A stretch of 64,000 bases of DNA from Podarcis filfolensis (taxonomy: Eukaryota), in NCBI GenBank assembly GCA_964270895.1, contig OZ185435.1. One strand, given 5' to 3'. Shown piece by piece: positions 1 through 64,000 of the stretch. The stretch's first letter is position 1, and the number at the start of each line of letters is the position of its first letter. A program made the position numbers and the translations under genes. The notes below the pieces were generated by a model, which made no database searches, was not told the DNA's origin, and was given only the letters and a program-made list of their open reading frames with translations.

Positions 1-1189
1 CAGTTGCCAGGCAGAACTCTTCCTGTCAGTCTTCTCCCATACAGGTATTCTAATGACTCTGTTCTCTTGGTTCTAACTCTAGGTGGGAGAACCAAGAGTT
101 TTTTAAAGAATAGATGCTCAGCCTAGTCCAGTGCTCAGCTGTGGTCCATAGGGACAAGCAGGAAGGAAACCCTGTGAATTTCCCCTCTCCAATGCAACAG
201 GGTGCTAGAGCTGGCACTTGCTTGGAGGCTCTAATAATTGAATTGAATTTTTAAAAGAGACCCATACCAGCTGTGCACACGCACATCAATCTTTAAGGAT
301 TATTTTGCCTTTCTCCCTTTTTCTCTTTTCCAAAATGGTGGCTATCAGTGCACTAAACATGAAGCCACCACAGGAAGGTTGTTTTTGTAAAAAAACAAAA
401 AACAAAACACTAGGCCTCGATTGCTAGAGGATGTTATGGGACTGAGTATCACGGCACCCTTCAGAACCAACTGAGTGTGCTGATCCCTCGCGTGTCTTGC
501 CCTCATGTGCCCAAATTACTATGAGGGGCCTAAGACGAAGGAGCAGTGGATTCTGGGATTCCAAACAGATGGCCTCAAATGAGGATTGCTGTTTGCTTCA
601 AAGCTTCAACTGCCAAGTCTGATGAGGAATTATGAGGTTGGGGATTCCCAGCCCAAAAGAATCATCAAACATCTATACAGTTATTCTGAAACCACCAGTT
701 CGGCTGGGGTGAGGAGGGAAGAGTTACAATCTAGAGGTACAAAGAGAAGGAATGGAGAGAGGGGTCCAAGAGCATTACAAAGGTGGGGGAAAGGTGATGA
801 TGCTATCACGACTGGGGGATCAAGAGATGCCCCTTGGGCAGTTTTCCTGCTTGTGTGTGTGGCGTGGCTGGGAAGGGGGGGGGGTTAACTGGATGTGGCA
901 GGTTTAACAGGATGCAGATGGAACAAACCTTAAGGTTAGCAGCAGTCAGATATACTAGGTGCCAGTATCTGGCCCTTGTTCATTCTCCCTCCCAGTGGGA
1001 TCAGCAGCAGCAGGGCTACCAACGGGTGGGGGGGGAGCGAAGGGCTGGGACCATCTTGGAAGGATCCCACATCACATCCCCCTCCCTGGCTGCCACATCT
1101 CCAACTCCGGCTGGAAGGGGCGACCTGGAATGCGGGGTTAAGGAAGGAAGGAGTCCTAGGAGATTGGGGGGGGTGTTGAGGGGCTCCCC

Positions 1190-1930
1190 CGTACCTGTCC
1201 CTTGCGCAGCTCGCTGTCCAGCGCCTGGTGCCGGTTGTGCCAGACGAGCAGGTGCAGGGGGAAGGCGTCTGTGATGCGGGCCATCCCGTCACCATGTCCC
1301 CGCGCCCGGCCGGGTCTCTGCTCCGATCCCTCTCTGCCCGAGGCCTTTCCGGGTGGCGGCGGCGGCGGCGCTTTCCCTCCTGCTCGGTTTTGCGCTGGGC
1401 CCCGCTGCGACGGTGGCGGCGGCTGCGCTCCCGGGAGGAGAGGCAGGCAGGCGGAGAGGGAGGGACGGCGGGGCGCACGCGCGGCCTGGCCGGGGTTCGC
1501 TCGCTGCGGCTCCCGGGGCCGACCCAGAGCCAGGGAGCGGCGGGGCTGGGGGAGAAGGGGCGGGCCTGCGGGGCGCAGGGAGGAGACAGCGGCGGCAGGG
1601 GCGCGGAAAGCTGGCCCAGGCACTTTTCCGGCCTCGCTCGCTCGCTCCCCGCTCCAGCCCACGCGAGAGGGCCACGCTCTGGGCGTCGAGGACAGGCAAC
1701 ACCCCTTGCGTCACCACCGGCAGCGGGAGGGAGCGGAGCCGGCCGCCTTGGGCAGCCTGCCTCCCTCGTCAGCCGCCAGGGGAAGCGGGCGGAGGCGAAA
1801 TTGCAGCCCCCGGCAGCAGGAGCCACGGCCTCCTCGGGGTCCGCAGTCCCCAGAAGGGTAGGCGATTGGGCCGGCTTGGCTCCGCTTGCTTGCTGGGGGC
1901 GGACGGGAAGGCTGAGGCTGCAGTCAGATA
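1190..1930 (-). promoter_or_regulatory. CpG island: ANKRD13D promoter and 5'UTR
   Basis: Very GC- and CpG-rich block around and upstream of the ANKRD13D start codon, with abrupt drop in CpG on both sides. Confidence 0.8.
1195..1284 (-). CDS. ANKRD13D: ANKRD13D coding exon 1 (gene continues left, out of the window)
   Basis: Encodes MARITDAFPLHLLVWHNRHQALDSELRKGQ (30 codons), then donor CAG|gtacgg. Resembles the human ANKRD13D N-terminus (MAGPGPTFPLHRLVWANRHRELEAALHSHQ). Lies in a CpG island downstream of GRK2, as in mammals. Confidence 0.9.
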
Positions 1931-1946
1931 TCCATTCACCCGAGAG

Positions 1947-2174
1947 GAACTGGAAGGGATCCCAAGGGTCATCTAGTCCATCCCCCTGCAGTGCAGGAAT
2001 CTCAGCTAGATCATACGTGACTGGTGGCCATCCAAGCTCTGCTTAAAAACCTCCCGAGGAAGGCGAGTCTACCACCTCACCTGGAGTCCGAACACCTTTT
2101 ACTGTCCGGAGGTTCTTCCTCGTGTTTAGTCAATATCTCCTTTCTTGCAACTTGAATCCATTGGTTTGGGGCCT
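1947..2174 (-). mobile_element. CR1 LINE 3' fragment
   Basis: Reverse complement of the CR1 3' end (ggaagggatcccaagggtcatctagtcca...); similar to copies at 13478 and 57901. Confidence 0.8.
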
Positions 2175-4156
2175 ATTAAGCTCTGCCGAGTTTACTTCTG
2201 AGTAGAGATATATGTAGGATCATGTTCAGTTAGAGAGCCTTCTTCCCCTTGCATCTTTTATTATTCAGGGAAATAAGAATCGCACCAGGAGGCGTTGCGG
2301 GTGGCTTCTGGTTAGTGGCGAGCTGAAACCTGGAGCTGCCTCCTACGCTAGTTCAATAAACTAGTGCACCTAAGCATATGCAGAGTGCACATTTCTCTAC
2401 TGAGTAGGAACAACCAGGACTCCAGCCAAGTTTCTTGAACCTCACACAACTCATTCTAGAAATTAAATTCTGTCCTACCAGTTCTAAATATGGACTATCC
2501 GCTGCTTTTTATTTAAAGTTGTTTTGTGTATGCATCTTTCAAGCCAGAATGATCTAGGACTGGGAAATCATTTCTAAAAACACATTCCTAGACATGTGCA
2601 TTCAGAAATGAGTCCCTCTGTGTTTAGTGGGTATTAGGTCACAGGTATTGGTCATCCAATATACCCCCTGGGAGTAAATCTTATTCAGCTCAGTGACGCT
2701 TAATTCTGAGTAGACATGGATATGATTATTGCACTAACAGTCTTTCAGGAATGGCTCCCTCAGGTTTTCACATGCAGGACCTGCTCTCTACCTGCTTGGG
2801 GAAGTGTTGCTTTGTTGCAGACTTGTTCAGTGGTTGAAGTAACAAAGTAGTTGGCACCCAGTTAAACCTGAATTTGTTTTCACCTGTCATGGAGTAAACA
2901 GGCCTTCCATGACTAGGCCTAGAAAAATGTAGCACAGGAAGTGTAGAGGAGGCACCTTTAAAACAGCAAGGCAACCTTTCCTTTGGAAAGGTTACTATTC
3001 CTTCTCAAGAGTCAAGAAACGTGCTCTGTGAATCATAAACCCTGCACCTCCAGTCATACACCCCAGCCTGTCTTTCTCTCCATTTTTGACAGAGAGGGGT
3101 TCCATTGGCTTTTAAGAGTTATGTGATGGGCAGAAATTCAACAGGGAAGCTTACTCCAACATGGCTTCCTTTAGATTGTGAAAAGCTCCCCATTACACTT
3201 CTGCCTCAAACAGATGCTATTAAATTATTATCAAATATTGTTAAGAGGGATGGGGAAATGGAATTCCACTGGGCCATGAAGGTCTTTTATGGAGAGAAAA
3301 GTATTCCAGCTGTTGTGTTAAGCTCCAGCCCAGCTGTGCTCAGTTTGTTTTGGTAAGTTCATTGAGACTCTTGTATCAGAAACAAGCAAGTCTTGTGGCA
3401 CCTTCAAGAATGATTTGTTGTGGCAGAAGCTTTCATGAACTAGCACGCACGACATCAGATGCATGAAGTGTTATCCTCAGTTGACAGATAATATATACAT
3501 GCACATAGCTGTAGAGGGGGAAATGTAAACAGTGGGTCAAAGAGGCTATAAAATGCAAAGGGTTGCAGCAGGTCTGTGACGTTTTTGTGCAGAGCTCAAA
3601 TGTATACAAGATAAGCACAGACTGGTGTACTCTCAGCAGCAGTCACTATAATCCTATTGATCTTTCTTTGCAGTTTATTGATGCTAGTGTTTTTAAGGTG
3701 TGTTTTTTTCCTTTTTGAGAGTTTTTGTAGTTCATGAAACCCCCCATATGGGTTCTATGGGAAGAGTGGGGCATGAATCATTTACTATGCAATGCTAATT
3801 CAGCACTTCCATAGCATGTTTGCAGGGGAGAACCACAGTCCCCATTAGGTCCAAATTGAACATAACTGAATTTAATGATAAATTCTAATTTAGCTATTTT
3901 ATGCTGGAGTATCCCTTATAAACCTTTTTTTTTGTGAAGCATGGCCATATTGAGGATATCAGAAATGTTCTCCCACCACTTTGTTTATCCTATGGGGACA
4001 GCAGAAGGACTTGGTTTGTTAGTGATGCACTATGTTATGTTGGAGCTTGAGACCCATAGGAGAGAGTTGGTTGGTTACCTATTATAATGCAAGAATTTCT
4101 TGACATATTTGTGTGTTTCCTACCAAAGATTCCTAAATGGATGCTTCAGTTTAGAG

Positions 4157-4294
4157 CAGGGGTGAGGAAACTTTGCTCCTCCAGATGTTACTGAACTACT
4201 ATTCCCATCAGCCTTGACTAATGGCCGTGCTGACTGGGGCTGATGGGAGATGTAGTTTAGCAACACCTGAAGAACCAAACATTTCTCCTCCTTG
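4157..4294. mobile_element. Hairpin hAT MITE, older copy
   Basis: caggggtgaggaaac start; palindromic arms (actactattcccatcagcc / ggctgatgggagatgtagt); degenerate 8-bp flanks gtttagag / ctccagag. Confidence 0.65.
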
Positions 4295-4639
4295 CTCCAG
4301 AGAAAGGAAACGGAGCACCCATATCACCATGGAAAAAACACAATCTGCATGCCTATGGTCCCAGCTACAGTCTCCAGTCTAAATGGTCTTGGGGTTGGAT
4401 TCTGCCATAGACCGGCCTTCCCCAACCTGGTGGGCTAAAGCTCCCACTATTGTGACAATTGGTCTTGTTGACTGGGGCTAATGGAGGCTGTAATCTTAAA
4501 ACACCTGGATTGGATACCAGCTTTGGAAAAGCTGGAGTAGACAACCCTGAGCCAGCAGCCCAACTCGATCTACGTCAGTGACACGTTTTACGCATTCTGG
4601 TGCCGAGAGCCACAGAAGAGCCTGCGTTTTTCTAAGCTT

Positions 4640-6593
4640 TGTGGGTTTTGGATTTTTTTATTATAAAAACAGTCTTTTTATCCCACTCATTAAAATCACA
4701 TTCAAAAATCGGCAAAAAATCCATAATAATAACCCAGAGAGACAAACCAGAGATCAATATTTACAAACACTGCAGGGAAAGGGGGGGGGGCTCCCGCTCT
4801 ACCCCTCCCCCTCCCAGGGCCAATCGCCTTGGGAGGAATTTGGGAGCCATGTAGCAGAACAGGCAAAAACTCATCACATGAGGCGGAGTGGGGGGGGGCA
4901 TGCAGCAGAGGCAATCGCATGCGCTTGGGGCATGACACCATGGGGATGAGAGACCTGATCCCCAACCGAAAGCCATCTACCCTTAACCCCTCTGTTAAAC
5001 CGCAGATGGAGGGAAGAGGAGGAGGGATACAGGATCAATTCAACCTGATATTTCTCCCCATCCTGTGGGAGAAACCGTAACACTGCTAGGGGAAGGGGAG
5101 GTGGTGGGTGGGGGGAGCTGTTAATACAGAGGGATACTGGAAGGGAGGGGCAGAATGGGCCTAGTTTTTCCACACCCAGCCAGGCCCCCCCTTGGCACAA
5201 AGATATTTACAGAATCCTTCAGACACTTGGGACTTGGCACAGGGCCTCATCCAGGCCGAGCTTCCAGTGACCGCACCCCCCACTCCCCCCACTCCAGGCT
5301 CAGCCCAGAGAGGCCCTGAGAGCAGAGGGGCCAGGCAGCTCAGAAATCTCTTTTGGCATGAAACCTGCTGCCCCTCCCCTCTTTCCACAGCAAAGCAAGA
5401 TGGGCATTTGGCAGTAGAGACAGCAGAGCAAGAGGCAGTTCTCATTCCACTCCAAGGAGAAGATTCAGAGGCAATAGTACAGAGACTGGGCAAGCCAAAC
5501 GCAAGGAGCTTGTCCAGATTCGGCCCCAGGGAGTACGACTTTTTGCAGACTCCACAGGGCCAACTGGGAAGGGCACAACAATAATCTTGAAATTTGGCAC
5601 AGTTGATAAGAGAATGCCTGGGAGAGCAGGGTGGCAAGAGGCAGAGGGCAGGCCACAACTCTGAGGCGGCAGCAAGAGCAGCAGCAGCAGCCGCTGCCCC
5701 AGGTCAGGAATTCAGGATTTGGAATGGCAATTGGCGGGACCAGAAGAGGGTGGTAGGGAAGGATTCAGGACGTGAACTCAGGGACGAAGGGAAGAGAACA
5801 GAAGAGGAGCAAGCCTTCATTTTTTGTTAGACATTTTCGTTACAGTGTTAGAGTTTCAAGGCAATTCCTTATCACACTCTAGAGTGCAAACCCAGCCAAT
5901 GCTGAAGGGGATTGCTTATGGCACAGTGGCTGCCTAGCCGATATTCTGTGAGTGACGGGCGGCGGGAAATACACTCTTTTGAGCTATCCAATCTACGCCA
6001 GAACCAGGGCGCCCTTTCTGCAGGGGGCCTGCTGTGGAACCGTACGCCAGAGCCTGGCGCTGGAAAGAAAACGGGCTGGGAACACAGGTTGTGCCGATGC
6101 GTCTCCACCTCAGCTGATGTGAAGGGACTCACTCACCTGAGAGGACATGCCCTGCCAGCCACTCCATGGGGAGCAAGGCCTAAGCCAGCAGGCTCTCTCG
6201 TGAGTGCGCTAGCGCATGTCTGGCAGCCACAGGGGAGGAAGCAGGGAGGACACAAGATGTGTGGCACACCTCAGGGCATCTCCTTCCATTGGTCCTATTT
6301 AGAGGCAGGGCTTTAATCCCAGCTTTCCTTCGTGGGGGGCAGGGGGGGTAGACGCTCATCCACCTTGCCATCCAGGCTCCTTCCCCTCGAATGGGTATTG
6401 GTCCCCCTGTGCTGGGGGATGGGGAGAGGGAAGTCTGTCCCACACCTTCTGGATGCCCCACCCCCTCACTATAATACCCCAGGGGGCTGGGGTGGACATC
6501 ACAATGATCAGCGAAAGGAGACAGGAGAGAGGGTGGGGATGGTGGACAAACCCAGCCAAATAAATTAAGGATGGGAGAGGAAGTCAAGGAGGG
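4640..6593 (-). other. GRK2: GRK2 3'UTR (about 1.95 kb; distal end approximate)
   Basis: Runs from the TGA stop (6594-6596) to an AATAAA at 4657-4662 preceded by U-rich sequence. Confidence 0.65.
4657..4662 (-). terminator. Candidate GRK2 polyadenylation signal (AATAAA)
   Basis: Minus strand reads gactgtttttatAATAAAaaaatcc; first AATAAA I found downstream of the stop codon. Confidence 0.6.
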
Positions 6594-6764
6594 TCAGAGG
6601 CCGTTGGTGCTGCTGCTGCTGCGCTGGAGCAGAGGGACCTTGCTGAGCTCCACCACCGGAGAGCGCGGCTTGTGTTTCATTTTGGGCACCCTCTGCAGCA
6701 GCTGCTGGGCTTCCTGGTAGGCTTCGCGCAGCTCCTTCTTCCATTGCACCAACTCCGGATCGCT
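6594..6764 (-). CDS. GRK2: GRK2 exon 21 (end of PH domain, C-tail, stop)
   Basis: cag|[56 protein letters not shown]; 171 nt. The [11 protein letters not shown] tail is GRK2-type; W643 and S670 are present. Confidence 0.97.
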
Positions 6765-7841
6765 CTGGAGGAGGAAAGGCAAGGGATTAGCATGAGGGCC
6801 CCCTAGAATACAAAGGAGACAGCTTTCAAGGCAGCAGCCATTATTTTGCTCAGGGCAGGAGAGGGTATCAATCGCCTTGGACCTTACAATCGGCTTGGGA
6901 GTGGTGCTGCCATAACTGGTTGGTGCCCAGTTGGCACTTACTTAGGACAGGGCCTTCTGAGTGGTGGCTCCGGGTTTATGGAATACCCTCCCTGGCGAGA
7001 TGCATCCATCTCCCTCATTACTAAGGTTTGGGAGCAACTTATAAACATTCCTGTTTAACCAGGCCTATGACGGCTGGAAGATACTGTTCTTGGCAACCTT
7101 GACGTTAGCACTGCAAGCATGAGATTGTTTTTAAATGTTCTAAACGTTGTCAGAAAACAACCACCAGACTAAAATTCTGGAAGCTGTGTACAAATGGTTA
7201 ATGCTTTCAGGCATTATTTCCTAATGGCACCTCTCTGTGCCAGCCCATTAGCACCAATACTTTCTCTCTGTCGAGAAGGAATAGGAAGCCAGAGGTAAAG
7301 AGTTTCTCAGCACAGCTCCTGATCATAAGGAGCCACTTGTTGTTCACCTAAGATGTTTTTCTCCTGCATGGACCAATACCCAGGCAAAAGGCTCTTTAAT
7401 CCCTACACATATTACTTGTATTGATTTCCTCTTATGCATCACAACTGCTCAGTCACATTTGCCTGTCACTTGGCTTACGCATGAAAGCCAGAGTTCAGGG
7501 GCACAATATAGGGCAGACTGCCAAAGCCCCTATGACTGCTCATACTGGAGCAGAGAGGGGTTAAAGAGGTGCTTGCCTGTATATGGGGTCCTGTGGGAGT
7601 GAGACAATGGACGCAATTTATCATTATAAAAACATATAGATTCCTGAGTACTATAGCTCTATCAACAGTGCAGCATGAGAGGGAGAAGAGGTGCCTTTGA
7701 AAGGTCAAGGCAGAGGCACCCAATTTTTGGGATGCTAGCTAGGCTGTCTGCAGTAGGACCATCACAGCGACAGTGAGGGACACCTCAGCAAAAATGAAGG
7801 CTTTTAAAAATGAACTAAATAGCACAAATTTAATCGTCAAG

Positions 7842-8081
7842 CTGCCAACCTAGCAGTTTGAAAGCACGTCAAAGTGCAAGTAGATCAATAGGTACCGCTC
7901 CGGCGGGAATGTAAACGGCGTTTCCGTGTGCTACTCTGGTTCGCCAGAAGCGGCTTAGTCATGCTGGCCACATGACCCGGAAGCTGTACGCCGGCTCCCT
8001 CGGCCAATAAAGCGAGATGAGCGCCGCAACCCCAGAGTTGACCACGACTGGACCTAATGGTCAGGGGTCCCTTTACCTTTA
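7842..8081 (+). mobile_element. Sauria SINE, 5'-truncated
   Basis: ctgccaacctagcagtttgaaagcacgtcaaagtgcaagtagat...ggggtccctttaccttta, with the characteristic (ACCTTT)n tail. Confidence 0.9.
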
Positions 8082-9269
8082 ATCATCAATTTATTTCGGG
8101 TCTAGGTATGTGTGTGTATCCACTCTTGAGGATGGCTTTGGCCCATGGGTTAGCTACCCCGCTATACAAACTTGCCTGGGGAAAAGAAAACCCCACTGAA
8201 TTAGTGGGGCCTACTTCAGAGTAGGCAAGTTTAGGATTGCACTGCAGATGGGTTTTCCAGCAAAGGGATAAACCTCTTGCACCCACGCAAGTCCTTGCCT
8301 CCCAATACAATAACACACTCTACTCCAACTCCTTGAGGCTTGAACAACTTCTAAGAGAATTATGCAGCTTCAGCTATATTCTGTACATCTGATGAATACA
8401 TATAATTATTCTGGTTGTAGAGAAATTTCTTCCCCTTTTGATGCAAAGCACACACCGCCCTATTTATAGTCTTCTAAAATGTGAACTAGCTTTCTTAACT
8501 GAACAGGACATTTCTCCCCCATAGATTGAGAAGGGGCTCACCCTCCTCCAGTAGCCTGTAGGGGACCTCGTGACCATAGAATTCAAGAAATCACAGAACA
8601 GGAAGGGAACACAGGCCATCGAGTTAAATAGGGAGAACAGGAAGCACAACTGTTTTACACTTCCTGTTTCTGCTCTGTCATCTCACTCTTATCTCCTCTT
8701 TTGGCTCTCCTAAGCTGTCCCCACACTTGCTCACCCCCTTGTGAGGGTGGACTTGAAAAGATCTGTTTCAGATTTGAATGAGAAACAAACACAAGAGCTA
8801 CAAGATACTTGTGCCTCTGATTCATCTTACACCTGAGGGTTCAAATTTGATTCAACTGCAATAAAGGACCATCAATCCTTCCCCTGATCTCATCTGACCT
8901 ACCAAATCAAGAATACAACTTCAGAAAGGCGTTGGTCTAATACCTCCAAGTGACTAAAACAAGCTGCAAACTTCAGGAATGTAAGCAAGCCCCCTCCACT
9001 ATCGATCTATCCTGGCAGGATGAAGGCACCGTGGGTGTTTCCTTTGTCAGAGAAATTTGTCATTTGCCCACCTTGGATGGAGTTGCTCTCTTCTTGAAGG
9101 GGCAGGCACACAATTTTTGATCGCTTCTGGTACCCTAAGGAGCTAGAAGCACCTTTTACCAGCTGCACATGGTATGACAGCTATGGTCGTTCCTGGACCA
9201 GGAGAGCTTAATCACAGGCACTGTTGACTTCAAGGCTGAATTACTGCTGCAATGTACTCTATGTGGACC

Positions 9270-9870
9270 TTCCCATGTGCTTGATCCAGAAATTGCAGTT
9301 AGTGCAGAATGCTGCAGCATGGCTGCTGACTGGAGAGAGATCCTGCCATCATATTACACCTCTGTTCTGAGATCTGCACTGGTTGCTGATTTGTTACCAT
9401 TCAAGGTGTTACTATTTATATATAAAGCCTTTAACAGCTTGGGAATACAGTGGTACCTCTGGTTACGAACTTAATTCGTTCTGGAGGTCCGTTCTTAACC
9501 TGAAACCGTTCTTAACCTGAGGTACCACATTAGCTAATGGGGCCTCCTGCTGCCGCCGCCACGTGATTTCTGGTCTCATCCTGAGGTAAAGTTCTTAACC
9601 TGAGGTACTACTTCCAGGTTAGCAGAGTCTGTAACCCGAAGTGTTTGTAACCTGAGGTGTTTGTAACCCGAGGTACCACTGTAGTCTACTTTGCTTCAAT
9701 CTGTGGAACTGGCACCATTACAGGTGTCACATAAAGCCCTTTATAAGAAATTGCTCTTTCAGTGTGGCAGTACTCAACCCTTTGGAACTCCCTGCTTATT
9801 GACATCAGGCTGCATTCTTTTCAGCGCTTGCTTAACATAGTTTTGTTTAGGCAAGCCTGGCCAAACATGT
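9270..9870 (+). mobile_element. L2-clade LINE 3' fragment, interrupted by the MITE at 9448-9681
   Basis: Translates to L2 ORF2 C-terminal-like FKVLLFIYKAFNSLG. After the MITE it resumes with a degenerate ctttcagtgtggcagtac...tttggaactccctgc (RAFSVAAP.LWNSLP-like). Confidence 0.65.
9448..9681. mobile_element. pogo/Tigger-like Tc1/mariner MITE
   Basis: TIRs CAGTGGTACCTC / GAGGTACCACTG; TA on both sides (9446-47, 9682-83); internal repeats of ttcttaacctgag. Confidence 0.88.
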
Positions 9871-9934
9871 AGAATGTGACCTCAGCTGGATTTTTATTAA
9901 TCCCAGGTACAGAAATAAGACCATGAACTAGTGT

Positions 9935-10291
9935 AGGTAAAGGTAAAGGACCCCTAACAGTTAAGTCCAGTCGCAAATGACTCTGGAGTTGCGGTGCTCA
10001 TCACGCTTTACTGGCCGAGGGAGCCGACGTTTGTCCACAGACAGTTTTTCCGGGTCATGTGGCCAGCATAACTAAGCCGCTTCTGGCGAAACCAGAGCAG
10101 CGCACAGAAACGCCTTTTACCTTCCCACTGGAGCAGTACCTATTTATCTACTTGCACTTTGACGTGCTTTCAAACTGCTAGGTTGGCAGGAGCTGGGACC
10201 GAGCAACGGGAGCTCACCCCGTCGTGGGGATTCAAACCGCTGACCTTCCAATCGGCAAGCCCTAGGCTCAGTGGTTTAGACCACAGTGCCA
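9935..10291 (-). mobile_element. Sauria SINE, near full length
   Basis: Tail aggtaaaggtaaagg at left; tRNA-derived head with box B (ggggattcaaacc on +) at right. Confidence 0.9.
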
Positions 10292-10299
10292 TGAAATCA

Positions 10300-10500
10300 G
10301 GAAGCCTCAGGTTGTAATTTTGCCTCCGCCATGTATTCACTGGGTGGGGTTTTGCAAGCAAAGTTCTCTCTCAGCTTCAGCCCACCCATCCACCCATTTG
10401 CACTATGGGGACAACAATGGTCCCCTGTCTTATAAAGGCCTTGTAAGAATCACTGAGATAATATACGTGAAACACTTCAAACAGTCAAGATGTGCTATAT
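10300..10500 (+). mobile_element. Degenerate MIR/CORE-like SINE
   Basis: ctatggggacaacaat...gtaagaatcactgagataatatacgtgaaacactt resembles the CORE-SINE body and tail. Confidence 0.5.
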
Positions 10501-10627
10501 TATCCTAAGTCCTGTCCAGTCATCAAACCATGCCAAGGGAAATTGGGGGCTGCCCATCAGCAATTTTTGGCAACCTCGCTACTTTTTGGACTTTCTTCTA
10601 GGAGAGGCGATGTGAGGAAAAACTCAC

Positions 10628-10741
10628 GTCACACTGCAGGACAAACTGCTTGCCACCCCGGATCTTTAGGAGGATGCACTTTCGATCCTTTATCTGTGTC
10701 TCCTCAACAGTCTGGATCTCTTCCATGGTGAGCAGCGACTG
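10628..10741 (-). CDS. GRK2: GRK2 exon 20 (PH domain)
   Basis: cag|[38 protein letters not shown]|gtgagt; 114 nt. Confidence 0.97.
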
Positions 10742-11015
10742 CTGTTGTAGGGTCCAAAACATCTTTGGTCAAAGAAAGAGCCACTTATATAACCCCAGGT
10801 TAAACATGCATTCTACATCCCTTGCCCACCTCCACATAATCCCATCCTCCAGGCACTGCAATCAATGCCTAATCCTACTCCTGCCCAGCCCCGCCCCAAA
10901 CCCATATGAGACAAACCTAGGCTCTCACACTTGTATATAGCAAGACACTCCACCCTCACCCCAAACCTGCCATTTCCCCCTCCCCTCCTTCCTTAGAGGA
11001 AAGATCTCCTCTTAC

Positions 11016-11152
11016 CGGGGATTCTCCTTCTCCACGCCACTCCAACCGATTTGGGAAGAGGTAGAAGTACCGCCTCTGCCACTGCGTGAGGAAAGGGTTC
11101 CCCAGTTTTGACATGTAGCCGTGCATGATGCAGTCCTTGCCCAGGGCATAAT
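11016..11152 (-). CDS. GRK2: GRK2 exon 19 (PH domain)
   Basis: (D)[45 protein letters not shown]|gtaag; 137 nt; includes R587. Confidence 0.97.
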
Positions 11153-11463
11153 CTGTGTACGGGAATGGCAAAGAGAAGAGCATCAAGGACAGGGAAAAAC
11201 AAAACAAAACCCCCCACAAGAAACAAAACAAGGAGACACCAAAGGGAACAGTTCAGGGGGAAACAACCCAAGTCATCCAGCCATGTCTTCTCTCCATAGT
11301 GGGTGTTGCAGCAAAGAGTTTCCAAAAGCAGGTGCCCCAGCAAACTGGATTCTGGCAGGCAGAGCTGGCTGGCAATGGCGGCTGAGGAGGACTTGGTCCT
11401 GGAGCAGAGCTAGCCTGAATGAGGAAACCCACTGCCACTTGTCCTACCAGTCCTGGGTCTCAC

Positions 11464-11626
11464 CTTCCTCGTGGCCCAACTGCTTGTTCTTGGCTCTTTT
11501 GCGAGCCTCCAGCTTGTCAGTCTCGGCGTTGACTGTGTCAAAGACCGTCTCTGTCACCTCCTGCTGCCAACGCTCCGAGATGGTGAGTGGAAAGTTGCGA
11601 TAGAGCTCCTGGTCACTGTCCAACAG
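11464..11626 (-). CDS. GRK2: GRK2 exon 18
   Basis: [54 protein letters not shown]; 163 nt; ag/gtgag boundaries. Confidence 0.97.
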
Positions 11627-12164
11627 CTGGAATGAGAAGTGAGCCACGTTGCCCTTGTTTCCAGGGTAACAGGCACAGTCCCCCTGCTCTGAATATCAGC
11701 TGCCAGGGAAACCACAGCAAGAGAGGGCTACTGCCCTCGTGCCCCCCTTGTGGGCTTCTAAGAGGCCCATCTGACTGGGAAGCAGCATGCAGAACTATAG
11801 GCCTTTGGTCTGATCCAGCAGCATTCTTCTACTGTGGAGGTTTGGGGTGAGTCCCATTTCTTCCTTTCTATCCTAAGTATTTGACATGGATATTCTCTCC
11901 GGCTCTGCCTTCTGCACTTCTCCACCTTCCCAGACTTACATCGCCTCTTCTAGGCACTAAAACCGAAACCCACCAGGTTTCCTCTAATCACTTCCCAGCT
12001 GATCTCAGCTCTCTCCAGTTCTCTCCCAACCAACTCAGACACAACACCTCTCCTATCCTGCCTGCAGAGGTGGGGGGAACCATTATGCAGCTCAGGGTCC
12101 CACCACCTAAAGGAGTTCTCCCCTCCAGAACAAACCCAGGTCCTGCATTCATCATCTGAGGGCA

Positions 12165-12340
12165 TTCTGTGTGTGCTCCCTCCGAGAGAGGCAGAGAGGG
12201 TGGTGACACAAGAACGGGCCTTTTTAATGGTGGCTCCCTGGTTGTGGAATGCGCTCCCAAGGGAAGCTTGGCACCATCATTGTTTGCCTTTAGGTGCCAG
12301 TTTTATTTACCCAGCCCCTCAAGCCTTAATTTGGAGTTAT
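12165..12340 (+). mobile_element. L2-clade LINE 3' fragment
   Basis: Translates to PREAERVVTQERAFLMVAPWLWNALPRE, an L2 ORF2 C-terminal signature. Confidence 0.65.
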
Positions 12341-13171
12341 TTAGTTATGTCTGTTGCCTCTTTTTTTGGTCTTCCTTTTAGTGGGGTACATGCTTCGTAT
12401 ATTTATCTATGAATGCACATTGTAACATTCTTTATTGCTGTGTGTGTGTGCTTTCTGTTCTTTACTTTGCAACTCGCTTTGGCTTAAAGTCAAGTAACTT
12501 TTCTCAGTCCGGTAAACCCCTCTACACAAAATTCTGCTTGCCCTAGTACCTGAGGCTTTTGGAGAACCGCTGGATTGTTAGACACGTCTCAAAACACTCC
12601 CAAAGTTTGCTGTTCAGAACAGTAGATTTAGGTTCTAGGGGATGCAGCAATCGTATGACAAACTTCTTCCACATATAAGGAATAGTTTGGCTAAGGCTGA
12701 ACATCCCCGTCTTATGTGCTATTTACTTTGTGGACTTCATTACCAAAGATGACATGCTGGCCACTACCCAAGTAGCTCTTCAAAGGTTTAAACACACGCA
12801 TGGCTGTTCGCCAGGATAAGTGAAACCTCTATGTTTAGAGGCAGTATAGCTCCAACTACTGGAAGCGAGTGGGGGGGGGGAGAGAAGGGGTGTCTATCTC
12901 CATCACGCTCTGCTTGTGAGCTTCCCAGTGGTCTGTGGCTGGCCTTAGGTGCTGAACTAGATGGACTGAAGCCAACATATCAGTCCAGTAACATTCATTT
13001 GTCTGCATTACCCTATTCCCTAGTAGCAGAACATAGTATTGCAGCCTACAGTGCAGTTCCACCCATTTGCGCTGCTGCTTTCACTTTGCTGCTGAAGCCC
13101 TCTCCATGTATTTGTAATTAAACCTGCTCTGAGTGCCGCATTTGGAAGAAAAATGAGAGATGCATTTATTA

Positions 13172-13172
<1 letters not shown>

Positions 13173-13214
<42 letters not shown>
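13173..13214 (+). repeat. (ATT)14 microsatellite
   Basis: Pure trinucleotide run in GRK2 intron 17. Confidence 0.95.
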
Positions 13215-13303
13215 TAAAGTAGAGGTATGTTCAAACCAAAGAGGAGAGGAGGAAGCTGCAGCTGCCCTAGCAGAGAGTAGGTTAAGGGCTGCCCCCCACG
13301 TAC

Positions 13304-13399
13304 CTTGATGCCTTTGGTGTCCTCTTCATCAAAGGAGCCAATGTCAAAAGCGTCAGCTGCATTCACCTCCCCGCGTGGTGGGATCAAGGGGGGCGGATA
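13304..13399 (-). CDS. GRK2: GRK2 exon 17 (AGC kinase C-tail)
   Basis: [32 protein letters not shown]|gtacgt; 96 nt. Confidence 0.97.
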
Positions 13400-13477
13400 C
13401 TGTGAAGACATGGGGGGGGGGAAGTCAACCGAGGAGCAGAGGAGAGTTGCTTATCCCTTACAATTCCTTCCTTCCCT

Positions 13478-13805
13478 GATGGCCATCTTCAACTACCTAA
13501 AGGGCTGTCACACTGCAGAGGGAACAAGCTTGTTCTCTTCTGCTCTCGAGACTAGGTCCTGAACCAGTGGATTCAGTTACAAGAAAGGAGACTCCGACTA
13601 AACTTCAGGAAGAGCTTTATGACAGTAAGAGCTGTTCAACAGTGGAACAGACTCTCACGGGAGGTTGTGGACTCTCCTTCATTGGAAGTTTTTAAGCAGA
13701 GGTTGGATGGCCCTCTGCCATGGATGCTTTAGTGGAGATTCCTGTATTGCAGGGGGTTGGACTAGATGACCCCTGGGGTCCCTTCCAACTCTATGATTCA
13801 TGATG
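13478..13805 (+). mobile_element. CR1 LINE 3' fragment
   Basis: Starts with ORF2 C-terminal-like MAIFNYLKGCH...; ends ggggtcccttccaactctatgattc. Confidence 0.85.
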
Positions 13806-13862
13806 ACCGAGCAGAGTCTTTATCCCCAGCAACTCTACTGTCTTCCCAACTGCCCTGCTCAC

Positions 13863-13929
13863 CTTTTGGAGGAAAACCATCTGCCAGTCTAGACCCTGGA
13901 AGAAGGGACTCTCCTTCACCTCAAGCGCC
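13863..13929 (-). CDS. GRK2: GRK2 exon 16
   Basis: (G)ALEVKESPFFQGLDWQMVFLQK|gtgag; 67 nt. Confidence 0.97.
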
Positions 13930-14417
13930 CTGTTGGAAAGACGGTTGCAGATTACATAGAGTTCTCCCTTTGACCACTGAATAGTTAGGGCAGGGGTAGC
14001 CAATGCAGTGCCCACCAGACGGTATGAACTATTACATCCTTCAGCCCCAGCTAGTTTGGTCAATGGGGAGGGAGGCTGGGTGCTGTTCATTACTATCTCT
14101 TGTCAGCTACCTGAGTTAGGGGCTAGAGAAAAGCTTGGGAACAGCAGCTTCGTCATGAACAGTCACATAGAACTGGAATGCTGCCTTTATGTTCATCTAA
14201 CAGCTGAGCCATTTCCTTTGAAGGAAAACTTGTTTTGTTTAAAAGGACATCAGGATTTAGCTTGGCCTAACCACATCTGCAGCTCTTGACTTTTACCACC
14301 TAGATTAACTCAGCCTGGTGTGCCTTCTTTGCCCACCGCCAAAAAACCCAACAACCCTGAGCTGTTCTGTTTTGTTACAGCAAAGAAAGGACAAGAGAGA
14401 CATCAAGCAACTTAAAG

Positions 14418-14800
14418 GTAGGGCTGTGCAAATGCTGCAATTCTGCAGGTGCTCAGAAGAAGGGCAGATCTGAACTTCTCAGAAAGCTGGATTCTGCGCC
14501 CAGAATCCAGCTTTCTGAAAAGTTCAGATCTCATTTTTAAGGCAGGCAAGTCTGTAGTCCTAATGGTTTTGAATATATATTTGAAAGTATGTGAGCTATG
14601 CTTACTAAAAACTCAGAACCTAGAGAAAGATGATCAGAGGTTCAGGGGCAGGCAGCTTCAGTCCTCTGTATGGCTTATTGCCTCTCCATGGAAAAAGAAA
14701 ACCAGAGCAAATTCTGCAAAAATAGCAAAAGCTCAGAAGAAACTGTGATTGATAAGAGAAAATGTGCAAACCTCTTATATACAAGTCAAAGAACACAGCT
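14418..14800. mobile_element. Possible degenerate hAT-like element with an internal 31-bp-arm hairpin
   Basis: Starts tagggctgtgca; weak partner end near acacagctct; boundaries uncertain. Confidence 0.3.
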
Positions 14801-14864
14801 CTTGTTGACACAGAACTTGGATTGCCTAGCCACAGAACGCTGTTAACACGAAGTCTGCACATCA

Positions 14865-14935
14865 CACCTTAGAGGCTAAGTGACTCATCGTAGCACAAAC
14901 GTTTATAGGAAAGAGCCGACTTCATCAGATTCAGG
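14865..14935 (-). mobile_element. Old Penelope-like fragment
   Basis: Minus strand ctgatgaagtcggctc...gtttgtgctac...ctctaaggtg resembles reptile PLE terminal sequence with a decayed hammerhead core. Confidence 0.4.
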
Positions 14936-16071
14936 ATGTAAACAAAGCTGATTTGTCCCTACATGAGACACGTCAGTTTCTGGGTTATATATATTCATCG
15001 CAAGAGTTGAGAATAGCCTATTCTGGGGCAGGATTGTTTAATTTGCTCCATTATTATTTTATGAAAGGGTGAATCAGCAAGTACCTAGGCAGGGACTCCC
15101 ATCCGCCATTCTCCCTACAACAGATATTGTATATGCAAGTGAGTAATAACGATTCATAGCTCTGAAAAGACCTGAAAAGTGTTGTGATAGAAAATTTTAT
15201 GTTTTGAGAAAAATCAAAACTAGGCTAACAAAATCCGAAATAATAGAGAATAAAAGACAGCAGGGGGGAGAGACAGACTGCTCTGGTGCAGGGTAACATG
15301 AGGCGCACATTTTGCACATAGCAGCCAATTAGGTCCCCAGACGCGGCTTCCAAGATTGCTTCTTTGCAACCATTAAAAGCCATAAACTGGATTTTTTAAA
15401 GCAAGCAAACTCTGTGATTCTTTGAATTCCAGATCCTATCTTAGGACTTGCACTGAACAGGGTACTACATGGAAAGCCCAGAGCATTGCCGACCAAGGAA
15501 TAACGTTGCCGGAGCATTCCTTAGCTCCCGCAGTACATCCTCTGCTTCAAGGTCATCTAAATTTGAGTTATCAGATTGTGGCTTCAATCTGAACCTGAGG
15601 AACAGGGCAAGCAGGGAGCCTGGGAAAGCTAAGCTAACAGCAGGATGTTAAGCCTGTCCCATAAATACTTTTTAAAAATGGAAGGCACTTCTTGGTCTCA
15701 TAGTGTGATATATATGTATTTTAAACCTGCCCTTGTTGTGGCAACCAGAGCACCTGGAAATAGCATGCTTGTCCATTTCCCCAGGTTGTTGTTTTTCAAA
15801 CGAGAAGGGCTGAAGTATTCTTCGCTGCGTTCCAAACAACAAAACTCCACTCCACTGATAATTCTGAAAGCATTCTTTGTATAAGAAGGTTGGGCAACTT
15901 AATCCCCTCAGCCAACCAATGGCCTCCCAGATGCGCTTCGGCTACAGTTTCCCCTGACTGCTGACCAACCAGTCCAGCAACAACTGGAGGGCCACAGGAA
16001 TCTCACTCCCCACCAACATCCCTGCCCTGCAGCCCATCCAGGCACTTCAGCTGTTCCCCCTGGAGACTCAC

Positions 16072-16172
16072 CCGCGGCCCATGCAACCCAGCCGACGGTT
16101 CACATCTCTCTGCAGCAGCCCCTCCAGCAGAGAGCGCAACTCAGGTGAGAAGGAGTCTGGGAGCTCCACAGC
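16072..16172 (-). CDS. GRK2: GRK2 exon 15
   Basis: [33 protein letters not shown](G)|gtgagt; 101 nt. Confidence 0.97.
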
Positions 16173-16398
16173 CTGTGGGAACGAGAAGGGCAGAATTATT
16201 CTCATTATTAACTCTTACATTTGCACACCGCCCTACACCCGCAGGTCTCAGGGTGGTTACAACATAAAATCACAATATAAAAACACAATATACATAGTGT
16301 TTACAAAAACAACCCCTTGCCCATCACATTTTAAAAGGGCACTGGATGTTAATCATGGAGGTGGGGATGGGAAGGATCTGGAGTAAGAAAGATCCTGC

Positions 16399-16532
16399 CA
16401 GGGTTTAAGAACCTGTGGCCCTCTGGATACTGTTGGACTCCAACTCCCATCAGCCTCAGCCAGCATGTTCAGGGATAATGGGAACTGCAGTCCAGCAGCA
16501 TTGGGAGGATTTGCCACAGTTTCCTCATCCCT
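16399..16532. mobile_element. Hairpin hAT MITE
   Basis: ggactccaactcccatcagcc...gataatgggaactgcagtcc palindromic arms; same family as 47692-47827. Confidence 0.6.
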
Positions 16533-18410
16533 ATTGTACAGGAAGAATGTCCTTTGGCATCTAGGGGCATCATTCCCACTAATCTGTCCCCATGGCTCAA
16601 AGCTGTACGGAACGATTGGGTCAGTTTATTTCATTCATTATGACGGAAGGGACAGGCCCTCCTATTCCTGGAGCCCACAGGGAATCCTCAGGAAAGACAA
16701 CTTTCATCCAGTGGCAATGGAATCACACTCCTGGCAGGAGGTGTAGGAGAGAGAGGCAGTGGGCTAAAGGACTCCTTAGTTGTCATCAGAAGAAAAGGTG
16801 TTTTAATATCAAATGCCAACCCAGCTGTGTAACGTTTTCTCACCCACACCCACCCATACCCACACCCACACACAGAGCGGCATAGCTAGCCACTCGGGTG
16901 CCTGGTGCGGGGGCGTATTCTGCAGCCGGGGGCGGGACGAGCATCTCCAACACTTGGAACCTCTCCGCCACCTCCCCCTCAGCTGTAGGATGGCTGAGGG
17001 AAAGGCAGTAGGCAGAGGCTAGTCCCACGCTGCCATTTCAGGCAGCGCGGAACCTGCAGGCGCCTAAGCCACCACGTCACGCCTAAAAAGTTTCATGAGC
17101 CTAATTTTTTTTAAAAAACTCATTTTGTCAACCCCCCCCCCGTGATGACACCCGGGGTGAACCACGCCCCCTTCCTCCACTGCTGCTAGCACGGATCTGA
17201 AAATAGCTATCTTAATTGCCCACCTATTTTAAGTTTGCCCACAAGCACAATTTCTCCACAACTTGCCTTGCACGATAAAAGTGGCTTGGCTATTCCAAAC
17301 ATCCAAAGCCCCTTCGGCTCCCTCCCATCTCACCATGAGGCCTCAAAAAGCCTGTCAAACAGTTAGGCAGCTGATGCGTCGAAACCTGAGTCTGTCATGA
17401 TGATCAGTATTGCCTCCCTCTTCCCCTCGCTGTCGGCATTACCTGGTTCTACTGTGTGCAAAAAGGGCTGTGGGAGGGATCCTACACCCTCACGGAAATC
17501 TAGGGTGATACACATGAGCTCTGCTGGAAGAAGAATCGAAATCTAGGGCTTTCTAGAAGCAGCAGCTGCAGCAGCAGTCCTCAGAACCACCCATAAACTT
17601 TTGCTAAATGAAGAGGGAACCCCACCCCTGCCACACACTATGAATTAACCTCAACAGCAAATAGTTGCAGCCACACCACAGCTGTACACCAAAGGCATGG
17701 AGGAAGGGCCTTTTCCCGACAGCCGCACCCTGGACGGGCACAAAGCATTTTTATGCCCAGCCCAGAAATTTCTAATGGCACCTTTGCCTGACACTGCTTA
17801 GCAGCCTGACACCTTGGCAAGAGTTGTGCTGCTTGCCTTGCCAAACAGTAATTGTTGAGTTCAACCAAACTGCATCTGCTTACAGTCTCTGCACGTTCTC
17901 TAGGGAAGGGAATTTCTTTGTGATTTCTCTGTGCGGTGCTAAAAATAGAAGGTCCCTGATCTATTCATGTTCTTCAGGCAGTAGCATAACTTACAGTGAT
18001 AGTGGGAAATTTAATTCTGCATACCCATTTCCCTCCTTCCCTCACACAAATGCACACATTGAGCCACCCAGCTAACCAAACAGAGGGTGCTAGAACTCAC
18101 AGAAATAGACCCGGTCCAAAGTGTAGGGATATTTGTCTCTGAGGGAGAATAATGGGGGTTCAGCACAGGAAAAACCTTATGTCAAAATGCTGAATCTATT
18201 TGGCAAGATGTGCTAAGTCCACATGAAACTGGCAAGTTGACATGTAGTATAGGTCAGCCAGGCTCTGCAAAGAACGGGTATAACTCTGATGACCGGCAAA
18301 GGGAAGATCTGAGATTTCGGAGACCCGAGGGGCAAGAGGGGAACAATTCAGCACCTGGACGCTTTGGGATCCAGGCTGATCCCTGACTGAGCTTGACGAC
18401 ATTTCCTTAC

Positions 18411-18477
18411 CATAGTGAGCGTCATGCGGTCAATCTCGTGCTTGTCTTTAGTCTTGTGTTGCCGAAAGGGGCTATGC
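18411..18477 (-). CDS. GRK2: GRK2 exon 14
   Basis: (G)[22 protein letters not shown]|gtaagg; 67 nt. Confidence 0.97.
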
Positions 18478-18717
18478 CTGAGAAGAAGAGCCAGGAGAGC
18501 ATCAGAAGGAGACTCAGGCCTCACAGGTACCCCTTAACACTTCTTTATATTTGTATAGCTCCCAATACCTGTAGATCTCAGGGCAGTTTTTTCCAATTCT
18601 CACAATCAATCCAACCCAGCACCCTCTGGATTCAACCACGGCTCCCTCTGCCAGCTAGGCCTCCTTCCCACCCCCATCCCTGCAAACTCATCTCCACCTT
18701 GGCTCTCCCCCACTTAC

Positions 18718-18825
18718 CCCCTCAGTAGTTTGAAGAGCATGCAGCCTAGAGAGAACCAGTCAGCACTGCTGTCATAGGCAACGCCCTTCTGCAGCACCTC
18801 TGGTGCCATGTACCCATGTGTGCCA
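18718..18825 (-). CDS. GRK2: GRK2 exon 13 (kinase subdomains VIII-IX)
   Basis: (V)[35 protein letters not shown](G)|gtaagt; 108 nt. Confidence 0.97.
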
Positions 18826-19643
18826 CTGTAGGGGTGGAGGGAAACAGAGAGTTACAAAAGACAGCACAGCACCTGCCGGGGGGGGGGGGCGCTCAGCAGG
18901 GACAGGTCAATGGGTAAGGAATCCTTTTTGAAAAATAAACACACGGGCCAGTGGCAAATAGATCTATGTACACTTACGAAATACACACATTCACGTGGGA
19001 GAAGCATTCGCTTATGAATCTGGGTACGCATGTGCTTGCAAATGGAGGCAGGTACTAATTCCTCCTTACAATGCCCCTTTAAACCACAGTTGTGGCCTGT
19101 AGGAATTGTCTCCCCACAAAATATGAGTGGTTCCAAGCAGAAAAAGTTAGAGTGGGGCCATTTTCCTTGCAACACTGGCATCTCCCAAGAACAAGTGATC
19201 ACATAAAGACATTCGCTCCTACGCAAGCTGGGCATTGGGACTGAACTAGCTCGTTCTATCCCACACGCCCCAGAATCAGAAAGCCCCTTTGCAGAGGAAT
19301 CCACTACAGGAATGTGAGGCCTGTAATCTGTAGGTTCCAGTTTTGTGGCTCATATTTTGGGTCTCCGTTACTGGACAGAGGCCTTAGGGTAAATGTCCCA
19401 ATGAGTGGATGTTGAACAAGTGATATTGTGATCCCCAGACAATACAGGAATTAACACCTATAGAAAGCTAGAGGAAGCAACAGTGGAGGAACTTCCAGTA
19501 GCTCACCCTGCAGCTGGGGGAGAAGGGGGAAAGGTGTTCTGACATTTATCAAGACCCACAATTCCTGGGACGGGAGCAGTTTTAGGTCCAGATACAGAGA
19601 ATGGAGCTGCTGGCCGAGGATTAGATTCCTGCCTGATACTCAC

Positions 19644-19738
19644 ACGCTGGCATGAGGCTTCTTCTTGGAGAAATCACAGGCGAGCCCCAGATCCGAAATA
19701 CGCACATGGCCAAACTCATCTAGCAAGATGTTGGCTGG
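19644..19738 (-). CDS. GRK2: GRK2 exon 12 (DLG motif)
   Basis: [31 protein letters not shown](V)|gtgagt; 95 nt. Confidence 0.97.
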
Positions 19739-20446
19739 CTGCAGGGGGAACAAGAGCAGCAATGAATGGCAGCTAGGGGGAAGAGAGGATTTGCTGGGGA
19801 AAGCAGGGGAGAGAATAAACCCTCCTCCTTCATCCTTTGGCCTGGGCCTCTGCAGCAGCACCGATGAAGCAGAGGGAGCAATTCCTGCAGCGGGTATGCT
19901 TAATTTTGAAGAGCGGCATAGTGAGGTCATGATACGGAAAAGACAAGCAACCTCGCAAGATCCTGCCCTGCTTTGGATCAACCTGCAACGGTGACGAGTG
20001 GGTTGTCAAAAGTAGCTTTGATAACCCACAGTACCAAATCCCAAGGCATTTTGAGTGGGAGTGCACTTCCATCAAGGCAACAATCTCCCTCAGTAAAATA
20101 AAAAACACTTTCAAACCTCACATTTTCTGAAATAAATGTTAGAACTTGAGATCCCAATATTCCCCTGTGAGGAATGCTGCCACCCTGAACGACTCATGGC
20201 GCACAGCACAGTCCTGGCTTCTAAGGCGGAGGAGGAGGAAGCACGGCTCTGGGGAAGAGGCAGTTGCCATGAAGTCAGAGTGCACTAGAGAACTCTCTTT
20301 TCAGTGGGTGCGGGTGCAACACCGAGGGACCCCACGCTGAAGGCAGAAATTGCCTGTCTTCGTGGAAAGAGAAGCCTAGGGTGAGGTTTTTCTCTCTCCA
20401 TTTTAAAACCAGGTTTTTAGACTTCTTTGAATTTTATTCTTTTAAC

Positions 20447-20702
20447 CTGGCGTAGCTCGGCTTGGCATAGTTGTCAGAGGGTGGGACTAGGGTGGGTGGG
20501 GAGTTCAAATCCCAACCCACACAGCCATGAAGTTTGCTGGGTGACCTTGGGCCAGTCAGAGTCTCTCTCTCTCCTACCTCACAGAGTTGCTGTGAGGGTA
20601 AAATGGGGAGCGGGGGGCAGGGGGGAGGAAGCATGTAAGCCCCCTAGAGCTCCTTGGAGGGAAGGCAGGGAATAAATGCTGCAATTAATTAATTAATTAA
20701 TT
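20447..20702 (+). mobile_element. tRNA-derived squamate SINE (Squam3/MIR-like) with (TAAT)n tail
   Basis: Box B-like gagttcaaatccc; core gggtgaccttgggccagtca...cctacctcacagagttgctgtgagg; tail aattaattaattaatt. Confidence 0.75.
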
Positions 20703-20818
20703 GTTCGACGACACCCATTGCCTCGAAAGGGCTGCGTAGCCCTGGCAGGCGACATACAAACATCTAGATAAAGGATGTTGAACGATGCAGCATTCGGGGT
20801 GGGGGGGCATTTGCTCAC

Positions 20819-20949
20819 CTTGAGGTCGCGATACACCACGAAGCGGTTGTGCATGTGTTCCAGCCCCAGGATGATCTCTGCTGCGTAGAAGCGCATCTCT
20901 GCCTCGGAGAAGACCCCATGCTGGGAGAGGTGGTAATGTAGGTCACCCC
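20819..20949 (-). CDS. GRK2: GRK2 exon 11 (catalytic loop)
   Basis: (G)[43 protein letters not shown]|gtgagc; 131 nt. Confidence 0.97.
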
Positions 20950-21118
20950 CTGCAGGAAACGGAGCAGACAGCCATGTGAGGCACACAACCTGAGTATCGG
21001 CAGAGGGGAGCAGTGGTGAGGCAGGGATGCCTCTGTGTGTGGATCCCTTCGAGAAGCATGTGAGGGGAGGGGAGGGGGAGAGGCAGAGGCTCTCTACAGG
21101 CTGGGTTCTGGCTCTCAC

Positions 21119-21197
21119 CATTCATGAGGTCCAGGATGAAGCTGAGCTTGTCAGGTGTTTGGAAGGCATACGACATGCACACGATGAAGGGGCAATC
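21119..21197 (-). CDS. GRK2: GRK2 exon 10
   Basis: [26 protein letters not shown](G)|gtgag; 79 nt. Confidence 0.97.
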
Positions 21198-22128
21198 CTG
21201 GCAGAGACACGAGGAACCAAGTCACAGCAGGGAAAAAAGAGAGGGGGGAAAAATACATAAATGAATCACCAAGTCTGCATGCACATGTGCGTGAATGAGT
21301 TCCCTCGCTCTACGTTCTGCTCACACCCGGAATCCACAGGCCTTCCTGAAAGCTCCACGTTTCCCTTCTGCGCTCTCAGAATCATGCCTCGCACATGCAT
21401 GCTTCCTACCACAGTTCCCCTACACACAAGAGCACGCTTGCATCTGATAACAGTGGGGGAACGGATTGCTCAACAAGGCCCTTGGCCTCTTGCCTCACAC
21501 GTCACCACTGCCTCCTTCCCTTTGCCAGCTCTTCCATTAACCCCTCGCTCCCGCCCCCCATTTTCTGCCGTGGGTTTTGCAGCGACTCCTACACAGCCGT
21601 CACGTCGCCTGTCGGCTCCTTTGCCTCGCCTCCCCCACCCACGCAAACTTGTCACAAACCCCTACGGTGGTCTCCCCTGTCTTCTCCTGTGCCCCTTGCA
21701 CACCGAGCCCCCACCCTGCCCCTCTCTCTTCCCCTCCTGCCCTCCTCCTGCCGTTGCGCACATTGAACTGCCTCCCCTCCCCTTCCGTGCGCATAATAAT
21801 TCGCTGCGCTGCCTACACACATCCCAGCCCTGCTGCTAGTTTACTGCAGGCATCACACTCCCAGCCACATGCTCAATGCCACCTCCAGCACACTTCATCA
21901 CCGTCATCCCTCCCCCCTGCCTTTAATTACCAGTGTGTGCTTCAAAATACCTGCCATGTCTATACCAGCATTATCATAGCTTTGATTGCAAGCACAATAC
22001 AGGAACCCAAGCATTCACATCTGCCCACTTGACAGATCTCTTTCCCCTCCCTCTTGGACTGGGCAGACTCCAGGTCTCACCTATTCTCTGCCTCCCAAAC
22101 CCCAACTGCTCAATGTAGCCAGACTTAC

Positions 22129-22228
22129 CCCGGTGCTGACAAGCGAGAGCATGATGCGCTCGTTCAGGGCCAATGTCTCCCCCTGCTTCATCTTAATGCG
22201 CTTCTTATCCAGACATTTCATGGCGTAC
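22129..22228 (-). CDS. GRK2: GRK2 exon 9 (catalytic Lys220)
   Basis: (M)[33 protein letters not shown]|gtaagt; 100 nt. Confidence 0.97.
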
Positions 22229-22770
22229 CTGCCAAAGGAGAAAGAAGAGGCTGCAACCCTGCGGTGTTGCTCTCGCCAGGTCTTGCTGCTTCCCAGGGAA
22301 TCACCCCTGCCGATATCCCTCCACACAGAACAGCCTGTGCGCCTCCTTTGTGGAAACCTACCAAACTCATTCCACTTGGCACTTCCTTAATTACACCCAT
22401 CACGACCCCCATCTGAGTCCTGAGTCACCTGCTATGACTAAACTCCCCCCAACACTTCTTTGGTTTCCCACAGAGGAGATTTACCACAGATGTCCCTGGG
22501 ATGTCTGCTAATGTTCACTGTGCTCCCCCTATATGAGAAGAGCCTTCCTTTGTGGGGGACAGGGGTGGGTGGACTCTCCTGCACTTGGGGTATTGAAACA
22601 AAGGCTGAACTGCCAAGTATGCCAGTTAGTAGATTCTGCATTGCAAGGTTCTTGGGTTGAGCTGGGGACCTTGATGAGATGGCCTCTTTTCAACACTAAC
22701 ATTTGATGGGCTAGATCCAGAACAAGACAGACAAGCCCAGTTCCCATTGGAATCAGTGGGACTTCACCCA

Positions 22771-22984
22771 GGGCTTGTCCACACTTCCCTGCCTAAAAAG
22801 CACAGGTTTGAGCAGTTTTCCATTTGCCCGGGAAAACTTGGTTCTTTAGCACTGAATTTGAGCAAACATTAATCCATAGAAAACCTGATTCCTCCAGGTT
22901 TTTTTGGCATTTGCTCCAATTCAGCACTAAAGATCAGGTTTTCCCGGGTGAAAGCAGCGGGACAAGCGAAGTCTGGATGAGCCC
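22771..22984. mobile_element. PIF/Harbinger-like palindromic MITE
   Basis: Imperfect TIRs gggcttgtccacactt / aagtctggatgagccc; long internal inverted repeats (cccgggaaaac...gagcaaa / tttgctcc...gttttcccggg); TSD unclear. Confidence 0.6.
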
Positions 22985-23769
22985 TAAGTCATGACTAATT
23001 TTTTCACATTTATGTCAATGGGGCTTCAATGCAATTGACTTACTCTGGACCTAGCCCTATGATTCTCTGAACCTGCCACCCCCTAAGCAATAAACACCTG
23101 GGTTAAACCTGTCCTTATTGTATCTGATCCACTTTTTAATGATATCTGCTTCCCCTCTTGTTTGACTGGGTGCTAGTTTTGCTCTATGACTGCTGCTGCT
23201 GTTTTCATTATATTGTTTTAAGATGACACTCAATGGCTTTGCTCCATTTTGCTGTTAGCTACCTCAAAACCTCAGTAAATAAAGAATAAAATCTGAGACA
23301 CTGACTCCATGAAGGCAGAAACTGTCTTTCCTAACATTTCATACGTGCATTGGAAGAATCTAAGTTTAGCACAGGCACCAATCTGGTACCCCAGAAAATA
23401 AAGGCAAATTGGGGAAAGGCCCTTGGGAAGCTATGTTTGCATTTGAGGCTCAGACAGTGAGTAGAAGCCTACTTATGCTGGTTACAGGGAGCAGCAGGGC
23501 TGGCTAGGAGCTGAGATATCAGAGGGTACCATCCTGGTTCTCCAGTACCAACATGGCCATTACAAGCCAAAAGAGAATGATGGATAATGTCATTTTTCAT
23601 TTCCATGTGCAGATACTTCATATAGCTTCATAGCAATGATGTGGAGCAAAGCTAGGCTAAAAGACAATGGCCAAAGGCCACATGGCAACCCCTCTGTCTC
23701 CTTAACCAACCTTGGGCTCCCAGATAATTGTTGGAATAACAATTTGACAAGCCAATCTTGCAACATTAC

Positions 23770-23861
23770 ATTTTGCCCGTGTCTGCTTTCCGGCAGCCGT
23801 AGACCTCGCCAAAGCCGCCACGCCCGATGATCCGGTGGACGCTGAAGTCATTCATGGTTAG
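23770..23861 (-). CDS. GRK2: GRK2 exon 8 (Gly-rich loop)
   Basis: [30 protein letters not shown](M)|gtaatg; 92 nt. Confidence 0.97.
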
Positions 23862-24530
23862 CTGGGTCCCAAAAGGCAGAGAGCATGAACAAACATGATG
23901 GGGGGGGGAGGAAAGGAGAGCAAGACCAAGAGTGTTAACATGTTGCTGGCACCACCTTTAAGCTTTCAGGGGTCTGGGTCTACCCGTCATAGAAAGGAAT
24001 GGCCTTCCACAGGCACTCCTCTCACCCACAGTGACCTTTCCTCATATCCTGCTTTCAGATTATGATCCACGGTTATTTTGTGTCACATGTGGGTAGCACT
24101 AGGAAAACTTTCCCCAGCCTGAGGTTCTCCAGATGGGGCTGTGCCGGCTGAGGCTGATGGGAATTGTACAGAGGATCCCATGTTAGGGGTAGTTGCTCTC
24201 GGATTATTGGGGAGCCAGAACAGGGCTTGCTTCTCAAGCTCTCATGACGGACAAGAAACCCTCAAATTCTCCCATCTCATTTACCCAGTGAAGACAATCG
24301 TAATCCTGGTTTTCCCTGAAGCTACTAAATCGGTGAACTTCCTGAGGCAGGGATTAGTCCCCCACACACCACCAACCTCCCACCAACTACACGACCAGCA
24401 ACTTTGCAAATCCTATACACTTTGCGATTCTGCAACAATGCGGCTGCAGGCAGGTCCATGCTTAGTGTCTTTTGACAGCTTTTTTTATCGCCGCAGCTCT
24501 CAGGAATGCCCTCCCTCCTCAGGCACTCAC

Positions 24531-24582
24531 ATGGATGTTGAGCTCCACATTCTTCCACTGGGAGAAGCGTGTGAACTTGTCA
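24531..24582 (-). CDS. GRK2: GRK2 exon 7
   Basis: (S)DKFTRFSQWKNVELNIH|gtgagt; 52 nt. Confidence 0.96.
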
Positions 24583-25156
24583 CTAAAACAGAACAGACGG
24601 GAGAAGAAATGAGAGAAAGAACACACAGGCCCTGGAACACAAACCCTGGGTATCACCACTTTCAAAGGATCCGTCCTCAAATCCCCGTGCCAGAACTCTT
24701 CCAAGTCCAATAACACCCCCGCCCCCTTAACAGATACTCCTATACCCCAGTATTATGGGAAGGAAGAGGTGGGTTTAGGGAGGGGAAAGGGAAAATACAG
24801 GGAACATTCACATACATATAACTTCCATCCTGCCTTCAAGACAACCCTACGCAGGCTTAACTCAGAAGTGAGCCTTCTTTCCATCTACAGAACTCGCTCC
24901 TGCTTTGCTTGATTCTAGGCATTTTTGCTCCGAAGGAAGTTCCATAGTGCTCAAAGGGGCTTACTTCCAAGAAAATCTGCAAACTTCAAAGGCACTGTCT
25001 CATCTTCTTTCAAGCTTCGCCATGCACAAGGGGGAAGGGGAATGGAATGGAGTGTGTTGGAAAAGGTGTGGCTGGCACCTTAAACAGGAGCACACCACGC
25101 TGCAACATGGTGCTGCAGGTTCTGCGTGTGGACAGCCTATAGTCCTCAGCACTCAC

Positions 25157-25218
25157 CTCTCAATGAACCTCTGGAAGATAGTCCCACGCAGACACTCACA
25201 GATCTCCTCAATGTATGG
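25157..25218 (-). CDS. GRK2: GRK2 exon 6 (RH domain)
   Basis: PYIEEICECLRGTIFQRFIE(S)|gtgagt; 62 nt. Confidence 0.96.
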
Positions 25219-25589
25219 CTGGCAGAAGAGTGGGCAGAGAGGAATGAATGCCAAAAACCTATCCATTAAAGCTTTCCACCCACTGGTCCCCATTCTCATC
25301 TGCATGGCCCCTGCGGGACTCAGTGATGTGGAAATCCCCATGAGATCCTCAACAGCAAGTGCTGTAAGGAAATGGAGTGTGCATTTCTTTGGGTTTGGCA
25401 ATGTTATAGGAAAAGAGCCCCCCCCCTGCTGTGGGGACACTTGTACAGGCTAGGAAGAAATTGGTTGCAATGGGCCAGAGTTCATGCTACATCAGCCCCT
25501 GTCTACCAATGCAAGTGCATCCAGTCTTGGGGCAAATGAGATCCGAGATTGGGTGAGCCCAAGGGTCTAGTTGTTCGGGAGGGATTTAC

Positions 25590-25664
25590 CTGGAACAGGT
25601 CAGGTGGCACTTGCTTCTTGCTGAGGCGGCTCTGCACATATTCCGTGGCAGTCTTGGAGAAGGG
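25590..25664 (-). CDS. GRK2: GRK2 exon 5 (RH domain)
   Basis: PFSKTATEYVQSRLSKKQVPPDLFQ|gtaaat; 75 nt. Confidence 0.96.
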
Positions 25665-25926
25665 CTGTGAGAGGACACAAGAAAAAGGAAATGAGTCCGG
25701 ATGCATCGCTGTCCAAAGAGACATTTCATCAAGTTATTGTGCCTGCACAAAGCTTGGGTTGACTTCCAGCTCTAATGCTGAGACCACCGAAGAAGCCCAG
25801 TGACAAGGAAATCAACAGGACTGGGGCACAAAGCTTGGGGAAGGCTTACAAGCTGGGTCAGGAATAGGGCTGGCAAATCTTGGACATGTTAAAGAGAGGC
25901 ACTGGCTGCATTCACACAGCAGTTTA

Positions 25927-26178
25927 CAGTGGTACCTTGGTTTAAGAACAGCTTAGTTTATGAACGACTTGGGTTAAGACCGCTGCAAACCTGGAAGTAG
26001 ATGTTTTGGTTTGTGAACTTTGCCTTGGAATAAGAACATGTTTCGCTTCCTGCTGAGTGTGTTCCATTTGTAAATTGAGTCCTCCGCTGCTCTGGGAAAG
26101 CATGCCTTGGTTTAAGAATGCTTTGGTTTAAGAACGGACTTCCGGAACGGATTAAGTTCGTAAACCAAGGTACCATTG
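25927..26178. mobile_element. pogo/Tigger-like MITE, second subfamily
   Basis: TIRs CAGTGGTACCTTGGTTT / AAACCAAGGTACCATTG with TA on both sides. Confidence 0.85.
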
Positions 26179-27482
26179 TATTCCATCTTCCCAGCATTTC
26201 CCTAACTAGCTGCTTCTAGAAATATAGTGGAATATAGCACAAGTCTGGCACTCATTTCCATGTTACTTGCTCGTTTACGTCACATGAAGGCAGAAATATA
26301 ATGTAGAAATAAAACAGTTATGGAAACATCAGGAAAACAGAATAAATTATCTCCTTTGTCCGATGCACAAGCCTGTTGCTGTTGGGTTGGCAAACACTTT
26401 TCACCTATCAGTTTAAAAAAAATAAAAAATTCCCTGTTTTAACAACAACAAGCAATTCAAACTACCAGTAAACACACAGAGCAAAGGTTCCCAAACTGTG
26501 GTCTGTAGACCACCATGGTCAGCAAGCTTTGAACAGGTAGTCCAAAGATGGCGGGTGTGGCAGCGATGAATGGCAGGCTCAGCAGCTGCTCCATTCTTCT
26601 GAGGAACTGGGGTCTAACCAAAAGGTGAGTGGGAAGGAGCATAAGTGAAGGGAGGAGAAGGCACTTGAAAGGAGTAGAGAGGATTAGCAGCATGAAAGAC
26701 AAGAGTGAGAGGAAGAGGAAGCAGCAAAAAAGGAGAAAGAGACAGTCAAAACATGGGAATGAAGGTGAGCAGGAAAATCCTGACGTGAGAGGGGGAAGAG
26801 GCAATTGAAACAGGACAGCTGGAACCCCTGTCTGTACGCTGCCACAGCACTCAGCTGTGGATTTTTTTATTGTGTCAGATAAATTCATTAATAACCTGTT
26901 GCCATTCTTTCACATCTTTATCTGATCATGTTAATGGAATGCTAGAGCAAAATAGAAAGCAAGAAATAAAAGTGCAATTAAAAAATCATACAGCATCTAG
27001 CACAAGGCATGACAGTTGCTACAATTGACCAAAAAAAAAAAAAAAAAGCGCTGCACCAGGACTCTCAGCAATTTTGATGCAGTCTGTGGGAACCACTGAC
27101 ACGGTACAATTATGACTGTCGGCCATTCAGAATAAAATTGTTCCATTTACACATTTTATTAACTTTCTTGGTTTCCGAGCATCACTTAATGAAGGACATT
27201 TTCGTTCTCATTTTGAATCACTCCTCTTCGCATTTTGACTTGTGGCACTGGCGGCATCAGTGTTTGCCTGCTCTTCGCACAACTTGAAAAGTGTCAGGTT
27301 ACCTCAAGAACTGTCAACAGTTGGCCCAGCACTTTACACCAGTAAGTGTGACTCTGTGGCTTCTTGGTTTCATCTCTCATCATGTCCCCCTGGGACTTCC
27401 TGAAGGCCTCCCTCCTGCTATGCTGAAAGGCTCACATGCACTGCCCCTACCTCCCACTAAACCCATCGTTCCCCAGAAACCT

Positions 27483-27540
27483 AGAATAATAGAACTATTG
27501 AGTTGGAGGAGACCCCCCAAGGGCCATCTAGTCTACCCAC
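27483..27540 (-). mobile_element. Short CR1 3'-end fragment
   Basis: gagttggaggagaccccccaagggccatctagtct matches the CR1 3' end seen elsewhere in the window. Confidence 0.6.
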
Positions 27541-28153
27541 ATTTTATCTCTGGCCCTGCCCACCAACTGGCATATGGCCCTTGGAAGGTTACCCACAAGC
27601 GAATGTGGCCCTTGGGCTGAAGTGTGATCTCCTTCCCCCCATATAAAACCATGTTTTGAAATTGGCTTGATATTCTAGCTTGTTCTGAAGCTGTTAACTA
27701 TGGTCTCCTGGTTCCGATAAAACGGGAAACCACGGTTAATGGTGGAAGAATCCACAGTTTGTTTGCTGCCACTGTAATGGGAGAAGCAAAGGCACTGGTG
27801 CATTGCACAAGGTGGTGCCTTAAGCAGCTGCCTACAATTCATTAATGGGAAGGTCATCCCAGAACAGGAAAGAGCCATTTCCCATGCATGGTAGAGGAAA
27901 GTGAGGTCGTGAAAAGGAGATTAAGAGCTGGGGTGGGTAGTTCTAAGGGAGTTGTATGTGACAATTATTGAGCCAGGGAGAGTACACAGCCTGTGAGACA
28001 ATGGACAATGCTGGGAGTCTGGCTCCTCCCATTGTGAGGAGTATTATCTTTTAAAGAATCTTGATCAATGGGATTGCAAAGCAAACATGATACTTCTTGC
28101 CAAAGGTTTTTTTCAGACTCTCTCATGTGACAGCAAGCATTCGGGCCACTCAC

Positions 28154-28255
28154 GTGAGAACAGGACAGCAGTTCCTTCATGATGTACGTGTCAAAGATCT
28201 GGCGGCTCTTAATAGCTCGATCCTCTTCGGAGTCCATCTTCTCATACTTTTTGAT
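28154..28255 (-). CDS. GRK2: GRK2 exon 4 (RH domain, Galpha-q interface)
   Basis: [34 protein letters not shown]|gtgagt; 102 nt; R106 and D110 present. Confidence 0.96.
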
Positions 28256-28531
28256 CTATGAAGAATGGGGCGAGGGGAGAGGTAACAAGGCTCAGCAACC
28301 TACCCACCGACTACAGACTCTGTAAGGCCCTTCAGAAGGCATAGACAGACACATGGTCGACGTGGACCATGTTTTGCCCCCAAAGAACTCAAATAATGGC
28401 TGTGCTTGGAGAGAGCGCTTGCAATCTCTTGTTGCCCCCTTTATTATTTTCCACAGGGGCTGGGTGGCAGCTGACAAAATGTGCCATAGAATGCATATAC
28501 AAAGTCAAAGAGACAAAAGCTGAGCTTACAT

Positions 28532-28665
28532 CTGGGCTGGGGAATCTGTAGCCAGAAGTTGCTGGACTACAACTCCCATCATCTCTGCCCATTGGCCATG
28601 CTGGCTGAGGCGGATTGGAGATGGAGCCCAACTAAATCTGGAGGGCACCCTGTGGGCGACCTCTG
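28532..28665. mobile_element. Hairpin hAT MITE
   Basis: gctggactacaactcccatcatc core with partner arm; same family as 47692-47827. Confidence 0.6.
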
Positions 28666-29308
28666 AGATACAGGGAGAGCAGTGCGCTGAAATCTCACAG
28701 CAAGCATTTTTCTTATCCCCCTTATTATTATTGTTCTCCTTTAAATCTAGTTTTATTTTAAATTATGAGAGGGCCAACAACATAAACCATACTCATAAAA
28801 GGGATAATACTACAGGAAAGCATAAAGCACAGCAAAACTTTCTGGCTCTTGCCTTCTCTAATAAAATATTTTGCCCATTTTTAAGCTTTTAAGTTCCCCA
28901 GATACCCACCGCACCCCATCCCACCCCTGGCAAAATGAAACTACCCCACTCTGTCCTGAAGAGGCAATGCAGGGATTCCATGTATTTGTTTTCCAACCTG
29001 AATCGGGAGATGCCGTAGCCTTGCCTTCTGTCACCCCCCCCCCCCCGGCTCCTTTACCCCCCGACCACTTCCAGTCATGCTGCCGTGAACAAGAATTCAG
29101 ATATGCTTTTTGAGAGGAGGGTCAAAAGGCCTGAAGTGGCCTCTGAACAGGTCTTTGAAAAGTCAACTCCTCAGCTCAAGACAAGTTTGGGAACCAATGT
29201 CAGAGGGGAGTCTGTGTGCCAGGCCAAGGAAGGAAATTGTGGTTTGACGGCACGGAAGGAAATAGAGCATTTTCTCCCACCACCCTCAACGCACAATCAG
29301 GGCCTCAC

Positions 29309-29382
29309 CTCTTCATAGAATTCCACCAGTGGTTTGGCTTCCTCCACCTGATTTAGGCAGAAGTCTCGGAACAGCAGGAAAC
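29309..29382 (-). CDS. GRK2: GRK2 exon 3
   Basis: (G)[24 protein letters not shown]|gtgagg; 74 nt. Confidence 0.96.
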
Positions 29383-30786
29383 CTAAGAAAAACACACAAC
29401 TGTCAGCTGCAACGACCAGGTGTGTCCCTGCTTCCCTTTTTCAAAGCCAGCCAGTTGGTCCCACCTGAATTAGCACCCTCAGAAAGCCAGGGCCCTGCAT
29501 TCCATCCCTGACTAATCAGCAATGGTGGGAAAAGAAATCCATTGTATATGTACAGGTATATGGCTATGGTAGGAAACCTCTGGCCCTCTGTATATTGTGG
29601 GACATCAGTTCCATCAGACTAAGCCACCATGGCCAGCGATCGGGAATGATGGGAGCTGTCGTCCAAAAACATTCCCCAAACTTAGTCCACTGACTCCAAA
29701 TATAGAGGTTTCATTCTTCTATCATGGTGGATAGCTAGTCAAAGATCTATGCAAATTTATCTAAGTTGGCTTTTAAAGTCATCTATACCAGTGCCCATTA
29801 ATACCAAATCCTGTTTTTTATGGACAAGGGCTTTGTGATTTTATCAGCAAACACAAGAGAAAGAAATCAACAAGTTTGAAGCTTTTAACATCATGCATTT
29901 TCATACCAAATAAATCTTCACCTGGTGATTTCTGCCCATTACACCACTGTCAGAGACAAAGAGTCTCTCCTTATACAAAACTAGCAGGTATAGTCATCCA
30001 ATTTATTTTTTACAGAAAATTTCTAGAAAACAAGCTGGGATTTTGATATTTTTAAGAAGGCACATCTCAATCTTTTCATCTTGCAAAAAAAAAGAAAGAA
30101 AGCATAACCATTTCAGTTTCATAAGCTACGTTCAATATCCCTGGGAGTTGGAATATGCCCAGTAGGTTTATACAGGAGAAGCTTCTCCCACCATTCCCAG
30201 TGCAATCCCATGCATGCCTACTCAGAAAGTAAGCCCCACAAAGTTCAGAAGGGTTCACATTCTTAATTTCTGCATGTCAGGCAGCTGTTAAATGCATGGG
30301 AGCAGGGTCACTTTTTTTAATAAAAAAAAGAAAAATAACTGTTTTGCGCATGCTTGCCTTAAGTCACGTGGTCCCCCTGGGAAAACTAGTCATAACTCAT
30401 GTCTGAGTTGTATGTTAGAGAAGTCCCCAAACCAAAGGCACTTCCACATAGGAACATGAAGGAGACCTACATGTCACTCATAATAAGCAACCGAGAAGTG
30501 CTTCCCTTTGGATGCATAACGGAAGCTACATGGAACCGTGCCTGTGTGCAAATTCCTTGCAAATTTTATACAGGGTGAAGCGGCCCCTTCAGTAACCTTC
30601 AATATACATTCAAAGCAGGCATGAGTCTCATCTGTACCAGATCTAGCAGGGGGTGGATAACCTGTCTGCCTCTGGGTGTTCTTGGCTATAAACTCCATGA
30701 TCCCTGACCATTAGCCTCCCTGGCTGGGGGGCTGATGGGAGCTGGGAGAGCAGCAAAACCTGCAGAGACGCAGGTTCCCTCAGCTA

Positions 30787-31037
30787 CCATATTTGCTCTA
30801 TAAGACTCACGTTTTCCCTCCTAAAAAGTAAGGGGAAATGTGTGTGCGTCTTATGAAATCAGGCTGTGCAGCTATCCCAGAAGCCAGAACAGCAAGAGAG
30901 ATCACTGCTTTCGCTGCGCAGCGATCCCTCTTGTTGTTCTGGCTTCTGAGATTCAGAATATTTTTTTTCTTGTTTTCCTCCTCCAAAAACTAGGTGCATC
31001 TTATGGTCTGGTGCGTCTTATAGAGCGAAAAATACGG
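30787..31037. mobile_element. Tc2/pogo-like MITE with internal hairpin
   Basis: Ends ccatatttgctctataagac / gtcttatagagcgaaaaatacgg; TA at left, TG at right; internal arms cagaagccagaacagcaagag / ctcttgttgttctggcttctg. Confidence 0.75.
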
Positions 31038-31562
31038 TGACTGAAAAGGGGCAGTTGGAGGGTGGCAATCCCCACACCTGGAGAAGATTTCTCAAGCATA
31101 CTGTGCACCAGTTTCCGCCTCAACTCTGCTCCCCCTCCACACACACACAGTGGATCAAGATCCACGTCAGCTTGTGGCTAAACAGCTCCTTGGTGCTAAA
31201 CCTGCTTCCCCAACCTACTTGTGCGCCATCCCCAGGTGAGAGGCAGAGGCAAGAGGCTGTGGGGAGCCAGGAGCGAAGGGAGAGCCAGGAGGGGTGGGAG
31301 CAGAGGGGATGAAAGCGGGAGATATTGTGAGGAAACCACAAGTGGCTGTGGGTGTGGGAGGAAGCAAGAGTGTTTCCTGTTGGGGCGGGGTGTAGTAACT
31401 GAAAAGGAGAAACAGCCTTGCAAGCAGATGCCTCCGGGGCTCAGTATGGACAACAACAGCCCAACATCACCCAGCCTGTCCTAAGCCAGCAGTCACACAG
31501 CCCTTCCTAACCTGTGTTTTCCTCCTAATTTATCCAGATGTACCTCATCAGTGCCTCTAGAG

Positions 31563-31863
31563 CAGTGGTTCCCAATTAGGGGTCCGGGATCCCCAAGGGG
31601 TCCGTGGCCCCATCCCTTGCCTCCCTGCCTCAACTATTTTTTTTTGTCATTTTTGCATAGTAGTATCACAAATTTTATAGTCTGTTTTTTAAAATTATAC
31701 CTAAAGTCCTTTGCTTATGAGGGGCTACACCACATTTTGTTCAAAAAATTGCTTTGCAGAGGTAACTACCATGGAGTCATCAAAATTGTCAAAAGTAAAG
31801 GGTCCGTGGCTTGGCTTTTGAAAAACAGGGGGTCCTCCGTAATTAGCTAATTGGGAACCAGTG
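31563..31863. mobile_element. hAT MITE
   Basis: TIRs CAGTGGTTCCCAATTAG / CTAATTGGGAACCAGTG (16/17); perfect 8-bp TSD ctctagag (31555-62, 31864-71). Confidence 0.9.
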
Positions 31864-33571
31864 CTCTAGAGTATTCTGTTTTGTTGTGTGTGTTTTTTAA
31901 AGGAGTAAGTGGCAGGGTGTGGAATTTTATTTTCCTTCTTCCTGGCAGGCTTCTGTGCCTTCAGCAAGATGACAGGCAGAAATTCAGCAGCGAAAGTGTG
32001 TTGTTGTCCCCTCTCCCCACCAGCCCGTACATTTCAATCTATGAGGGAGAAAAAGCTACATGAGCTGCCTTTTTACTTCTCACACAGCTGCTAACAGCGC
32101 AGGAGCCTTGCCAGAAAAAGCTGACACTCTTACTTTCTAAAAGGCTTCTTGAAGAGCTGCATGGAAGGGGAATTCCACCAGGTCCAGATTCTCCGCTGGA
32201 GTAATTACACTTCTTCATTCAGACACTCAAGAGAGGCATTGTCAAGGGTGGGGGCAGCAGGGCCTGTGAGGGGTGGCCTAGCGATATACTGTGGCCTAGG
32301 AAGAAGCCTGAGGGCCAGAAAGATGGGCCTACAGGGCCACATTCAATCGCAAGGTCTGCAGCTCCACCCCCTTCCTGGAGGCAGAACCTTCTCACATGTG
32401 AGCCAGTCCAGAAGCTTTGAACCCTCTTCTCTTCCAATATCCCTCAAGTGAAGCAATTGTCCTGCAAACAACTAATGGAAGATGGAACGGGGAACCGTCG
32501 CAGGCCGCACAAGAGGAAGCAGAATTTCCTCATCGACCTCAGCAATACCCCCTTCCCCAATTCATTTGTACAGATCTCAGCTCAGCTGCTCACAGATCTC
32601 AGCTCAGGCTTGAGAACAAGGCGAGGGAGGGGGGAAGAGACAGTAGATTACAATCTACTGGGAGATCTCTGGGTGACCTGCAGTAGATCCTCAGGGGTTC
32701 TGACTCCCAATTCTTGAGCAACTAGCAAGAACAAAATGACCCGCCCACCCCCCAAAATCAAAATTAGGCTGCTGAAATGAAGAAAGCTAACTGAGACTGG
32801 ACATTTGCCCAAAATGGTGCTGAAAACAAATTCCTGGGCTCCAAATGTGCTCAGTAGCACCCTTTGTTTATTAATTCTAACTCTGGGTATCTTGCACCTG
32901 GCCTGGGTTGGTCAATCTTGGAAATTCTGGTAGAGGCGAAAGTGGATTGACCAAAGTCTGCCCACCCCTGCTCTACAGCACCAGCCTGGGATGTAGAGTT
33001 GACCAGACCCAAGGCAGGACAGGGACTTATTATCTTTGGATAATTTGGACAAGATAATTTGAGCTGGCACAGCAACTGCCGCCCTTGCAGAGCTATGCGC
33101 TTTCCAAAAAAAATCCTCATTAATAGATACAGGATCACTGGCTTTCTTTGCATTGGGCCACCCTAGAGAAGGAGAAGACTTGTTAACTCCTGATCTGAAT
33201 GAAGAAGGCGAATGGCCTTTCCAAGGGCTGGATGGTAAGGACAAATTCAGGGGCCAAGCGTTCCCCAACTCCAGTGAAGGAGCAAGTGACAAAAGAAGTT
33301 GCACCTGCAGCACCGGCCCCTGCGGCCAAAGCACAGCAGCACTTTCCAGGCCAGAAGCTGGATTCCTAAGGGGAAGGACGAGACTGAGTATGCAGCAAGC
33401 AGCTTCCATCACAACTCTGCAGATATCCAATCCCACCACAGCCCTTTTAAAAAGGAGGTCCTCCTTCTGCCCCCCTATTTCTTCTCACTGGCGTTGACTC
33501 CTGGCTAACCGGAGCACAGGCAAGCTGGTCTTGCCTGAACTCATGACCCCTGCAGAGGCTCTGCTACTCAC

Positions 33572-33648
33572 CAATCTTCTGAGAAAATATCTTGTCAAAG
33601 GTCACCTCACCCCGGTCTTCCAAGTATTTCTGCATAACACTGCGGATA
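33572..33648 (-). CDS. GRK2: GRK2 exon 2
   Basis: (S)[25 protein letters not shown](G)|gtgagt; 77 nt. Confidence 0.97.
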
Positions 33649-33720
33649 CTGCCAAGAGAAAAGGCACATGAGGGAAGTTAACAAGGGTGAAGCTTCTCAG
33701 CTCGGCCTATTCCCTCAAAG

Positions 33721-33853
33721 CAGGGGGTGGGGAGATTGTGACCTTCCATATGCTGCCGGACTCCAGTTCCCATCATCCTTGACCACTGGCTACGCTGTCT
33801 GGGCCTGACAGGAGTCCAACCACATATGGAGGGACAAAGGTTTGCCGTCCCTG
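33721..33853. mobile_element. Hairpin hAT MITE
   Basis: caggggtggggag...ggactccagttcccatcatcc...gccgtccctg; same family. Confidence 0.55.
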
Positions 33854-34050
33854 CCCTGAAAACAACAAGGGCAGGATCCAGCTAAGCTGTTGCATGTGCA
33901 GAATGAGGTCCACTCGTGCAGCAGACTTCCCCCTCCTCTCTTCCTGCTGCGCCCCCTAAATCTGCTCTAGAGGGTCGGAGGAGGAACCAAGAACATGTTT
34001 AGAAAGTGGGGGTGTGGAGAGGGGTTAAAGTCTTATTATATGAGCAGTTT

Positions 34051-34121
34051 TGTAGTACCTTAAAGGATAGCAAATGTAGTATTTAAGGTGCTACAATACC
34101 CTTTGTTGTTTTTGCTGCAAC
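34051..34121. mobile_element. Penelope-like inverted remnant
   Basis: tgtagtaccttaaag ... tttaaggtgctaca inverted pair, then ctttgttgtttttgctgcaac, typical of reptile PLE ends. Confidence 0.5.
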
Positions 34122-34630
34122 CCCCCCATTATTATCACAGGAAGCCTGCAGATAAAAGACACTTATCTCAAGAGATTTTGGGTCAGTAAGGATCCAGCAC
34201 TGGATAGCCGACATTTCATTCATGAATTAAGACCAACCAGCTGTTTAAAGGAGACTGTGTTTTTATCTGGGGCTAAGTGGAGCCAGGTACAGGAAGATTA
34301 CAAAGGCAGGCAGTCATTCTAGCAGGTGAACGAACAGAGGTCTGTTTCTTGTCTTAAAGAAGAGCTGGTGCTCTTAGAATGGCATCTGCATCTGGGCAAT
34401 TTGGAAGAGAAGCCAATTTAAAAGTCTAAACAGAAAATGAAGGTTCATCAAAAAGCGGGAGGGACAGGAGGACGGTGGTCTGAGTGTGGACGGACAGGCT
34501 CCTGGCTAGAGAAGCAGCGGAAATAATACATTGGATCTTGGAAGCAATGTTCTGAATACATTCTGGTTTTTTAGTCGCTGTGTTTGTTTTGTCCTCCTGG
34601 GTGGTTAATTTTAAAAAGTGACCAAGAAAC

Positions 34631-34655
34631 AGAGAGAGAGAGAGAGAGAGAGAGA
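34631..34655 (+). repeat. (AG)12 microsatellite
   Basis: Pure dinucleotide run. Confidence 0.9.
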
Positions 34656-35584
34656 ATGAATACCAGGCAAATAATTAGGAAAGAGCACCTTTTGGGTTGA
34701 AAATGAACCTGAAATTCCAAGGTCCCAAAGTACAATGACTAATCTCAAAGATGAGTTGGCAAGACCTGGTAGCTGGCAGCCTGGAAAATGCTATAGACGG
34801 TCTGGCCATGAGACAGGGGTTCATGCTGGGTTAATGTATTACAAAGAACTGGAACTCTCTTTTGGAGTCGTGTGCCATCTTTCAGAGCTGGGCTATGGCT
34901 TCTCCTGTGGATATTTAGCTGGTTAAGCAGCACACATAGCCCTTCTATGGAGAAAAATTTAATTGACTCAGCGTAAGCAGCCAAGAGGAAGCTCCTGAGT
35001 ATGAGGGCCATTGCAGGGTAAGGGCAACAGTCTCCCTCTAGCCCAGCATTCTGTTGTCACAGTGGCCAGCCACATGCCAGTAGGAACACCTCAAGAAGGT
35101 CCTGGGCACAAGAGCATTCTTTCCACGTGGGATTCCAAGCACACTGCCTCTGAACAACGGAGGCAGAAATCCTAATCCTAAATGCATTTATTTGGAAATG
35201 CCACCGAATCACTTTCAACCATTTTCTCCTGACCATATTCACCTGGAAGGAAGAAGCCCCATTGACTTCAAGGGGGTTTGCTCCCCAGAAAGCATGCTTC
35301 AATTTGCAGCACGGGTACCTTTCGAGATGGAAGATTGTGTAAGAAGTACTTGTCAGATGATGGAAGACGCAGATTACCGTATCACTTGACAAGTGTACTG
35401 AGTCAGCATTCCCAACACCCACAATCCACATACTGACAGTACAGATCCTCACTGCAGGTTGGAATGAATGAGAAGCAGTGCGGGTGGCACAATAATGGTG
35501 AAAATGCTGTGACTGTGGCACCAACATTCTGTGATAGTTTGCACCACTTGCATGAGATACTTGGTAAGTCAGATAGGACCAATG

Positions 35585-35877
35585 CAGTGTTTCTCAAACT
35601 TGGGTCCTCAGCTGCTGTTGGACTACAACTTCCATCATCCTTAGCTAGCAGGACAAGTGGTCAGGGATGATGGGAGCTGTAGTCCAATAATGGCTGAGGT
35701 CCCAAGTCTGTCGGTCAATTGGTAAAGCTTTCCTTAAACTAGCATTCCTCAACCTGCTGTCCTCCTGGTGATGCTGGACTTGCAAACTCCCATCATCCTC
35801 AGCCAGCATGGCCAAGGGACAGAGGTGATGGGAGTTTGGACCCCAGGGTCTGAAGGGTCACAGGTCCCCCACCCCTT
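35585..35877. mobile_element. Two adjacent hairpin hAT MITEs (about 35585-35710 and 35739-35877)
   Basis: Each has an (ggactacaac/tcccatcatcc)...(gatgatgggag) palindrome. Confidence 0.6.
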
Positions 35878-38800
35878 TCTTATGAAAAAGTAACTTTGGG
35901 AAGAAGAGAAGGTTTAGAGAACCCTTTTCCTGCCCACCGTTTTCCCACAGAAACCTGCCCCCCACTACCCCCACTTTGGTACACAAAGCATTATGCAGCC
36001 CTTCCACTTTGTATAGGCTGGGGAAGGCTATCTTGGACTATTCCATTTCAGGTTGCAGGTGAGAGGGTGGGGGTGGGTGACATTTTGAATGCTCCCAGAT
36101 GGGAATGAAAAACTCCTCAGAGAAAACCGAGCCCAATAAGACTGCATCGTTTTACATGTGGAACATTATTCAGACACGCAACTCACTCCTGGCCCGCCTG
36201 GAAGTGTTACCGTCCGCAGTGCGGGGGGAGGGGGGGAGTAACATTGCTTGAGCGTGCTGACTGAATAAACAGCCCTTCATCTGGGTACCTTTTAAATATC
36301 TGAATGGAGGACAAAGAGATCTGGATGCTTAGCCTAGAGAGGCCACTGCATCCTCCCTGAATGGCAATGGAAAGGTGCCCAATGTGGTCTGCAGCAGGAA
36401 CAACCATAGTTGCTGCTGTTGCAGTCCATGGATTAAATGGGGTGCTGGGCTGGCTCTGAATGGGGCTTCTGGGGATTAGTAGTATTATAGGAGCTATGGG
36501 AGCTTAATGTAAGGGGTGCCTCTGAAGGGGAGAGTGTGATTGGGCTGAAGAGACACTTCCCCATTGTGAAGGGCAGATTTTCCCCCCTTGGATTCTGCGA
36601 AGTAAATATCAGGGCGCTGAGAAACAGGACCTACTTCAACCATTTAGACTGAATGTGTCTTTCCCCCACCCCCCAGAAACTCCTGCTCCTGAAACTAGTG
36701 AGCCATGGGGGATTGGGGGCGGGGAGAGATCCCCATGACTGAGACAGACGCATCTTGGAAGGATGATGGATGGCTGTGTTTGCTGGTGCCTGCTGCTGTT
36801 ATGGGCCTGGGATAATGTGTCTCAAGCATCTCCATAACAACCATCTCCAGGGGGCAGGTCCAGTTGAATGATAGCATTAATATCATTACATAAAATGCCT
36901 TGTGCAGAAAAGGAATTCACACTCATTATCTGGTTATTCTCACAGTGTCCTGGTAAGGTAGGCAAGTCATTCCTTTTATAGCAGCAGCTAAGCGGAGACT
37001 TGAACTTGGGACTCATAGCATCAAACCAAGTAGCCCAACATCATCCCCTCTGGAAGTTGCCTGACTCCAACTCCCACCAGCCTCAGCCAGCGTGGCCACA
37101 CATGCTGGGACTTGTAGCCCTATCACAATCTGGAGGACACTAGGTTGACTACCTTTGCTCCATGGAAAAGCAGCACATCTATATAGGCCAGGCTTCTAAA
37201 AAGCAACTAGCATGGTCACTTGTGGCAAACAAGCATCTGTTCTAGGCAACCAGGAAAGGAAGGTTAAAAAAAAAGAAAAAGGTTTAAGCCACAAGCCTGT
37301 ATGTGCATTTCAGTCTGCAGTGGGGGCTGGGGGAACAATCCTGAGCTTGTAAATTTTGTGTTGTTTACAAGACCGATTCCAAAAATTCAGTCACTGAAGT
37401 TAACCTCGGTCAAATAAGGTCTGAGAGAACTGGTCCTAGTGCCCTCTTTTTCCTGCCTCAGTTTTCCCCCTTAGGAAAAAAAGAGAGCATTAGTTAACAA
37501 CCGGGAAGGCCTATGGAGAATGTCAGCTCCCTCGAGTTCCTCTTGCACAGAGACTTAATGAGAGGCAGTTAGTACTATAAATAATCAGCCAGCTGTTGAC
37601 AATGCTCTTGTTCGCTTAAAGGCCATTGGGGAGGAAGTGGGAAGTTGCCTGCTAGTATCCCTGGGCATCTGAGCTGGTTTATTATTATTTTTTTCTTTAT
37701 GCTCTTGTAGATTGTCAGGCTAGAGAGAGCCTGACTTCAGGGAACACTGACTGGCTTCATATCCAAGCGCAGAAAAAGGAAATGAATGCACAGAAAAAAA
37801 TAGTTTGGTTCCCTTAACAGGAAAAACAACACTGTCGTGCAGCAACCAGCAAAGGAGAAACTTCCTCCCCACCCCCCTTTTTTAATCCCCTGCCCTTTTA
37901 CCAAAGCTGAATTCTCCCCTCTCACAAATGTCACAACCACCTTGGCTCCGACACATTCCTAGTTCCGCTATAAAACCTGCACAAAAAGGCAGAGCTTGCA
38001 GTGGGTGCTGTGGCGGGTCAGCAGGACGCAGGTCACCCTGATTCTCCTATGTGCTGCAGTTTCTTACTTTGCAGCAGACCCAAATAGCCTATTGCGACCA
38101 AAGGTGACGTCATTTCCTGGCAGACAAACCAGAGAGACAGCTCTTCTTTGAAGCTGGGCCTTGACTTTGGCAGGAGGAGAGACACGAGAGGCTGCACCAG
38201 CGGGGAGGTTGCTCGGGCAGGAAGTTTAGTGTGTTGAAGCCTATCGGAGAAAACCGATGGGAGTGATTTAAAGTCAGGGTGCTCCATAATAGGGGTTGTG
38301 GGAGGCCTCCTTTCACTGTCCCACAATTCCGCTCTGCATGATATGGAAGAGGAATGGGGGGACCTGTGGTCCTCCAGATGTGGATGGAGTACAACTGTCA
38401 ACACCCCAGGCCATTGGCCATGCCGGCTAGGGCCAATGGGAGTCCAACGATGTGTGGAGAGTGACAGATTAGCGACCCCTGAGCAACCTCAGCTCAACTC
38501 TCCACTTTGGCATGAAGTTCGAAGAGTGGCGGTGGTTAGTCAAACACACACACAACCTAAACCATCCCGCATACAATGTGTGTGTCCCTCAGCTCCTTTG
38601 GAGAGAAGTATGACGCAATGTAATAAACAAAACCTTAGACATCTTATTCCCCCAAGATCTTGAATGGGCAGCAGTTCCGAGTTTCATTACCTCCACTCCC
38701 TCTTGGAATGTCTGTGTAGAATCTATAAAAGACATTCCAGGAGGGAGCAGACAGAGTCCTCCAGATCTTCAGGATCCTGTCTCCAGTACCCTGCCACAGT

Positions 38801-39495
38801 GAGCTTGGTTGGTGGGAAGCAGAGACTCAAATCTCATCGGATAGCTCTCTGGGCAAGTCGCTGTATCTCAAATTTAATCTACCTTCAAAGGGTGGTTGTG
38901 AAGATAAAATGCTGCCTCTGAACTATGTACAGGACAGGTAAGACACAAATTGCTGGACTTCAGGCATGTGACTCAGACTTTCTTATTTCAGCAAGCATTT
39001 TAAGGTAGGGTTTGGATTTATGTTTGGTTTTATGGTGATTTTTTTTTTTTTACTGTTTTATTCTGTATGGTTTATTTTTATGTACGCCTCCTAGAAATGC
39101 TACTGATGAAGTGGCATATAAATTCCATAAATTAATGTAACAGATGTAACAGAATGTTCCTGCTTTTGCAGTAATGAACGAGGATGCAGCCCCTTCAGCA
39201 ACTTTCAGGGGTGCTGTTCCAGATGTGGTGGGGTGGCAAAACCCAGGTTTGCACTTGGCCTGCATCTCCTGCCCTTTTCTTCCTTTTAAAAAACTCATTC
39301 CCCCCCCTTCTTACTGACTTGCTGTGCACACTGCAAAATGCAATGCTGATAAGCATCAGAAACCCACCATCTTAAATACATATAAACTAGCCAATGCAAA
39401 TGGCTATGGAAATTTGGGCCATGGGTTTGTGCCTCAAGTTCTTTAAGTACCCAACAGCACCCTTGGCAATTTTGCTGATGTTCCTCTCTTTACAA

Positions 39496-39624
39496 CAGGG
39501 ATGGGGTGGTGTGCTCCTCCAGATGTTGCTGGACTACAACTCCCAGACCATTGGCTGTGCCAGCTGGAATTGATGGGATTTGGGGTACATCAACATCTGG
39601 GAGGCGCTAGGTTCCTCACCACTG
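39496..39624. mobile_element. Hairpin hAT MITE
   Basis: cagggatgggg...cctcaccactg ends; 8-bp TSD ctttacaa / ctttagaa (7/8). Confidence 0.75.
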
Positions 39625-42429
39625 CTTTAGAATCTCCATCCTTCTATTGTTCCAATCCTGGACAACTTCTTGAGGATGTATCTGCATTTTTGTCCCAATT
39701 CCAATAGATAGCCCATGAAAAAAAATGGAGGCACCACCTAGGCTCCAAGGGTGTGATTTATATGTCCCTTATGTTTCAAGACAGACACACACACGGAAGC
39801 TGTTAGGTCAACCACCAGCAAAGCAACAATGATGAAAGATAACGTATGCTAGGGCCAAACTGCTTGTGGTTTCTGTTAAGTCTCACCTTCCTATGGAGTG
39901 TCTGAGAGTGAATGCTCTGTCTCTGAGAAGCAAGGTAATGTGATTTGTGAACAGGACTATGCATGCTGTGCCAAGACGGTATCATGCAAGGCAAGGAAAT
40001 AAATTATACTTGGGCACCCAAATCTTGCTTTTCATTAAAAAAAAAAGCAAGTTTCTTGTCTTTTTGATCTACAACAGTATATGTGTGCAAGGCCAGAGGG
40101 AGGATGAGTCAAATTTCTAGTGGTCAAGAGGTGGGGATTCTGTGCCCTGCACTGCTTCCCTGCACCGCCTCACATGACTGCTAGGAACAGAGCAAATTAT
40201 GCAAAAAATAAATATGCAAATATATTGACTTGCATATTTTAATATAAAACACACACTCTGCTCATCACCCAAACCCAGTTTCCTCCTCCACGTGATTTCT
40301 ATTGGGCTGTACCAAAAGGTCTACATGTTATTACGCATTCAGATTAGGGGAACTAAGAATTTCTTCAGCTTCTGCCTGAATTAACCTGTTCTGGAATTAC
40401 CCTGTTCTCCTCCTGCTCCAAATCAGCTTCCCGGGCAAAATTTATGGGGCCACACTTTAGAAGTCCCCCAGCAAAGTTCCCACAGTGAGATGTGCAGAAG
40501 AGATGTATCTGATCCTCCCTAGCTAATGGGAAGAAGCAGTCTCTAATGCTTGTTTTCAGCAGATGTCTTGAATCCAAAACAAATGCAGTTCTGTACATAT
40601 CCTTGACACTCCTCCCCATGCTTTCCTTACCATTCCAGCTACCTTATTTCTGCCTATCAGTAAGCTATCAATAAGACCCCTGTGCTGTGATCACAGCAAG
40701 ACCTCCATGTACGCCTCTTAATCCTTAGTCTTCTTCTAGGGCATAGTCTTGCTTCCCTAATTGGTAATCTGAGCTCTCCCCAGCTCTTTAACAGATAAAA
40801 TGCTCAATTTCCTAAAAGCCAAATTTCACAAGTACCTCCTATGTGTAGATATATTGTCAATATTGCCTTTCACTCCTCTACTCCCTCTCCTGCCCCCAAA
40901 ATAGATGGCTATTGAGCTGGGAGAATTGAAGGCCTCCCTGGTGTACTTTGAGGAAGAGGAAAGGAGGAGAAGGCAGCAGCAGTTACACTGTCATTACAAG
41001 TGGTGCAGAAAGAGATGAGGGAGGGGCAGAAGGGCAAACGATGGCTTAAATTCTGCCACCCCAAGACAGTTATCTTAAATTGGACTCAGGGATGTGACTC
41101 AGGCAGGCAGGGGGTTGCCAGTGAGCAACTATTAGCTGAGATGTGATGCAAGTGAAGGGGCTGCTCTCTGGACTCCTATGCATCCCAAAATTATTTCCTC
41201 CAAAGGCTATGGAACTTCACCCAAAGTTCCCATGTGGGCACTTCCATACCGAAACCAGCAACCGTGTGGGGGGGGAAAGAGCACAGAGGCTGCTGAGGCT
41301 TTCAGGCATCGCCATGGTAACACATCTGCATCATCCTCTGAAAGGGCCGCTTGCCATTTCTTGCGGAAAGGGGCCCTTTGGAGCTTTCTCAGAGACCCTC
41401 CGTCCTGCCTTCAGTGGCAGGGGAGCAGTTCTGCTTGAAGAGACTTCTACAATGGGGATAACCCAAGGTTATTGGCTAGAACAGGGAAGGGTAGGGTAAG
41501 CCAGATGTCACATGGGAGGTGGAAGGGAAGAAGGGAGAGCGAGGAAGGCCTCCATTTGCCCATGTGCTGAAGGTGCAGGATGCTTGTCAGGCCCCACCCT
41601 GTTGCCCTTGGTAACTGCTGCCAGGAAGCAGAGTTAAGGGTTGGTTGGCCGAAACCATAGCACCTTTGACCCACCTGGATGACCAGTCAGATTTTTTGAC
41701 TTAATGCTCCCACTTGTGTCTCCCAGCAAGAAAATGCCCTTACATGAAGCAGAGCCCCTGCCCAACACATTTCCCCTTATCTGCACGATGGTGACCTTGC
41801 ACTGCATTTGCGCACGCTTGCAACGTTGTTTGTGCAGCCCCAGTTCCTGCTTCAACTCAGGTGGGCAAAGGCCTGGTCGCTATCTAACAGCACACTACCA
41901 AGACACAGCGCTGGATTGCACAGGTCTGTACAGACAGATTTTCAAAAACAAAAACAAACCAACCACCCACCCAAAACAGAAGACAGTGGTTAGGGCATCT
42001 TGAGGCCGACTCCAGGCACTGCCAGAGCCAAGCTGTATGCTCCTCATATCACTCAGCAGCACAGTTGCTGGACTGCTCAGAAAAAAGCACTATATAGGCA
42101 TATATACAGCCTGATTTACTAGCCTGCTTTTCTGCTGTGGTTAACACAATTGCATATTACACATACACAGAGAGAATCACTATGTGTGTTTGTGATGGGG
42201 TGGGTGGAATTGTGACGTGTGGGTAGGGAAAAACACAGAAGGAGGGGGTTTGCTACTGCAAGAGGTGCTGGGGGAATGATCTCCAAGGATCTGAGCAGCC
42301 GAATGAAGAATCAGGAAGCAGAGACAGGACACCCTGACAATCCATCATCATGCCCACACTATATCAACACAACCACGTACACGGAAAGACGCCGCTTTAG
42401 CGAGCCCTCTTTCCACCCCACTCCACCCC

Positions 42430-43900
42430 GCTACATGGACGGGGTAGATCACGGACCCTGCTGCTTGGGCCAAGGGCAAGTCGGCTCGGTGCATTTCAGA
42501 AGAGCGAAGCTCAGTCATATACAGACCCATTTATGCGCTCGCTCGCGTACACAAACACCCAGCGCCCATCCTAAGCCCGGCGCGCCTCGCGCGGGGCCCC
42601 GGCGCCGCACCTGCCCCCTCCGCCTGCCCCCCTTGCCGGGCTCACCTCGGCTCAGGTAGCACGATCTTCTTGCTGGCCCGGGCTGCCGGAGTGGATTTAC
42701 TTTTCTCCATAGCCATCAAGTAGCTCACATCGGCGAGCACAGCCTCCAAGTCGGCCATCTTGCCAGGAAATATTTCTTCTGCTTTCCTTTTTCACAATCA
42801 ATTCTCTTATTATTCCAGCGGCCTCTGCGGCTCCCTCGCCGCCGCCTCCTCCCGGTCGGGGTGTGTGTGTGTGTGCGTGTGTGTGGCCGCCTGTGCTAGG
42901 GGGAGGGGAGGGAGAGCGAGGGGGGGAGGCGAAGAGAGGGGATCTGGCCCCCCAACCCCTCTTACAAACAGACCCACATGATGCCCGTGCAGAGAAGTGG
43001 CGGCCCTTCCTTAGTTCCTGGGCTGCGGCTTGGCCCCGCTGCCCTCCGCTCCTGGCTTGCCTTCCTCCTCCAGGGCTGGCGGGCTCTCTCGGTGTGTGTC
43101 CTGAGTGTGTGTGTGCGTCTTGTGTGTGTTGCGCGCGCGCGTGCAGGGAGGGCTGCCGCGGCCGCTGCTGTTGCTCCCGCTGCCTGTCAACGCGGAGCGG
43201 CGGCGGCGGCGCAGGGGTGCGGGGTGGCGGCGTCGGCGGCGGCTTGCTGCCTTTATCTGTCAGCGCTTTTCTTCTTCCTCTGCTTGCGATCCAAGGCGGA
43301 GAAGCAGCGTCGCGCAAGTGCCCGAGGCAAGCACAGCCGAGGAGCTCTCGAGCTCCACGCGCTGATTCAATGCGGGGCGCTTAAGGCGGGAGCCGAGCGG
43401 ATCCGAAACTCGCACACGCTCTCCTCCTCCTCCTTCTTCTTCTTCCTCCTGCTGCTGCTGTTGCTGCCCGTAGGTGGTTTTGTTTCTCCGCAGGGGGAAA
43501 GGACCTCCGGGGCCCGCCGCGCAGCTTCTGGCTTCCCCTCTCCGCTCGCTCCAGGGCCAGCTTAAAGCAACAGCCGCCCCTCGAGGGAAGCCTGCTTTGT
43601 ACATAGACACACACAGAGAGAAGAAAGTTAGTCGCCCGAGGCCGCCCTCTGGAGGCCCAGGGGAGACTTGCAGCTGGCTTGGCGCAGGCCGGGTGTCTTT
43701 CAGACCCTTTCGATTCAAGCGCGGCCCCAGGCAATACGCTGCGGCGGGCGCTCAAATCGAGGAGCGCTCGGAGGCCTAACGGGCCATGATTTCACCCGGC
43801 CGTTGCCTTAGCACGTCCGGTAGCATCCCGCATAAAATATCGGCCACAACTATAATTCCTTGCAACCCGTTTCGGGTTTTGACATCCACGTTTGGCCTCT
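42430..43900 (-). promoter_or_regulatory. CpG island: GRK2 promoter, 5'UTR and exon 1
   Basis: GC/CpG-rich block with (GT)n and (CCT)n/(CTT)n runs around the GRK2 start codon; TSS cannot be placed from sequence alone. Confidence 0.82.
42646..42758 (-). CDS. GRK2: GRK2 (ADRBK1) coding exon 1
   Basis: Kozak ggcaagATGG; [37 protein letters not shown](S)|gtgagc; 113 nt. The 21 exons sum to 2076 nt (691 aa plus stop). Confidence 0.98.
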
Positions 43901-46900
43901 GGTCTCTCAAGGACATCCTGAAGGTCTGCACGACAAAGGAGCAGCGTGACCCCTTGAAGGCTAACGAACAAATTACTACAGTATTTAAGGCGCTACAAGG
44001 CTCCTGATTGCTTTTGTGCAAGAGACTGACGTGGCTACCCTTCTGAAAATATTCAGGATTAAAATTCAGGAACAGACATTCTCAAGACCAAAAGACTGTC
44101 CTTTGTTTTCTGACAGGTACAAATTTGGGAGATAAAGACCTACAATAAGTAAGTTCTTGTGTGCGCACTGTAGGCTAGAGAGAAGAGTACACGTTAAAAA
44201 TACAATATGTAGTTAATCTGAGCCAGAAGGCTAAGGAATGGTCAGAGTGCTACTCTCTTAAAGTTTCCACAAGAAGAGTTTTCTTCAGTTTCTTCATGCT
44301 GGCAAACTGGTATGGTCCTAGGTATGTTGAGTTGGAATAGTTCATTTCCCCCTGTGTGTTAAGTTTCAGGTGTTTCACCAGATTCTGTGACCGTATAGAT
44401 TTTTGCCTTGGCCTGCGGCAAAGATTTTCCATGCCCGACGTGCGCCCAAATTGTGTCCCTTCAGATGGTGCTGAAGTTCAGCTCCCACCATCCCTGATCA
44501 ATGGCCATGCTGGCTGAAACTGATGGGAGTTAGGAGTTCAACGTCTAGAAGGCCACTGGTTCCCTTCTAGGTGGCTACTGCTTTACTTGAACACTTAAGC
44601 AGCTTTCCTTAAGATTCAACCAAGGCCTATATCCTTTCACTGGGCCTTGCATACTAGGGCTTTGACACCTGTCTGGAAGGTAGATACAGTAGAACAAATT
44701 ACACAAAACATTCTCCTGCCAAATGTTTATTTAAAAACCTCCCGGGTGAAAAATCAAGCTGTTCTTATTCTATTAGTATTGCTATCTCTGTTGGGAAGTT
44801 AGGTTGACTTTATTCAAAATATGTGGTTTCAGTTTGCCTGACGTGACTAGGGGTGGAATAATACGTGAGGTTCATCACCATGACTGCAAAAGCAAGCAAC
44901 AGACTTGACTGCTGGGTGGAAATGGGCTGTCATACACTTACACAAGAGAATGTTCATACCCTTAAATGCAGTTATTTTCCATGGAGTTAATTCACCTGGT
45001 CAGTAGCCAGTCAAATAAATGTACAGAAATCAGTTGATGGAGATGCCTGAGTAAACCAGGCCTACCTTGTCCTGCCTCCTTCTCCCTGCACACCTATTAT
45101 AGGGTTTTCTCACAGCCATTAAATCCTGCTGTTAGGCAGACATCTCCAGAAAGTGGTTCATCCAGTTCTTCTATATGAACTGTTTTCCTCGTTGTGATTA
45201 ATACCGTTTCCACACTGAAGTGCCGTTTATTAGTTTGAGGCACACAGGTTGCAATGTTATTTCCTTAAACAACCCTACCTCTCTAGCTACCTTTTTGTTT
45301 TCAGCTTTGCATAGCTGAGTGCCTACAAGGAGAGAGACAAGGCACATGTCTAGTCAACTGAAACATGTGCCCTTCTTATTAATGCACTCACTCTGAAGGG
45401 GAAGCTACGGTGGCAAAGCACCATTACTAAATAAAACAGCAGAGACATTTAGCAGAAATAGTGTGTAGGTGGTAAAATGGAGTCACTGCTATAGATTTCC
45501 ACAGGTGCTCAGTGAAACCTTGATAAGTGTGAACACGGATTGACCAGGAATAAATGCTGGGGTGTATATGGAGCCATTCTCCTGGAATGCCTGTTTCCAG
45601 ACACTTCTTCCTATACAGCATCTGGGTTCTTCTAATTCCTTATTTCCTGTTTCCTGGGGGTCATCCTTGGTTATTTCTGCAGGGAATTCCAGATACTGTA
45701 CAGCGTTTCCAGCAACTCTATAGCTTTGCAGTGATTCCTTGTGATTAATGGCGTTACAACTCTCATGAGAACCAGTTTGATTAGGAACCCCAATCTGTGG
45801 TGGATCCCTGCCTCCTGCAGCTTTCTTGTAAAAAGGTTTTAGACAGTGATACTTTCTAAGCTTTTGGGGGACTGGATCTTATAGCACCATAATAGGCCAT
45901 CTGTAATGGGATGTGTCTTGAATGTCCCTTAGCTTCTTCCATATTATTTTGTTATGGTGTCTGCCAAAACACAATACCACATTCTGGGGAAAGGAACCCT
46001 TCTTGGGCTTGGGCAAAGTAAACATATCCTCATGCTCCACATTTTCCTGAAAGCCACATAAATATAAGATTCACACGTCTCTCCTGATTTTTCGGCCTCC
46101 TCTCCCTTTTCTCTTTGTAATCTGCTTGCAATCAACAAATTTGCTTTGCATGCATCTGCCCTATTTCTTTTGCAGTCTCAGTCAAAGTGTTCAGATGCAC
46201 ATTAATCTCTGTCAGCTGTCCCTTCCATTGGAGTCATTAATTGCTTTCATGTTTCTTTTACTATTTCCCTCATGAGGAACAACCAAGCTGCAAGTTGTAG
46301 TCTCTTTCCTTCTACCTCTGAGCAACAGCAGCTTGAGCAGGCAACTTATTGGACTTGGCCTTAGACAAAGACTCCGTGTTCAGCCTGTCTTTCTTCTGCA
46401 GGTGGAAAAAATAGGAGAAATCCACCCATTTTTGACAGGTTTGGTTTACTGTCATTCCTTTATTTCAGAGACACATGCCCTGGGGAGATTAATTCCCTGA
46501 AGCTCCTGAATGATGGAAATGGTTCCAGGCACTGGAGCTCTGGAGTCAAACAGCCATTTTCTGCCTTGCTAAGCCATGTCCCCTTCTGAAAGCTGAAGAT
46601 TTAGTTTTAAATGGTACCTAGTAATAACAGTATTTTTTTAGAACCCATAAATCTTGTCCTTTTGTTTTAGCCTTCAGGATGATATCCAATGAAGTTATAC
46701 TTAGTGTAGATACTTGCCCACTGATTTCAGTGAATGTCTATTCAGAGTATAACTTTAGTCAACTAGCACCCTCAACATTTAAGTGGTGAGTTCATTAATG
46801 AAAATGCATTTTATGTTTATTCTGGAAAAAATGTAGGTCCTGTTCTTTCTTGAATAAACCTTATCTCAGTTAAAAATGTTTCCAATGTTTCTCTGGGGAT

Positions 46901-47057
46901 TCAGAAGTTGCAGCCAAGGTCCTCCCTTCTGTAACTGGGTAATATTTGAACATGCAAATAGGGAAGTTCTTGCATTAACTGCAAGAATGGCAGTTCACCT
47001 TCTCTCAGTGCTCCTGAAGTGAACTAAAAATGTATGTCACGAACAGAAATTGCCTTC

Positions 47058-47255
47058 TGCAGAAAGGCCTTTGTTATCTTGTACTACAAAATAATAGCAG
47101 AAATAATACATTTCTGAGTGCAACAGTTATGTTCCTGAAACATTTGATAAAATAGTTGCAGAAAGGCCTTTGTTTTCTTGTACTACAAAATAATAGCAGA
47201 AATAATACATTTCTGAGTGCAACTGTTATGTTCCTGAAATATTTGATAAAATAGT
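47058..47255 (+). repeat. Local tandem duplication, 2 x 99 bp
   Basis: Units start at 47058 and 47157 (tgcagaaaggcctttgtt...); 3 mismatches. Confidence 0.95.
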
Positions 47256-47691
47256 AAGAACCACAATGAATAAAGTGCCAGTATGAAAATGGGCTAGCTT
47301 ATTTTGTTCTTGTATAGTAAATCATCACTAAGTGTTAGGGGTTGGCAGAACAAGACCAGGAACTCAGCTATATAGCTGCAAATAAAATGTTTTAAGTGTG
47401 TTGTAAAGTACAATATACAAATGTCACAATAGATGGCGATGATGAGCTGTGACAAATTCGACATATTTTTCCAAAACGTTTTTTTTTTAAAAAAACACAC
47501 ACATTTTCACAGCATTTTTAATGTGTGTGTATATTCCACCCAGGACTTGGGTCCAAGGCACTGTTGTAATACTCTCCAGAGAACAACTCTAGAGAAAAGT
47601 TGCTAGTTATTCAGGATTGCCTTGAACAACAATTTTCTTTTCAGATATGATGTGCAGAAATAAGCAGAATATGAAACACTAGGATCTACAT

Positions 47692-47827
47692 CTGTGAGGA
47701 CCAAACTTGGCCCTCCAGCTGTTTTGGGACTACAATTCCCATCATCCCTGACCACTGGCCCTGTTAGCTAGGGATGATGAGAGTTGTAGTCCCAAAACAG
47801 CTGGAGGGCCAAGTTTGGCCATCACTG
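47692..47827. mobile_element. Hairpin hAT MITE (cleanest copy of the family)
   Basis: Near-perfect palindrome (ccaaacttggccctccagctgttttgggactac / gtagtcccaaaacagctggagggccaagtttgg); perfect 8-bp TSD atctacat (47684-91, 47828-35). Confidence 0.9.
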
Positions 47828-49703
47828 ATCTACATAGTATCTCTGGCTTCTCTTTTATCTTTTTCTACTAAGGAGCGCTGCTATTAGTCCATAGGGAGAA
47901 ACAAAGAAATTAGCGGCCCATTCAGTAATGTCACTCACTCATGGCTTCCTGCAAAGAACCTTAGGATCTGTAGTTTGTTTAGGGTGCTGAGAGTTCTTCA
48001 GAGGACACCCCCCCCCCCAGAGATACAATTCTCTGCACCCTTAACTAACTACAGTTCCCAGGATTCTTTGCAGAAAGCCATGACTGTTATAGTGGTATAA
48101 GAATGCTTTAAATGTATAGTGTGGATGTAACCTAAGACAAACTATTTATCCTCACCTGTAGGTTTACACAGGAGTGTGTGCCTTTGAAAAGTCAGCAAGG
48201 TCCTCATTGCCCATTCTCCATGGTGCCATAGAATATAGTGGATGTCTTCTATTGCATAATTCTGTACACTTATGGAGCTAATGGTACAGTTTTGTACATC
48301 TGCTTCTAAAGTTTTGAACTGGCTGAACTGCTAGACTCCAATCTTAACTTCACATGCATGCAACTGGTGTGTTTTTTTAAACATCTCTTTCTCCCTCCTT
48401 TTGGAATTGTTTTTTGGAAAGCCATCATCATCATCATAATTATTATAGCTTCTGCACCCAAATAACTCCCATACCATTACCTGTGATGTGAAAGAGCAAT
48501 TTTTCTTTGCACAAGTATTTATTGTTTGTTATGCTCTACCTCTGTCTCAGTAAGCATACAATCTTCTCATTTTTTTTTAACCAGAGGGCCTAGTAACAAG
48601 GCTTTCCTCTCACTGAGGTCTATAAATGTGTCTTTGTTCCTAGCATTCTGCACTCAAGCATAAAAAGACCCTCTCATCACAAGGCTCAAAAAACCACCAG
48701 TCTTTTAACTTTTGTACTGAGCCTTAGAGTTGCTGGATCTTCTTCCAAATTGTGCTCCCCCCCCCTTTCTCTCTGCTGCTCCCCTCAAAGGTTGCCTCCC
48801 TCTCAGTGTCATTGGCTGATCTACTCTGATGTCACAATGGCTCTGTATTAACAAGAGTCATGGCCCCTTTAGCTACTAATCAACTTAGGTGCTGTGCTGC
48901 TGCAAAGCTCAATTCTAGCTAAGAAGATCCCTAGAGACATTAGCATCTGAATTCTAATATCTACAAAAAAATAATATGCATATTGGAAGCAAATACCATA
49001 AGAGCTATTTTTTAAATCCCTTTTCATTTTTCCTGTACTGTATAACAATATAAAAATTACAATCTACAGAAGCCCTGTTTGTTTGGTGTTACTATATTCA
49101 TCAAAAGAATGTGAAGAGTGATGCATTGCTCCATCTCAACCAATCAAGTCTCTCCAGGAAGGTTCTTGTGAATCTGGTGTTGCAGTCCCAGTTTTTGGCC
49201 ATAAAATGAGGGTTTATTAATCCGGGATCCATTAATGGGCTTCAGAGGATCCATAAACTGGGCACACACATACAAGATTTTTCCGAAGCATACATAAATT
49301 GTATGCAAAACTTTGTGTGTGTTTATGTGCATAGCTTTCTTCAGATTCTTGAAGGGGTCTGTGATCCCAAAAAAGGTAAAGAACCTCTACCACAGAATGA
49401 ACCTATTTGTTTGTCTCATCAATGCCTGTACTTTGAATGGAATGAGATTCAAAGCCAATGTACACCTGCATACAAAGATCTCTACTTCAAACAGCTGCAG
49501 AAGCTTCCTGGAGCAAGGCTGGGTGATTTTAAGTCACTATTTTTCCTTTAAAGAGCAGTTTTTAAAATCCTTATAGTAAGGGAGAAACACTTGTGAATAT
49601 AATCAGAGGAGGTCATTTTGTATTCAGGAGAGGTGATACAAACCGTCAGCACCTTGTTTTGTTCAAGAATAATATAAAATGCTTTGAAAGCTCAAAATAT
49701 ATT

Positions 49704-49920
49704 AAAAAATAAAGAAATTGTCCAGTAGCGCCTCAGAGACCAACTAAGTTTGTTCTTGGTATAAGCTTTCATGTGCATGCACACTTCTTCGGATACCGTG
49801 CATGCACACGAAAGCTTATACCGAGAACAAACTTAGTTGGTCTCTAAGGTACTACTGAACAACTTCTTTATTTTTTAAAATATATATTTCGACTGCGTCA
49901 GACCAACACCTACCTGAATC
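49704..49920. mobile_element. Penelope-like retroelement end in inverted (hairpin) configuration
   Basis: About 79-bp inverted arms (49704-49782, 49798-49876; 7 mismatches), followed by ttcgactgcgtcagaccaacacc, a PLE terminal motif. Confidence 0.8.
49758..49797 (-). ncRNA. Degenerate minimal type I hammerhead ribozyme motif (PLE-derived)
   Basis: GGTAT-CCGAAGA-A-GTGTGC-AT-GCACAT-GAAAGCTT-ATACC: stem I GGTAT/ATACC, stem II, GAAA, palindromic stem III. The core CUGA reads CCGA. Confidence 0.6.
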
Positions 49921-50668
49921 TAGCTTTGAAAGCTGCAGTTCTGGCAGTGTCCTTAAAGTCATCTTAAAGATTTCTGAACTGTTTTCTAACTCCCCCACTA
50001 CAAGATACACATTGCAAGAGGATTTCATTTTTAAACACTGTTCCATTTCAAAGCCAAAAGAGTATTCTCAGATGCCTTAAAAGAGTAAAACAGCAATTCT
50101 GTGCACCCATTTACGTGAGATACAGTGGGATTTACTTTCAAGTAAACATGCATAGGATTTCACAGTACTTCATGTATGGCATCATTACTTCTGGTAAGCC
50201 AGACCTTACCCTTTCAGCAGATGCAAGCCTGTTTGCTGGCTTATAAAAACTCCTGCACTAATAAATTAACCTGAAAGGTACCACAGGACTCCACTGTGAC
50301 CTACTGCTTCACATCTTCCAAGTGCATGTATTTCCCCTGCTTTTATTTATATCAATAATACTGAAAATAAATAAAATAGAGGCCTTTGTCTGAGCCATTC
50401 AGACTTTGAGATCAGAGCAGCACACACATTTGGGAGACTTAGTGTGGATAATTCCAGGGTACGTTTCCAAGGAGGATTCTGTGAGGCATTTACATTTCAG
50501 TCCTTGGAATTATTACTCTTCCCTACCTTTGCTCTTGCAGCTCTGTTTTTCATCAGCAGGCCACTACACAGTATAGTAAATGTCTGTTGCTCTAGCAGGA
50601 AAACCTAAAAATAACATTGCTTCAACGAACATTTTATCTGAATACAACAAGAAAAGTTCAATGAAGTT

Positions 50669-50873
50669 TAGAGTTGCCATATATCTGGATTTTCTTGGAG
50701 ATATACGAAATACTGCCGTCGGCAGCAGTGTCCAGGCGGAAATTGGGTAAATGTCCAGGAAAATCCGGATGTTTGGTGGCAGCCCAAAAAGCTCAACAAC
50801 TTTGGTCAAACAGCAACGAAAGCTCAACAACTTTTCTGTCCAGATTTTCACTGTTTGAAATATGGCAGTCCTG
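50669..50873. mobile_element. Degenerate hAT-like MITE
   Basis: Ends tagagttgccatat / atatggcagtcctg; internal duplicated aaagctcaacaacttt. Confidence 0.5.
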
Positions 50874-51603
50874 ATGTAGTTAGGCTTCTGATCCTGCACC
50901 CATATATGCACAGACTAAGTGACAGAAAGGGGCCACAAAGTTAACAAAGTCTACCCACTCCTACTCCAGAGCAGAATTCACTATAATTTGGAATTGTTCA
51001 CACCAGCTCATTCACCTAGGGCCAGGAGGAGGAAGAGCAACTACTGTTGATCATCCTCGCCCAAGTGAGACCATACAACAGAAACCGCTCTCCACCCTGG
51101 GGCAGGAGACCAATTTTTCCTGCGGAGGAGAAGCCGGCAAAATGCCATATATGTGGCCAGGAAATAATATGTTTAAAGTGATGTAAGTACTGTAGGGCTC
51201 CAGGGGAAGCCAACACACATTTCCTTATTAGGCCCTGCATAACTAGGACAGTGGTTTTCAAACTTTCCGCCTTGACTTTCCATATCAAAAGACTACTGTA
51301 GAATTCAGCCAGGTCATCATGGAAACCCTGTGTGTTGTAGAGGATAGTATAGGGTGCGCACACACACATGCTGAGCACTAGCGGGACCCTTTTGGTTCAG
51401 ACGATGCCACTCCTCCCAAATTCAGCTTTGGGGTAGGGGCTGGGGAGTTGGGAGCGATGGGAAAGCTGCATTTCGGAAGATAGGAATCTGCTTTCTACCA
51501 AGTCAGACTCTCCAGCCACCTAGCACAATCCACTACACTGACTAGCACCAGCTCTTTGCAAGAGGCTCTTCCCCCATCACCCACTGCCTGATATTTTCCG
51601 GGA

Positions 51604-51740
51604 CAGCAGCAAGGAACCTTTGGTCCTCCAGATGTTGCTGCACTACAAATCCCATCAGCCCCAGAAAGCTGGCCAATGGCCAGGGTTGCTGGGCATTGTA
51701 GTTCAGCAGCATCTGGAGGGCCAACGGTTCCCCATGCCTG
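51604..51740. mobile_element. Hairpin hAT MITE
   Basis: cctccagatgttgctgcactacaaatcccatcagcc / gggcattgtagttcagcagcatctggagg arms. Confidence 0.65.
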
Positions 51741-53998
51741 CTTTTGGAGAAGGTCCAAGGACTGAACCTGGGACTCTTGCCTGCACAGCATGTTCTGTAT
51801 CACCTACTGAACTCTATGGCCTTTTCACTTTCAGGTAAATTTGTCTGTTGGTACTGATCTCATGGAGGAAGCTTCTGGACAGCTTCTTGAGAAGTTTTGC
51901 TAGAAAATCTCTGAACCAGAGGTTATGAATTAACCAAATGACAGTGGAAGGCAGGGATTGGAATTTCTGTCTTGCTGTATGTATATTTAAAGTATCCTGA
52001 ACTGGAAAGGAATATTACCTGCTAGGCAGAAATAGAAGGGATCTGAGTAGGGGAGAGGCCCTATACTGTAATCATGTAGCAACTTCCTCTCAATTCCAGT
52101 CTACACTGTTAAAGCTATTACCTTACTGTGAGATACAAATTACTTTGGGTCTTCAGAGTTGTAGAGGCAAATTTCATTACGAGCAACAGATAAAATCTGA
52201 TAAATCTTTGAAGCATTTTACATACTATTGACAAAAGAAGAAACAAGTCTGAAGCAAAGGTGACATAGATACGGTGCTTTTTTAAAAAATGAAATAACAA
52301 ATGTTTTGGTTTTGAACACTGTTCCTTGGCAAGGAAATAACTGGGCAACTTTTTAAGCTGCAACCTCTCTTGGGTTCAGTTCTTTGGCCCTGCAGACAAC
52401 GTGTGCACTGTTACTTCACTTCAGCTCTGTGGGGTAGAAGATAAGCTTGACTGAGAAATCAGTGGAAGATAGAACTAGGATCTTTATGACAACTTGATTG
52501 GGTTATTTCTGAAGCTGCCATTCTGACTTTTTCTAGAAAATGGCTAGCCGCCCTTCTCTGGATCAAAAACCCATCTCCCCAGTCACACAACTGCTTGTTG
52601 AACACCAGGTACCTCTTTGAGAGAAGATAGCTTAAAGCCTTCAGTCCCCTGCATGCTTGAGGATGTTTGCATGGATAGATGGCTTGACATACTCCACTCA
52701 GCTTTTATTAATGGGATCACTATGACCTTACTTGGCAAGGAAAACATTTGGTGACTGTAGCTTCCACTTTTGAAAAGCAGTATTGTGGATGAAAAAAACC
52801 CCCTCTGGAACCTCCTAGAACAGCTATTCAAGATCACTTGAATTAGGTGGTTTATTATTACATTGTAACATCACATAGGAGGGCTAGGAATGGAGAAAAC
52901 ACAGAATAGAGATCTTTTGAAACAGCTTATTAAAAATTAGAACCAAGCTGGTTCAGGATTTCAGGCTTAGTTCCAATAAAGACTATTGGGTTCAGGTTGG
53001 AAAATTGCTGCTAAACTTCAGTTTAACTTGTGAGTCATCAACATAATACGAATGCCCAAGATTTTGTGACCATTTCCATATGTTAAGTTGGAAGCCAACA
53101 ACAGAGTAAAACAGCAAAATTCAATCCCGTCTCCGACACTCAAGTCAAAATGTGCAAGTCAAAATCCAGATTTGTCAGCCAAATTCCACCAGTTAGTCAC
53201 AAGCAGAAGTGTTTCTCAGATTATTAGATGAAGCCCACTAGTAATAACTCATATTTAATTTCTTAAAACACAAAATAGCAGTCAATATCAGGAGCTGTAA
53301 GTTTGGCTCATGCCATCCATGGTGAGTCAGGTATATGACTGGTTTTCAAGCCTTTTACCAGACTCTCAATGTGTGTGTTTCTGTACATGCACATAACAGA
53401 TTAATCTTTACCAACGAAGTGCCATTCAAAACCCGCAGTGTAATTGCAGATGAATTCAACGACAGGAACAAAGTAATAATAGAAGACTTTGGTGTTTAGG
53501 TTCTAATGTGGCCCGTGACTCTACTATACGTAGGCCAGGGGCCTTCTTGTGACATCACAGCCGCTAAGCCAATGGCAGGAAGAGGGGCTGCCCTGTCTTC
53601 AGAGCACCTCTGTTAAAGACATCAACAGGCGGGGCAAGCAGAAGTCAAGGCAAAGTTGTAGCAGGTTAAGGGATGAGGAAAGACAGCAGGACAATAAGGA
53701 AAATGAAACAACTTTTACAGCTCACTGAACAGAACAGTCCTTTAGGACAGTGGGCTCTAGGTCAGGAATCAGAGACTGCATTTTATAAGGAGGGCCATGG
53801 GATTGTGACCAAGTCCCAGTGAGGTCCTTCTTAAATTCTCTTGTCCTCGATGCTTTTATAGATGCGGTATCATTTTAAATCACCCCTCTGTATCTAGGTA
53901 GAACTATTATTTTTTATTTTTTTTAAATGGCAGCTAGGATATTCAGGCCTCCAGTTGCACATTAGAACTTTAGTCTGGTTTGATATATGAGCTTAGAT

Positions 53999-54746
53999 CA
54001 GGGGTCAGCAAACTTTTTCATCAGGGGGCCAGTCCACTGTCCCTTAGACCTTGTGGGGGGCCGCACTATATTTTGAAAAATATAAATACCCTGCAAGCCA
54101 GTCCTGCAGCTGCCTCCGGACCTGGAGGAACGTGTTCTGCACGCGCTCAGGAGCATGTTTCGGTGCCCCCCGTTCACCGGCCTTGTTGACGAGCAGCAGC
54201 CGCTCCATCAGCCCATCCCTGCAGAGCTCCCAGGTGGCGTGCACCATGTGCTGCGGCCCATGCATGTGGAGCGCTGGGCAGGTGGCGCGCAGCTCACCCT
54301 CCAGCTGTTCCGGCGCGGCCGCCGAGCGCACCACCAGCAGGTGTGCTGAGCCGGGCACCAGGCACGGGGCCAGCAGGCACGCCAAGCTCTGGCTGAAGCC
54401 CACAATGCGCCCAATGCGCCCGTCATGATGCCCATGGTGCAGCCCAGACCTGCTGCCCACCCGCCAGCCTCTCCGTCCATGGCTGCACCGGGTTTACCTC
54501 AGCATGTGGGTGGCGAGGCTTCGGATTGGCTGCAGGAACTTCTTGCAGCCAATCCGCAGCTGTGCCAGCGTCGGGGAAGTCAGTCCCAGTGTGGTGAGGC
54601 ATCTGCGGCTTCTTTTCAAGGAAACGCCATGCTGTACCAGTTTTGCTCAGCACAGGGCCTGACCAAACGGGCGGCAGTTCCGCGGGCTGGATTTATGAGC
54701 CTGGTGGGCCGTATCCGGGCCCCGGACTGAAGTTTGCTGACCCCTG
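53999..54746. mobile_element. Non-autonomous hAT element carrying a captured host-gene fragment (Pack-TIR-like)
   Basis: Perfect 17-bp TIRs CAGGGGTCAGCAAACTT (53999-54015) / AAGTTTGCTGACCCCTG (54730-54746); 8-bp TSD gcttagat / gcttagac; MITE-like subterminal sequence on both sides of a ~580-bp GC-rich interior. Confidence 0.92.
54178..54480 (-). pseudogene. SPR: Disrupted sepiapterin reductase (SPR)-like coding exon 1 inside the hAT element
   Basis: gcagccATGG start; MDGEAGGWAAGLGCTMGIMTGA..(frameshift)..GFSQSLACLLAPCLVPGSAHLLVVRSAAAPEQLEGELRATCPALHM...ERLLLVNKAG|gtgaac. Aligns by eye to human SPR ([51 protein letters not shown]...QRLLLINNAG). Ends at a phase-1 donor inside the NNAG motif. 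Confidence 0.85.
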
Positions 54747-55778
54747 GCTTAGACCAACAGAAAACAGCCTTTGCTGAAGGGTTTCCAAATTCTCCCAAGG
54801 GGCTTTCTCTGCTTTGTAACAATTAGAGAAGTAATATTGGGTTAAACCTCATCTGAAAAATGGTTTTTGCAGAAATGGGGACTCAAAGCTGACCACCTTA
54901 TGGAAAAGTAAGAGACAATACTAATATTACAAACGTAGTCCGGAAAGCCCATTTCAAGATCTGACCCCCTTTTCCCACTATTTAATTTTCCCCACCACAA
55001 TTTAATTTTCCCCATCCCACAGATTTAAAGCTTTCTCATGTTACGTATGTTACATCATAGGGCATTTGTAAATGTAAAATTATGCAACAATCCCCTCTCT
55101 ACCTGTAAAGCCTTGTACCAACTCACTCTACAGTTTGAGCAACTAAAATCTTCTCTTAGCTACCTACAAGAAGGTTCAAGCTTGAGTAGTAAATCTATGT
55201 GGATAGAAATCTAACAGATGTTGTATGTCTATACTATCTAGTAACTTAGATCCCAAGCTATTTGCCATGCACACACACAAGTCCCATTGAATTTGCTCCC
55301 AGGTAGAGAGGATTGTCGGCTTAATTATTTTCCCTCACTGGCTTGATTCAGGCATCTTAGGATACTTCGGTGGAAGAACAAAACAAAGCTAACAAATGAC
55401 TAGTAAGTAAATACATAAATAAGGTAATAAAGTAAATAGAGCAAATTAACATTGTTTTAATATAGAACCTCAATACCATTCTACACCTCACCCAGGTAAG
55501 ATGTTCCTCGTGTGCTCACACAGGGTGGCCAACTTTTGATATCATGGCTTTACTAATTAGGCCAGGAAAATACTGGCCAACTGGTACCAATAACTACATG
55601 GTGAACAGCATGAATATTTAAAGGGGAGATGCACATTTGCAAATAAATATGTAGAGACATATGGCCAAGCACAGCCCCCTGGTATATGGATTTATTTTTC
55701 ATCCTCCAGTGACCTGGTTGTGCCAGCGTTTGCAGGGTTGTTCACCTCTTGCACTGAATGTGCTTACATGTTGTCTAT

Positions 55779-56134
55779 AAAGGTAAAGGTAAAGGTAAAG
55801 TTACCCCTGCCCGAACGGGCCAGTCGTGTCCGACTCTGGGGTTGCGCGCCCATCTCGCTTAAGAGGCCGGGAGCCAGCGCTGTCCGAAGACACTTCCGGG
55901 TCACGTGGCCAGCGTGACAAGCTGCATCTGGCGAGCCAGCACAGCACACGGAAATGCTGTTTACCTTCCCGCTAGTAAGCGGTCCCTATTTATCTACTTG
56001 CACCCGGGGGTGCTTTCGAACTGCTAGGTTGGCAGGCGCTGGGACTGAGCAACAGGAGCGCACCCCGCCGCGGGGATTCGAACCGCTGACCTGACGATCG
56101 GCAAGTCCTAGGCGCTGAGGTTTTACCCACAGCG
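55779..56134 (-). mobile_element. Sauria SINE, near full length, different subfamily
   Basis: (AAAGGT)n tail; box B GGTTCGAATCCC at 56073-56084; internal diagnostics differ from the 7842 and 9935 copies. Confidence 0.9.
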
Positions 56135-57900
56135 ACTGTACTCATGTTGGTTTTTAAAATACATTGCTATTTTGCAGATACACCAAAACATATCCATGAG
56201 CGAGGGTTCAGGAGCCTTCTGTATTTTACATCAGGATGCTTCAAAATTCAAAATCTAGAACCTTGTGGACATTTAAGTGTGAATCTTATGATCTGATCTT
56301 TCCTTAAAAACTTCCTCAGAGAACACTCAACTTCTTCCAGACCAAGCACACAGATTAAGAGGTACACAGTACATATCCTTCTCTTGTGATACGGGGACCC
56401 CAAACATAAATTAATCTAAATCAAAAATATTTTGCCCACCTCATGGTTTGTGGATATACACAAATAAATTGTCTGCAGAGTATCAGAACATCCAAAAGCT
56501 GCCGTTGGCTCAAGTAGCAATTTTCTGGTTTTAATCAATCCATGAATGAGGAAGAGGGTGGTATGGATTTAGGAAATTGGACTCTAGGGAGATGTTTAAA
56601 GGCCCCAAATATGGAGATTACAAATTAAGCTCAGCAGATGGTACTTTTCCTCCAAGAGGGAGGAAGCAATTTGTAGCCACAAACATTGCCCAAATTTGAG
56701 GCTTTAAGTTAAACGGTGGCAACATACACCACCAATGCTTGCTTTTGAAGGGTGTTGGTTGGGGTGGGGGGAGCTGGGGCAATAGAAAGCACAGTTTAAA
56801 TGCTGCTGAAGAGAGAGAAATTAATATTTTCACAAACAGAAGTACAAAGATTTTAAAAAATCAAAGGAAATTAATTTGCTATTAATTTCAACTATTTGTG
56901 CTCTATTATCTGACAGTTGTGCAACCAATGAGAGACAGTGTTTTCAAAGTAGCAAAGATGCTGGTGCATATAAAATATTGCCTTATATGGAGTCGGAAAA
57001 CTGGTCAATTTAGGCCAGAGCTGGTGGTGGATCTGCTAGGCCACACACAGACATCTTTCTTCTAAAGATCCTTTTAATTGGGAGATGCCAGGGATTAAAC
57101 CTGGGGCTGCTCAAGACAGTCCAAATGCATCACTGCATGACAGCTGCAGTCTTTGAGGTTTGCGTCCACCTTCTAACATTTCTTTCGGTTTCAGTTATAA
57201 AGGATATACCATCAGCATTAGCTTTTGACAGAATGTACACAAAGTATACCTCATTTCCTAAGAGAAGCTTGCAAACCAACCTGCAGAAGACACTTCGTTA
57301 ATTCCATTTCTTACAAAGTCTCTTTAGTTGGCTTTCATATACATACGCTAAGGAAGTGACATGTTTAACACTCTTTTACAGATCTGCGCGTATAAGCTCA
57401 CATGATCTTTGCTTTCCTGATAGGCCAGCATATTTCATACTGCATTTCCTGCATTCTCTCAGTCACTTGTTAAGTCAGGGCATCTTCAATAAGTGCCCCA
57501 AAGGCTATTCCGTAAAGGGCTCCAACGAGTTGGCCTTGCTATTATGAACTTTTTGTCTTCATGAACTAGATTTACCTGATTTTTCAGCTAGCAGCATACT
57601 TCTGCTAGATTAGCACTTGCTCCTATCAGAAGCCAATACATAGAATGAAAACTTGTTTTTATTTGACAGCTTTATCCTGTATCCTCAACACTAGTGTTCC
57701 CAGGGCAGCTTAGAATTAGAGATCTTTCCCCCATCCTCCAGGTATCTACAGTACTCATTTTCCCGAGCCTTTTCCGATTTTTCCAACATGTTTTGAAAAT
57801 TGAGTCCAGAAATCAGTTTTGGCCACAGTGCCCTGAAGTTACATTTATACCAACAGGTTGTAGCATGTGAGCCAGAAGGAACTGGATATAGTTCAGATAT

Positions 57901-58045
57901 TATCATAGAACCTTGGAGTTGGAAGGGATCCAAGGGTCATCTAGTCTAACCCCCTGCAGTGCAGGAATCTCAGCTAAAGCATCCATGACAGATGGCCATC
58001 CAACCTGTTTAAAACCCTCCAAGGAAGGAGAGTCTACCACTTCTC
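57901..58045 (-). mobile_element. CR1 LINE 3' fragment
   Basis: gagttggaagggatccaagggtcatctagtctaacc...; very similar to 1947-2174. Confidence 0.8.
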
Positions 58046-59404
58046 ATTGTGTGGATATTCATATAGTTTGAAGAGTACCTATATTTAGTAATATTAAGAA
58101 AGTATAAGGCCAGATATAGATGCTATAGCCTGTTAAAAATAAATGTCTGGTTGTTTTAAAATTTTTTTTGGGATAGTCCCTTACAACAGCCCTGAGATCT
58201 ACAGGTATAGGGTGGTCTACAAATAGAATTAATAAGAACAGCCAACTTAAATGCCCTTGATACACCTGTACCTTGCATACAAAACAAGAAATGTATGTGT
58301 TACTTTTACATTAAATTATGATAAAAACTTACTCTTGTTTAGGAAAGGATTACGTTGTATCTCAGGTAGGAGCAATGCAAGAAGCCCGTAAAATTAAAAA
58401 GCTGACAGGGAAAGGCATTGGAGAAAATAAAGCACTAATTGGGCATGAGAGGAAAATGTAACAAATTGTGAATGCAAAAGAACGCCAGAAGATTGGGATA
58501 AATATCAGTATTTGGGAGGTGGCTGTGCCTTACAAATTTGCTTAGCCAGATGTACCCAATGTGCTAGGTAAGAGTGCAAAACTAATAGCAAAACACATGA
58601 TTCCTGGAAGATGGCGTTGGGAGTTTGAATCACGCGGCTATTGCAATGGAATTCTATCTCAATGTTTTTTTGCTCAGTTTTTGTTATTCTGCTCTACAAG
58701 GAAATAAAGTTTCACGCCTTGGTTATCTCATAAACTTATCTTGAAACTCAATTACCATCTTGAAGTGCAACAATATCACTATCTTTTACAAATTACCAAT
58801 GAGCTTACAGCCCAAAATGTCATTACAATGTTCCATCTAAGACAAAACAAGCTTAAGGGCTTCAATTATAGTAATGGGTCCTTAGACCTAGAATTGTGTG
58901 GTGGTCCTGGAAACACTCCTCTATTTGATATAAGCAGGGCTGTTTATATGCTGCAATATACTCTTGGCATGCAGAAAATGGTAGACAATGCAGAATTTAG
59001 CATAATTTTTAAAGAAAACTTCCTAGTCCTCATGACTTTTAAGGTATGCTTGAAAATGTAGGGGTAATGCTTGCTAAAATCTTAAAGCAGTATTTCCAAG
59101 GGTTGAGAATAGGGCTTCAAGTACCCAGTTTAGTTCAATGTCCACCTCCCATGTCTAGCTAAGTTGGCATAATTATTTATTTTTTTAAAACCTACAAAGC
59201 TATGCAGAATGAACAAGGTTGTGCAAGTTAAGAGAATTCAGTTTTTCTGGACACAGAATTTGGATTGCCTGAGTACAAAATTTTAATAGCATGGGATACA
59301 CAAGTCCCTATATATAGGGAGGATAAATTACCCACTGGGTTCTCTCATTCAGACTGGAGTTGCCCTTGGATTTGAGCTCACATTGCAATCAATATGCAGA
59401 CCCG

Positions 59405-61972
59405 CATGTTTTTTCTTGAAATTTTTATTCCAAAATCCACCCCATGAAACAAGGTCTCCCTTCAGAGGCTGGTATCTTGTCTTCCCCCTTTCACTTGTCT
59501 CTCATTCCTGTGGTAATATGTTTGAGGAAAGATTCTCTAAAACCATTATTGGCAAATGATTAGAAAATGAAAAAATCCCAACTAGCTCCCCTCCCTTTAG
59601 CCCCAAATATCCCCCAACCCTAAACATGTCAACCGAGAGAGCGCAAGACTTGGTTTCTTTTACCCTTAATGTTTACATTTAATTTTAAAGCACAACATTG
59701 GAGATTGACTCTAAGTTAGCAACAAAAAATATATATTTACAATTTCTTCAAAAAAACAAAAGAACACAAAAGAACAACCAAACCCTTTTAGACAATAGTG
59801 ACTTTCTTTAGGGAGATTTATTTAGGGAGCATGTTTTTGTTTTAAATCACTAAGTGATTTCATATATAATTTCTCTTTCCTTTATGTCATCACTTGCCCT
59901 CTGAGGTGGGGGCCAGTTTAGGCATTGAAGTATCACAATTTGCTTTGAAGTTTAAGCCACAGTCATTTGAGGGCCACATTTGAGAAGGCTGTAGGACAGC
60001 GAAGCCAATACCCCACCCGATCAGTCTGCTACTTGTTTTATCCCTCTTGCCGCAGGACGAGATTCTTCCCAGACTAATGCTCCTGACATGCCAACTTGCT
60101 GCATTTCAGCACTTCTCCGGCTGACCAATGCATATGGAGAGTTGTGAAGGTGCTCCCACTTTGGAAAAACAAAACAAAACACAAAATATCCAGAGCCTAG
60201 AGATCTCCGTGGGAGTTATCTGGGCTGATGCACTTGAACCTCCTATTTATGGCTATTCTCACCTTCCTCTTTTGAAAGAAAACAAAAGCAAGAGATTGAT
60301 TCTACAATATTTTTTTTTCCACAGGAGCCAACACAACAAGGCAGAAGGTTTCCACTTCTAGGAGATCAGTGGGCGTTTTCTGTAGAAAAATTCAATTTGC
60401 AGCAAAGCTCCTGTGTACTGAGGCACTCTGGAACTCATCACACTAGCATTGTCCTCTCGGCAAAGAAGCCTGCTCCTCATGTGGAAGTGAGGGGGAACCT
60501 CTGGGATTCAGTAGATCTAGATATTTATCCCCCACCCCCATCAGTGCAGGGGAAGCTGCTCTTCCCTGAGGCTCAGGTGCCGCAGCATTCAATGCAATCG
60601 GGCTGGGCAATTGAGAGAGCTATGGGGTGGATTCCTCCCCCTCCCTTATTGCTTCAGAAGCAGCGAGGGTGGATTGGGCTTTCCTCCAGATTCCTCCTTT
60701 CCCTTGCTGCGCAGACACTGGAGAGCTCTTTTTTGCCATGCGAGGCTCAGAGGGGGAGGCGGGGTGAAGGGCAGTCTAATTTGTGCTATCGCTATGGGGA
60801 AGAGAGCAGAGTGCAAAGTGTGCATTCAAACCCTGACAAGCTCAGACAGCTGGAAGGAGCATCCAGTCACTCGGGCAGGGGGAAATAAAATAGGGTTCCA
60901 AAATATTACCTTTCTTTCTAAAGTGCAAAAAGCTCTCTGCTGCCCAAGAGAGAAGTTCTTTGGACCGGCCATTCATTGCAAAGAAAGAGAGGCAGCTAAT
61001 GGGGCATTGACCCGTCTCCCAGCTCAAGAGCCAACAGCTATGCACCTCAAGATGGAGGCATTTCTTCGTCGGCCAGCATCTCCCAAGAATGCTCCTTTCC
61101 ACAGACTATGGGACAGAGACCACTTCCGCTGGTGTAAGAAATCCCACTAGGTGCCTCCCAAGCCTCCAAGCTCTGTTGCAGCTTTCCCTCTACAAGCGCC
61201 GCCATCTTTTCAGAGGATGAGCATGCTCGCTTAACTCCCCTTCTTGGGAAAGTTGACGGCAAGAACATGGTTCCCTCCGTATGAACACTTAGCCACCCCC
61301 GCTCTAGTCTCATGTTGGAAGGTGCCTGCAGGCTGACCTGGGGGCACATGGAGAGTCCCTTACCAGACAAGAGGCACTGCTGCTGTAGACATTACACTAC
61401 TGCTCTGCGTAATCAGCCCAGAGCAGTTGCTGCCCGTTCAGCTGCTGAAGGGCAAGGAAAGAAAGCTTAGCAGAGTGTGGAAGGGCAGGAGAAGTGACTC
61501 CCAAGCCCAATGACGTATTAAGAAATTGCATACCAAGACAGCAGGGAAACAGGGTGCAAAAGTGCACCTGTTCTACACCATCCAGGTCTGATCCTCCCCC
61601 CACAATCTGATGGGTAAGTATAGTTGTTTCTTGTGGGATATAATGGTAGAGGGGGAAGAGTTGAGAAGAAAGGAAAGGGGCACGTCCCCCTTGAAAATGC
61701 TGCTACAAAACATCAAGTTAGAGCATGTAGCTGATGAGCAAGCACCCCACAAGAGCACCCGTCCAGCAATCTCGCCACTTCCTCAAATGCCTGGTGAGAT
61801 TTTCTGGTCTGCAGAAGTCCCAAGGAGAGGAGGGACATTACAGTCACAGTCAGACAGGCATCTTCCCTGCCTGTGGATGTGGGGGAAATGGGGGAGGGGA
61901 GGAAAGGGTCTGCTCTCCAAGAGGGGTTTGTCTGGGATCTTTCCTTCTCTTCAGTCTGTGTGTGGCAAATCT
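59405..61972 (-). other. KDM2A: KDM2A 3'UTR (about 2.6 kb; distal end approximate)
   Basis: Follows the TAG at 61973-75; AU-rich terminal segment with AATAAA at 59424-59429. Other AATAAA hexamers lie at 59817-22 and 59176-81. Confidence 0.5.
59424..59429 (-). terminator. Candidate KDM2A polyadenylation signal
   Basis: Minus strand ttttggAATAAAaatttcaag with modestly GU-containing sequence downstream. Confidence 0.45.
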
Positions 61973-62154
61973 CTAGCTGATTTTCTGGATCAGCTTTTCA
62001 TCAGACAGGCAATAGAGGCTGTTGATTGACAGGTCTGAGATGAAGTGCTCACAGGCCTTGCGGGTGATCTGCTTGCAACCACGCAGGTCTATCAGGGTGA
62101 CGTTAGAGATGCGCCGCAGGTACAGCAGGGACTGGTCTGTGAGCTTATTGCAGC
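61973..62154 (-). CDS. KDM2A: KDM2A last coding exon (LRR C-terminus, stop)
   Basis: (G)CNKLTDQSLLYLRRISNVTLIDLRGCKQITRKACEHFISDLSINSLYCLSDEKLIQKIS*; 182 nt; C-terminus is KDM2A-type. Confidence 0.96.
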
Positions 62155-63340
62155 CTGTGGAGAAGATGGCAAGTGCCATTATTTGCATAATGCCTAGCGC
62201 CACAAAGGTGTTCAGAGAACAAATGCACTGGTATAAACACTCAGAAAATACAAAGTGTCCAGACTCTTACATTACACAAATGATTCTTCTGGTTTGCAAG
62301 TGTGATTCTTCTATTCAAACTCTGACTTAAGAGCACTTGCTTGTTTGAATACCAACACACCTCAACCTGATAAGCCTCGCAACTTTTGACAGCTTAATAT
62401 GAACAAGTCTGACTTTTGTATTGACAAGACACACATAGGCAGCCACTCTTTGTGAATCAGGCAACAATGAACCATTAGACCCTTAGTAGCAGTTTCTTAT
62501 GCTAGAGGGAGACAGAAAAGCTGGAACATGATTATTTCCCTTAAGGCTCATTTTCCATCTGGCATGATCTGTCAGCCTGTATTGCATATTGAGGTGGTAT
62601 GTGTTTCTGCTACATAGGGATACTAGCTTCAAATATGTCACTACAAATACTTTTAAAGAAGACAGTATTGTAGTATATCCAGATCTGAATACTTGAAGAT
62701 TAAGTGCAGCCTCAGATTACTATTTTGTTAACCCCACAAACAATGAGGGCTGCGGGGCGGGGAAGGCCTGTAAAAAAAGGGAAATAACACCTGCCTCATT
62801 ATGAGGCTCCTGGGACTAAATCCTTCATTTATCCCTCTGGTCTGGAGCAAAAACTTCTTGGATAAATTTAGATGTATTTTCTCTTTCTTCCAGCAAGAGA
62901 GAAACCTTGGTGAGGCAAGAGGGAATACAGCCTTTACATTAGGGGTAAACTTGTAAGGTGGGCGGAATTGCCCACCTGTCAAAATCCCTTGTGCAGCTGT
63001 GCCCAATAGCCAGCTGGCTGTTGGGTGGGGTGGTGGGGTGAGGACCTCTGCACCAAGAGCTTTGCAAGCCCCTCACAGTGATGGAACAGACAGGCAGACA
63101 GCTGCCTGCTGGATCACTGCACAGGGCTTCCAAAGCTCCAGTTGAGGGGTGGTCGAGTCAAAGCCCACTTTCCCTTGCAAATGCACAATTGGGAGCACAC
63201 CCTGGCAGCCACATCTTTACCTGCTTCACAGCTGAACTGCTGGTGGATCAAATGCGGCCAACAGATCAGAGGTTCCCCACCCATTTTACATGGTCCACAG
63301 CCCTTAGCATGTCGGGGGAAACGATCAAAGATGCACAAAC

Positions 63341-63556
63341 CTGCCATGTTGATTTCAGTGAGCGAGTTTCGCGTGGAAGACCCCACAGCTGTTAATAGGT
63401 TGGTTGACTGGTCCGTAAGGTGATTGCAGTGACTAAGATCAAGTCGTGAGAGCAGAGGCATGTGGCGAATGATGAGCCGGAGTGTGGCATCAGTTATGTC
63501 CAGCCCAGCCAACCGGAAGTCTATCATGTTACGGAGTTTGCTGCGATTGTCTTGGC
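63341..63556 (-). CDS. KDM2A: KDM2A penultimate coding exon (LRR)
   Basis: (S)[71 protein letters not shown](G)|gtttgt; 216 nt. Confidence 0.96.
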
Positions 63557-63750
63557 CTGTAGGAAGATATGCAAGTAAGTCGGAAGGCACAGTCTCTTGT
63601 TTCTCTAGAGCATGCAAGTAGAAATTTCACCCTCTGGTCTGAATTTTTCCCTTTTAAGACCTGCATTGCATCCAACTCTTGTCAGCTTTCTCCCTTCCCC
63701 ACCTGACTAGCAAGCACAACATACTGGTATATCCAGAAGGCAAAACATAC

Positions 63751-63909
63751 TGGGCTTATCTGATGGAGGTGTGAGCAAGTCCCGAATCTGAGGGTCCTTG
63801 ATTCCTACTGCCCACCGAAGATCAAGTGTCCTGAGAAGGGGGCAGGTGGAGGTACTGAGAGCAGACACTGCTGACCAGGAGCAGCCTGCCAAGATGAGGT
63901 CTTTGAGGC
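63751..63909 (-). CDS. KDM2A: KDM2A third-from-last coding exon (LRR); gene continues beyond the window
   Basis: (G)[52 protein letters not shown](S)|gtatgt; 159 nt. Confidence 0.96.
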
Positions 63910-64000
63910 CTGTAGCACAGCAAAAGATGGAAAATATTAGTGCCTTCTACTTCAGAACAGTTATGTTTCATGCAGTTAACAGCATGGAACTAGCCCCAAT

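Follow-up and report, generated by a model that had tools for sequence, protein, structure and literature searches.

The 64,000-nucleotide stretch of Podarcis filfolensis DNA analysed here (contig OZ185435.1, hereafter the window) contains, at positions 53999-54746, a 748-bp non-autonomous hAT element with a cargo derived from the sepiapterin reductase (SPR) gene. The element is bounded by 17-bp inverted ends, CAGGGGTCAGCAAACTT at 53999-54015 and its exact reverse complement at 54730-54746 (17 of 17 positions complementary), and is flanked by 8-bp target-site duplications, GCTTAGAT on the left (53991-53998) and GCTTAGAC on the right (54747-54754), which agree at seven of eight positions. GC content is 56-72% in the interior of the element compared to ~37-42% outside it. 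These measurements bear out a sequence-only reading of the window, which had described perfect 17-bp TIRs, a TSD agreeing at seven of eight positions and a GC-rich interior. No transposase ORF was found within the 748 bp. Elsewhere on the minus strand, ORFs at 61973-62203 and 63114-63617 are leucine-rich and end in ...DEKLIQKIS; by eye we take them to be the last exons of KDM2A, in keeping with the synteny remark of the sequence-only reading, and if that identity holds the element would lie ~7.2 kb downstream of the KDM2A stop codon. The GC-rich sequence at ~55780-56140, after a (GGTAAA)n run, is by eye presumably a Sauria-type tRNA-derived SINE and an ordinary repeat.

The exact 17-bp end motif has no further occurrence in the 64-kb window, and allowing up to three mismatches gave four matches across the window, with 0.35 expected by chance. 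No second copy of the element was found within the window, where there were just weak TIR-like matches at 4157-4173 (two mismatches) and 32954-32970 (three mismatches), which may be the ends of older related MITEs.

The plus-strand hAT terminal region at 53999-54093 consists of the 17-bp inverted end, subterminal sequence and a short junction stretch, and ~85 bp of it can be aligned to a cargo-less MITE of P. lilfordi (L003:43603-43922) and to every other copy of the family described below. On the other side, the terminal region at 54679-54746 (plus strand) includes the second 17-bp inverted end and has ~68 bp in common with the cargo-less MITE. This MITE is 320 bp long, has an AT-rich core and is flanked by GCATAAAC on both sides; another cargo-less MITE (L004:29385-29635, end approximate) likewise has an AT-rich core and an 8-bp duplication of its own. 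The cargo-less parent MITEs are 250-320 bp long and have the same ends as the SPR-bearing element. Since the two ends of the element align with the 320-bp MITE over 68 bp and ~85 bp, the SPR-bearing element is a derivative in which the MITE core has been replaced. That its interior differs from the standard interior of the MITE family, as had been claimed, agrees with the AT-rich core that the cargo-less MITEs have instead.

Assignment to the hAT superfamily is supported by both ends and target-site duplications. The perfect 17-bp ends start with CAGGG, in line with the hAT end consensus (C/T)A(A/G)NG, and duplications have the 8-bp length of hAT elements, matching at all eight positions in three family copies (L002, L003 and L005) and in the cargo-less MITE, and at seven of eight in the window and in L001. 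In a small sample of five sites, position 7 of the target consensus nTnnnnAn was A in four, but position 2 was T in only two. Ends and duplications support the proposal of a hAT-type, non-autonomous element carrying SPR exon 1. The ends presumably resemble those of mammalian MER58-type hAT-Charlie MITEs, which we take to share with this family CAGGGGTCAGCAAAC ends, GGCC-rich subterminal motifs, lengths of 250-320 bp, AT-rich cores and 8-bp duplications, whereas in the window element the core has been replaced by 585 bp of foreign GC-rich DNA.

SPR cargo and upstream module

We used the P. muralis SPR protein (P0020) and SPR locus (L007) as the native reference. SPR has three coding exons in P. 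muralis, with exon 1 at L007 5001-5325. On the minus strand, the cargo at 54094-54486 aligns to L007 4995-5411, running from 6 bp before the start codon through the whole of exon 1 and into the start of intron 1. The decayed exon 1 copy extends from the ATG at 54480 (context GCAGCCATGG) to the last exon base at 54178, where the exon-like part stops and is directly followed by GTGAAC. Downstream of it on the same strand, 84 bp of the window (54094-54177) correspond to the first ~90 bp of native intron 1 (L007 5326-5411). Native exon 1 ends in AACAACGCCG|GTGAG at a phase-1 boundary, so that the phase-1 exon end inside NNA(G), which the sequence-only reading had given for SPR, agrees with the native gene.

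Identity of the cargo was also assessed at the protein level. The minus-strand 138-aa ORF at 54044-54460, compared with PDB chains, gave eight matches, all of them to sepiapterin reductase (best E = 2.9e-5), with the match spanning the glycine-rich motif to LLLVNKAG. The SPR identity proposed earlier was thus upheld. Pfam searches with both minus-strand ORFs returned no family at E up to 1, the fragment being short and decayed. The peptide in the frame of the ATG, MDGEAGGWAAGLG..., resembles the N-terminus of P. muralis SPR, which falls in a cluster (≥90% identity) that also includes Zootoca and Lacerta proteins; the SPR N-termini of Rhineura and Phrynocephalus differ from the lacertid one. 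SPR exons 2 and 3 are absent from the window, which contains the exon 1 part alone.

Because intron 1 sequence follows the donor site, the cargo derives from the genomic DNA of a SPR gene in a lacertid and not from mRNA, as the sequence-only reading had argued. Matching inverted ends are absent from the native SPR locus. The element accordingly shows the arrangement that characterises Pack-TIRs, with an interior that is homologous to a gene elsewhere in the host genome and a parent gene without element ends.

On the 5' side of the exon, homology to the native gene is minimal. Matching sequence begins at L007 4995 and covers the last 6 bp before the ATG (54481-54486, minus strand), beyond which lies a 192-bp GC-rich module (54487-54678, minus strand) with an inverted CCAAT pair and without a match to native SPR upstream sequence. 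No counterpart of the module was found in the 5 kb upstream of Podarcis SPR or in the Rhineura and Phrynocephalus SPR loci. The upstream non-coding SPR sequence that the cargo had been said to include is thus missing, the native match stopping 6 bp before the ATG, and the expected contiguous identity across upstream region, exon 1 and intron 1 was found for exon 1 and the start of intron 1 but not for upstream sequence beyond those 6 bp.

Within the module, positions 54511-54567 form a near-palindrome with 28-bp arms (82%) and the arrangement GATTGG...CCAATC. The palindrome-bearing unit of ~80 bp occurs from zero to ~2.5 times per family copy. The module may have been captured as a second fragment or may derive from a different repeat. 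A related stand-alone palindrome with two inverted CCAAT boxes is present in P. lilfordi at L004:14227-14285, the only relative found outside the family; by eye, it follows what we take to be the end of a LINE-like ORF2.

Dispersed copies and their decay

We searched the 138-aa ORF against 1.84 billion representative proteins and then fetched the DNA of the matches. Among the matches from P. muralis, P. lilfordi and Zootoca vivipara were short 'hypothetical' proteins that are translations of decayed SPR exon 1, one of which runs through the intron copy into the hAT end and terminates in ...AGYLYFSKYSPAPHKV, like the ORF in the window. Full-length copies were delimited in P. lilfordi at L001 2704-3444 (duplication GTCCACAT / GTCCACAC), L002 2613-3426 (CTCCAGCT on both sides) and L003 2766-3462 (CCCCAGAC on both sides), and in Z. 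vivipara at L005 2655-3426 (GGCTAAAA on both sides), in addition to a 5'-truncated copy in P. lilfordi (L004, ~42026-42691). A profile search added two further copies (P0052 and P0053). Copies are present on at least seven P. lilfordi chromosomes, with at least two in Zootoca and at least two in P. muralis (from predicted proteins), and in wall-lizard genomes the family has come to occupy at least ten sites; both copy number and taxonomic range are minimum values, the visible copies being those called by gene predictors.

Homology between the copies breaks off exactly at the inverted ends, and their flanks bear no relation to one another or to the window. The junction between intron copy and hAT end (...GGCTTG|CAGGGTATTTAT...) falls on the same base in each of the six copies compared, while the native intron continues otherwise. 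Because the junction between cargo and transposon is identical in all copies, there was one capture, followed by a burst of transposition of the composite element, and the window copy is therefore a single dispersed and decayed member of an old family. A search for elements with the same ends and cargo and other TSDs, proposed earlier as a sign of mobilisation after capture, thus yielded several such copies in P. lilfordi and Zootoca, all with the same junctions and with different duplications. The accompanying implication that capture occurred at the present locus is contradicted by the one cargo/transposon junction common to all copies.

Divergence was estimated as K2P distance at sites that are non-CpG in the native gene, and ranged from 0.08 to 0.13 between copies and from 0.08 to 0.12 between copies and native gene. 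Fourteen changes are common to all or nearly all copies. The copies form one clade sister to the native gene (support 97/94, from a tree whose ultrafast bootstrap stopped short of full convergence and in which native gene and copies differ in base composition). Within this clade the tree is an unresolved star, such that the Zootoca copy is not separate from the Podarcis copies and the order of transposition is unreadable. These patterns suggest a burst that probably took place around or before the split between Podarcis and Zootoca.

The copies have decayed by CpG-to-TpG change, indels and frameshifts. In the SPR-derived block, the number of CpG sites falls from 70 in the native gene to 25-36 in the copies, the observed/expected CpG ratio from 1.06 to 0.57-0.75 and GC content from 80% to 67-70%, with an excess of TG/CA in the copies that matches the loss of CpG. 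Each family copy has its own indels, and the reading frames are broken differently in each. In the window copy, 8 bp inserted at 54402-54409 interrupt the TGxxxGxG motif and cause a frameshift, and 30 bp are deleted between 54261 and 54262. The frame of the ATG differs from the long SPR-like frame and, because of the 8-bp insertion, no single frame contains both the ATG and the NKAG region. Of the minus-strand SDR frame described by the sequence-only reading, the ATG, the NKAG motif and the donor are real, but the glycine motif is not intact. Of the coding sequence, the cargo includes exon 1 alone, with residues 1-108 of 268, with residues 109-268 lying in the two exons missing from it; with the glycine motif split and no Pfam domain recognised, a functional SDR is not encoded. 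The window copy is dead and cannot encode any portion of a functional reductase.

A separate question is whether the captured CpG-rich exon 1 and its donor could act as an alternative first exon or promoter for nearby genes, the window copy included. Such a role is compatible with the capture and spread described above, and some gene models point towards it. The Zootoca RefSeq protein XP_034995904.2 begins in the captured exon (L005 3001-3243) and uses the SPR donor, and in the P. lilfordi model P0007 the captured donor is spliced to an exon at a distance of 41 kb. Tan et al. (PMC8277862) report that Pack-TIRs, where transcribed, frequently give rise to chimeric RNAs, and the window copy retains a GC content of 0.69 and a CpG observed/expected ratio of 0.61. 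However, the supporting models are gene predictions, and the frames are broken differently in every copy. CpG loss in all copies moreover indicates long-term germline methylation, meaning silencing. XP_034995904.2 itself ('eL27-like', L005:3001-47887) continues with exons at 43.7 and 47.5 kb, 40 and 44 kb from the captured one, the second of them RPL27-like, and is probably a chimeric or spurious model. We therefore consider a first-exon function unlikely, although the one plausible activity of the window copy would be to supply a stray first exon, rich in CpG and equipped with a splice donor.

Origin of the family and relation to known elements

We conclude with high confidence that the window contains one dead copy of a multicopy, lacertid-specific, non-autonomous hAT family of the Pack-TIR type, which arose by one capture and then spread. 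The starting point would have been a MITE of 250-320 bp with an AT-rich core and CAGGGGTCAGCAAAC ends, the core of which was presumably replaced by two pieces. The first would be ~420 bp of genomic lacertid SPR, from -6 through exon 1 to approximately +90 of intron 1, and the second 170-280 bp of GC-rich sequence with the CCAAT palindrome, probably from another source. Replacement likely occurred by template switching during repair or replication, as proposed for Pack-MULEs and animal Pack-TIRs; the junctions are too decayed for microhomology to be called at the base level. The composite then spread to many chromosomes, presumably mobilised in trans through a hAT transposase, with a new 8-bp duplication at each insertion.

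A different origin would be a unique capture in situ, in which a MITE at this site was broken and repaired from an SPR template that included the SPR promoter, leaving a single-copy element. This would fit with the observation of Tan et al. that most animal Pack-TIRs are single-copy and attributable to transposition-independent gap filling (PMC8277862), and with the lack of a second copy in the window. Nevertheless, at least five other full or near-full copies have the same junctions, different duplications and unrelated flanks, and the upstream module is not SPR-derived, which makes in-situ capture very improbable. Less credible still is an origin by segmental duplication, or from a processed pseudogene inserted fortuitously between two MITE halves, which would account for SPR-like fragments scattered over chromosomes in the manner of retrocopies but not for intron 1 sequence kept right after the donor site, homology between copies that ends exactly at the inverted ends, or a separate 8-bp duplication and unrelated flanks for each copy. 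A processed pseudogene in the sense of an intron-less mRNA copy is ruled out by the 84 bp of intron 1 after the donor.

Exon shuffling in plants owes much to gene fragments captured by DNA transposons, but such capture is thought to be rare in vertebrates. The single-capture, multicopy family in lacertids resembles plant Pack-MULEs and Pack-TYPE elements, as is established for these systems (cf. PMC8903248), in that genomic gene fragments are carried with introns kept, GC-rich 5' gene ends are favoured, fragments from multiple sources may be combined and amplification follows capture. It differs from Pack-MULEs in being a hAT with 8-bp duplications as opposed to a Mutator element with duplications of 9-11 bp, and in its vertebrate host, with copies that show vertebrate-style CpG decay.

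The description of such capture as much less documented in vertebrates than in plants is fair, yet animal Pack-TIRs, hAT for the most part, are on record. Across 100 animal genomes, Tan et al. (2021; PMC8277862) listed 370 Pack-TIRs; hAT elements made up 208, and multicopy cases were just four (three in frog and one in alligator), the one described in detail having three copies; multicopy cases favoured GC-rich cargo. The sole lizard included, anoCar2, had none, with only 77 TIR elements scored in that genome. The closest parallel is Pack-hAT-N8_XT of Xenopus tropicalis, which carries 291 bp of the CAPSL 5' UTR (PMC8277862). Like the lizard family, it is a non-autonomous hAT with inverted ends, several copies with distinct 8-bp duplications and an interior taken from the GC-rich 5' portion of a host gene that lies on a different chromosome. 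Unlike it, the lizard family has at least seven chromosomal copies in one species and spans two genera, its cargo is a coding exon with a splice donor, and the same exon has been captured independently in two other squamate lineages (see below). Our literature search found no paper on transduplication in lizards, no multicopy squamate family and no recurrent capture of one exon. The lizard family thus belongs to the known Pack-TIR kind, and what sets it apart is its copy number, its cargo of coding exon plus donor and the recurrence within squamates.

SPR exon 1 in elements of other squamates

In Rhineura floridana, an 'SPR-like' gene (P0009) and the true SPR gene (P0022) are on different chromosomes. 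The former lies in a 996-bp element (L006:4900-5895) with ends CAGTGGCGTACC / GGTACGCCACTG and a perfect 8-bp duplication, TATAAAAC. Its interior aligns to Rhineura SPR, starting at -14 and including exon 1 and ~700 bp of intron 1, with identities of 85% and 78% over two segments. The cargo of this element is annotated as 'sepiapterin reductase-like'. In Phrynocephalus forsythii, a 2.5-kb element (L008:2803-5321) has ends complementary at 16 of 16 positions (TAGAGATGGGCACGAC) and a perfect 8-bp duplication, GTAGTAGT. Its SPR fragment (P0035) aligns to the SPR gene of the same species between codon 15 and +54 of intron 1, with 82% identity, making up just 330 bp of this large element. Degenerate telomere-like repeats are present inside the same element (L008 ~3740-3830), as is a weak inverted match to SPR upstream sequence (L008 4448-4564).

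In a joint tree, cargo and own native gene grouped together in each lineage, with UFBoot/SH-aLRT support of 100/100 in Phrynocephalus, 96/95 in Rhineura and 100/99 in lacertids. Because each cargo groups with the native gene of its own lineage, the three captures of SPR exon 1 were independent; the three elements involved have different ends, and each is flanked by an 8-bp duplication. For the single-copy elements of Rhineura and Phrynocephalus, gap filling in situ is possible.

The captured tract ends within intron 1 in all three cases and begins 6-14 bp before the start codon in two of the three. It is conceivable that squamate hATs capture CpG-island first exons often and non-randomly, such that SPR exon 1, at 80% GC, would be a hot spot from which three different hAT families each independently captured a copy, and that a promoter-proximal feature (open chromatin or an R-loop) would guide template switching. 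We put this idea forward tentatively, as somewhat more apt to be wrong than right; the squamate parallels were found by an SPR-based search, and the result is limited to SPR among genes. If true, lizards would be a vertebrate counterpart of rice with its Pack-MULEs. With parent gene, parent MITE, shared junction, many copies and two squamate parallels at hand, the lacertid family is a delimited vertebrate case that offers a system for studying how and where capture happens, which suggests that squamate genomes deserve a systematic screen.

Lacertid genomes contain many paralogues, 75-85% identical, of SPR exon 1 and intron 1, and annotators have turned copies into 'hypothetical proteins', 'SPR-like' genes and chimeric models. 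In wall lizards, SPR is the locus of orange coloration, and the orange morph of P. muralis maps to non-coding sequence just upstream of SPR (bioRxiv 10.1101/481895). Confounding of this colour association by the SPR-exon copies is unlikely, because the cargo includes just 6 bp of the upstream side of SPR, while short reads from exon 1 and intron 1 could be attracted by the copies.
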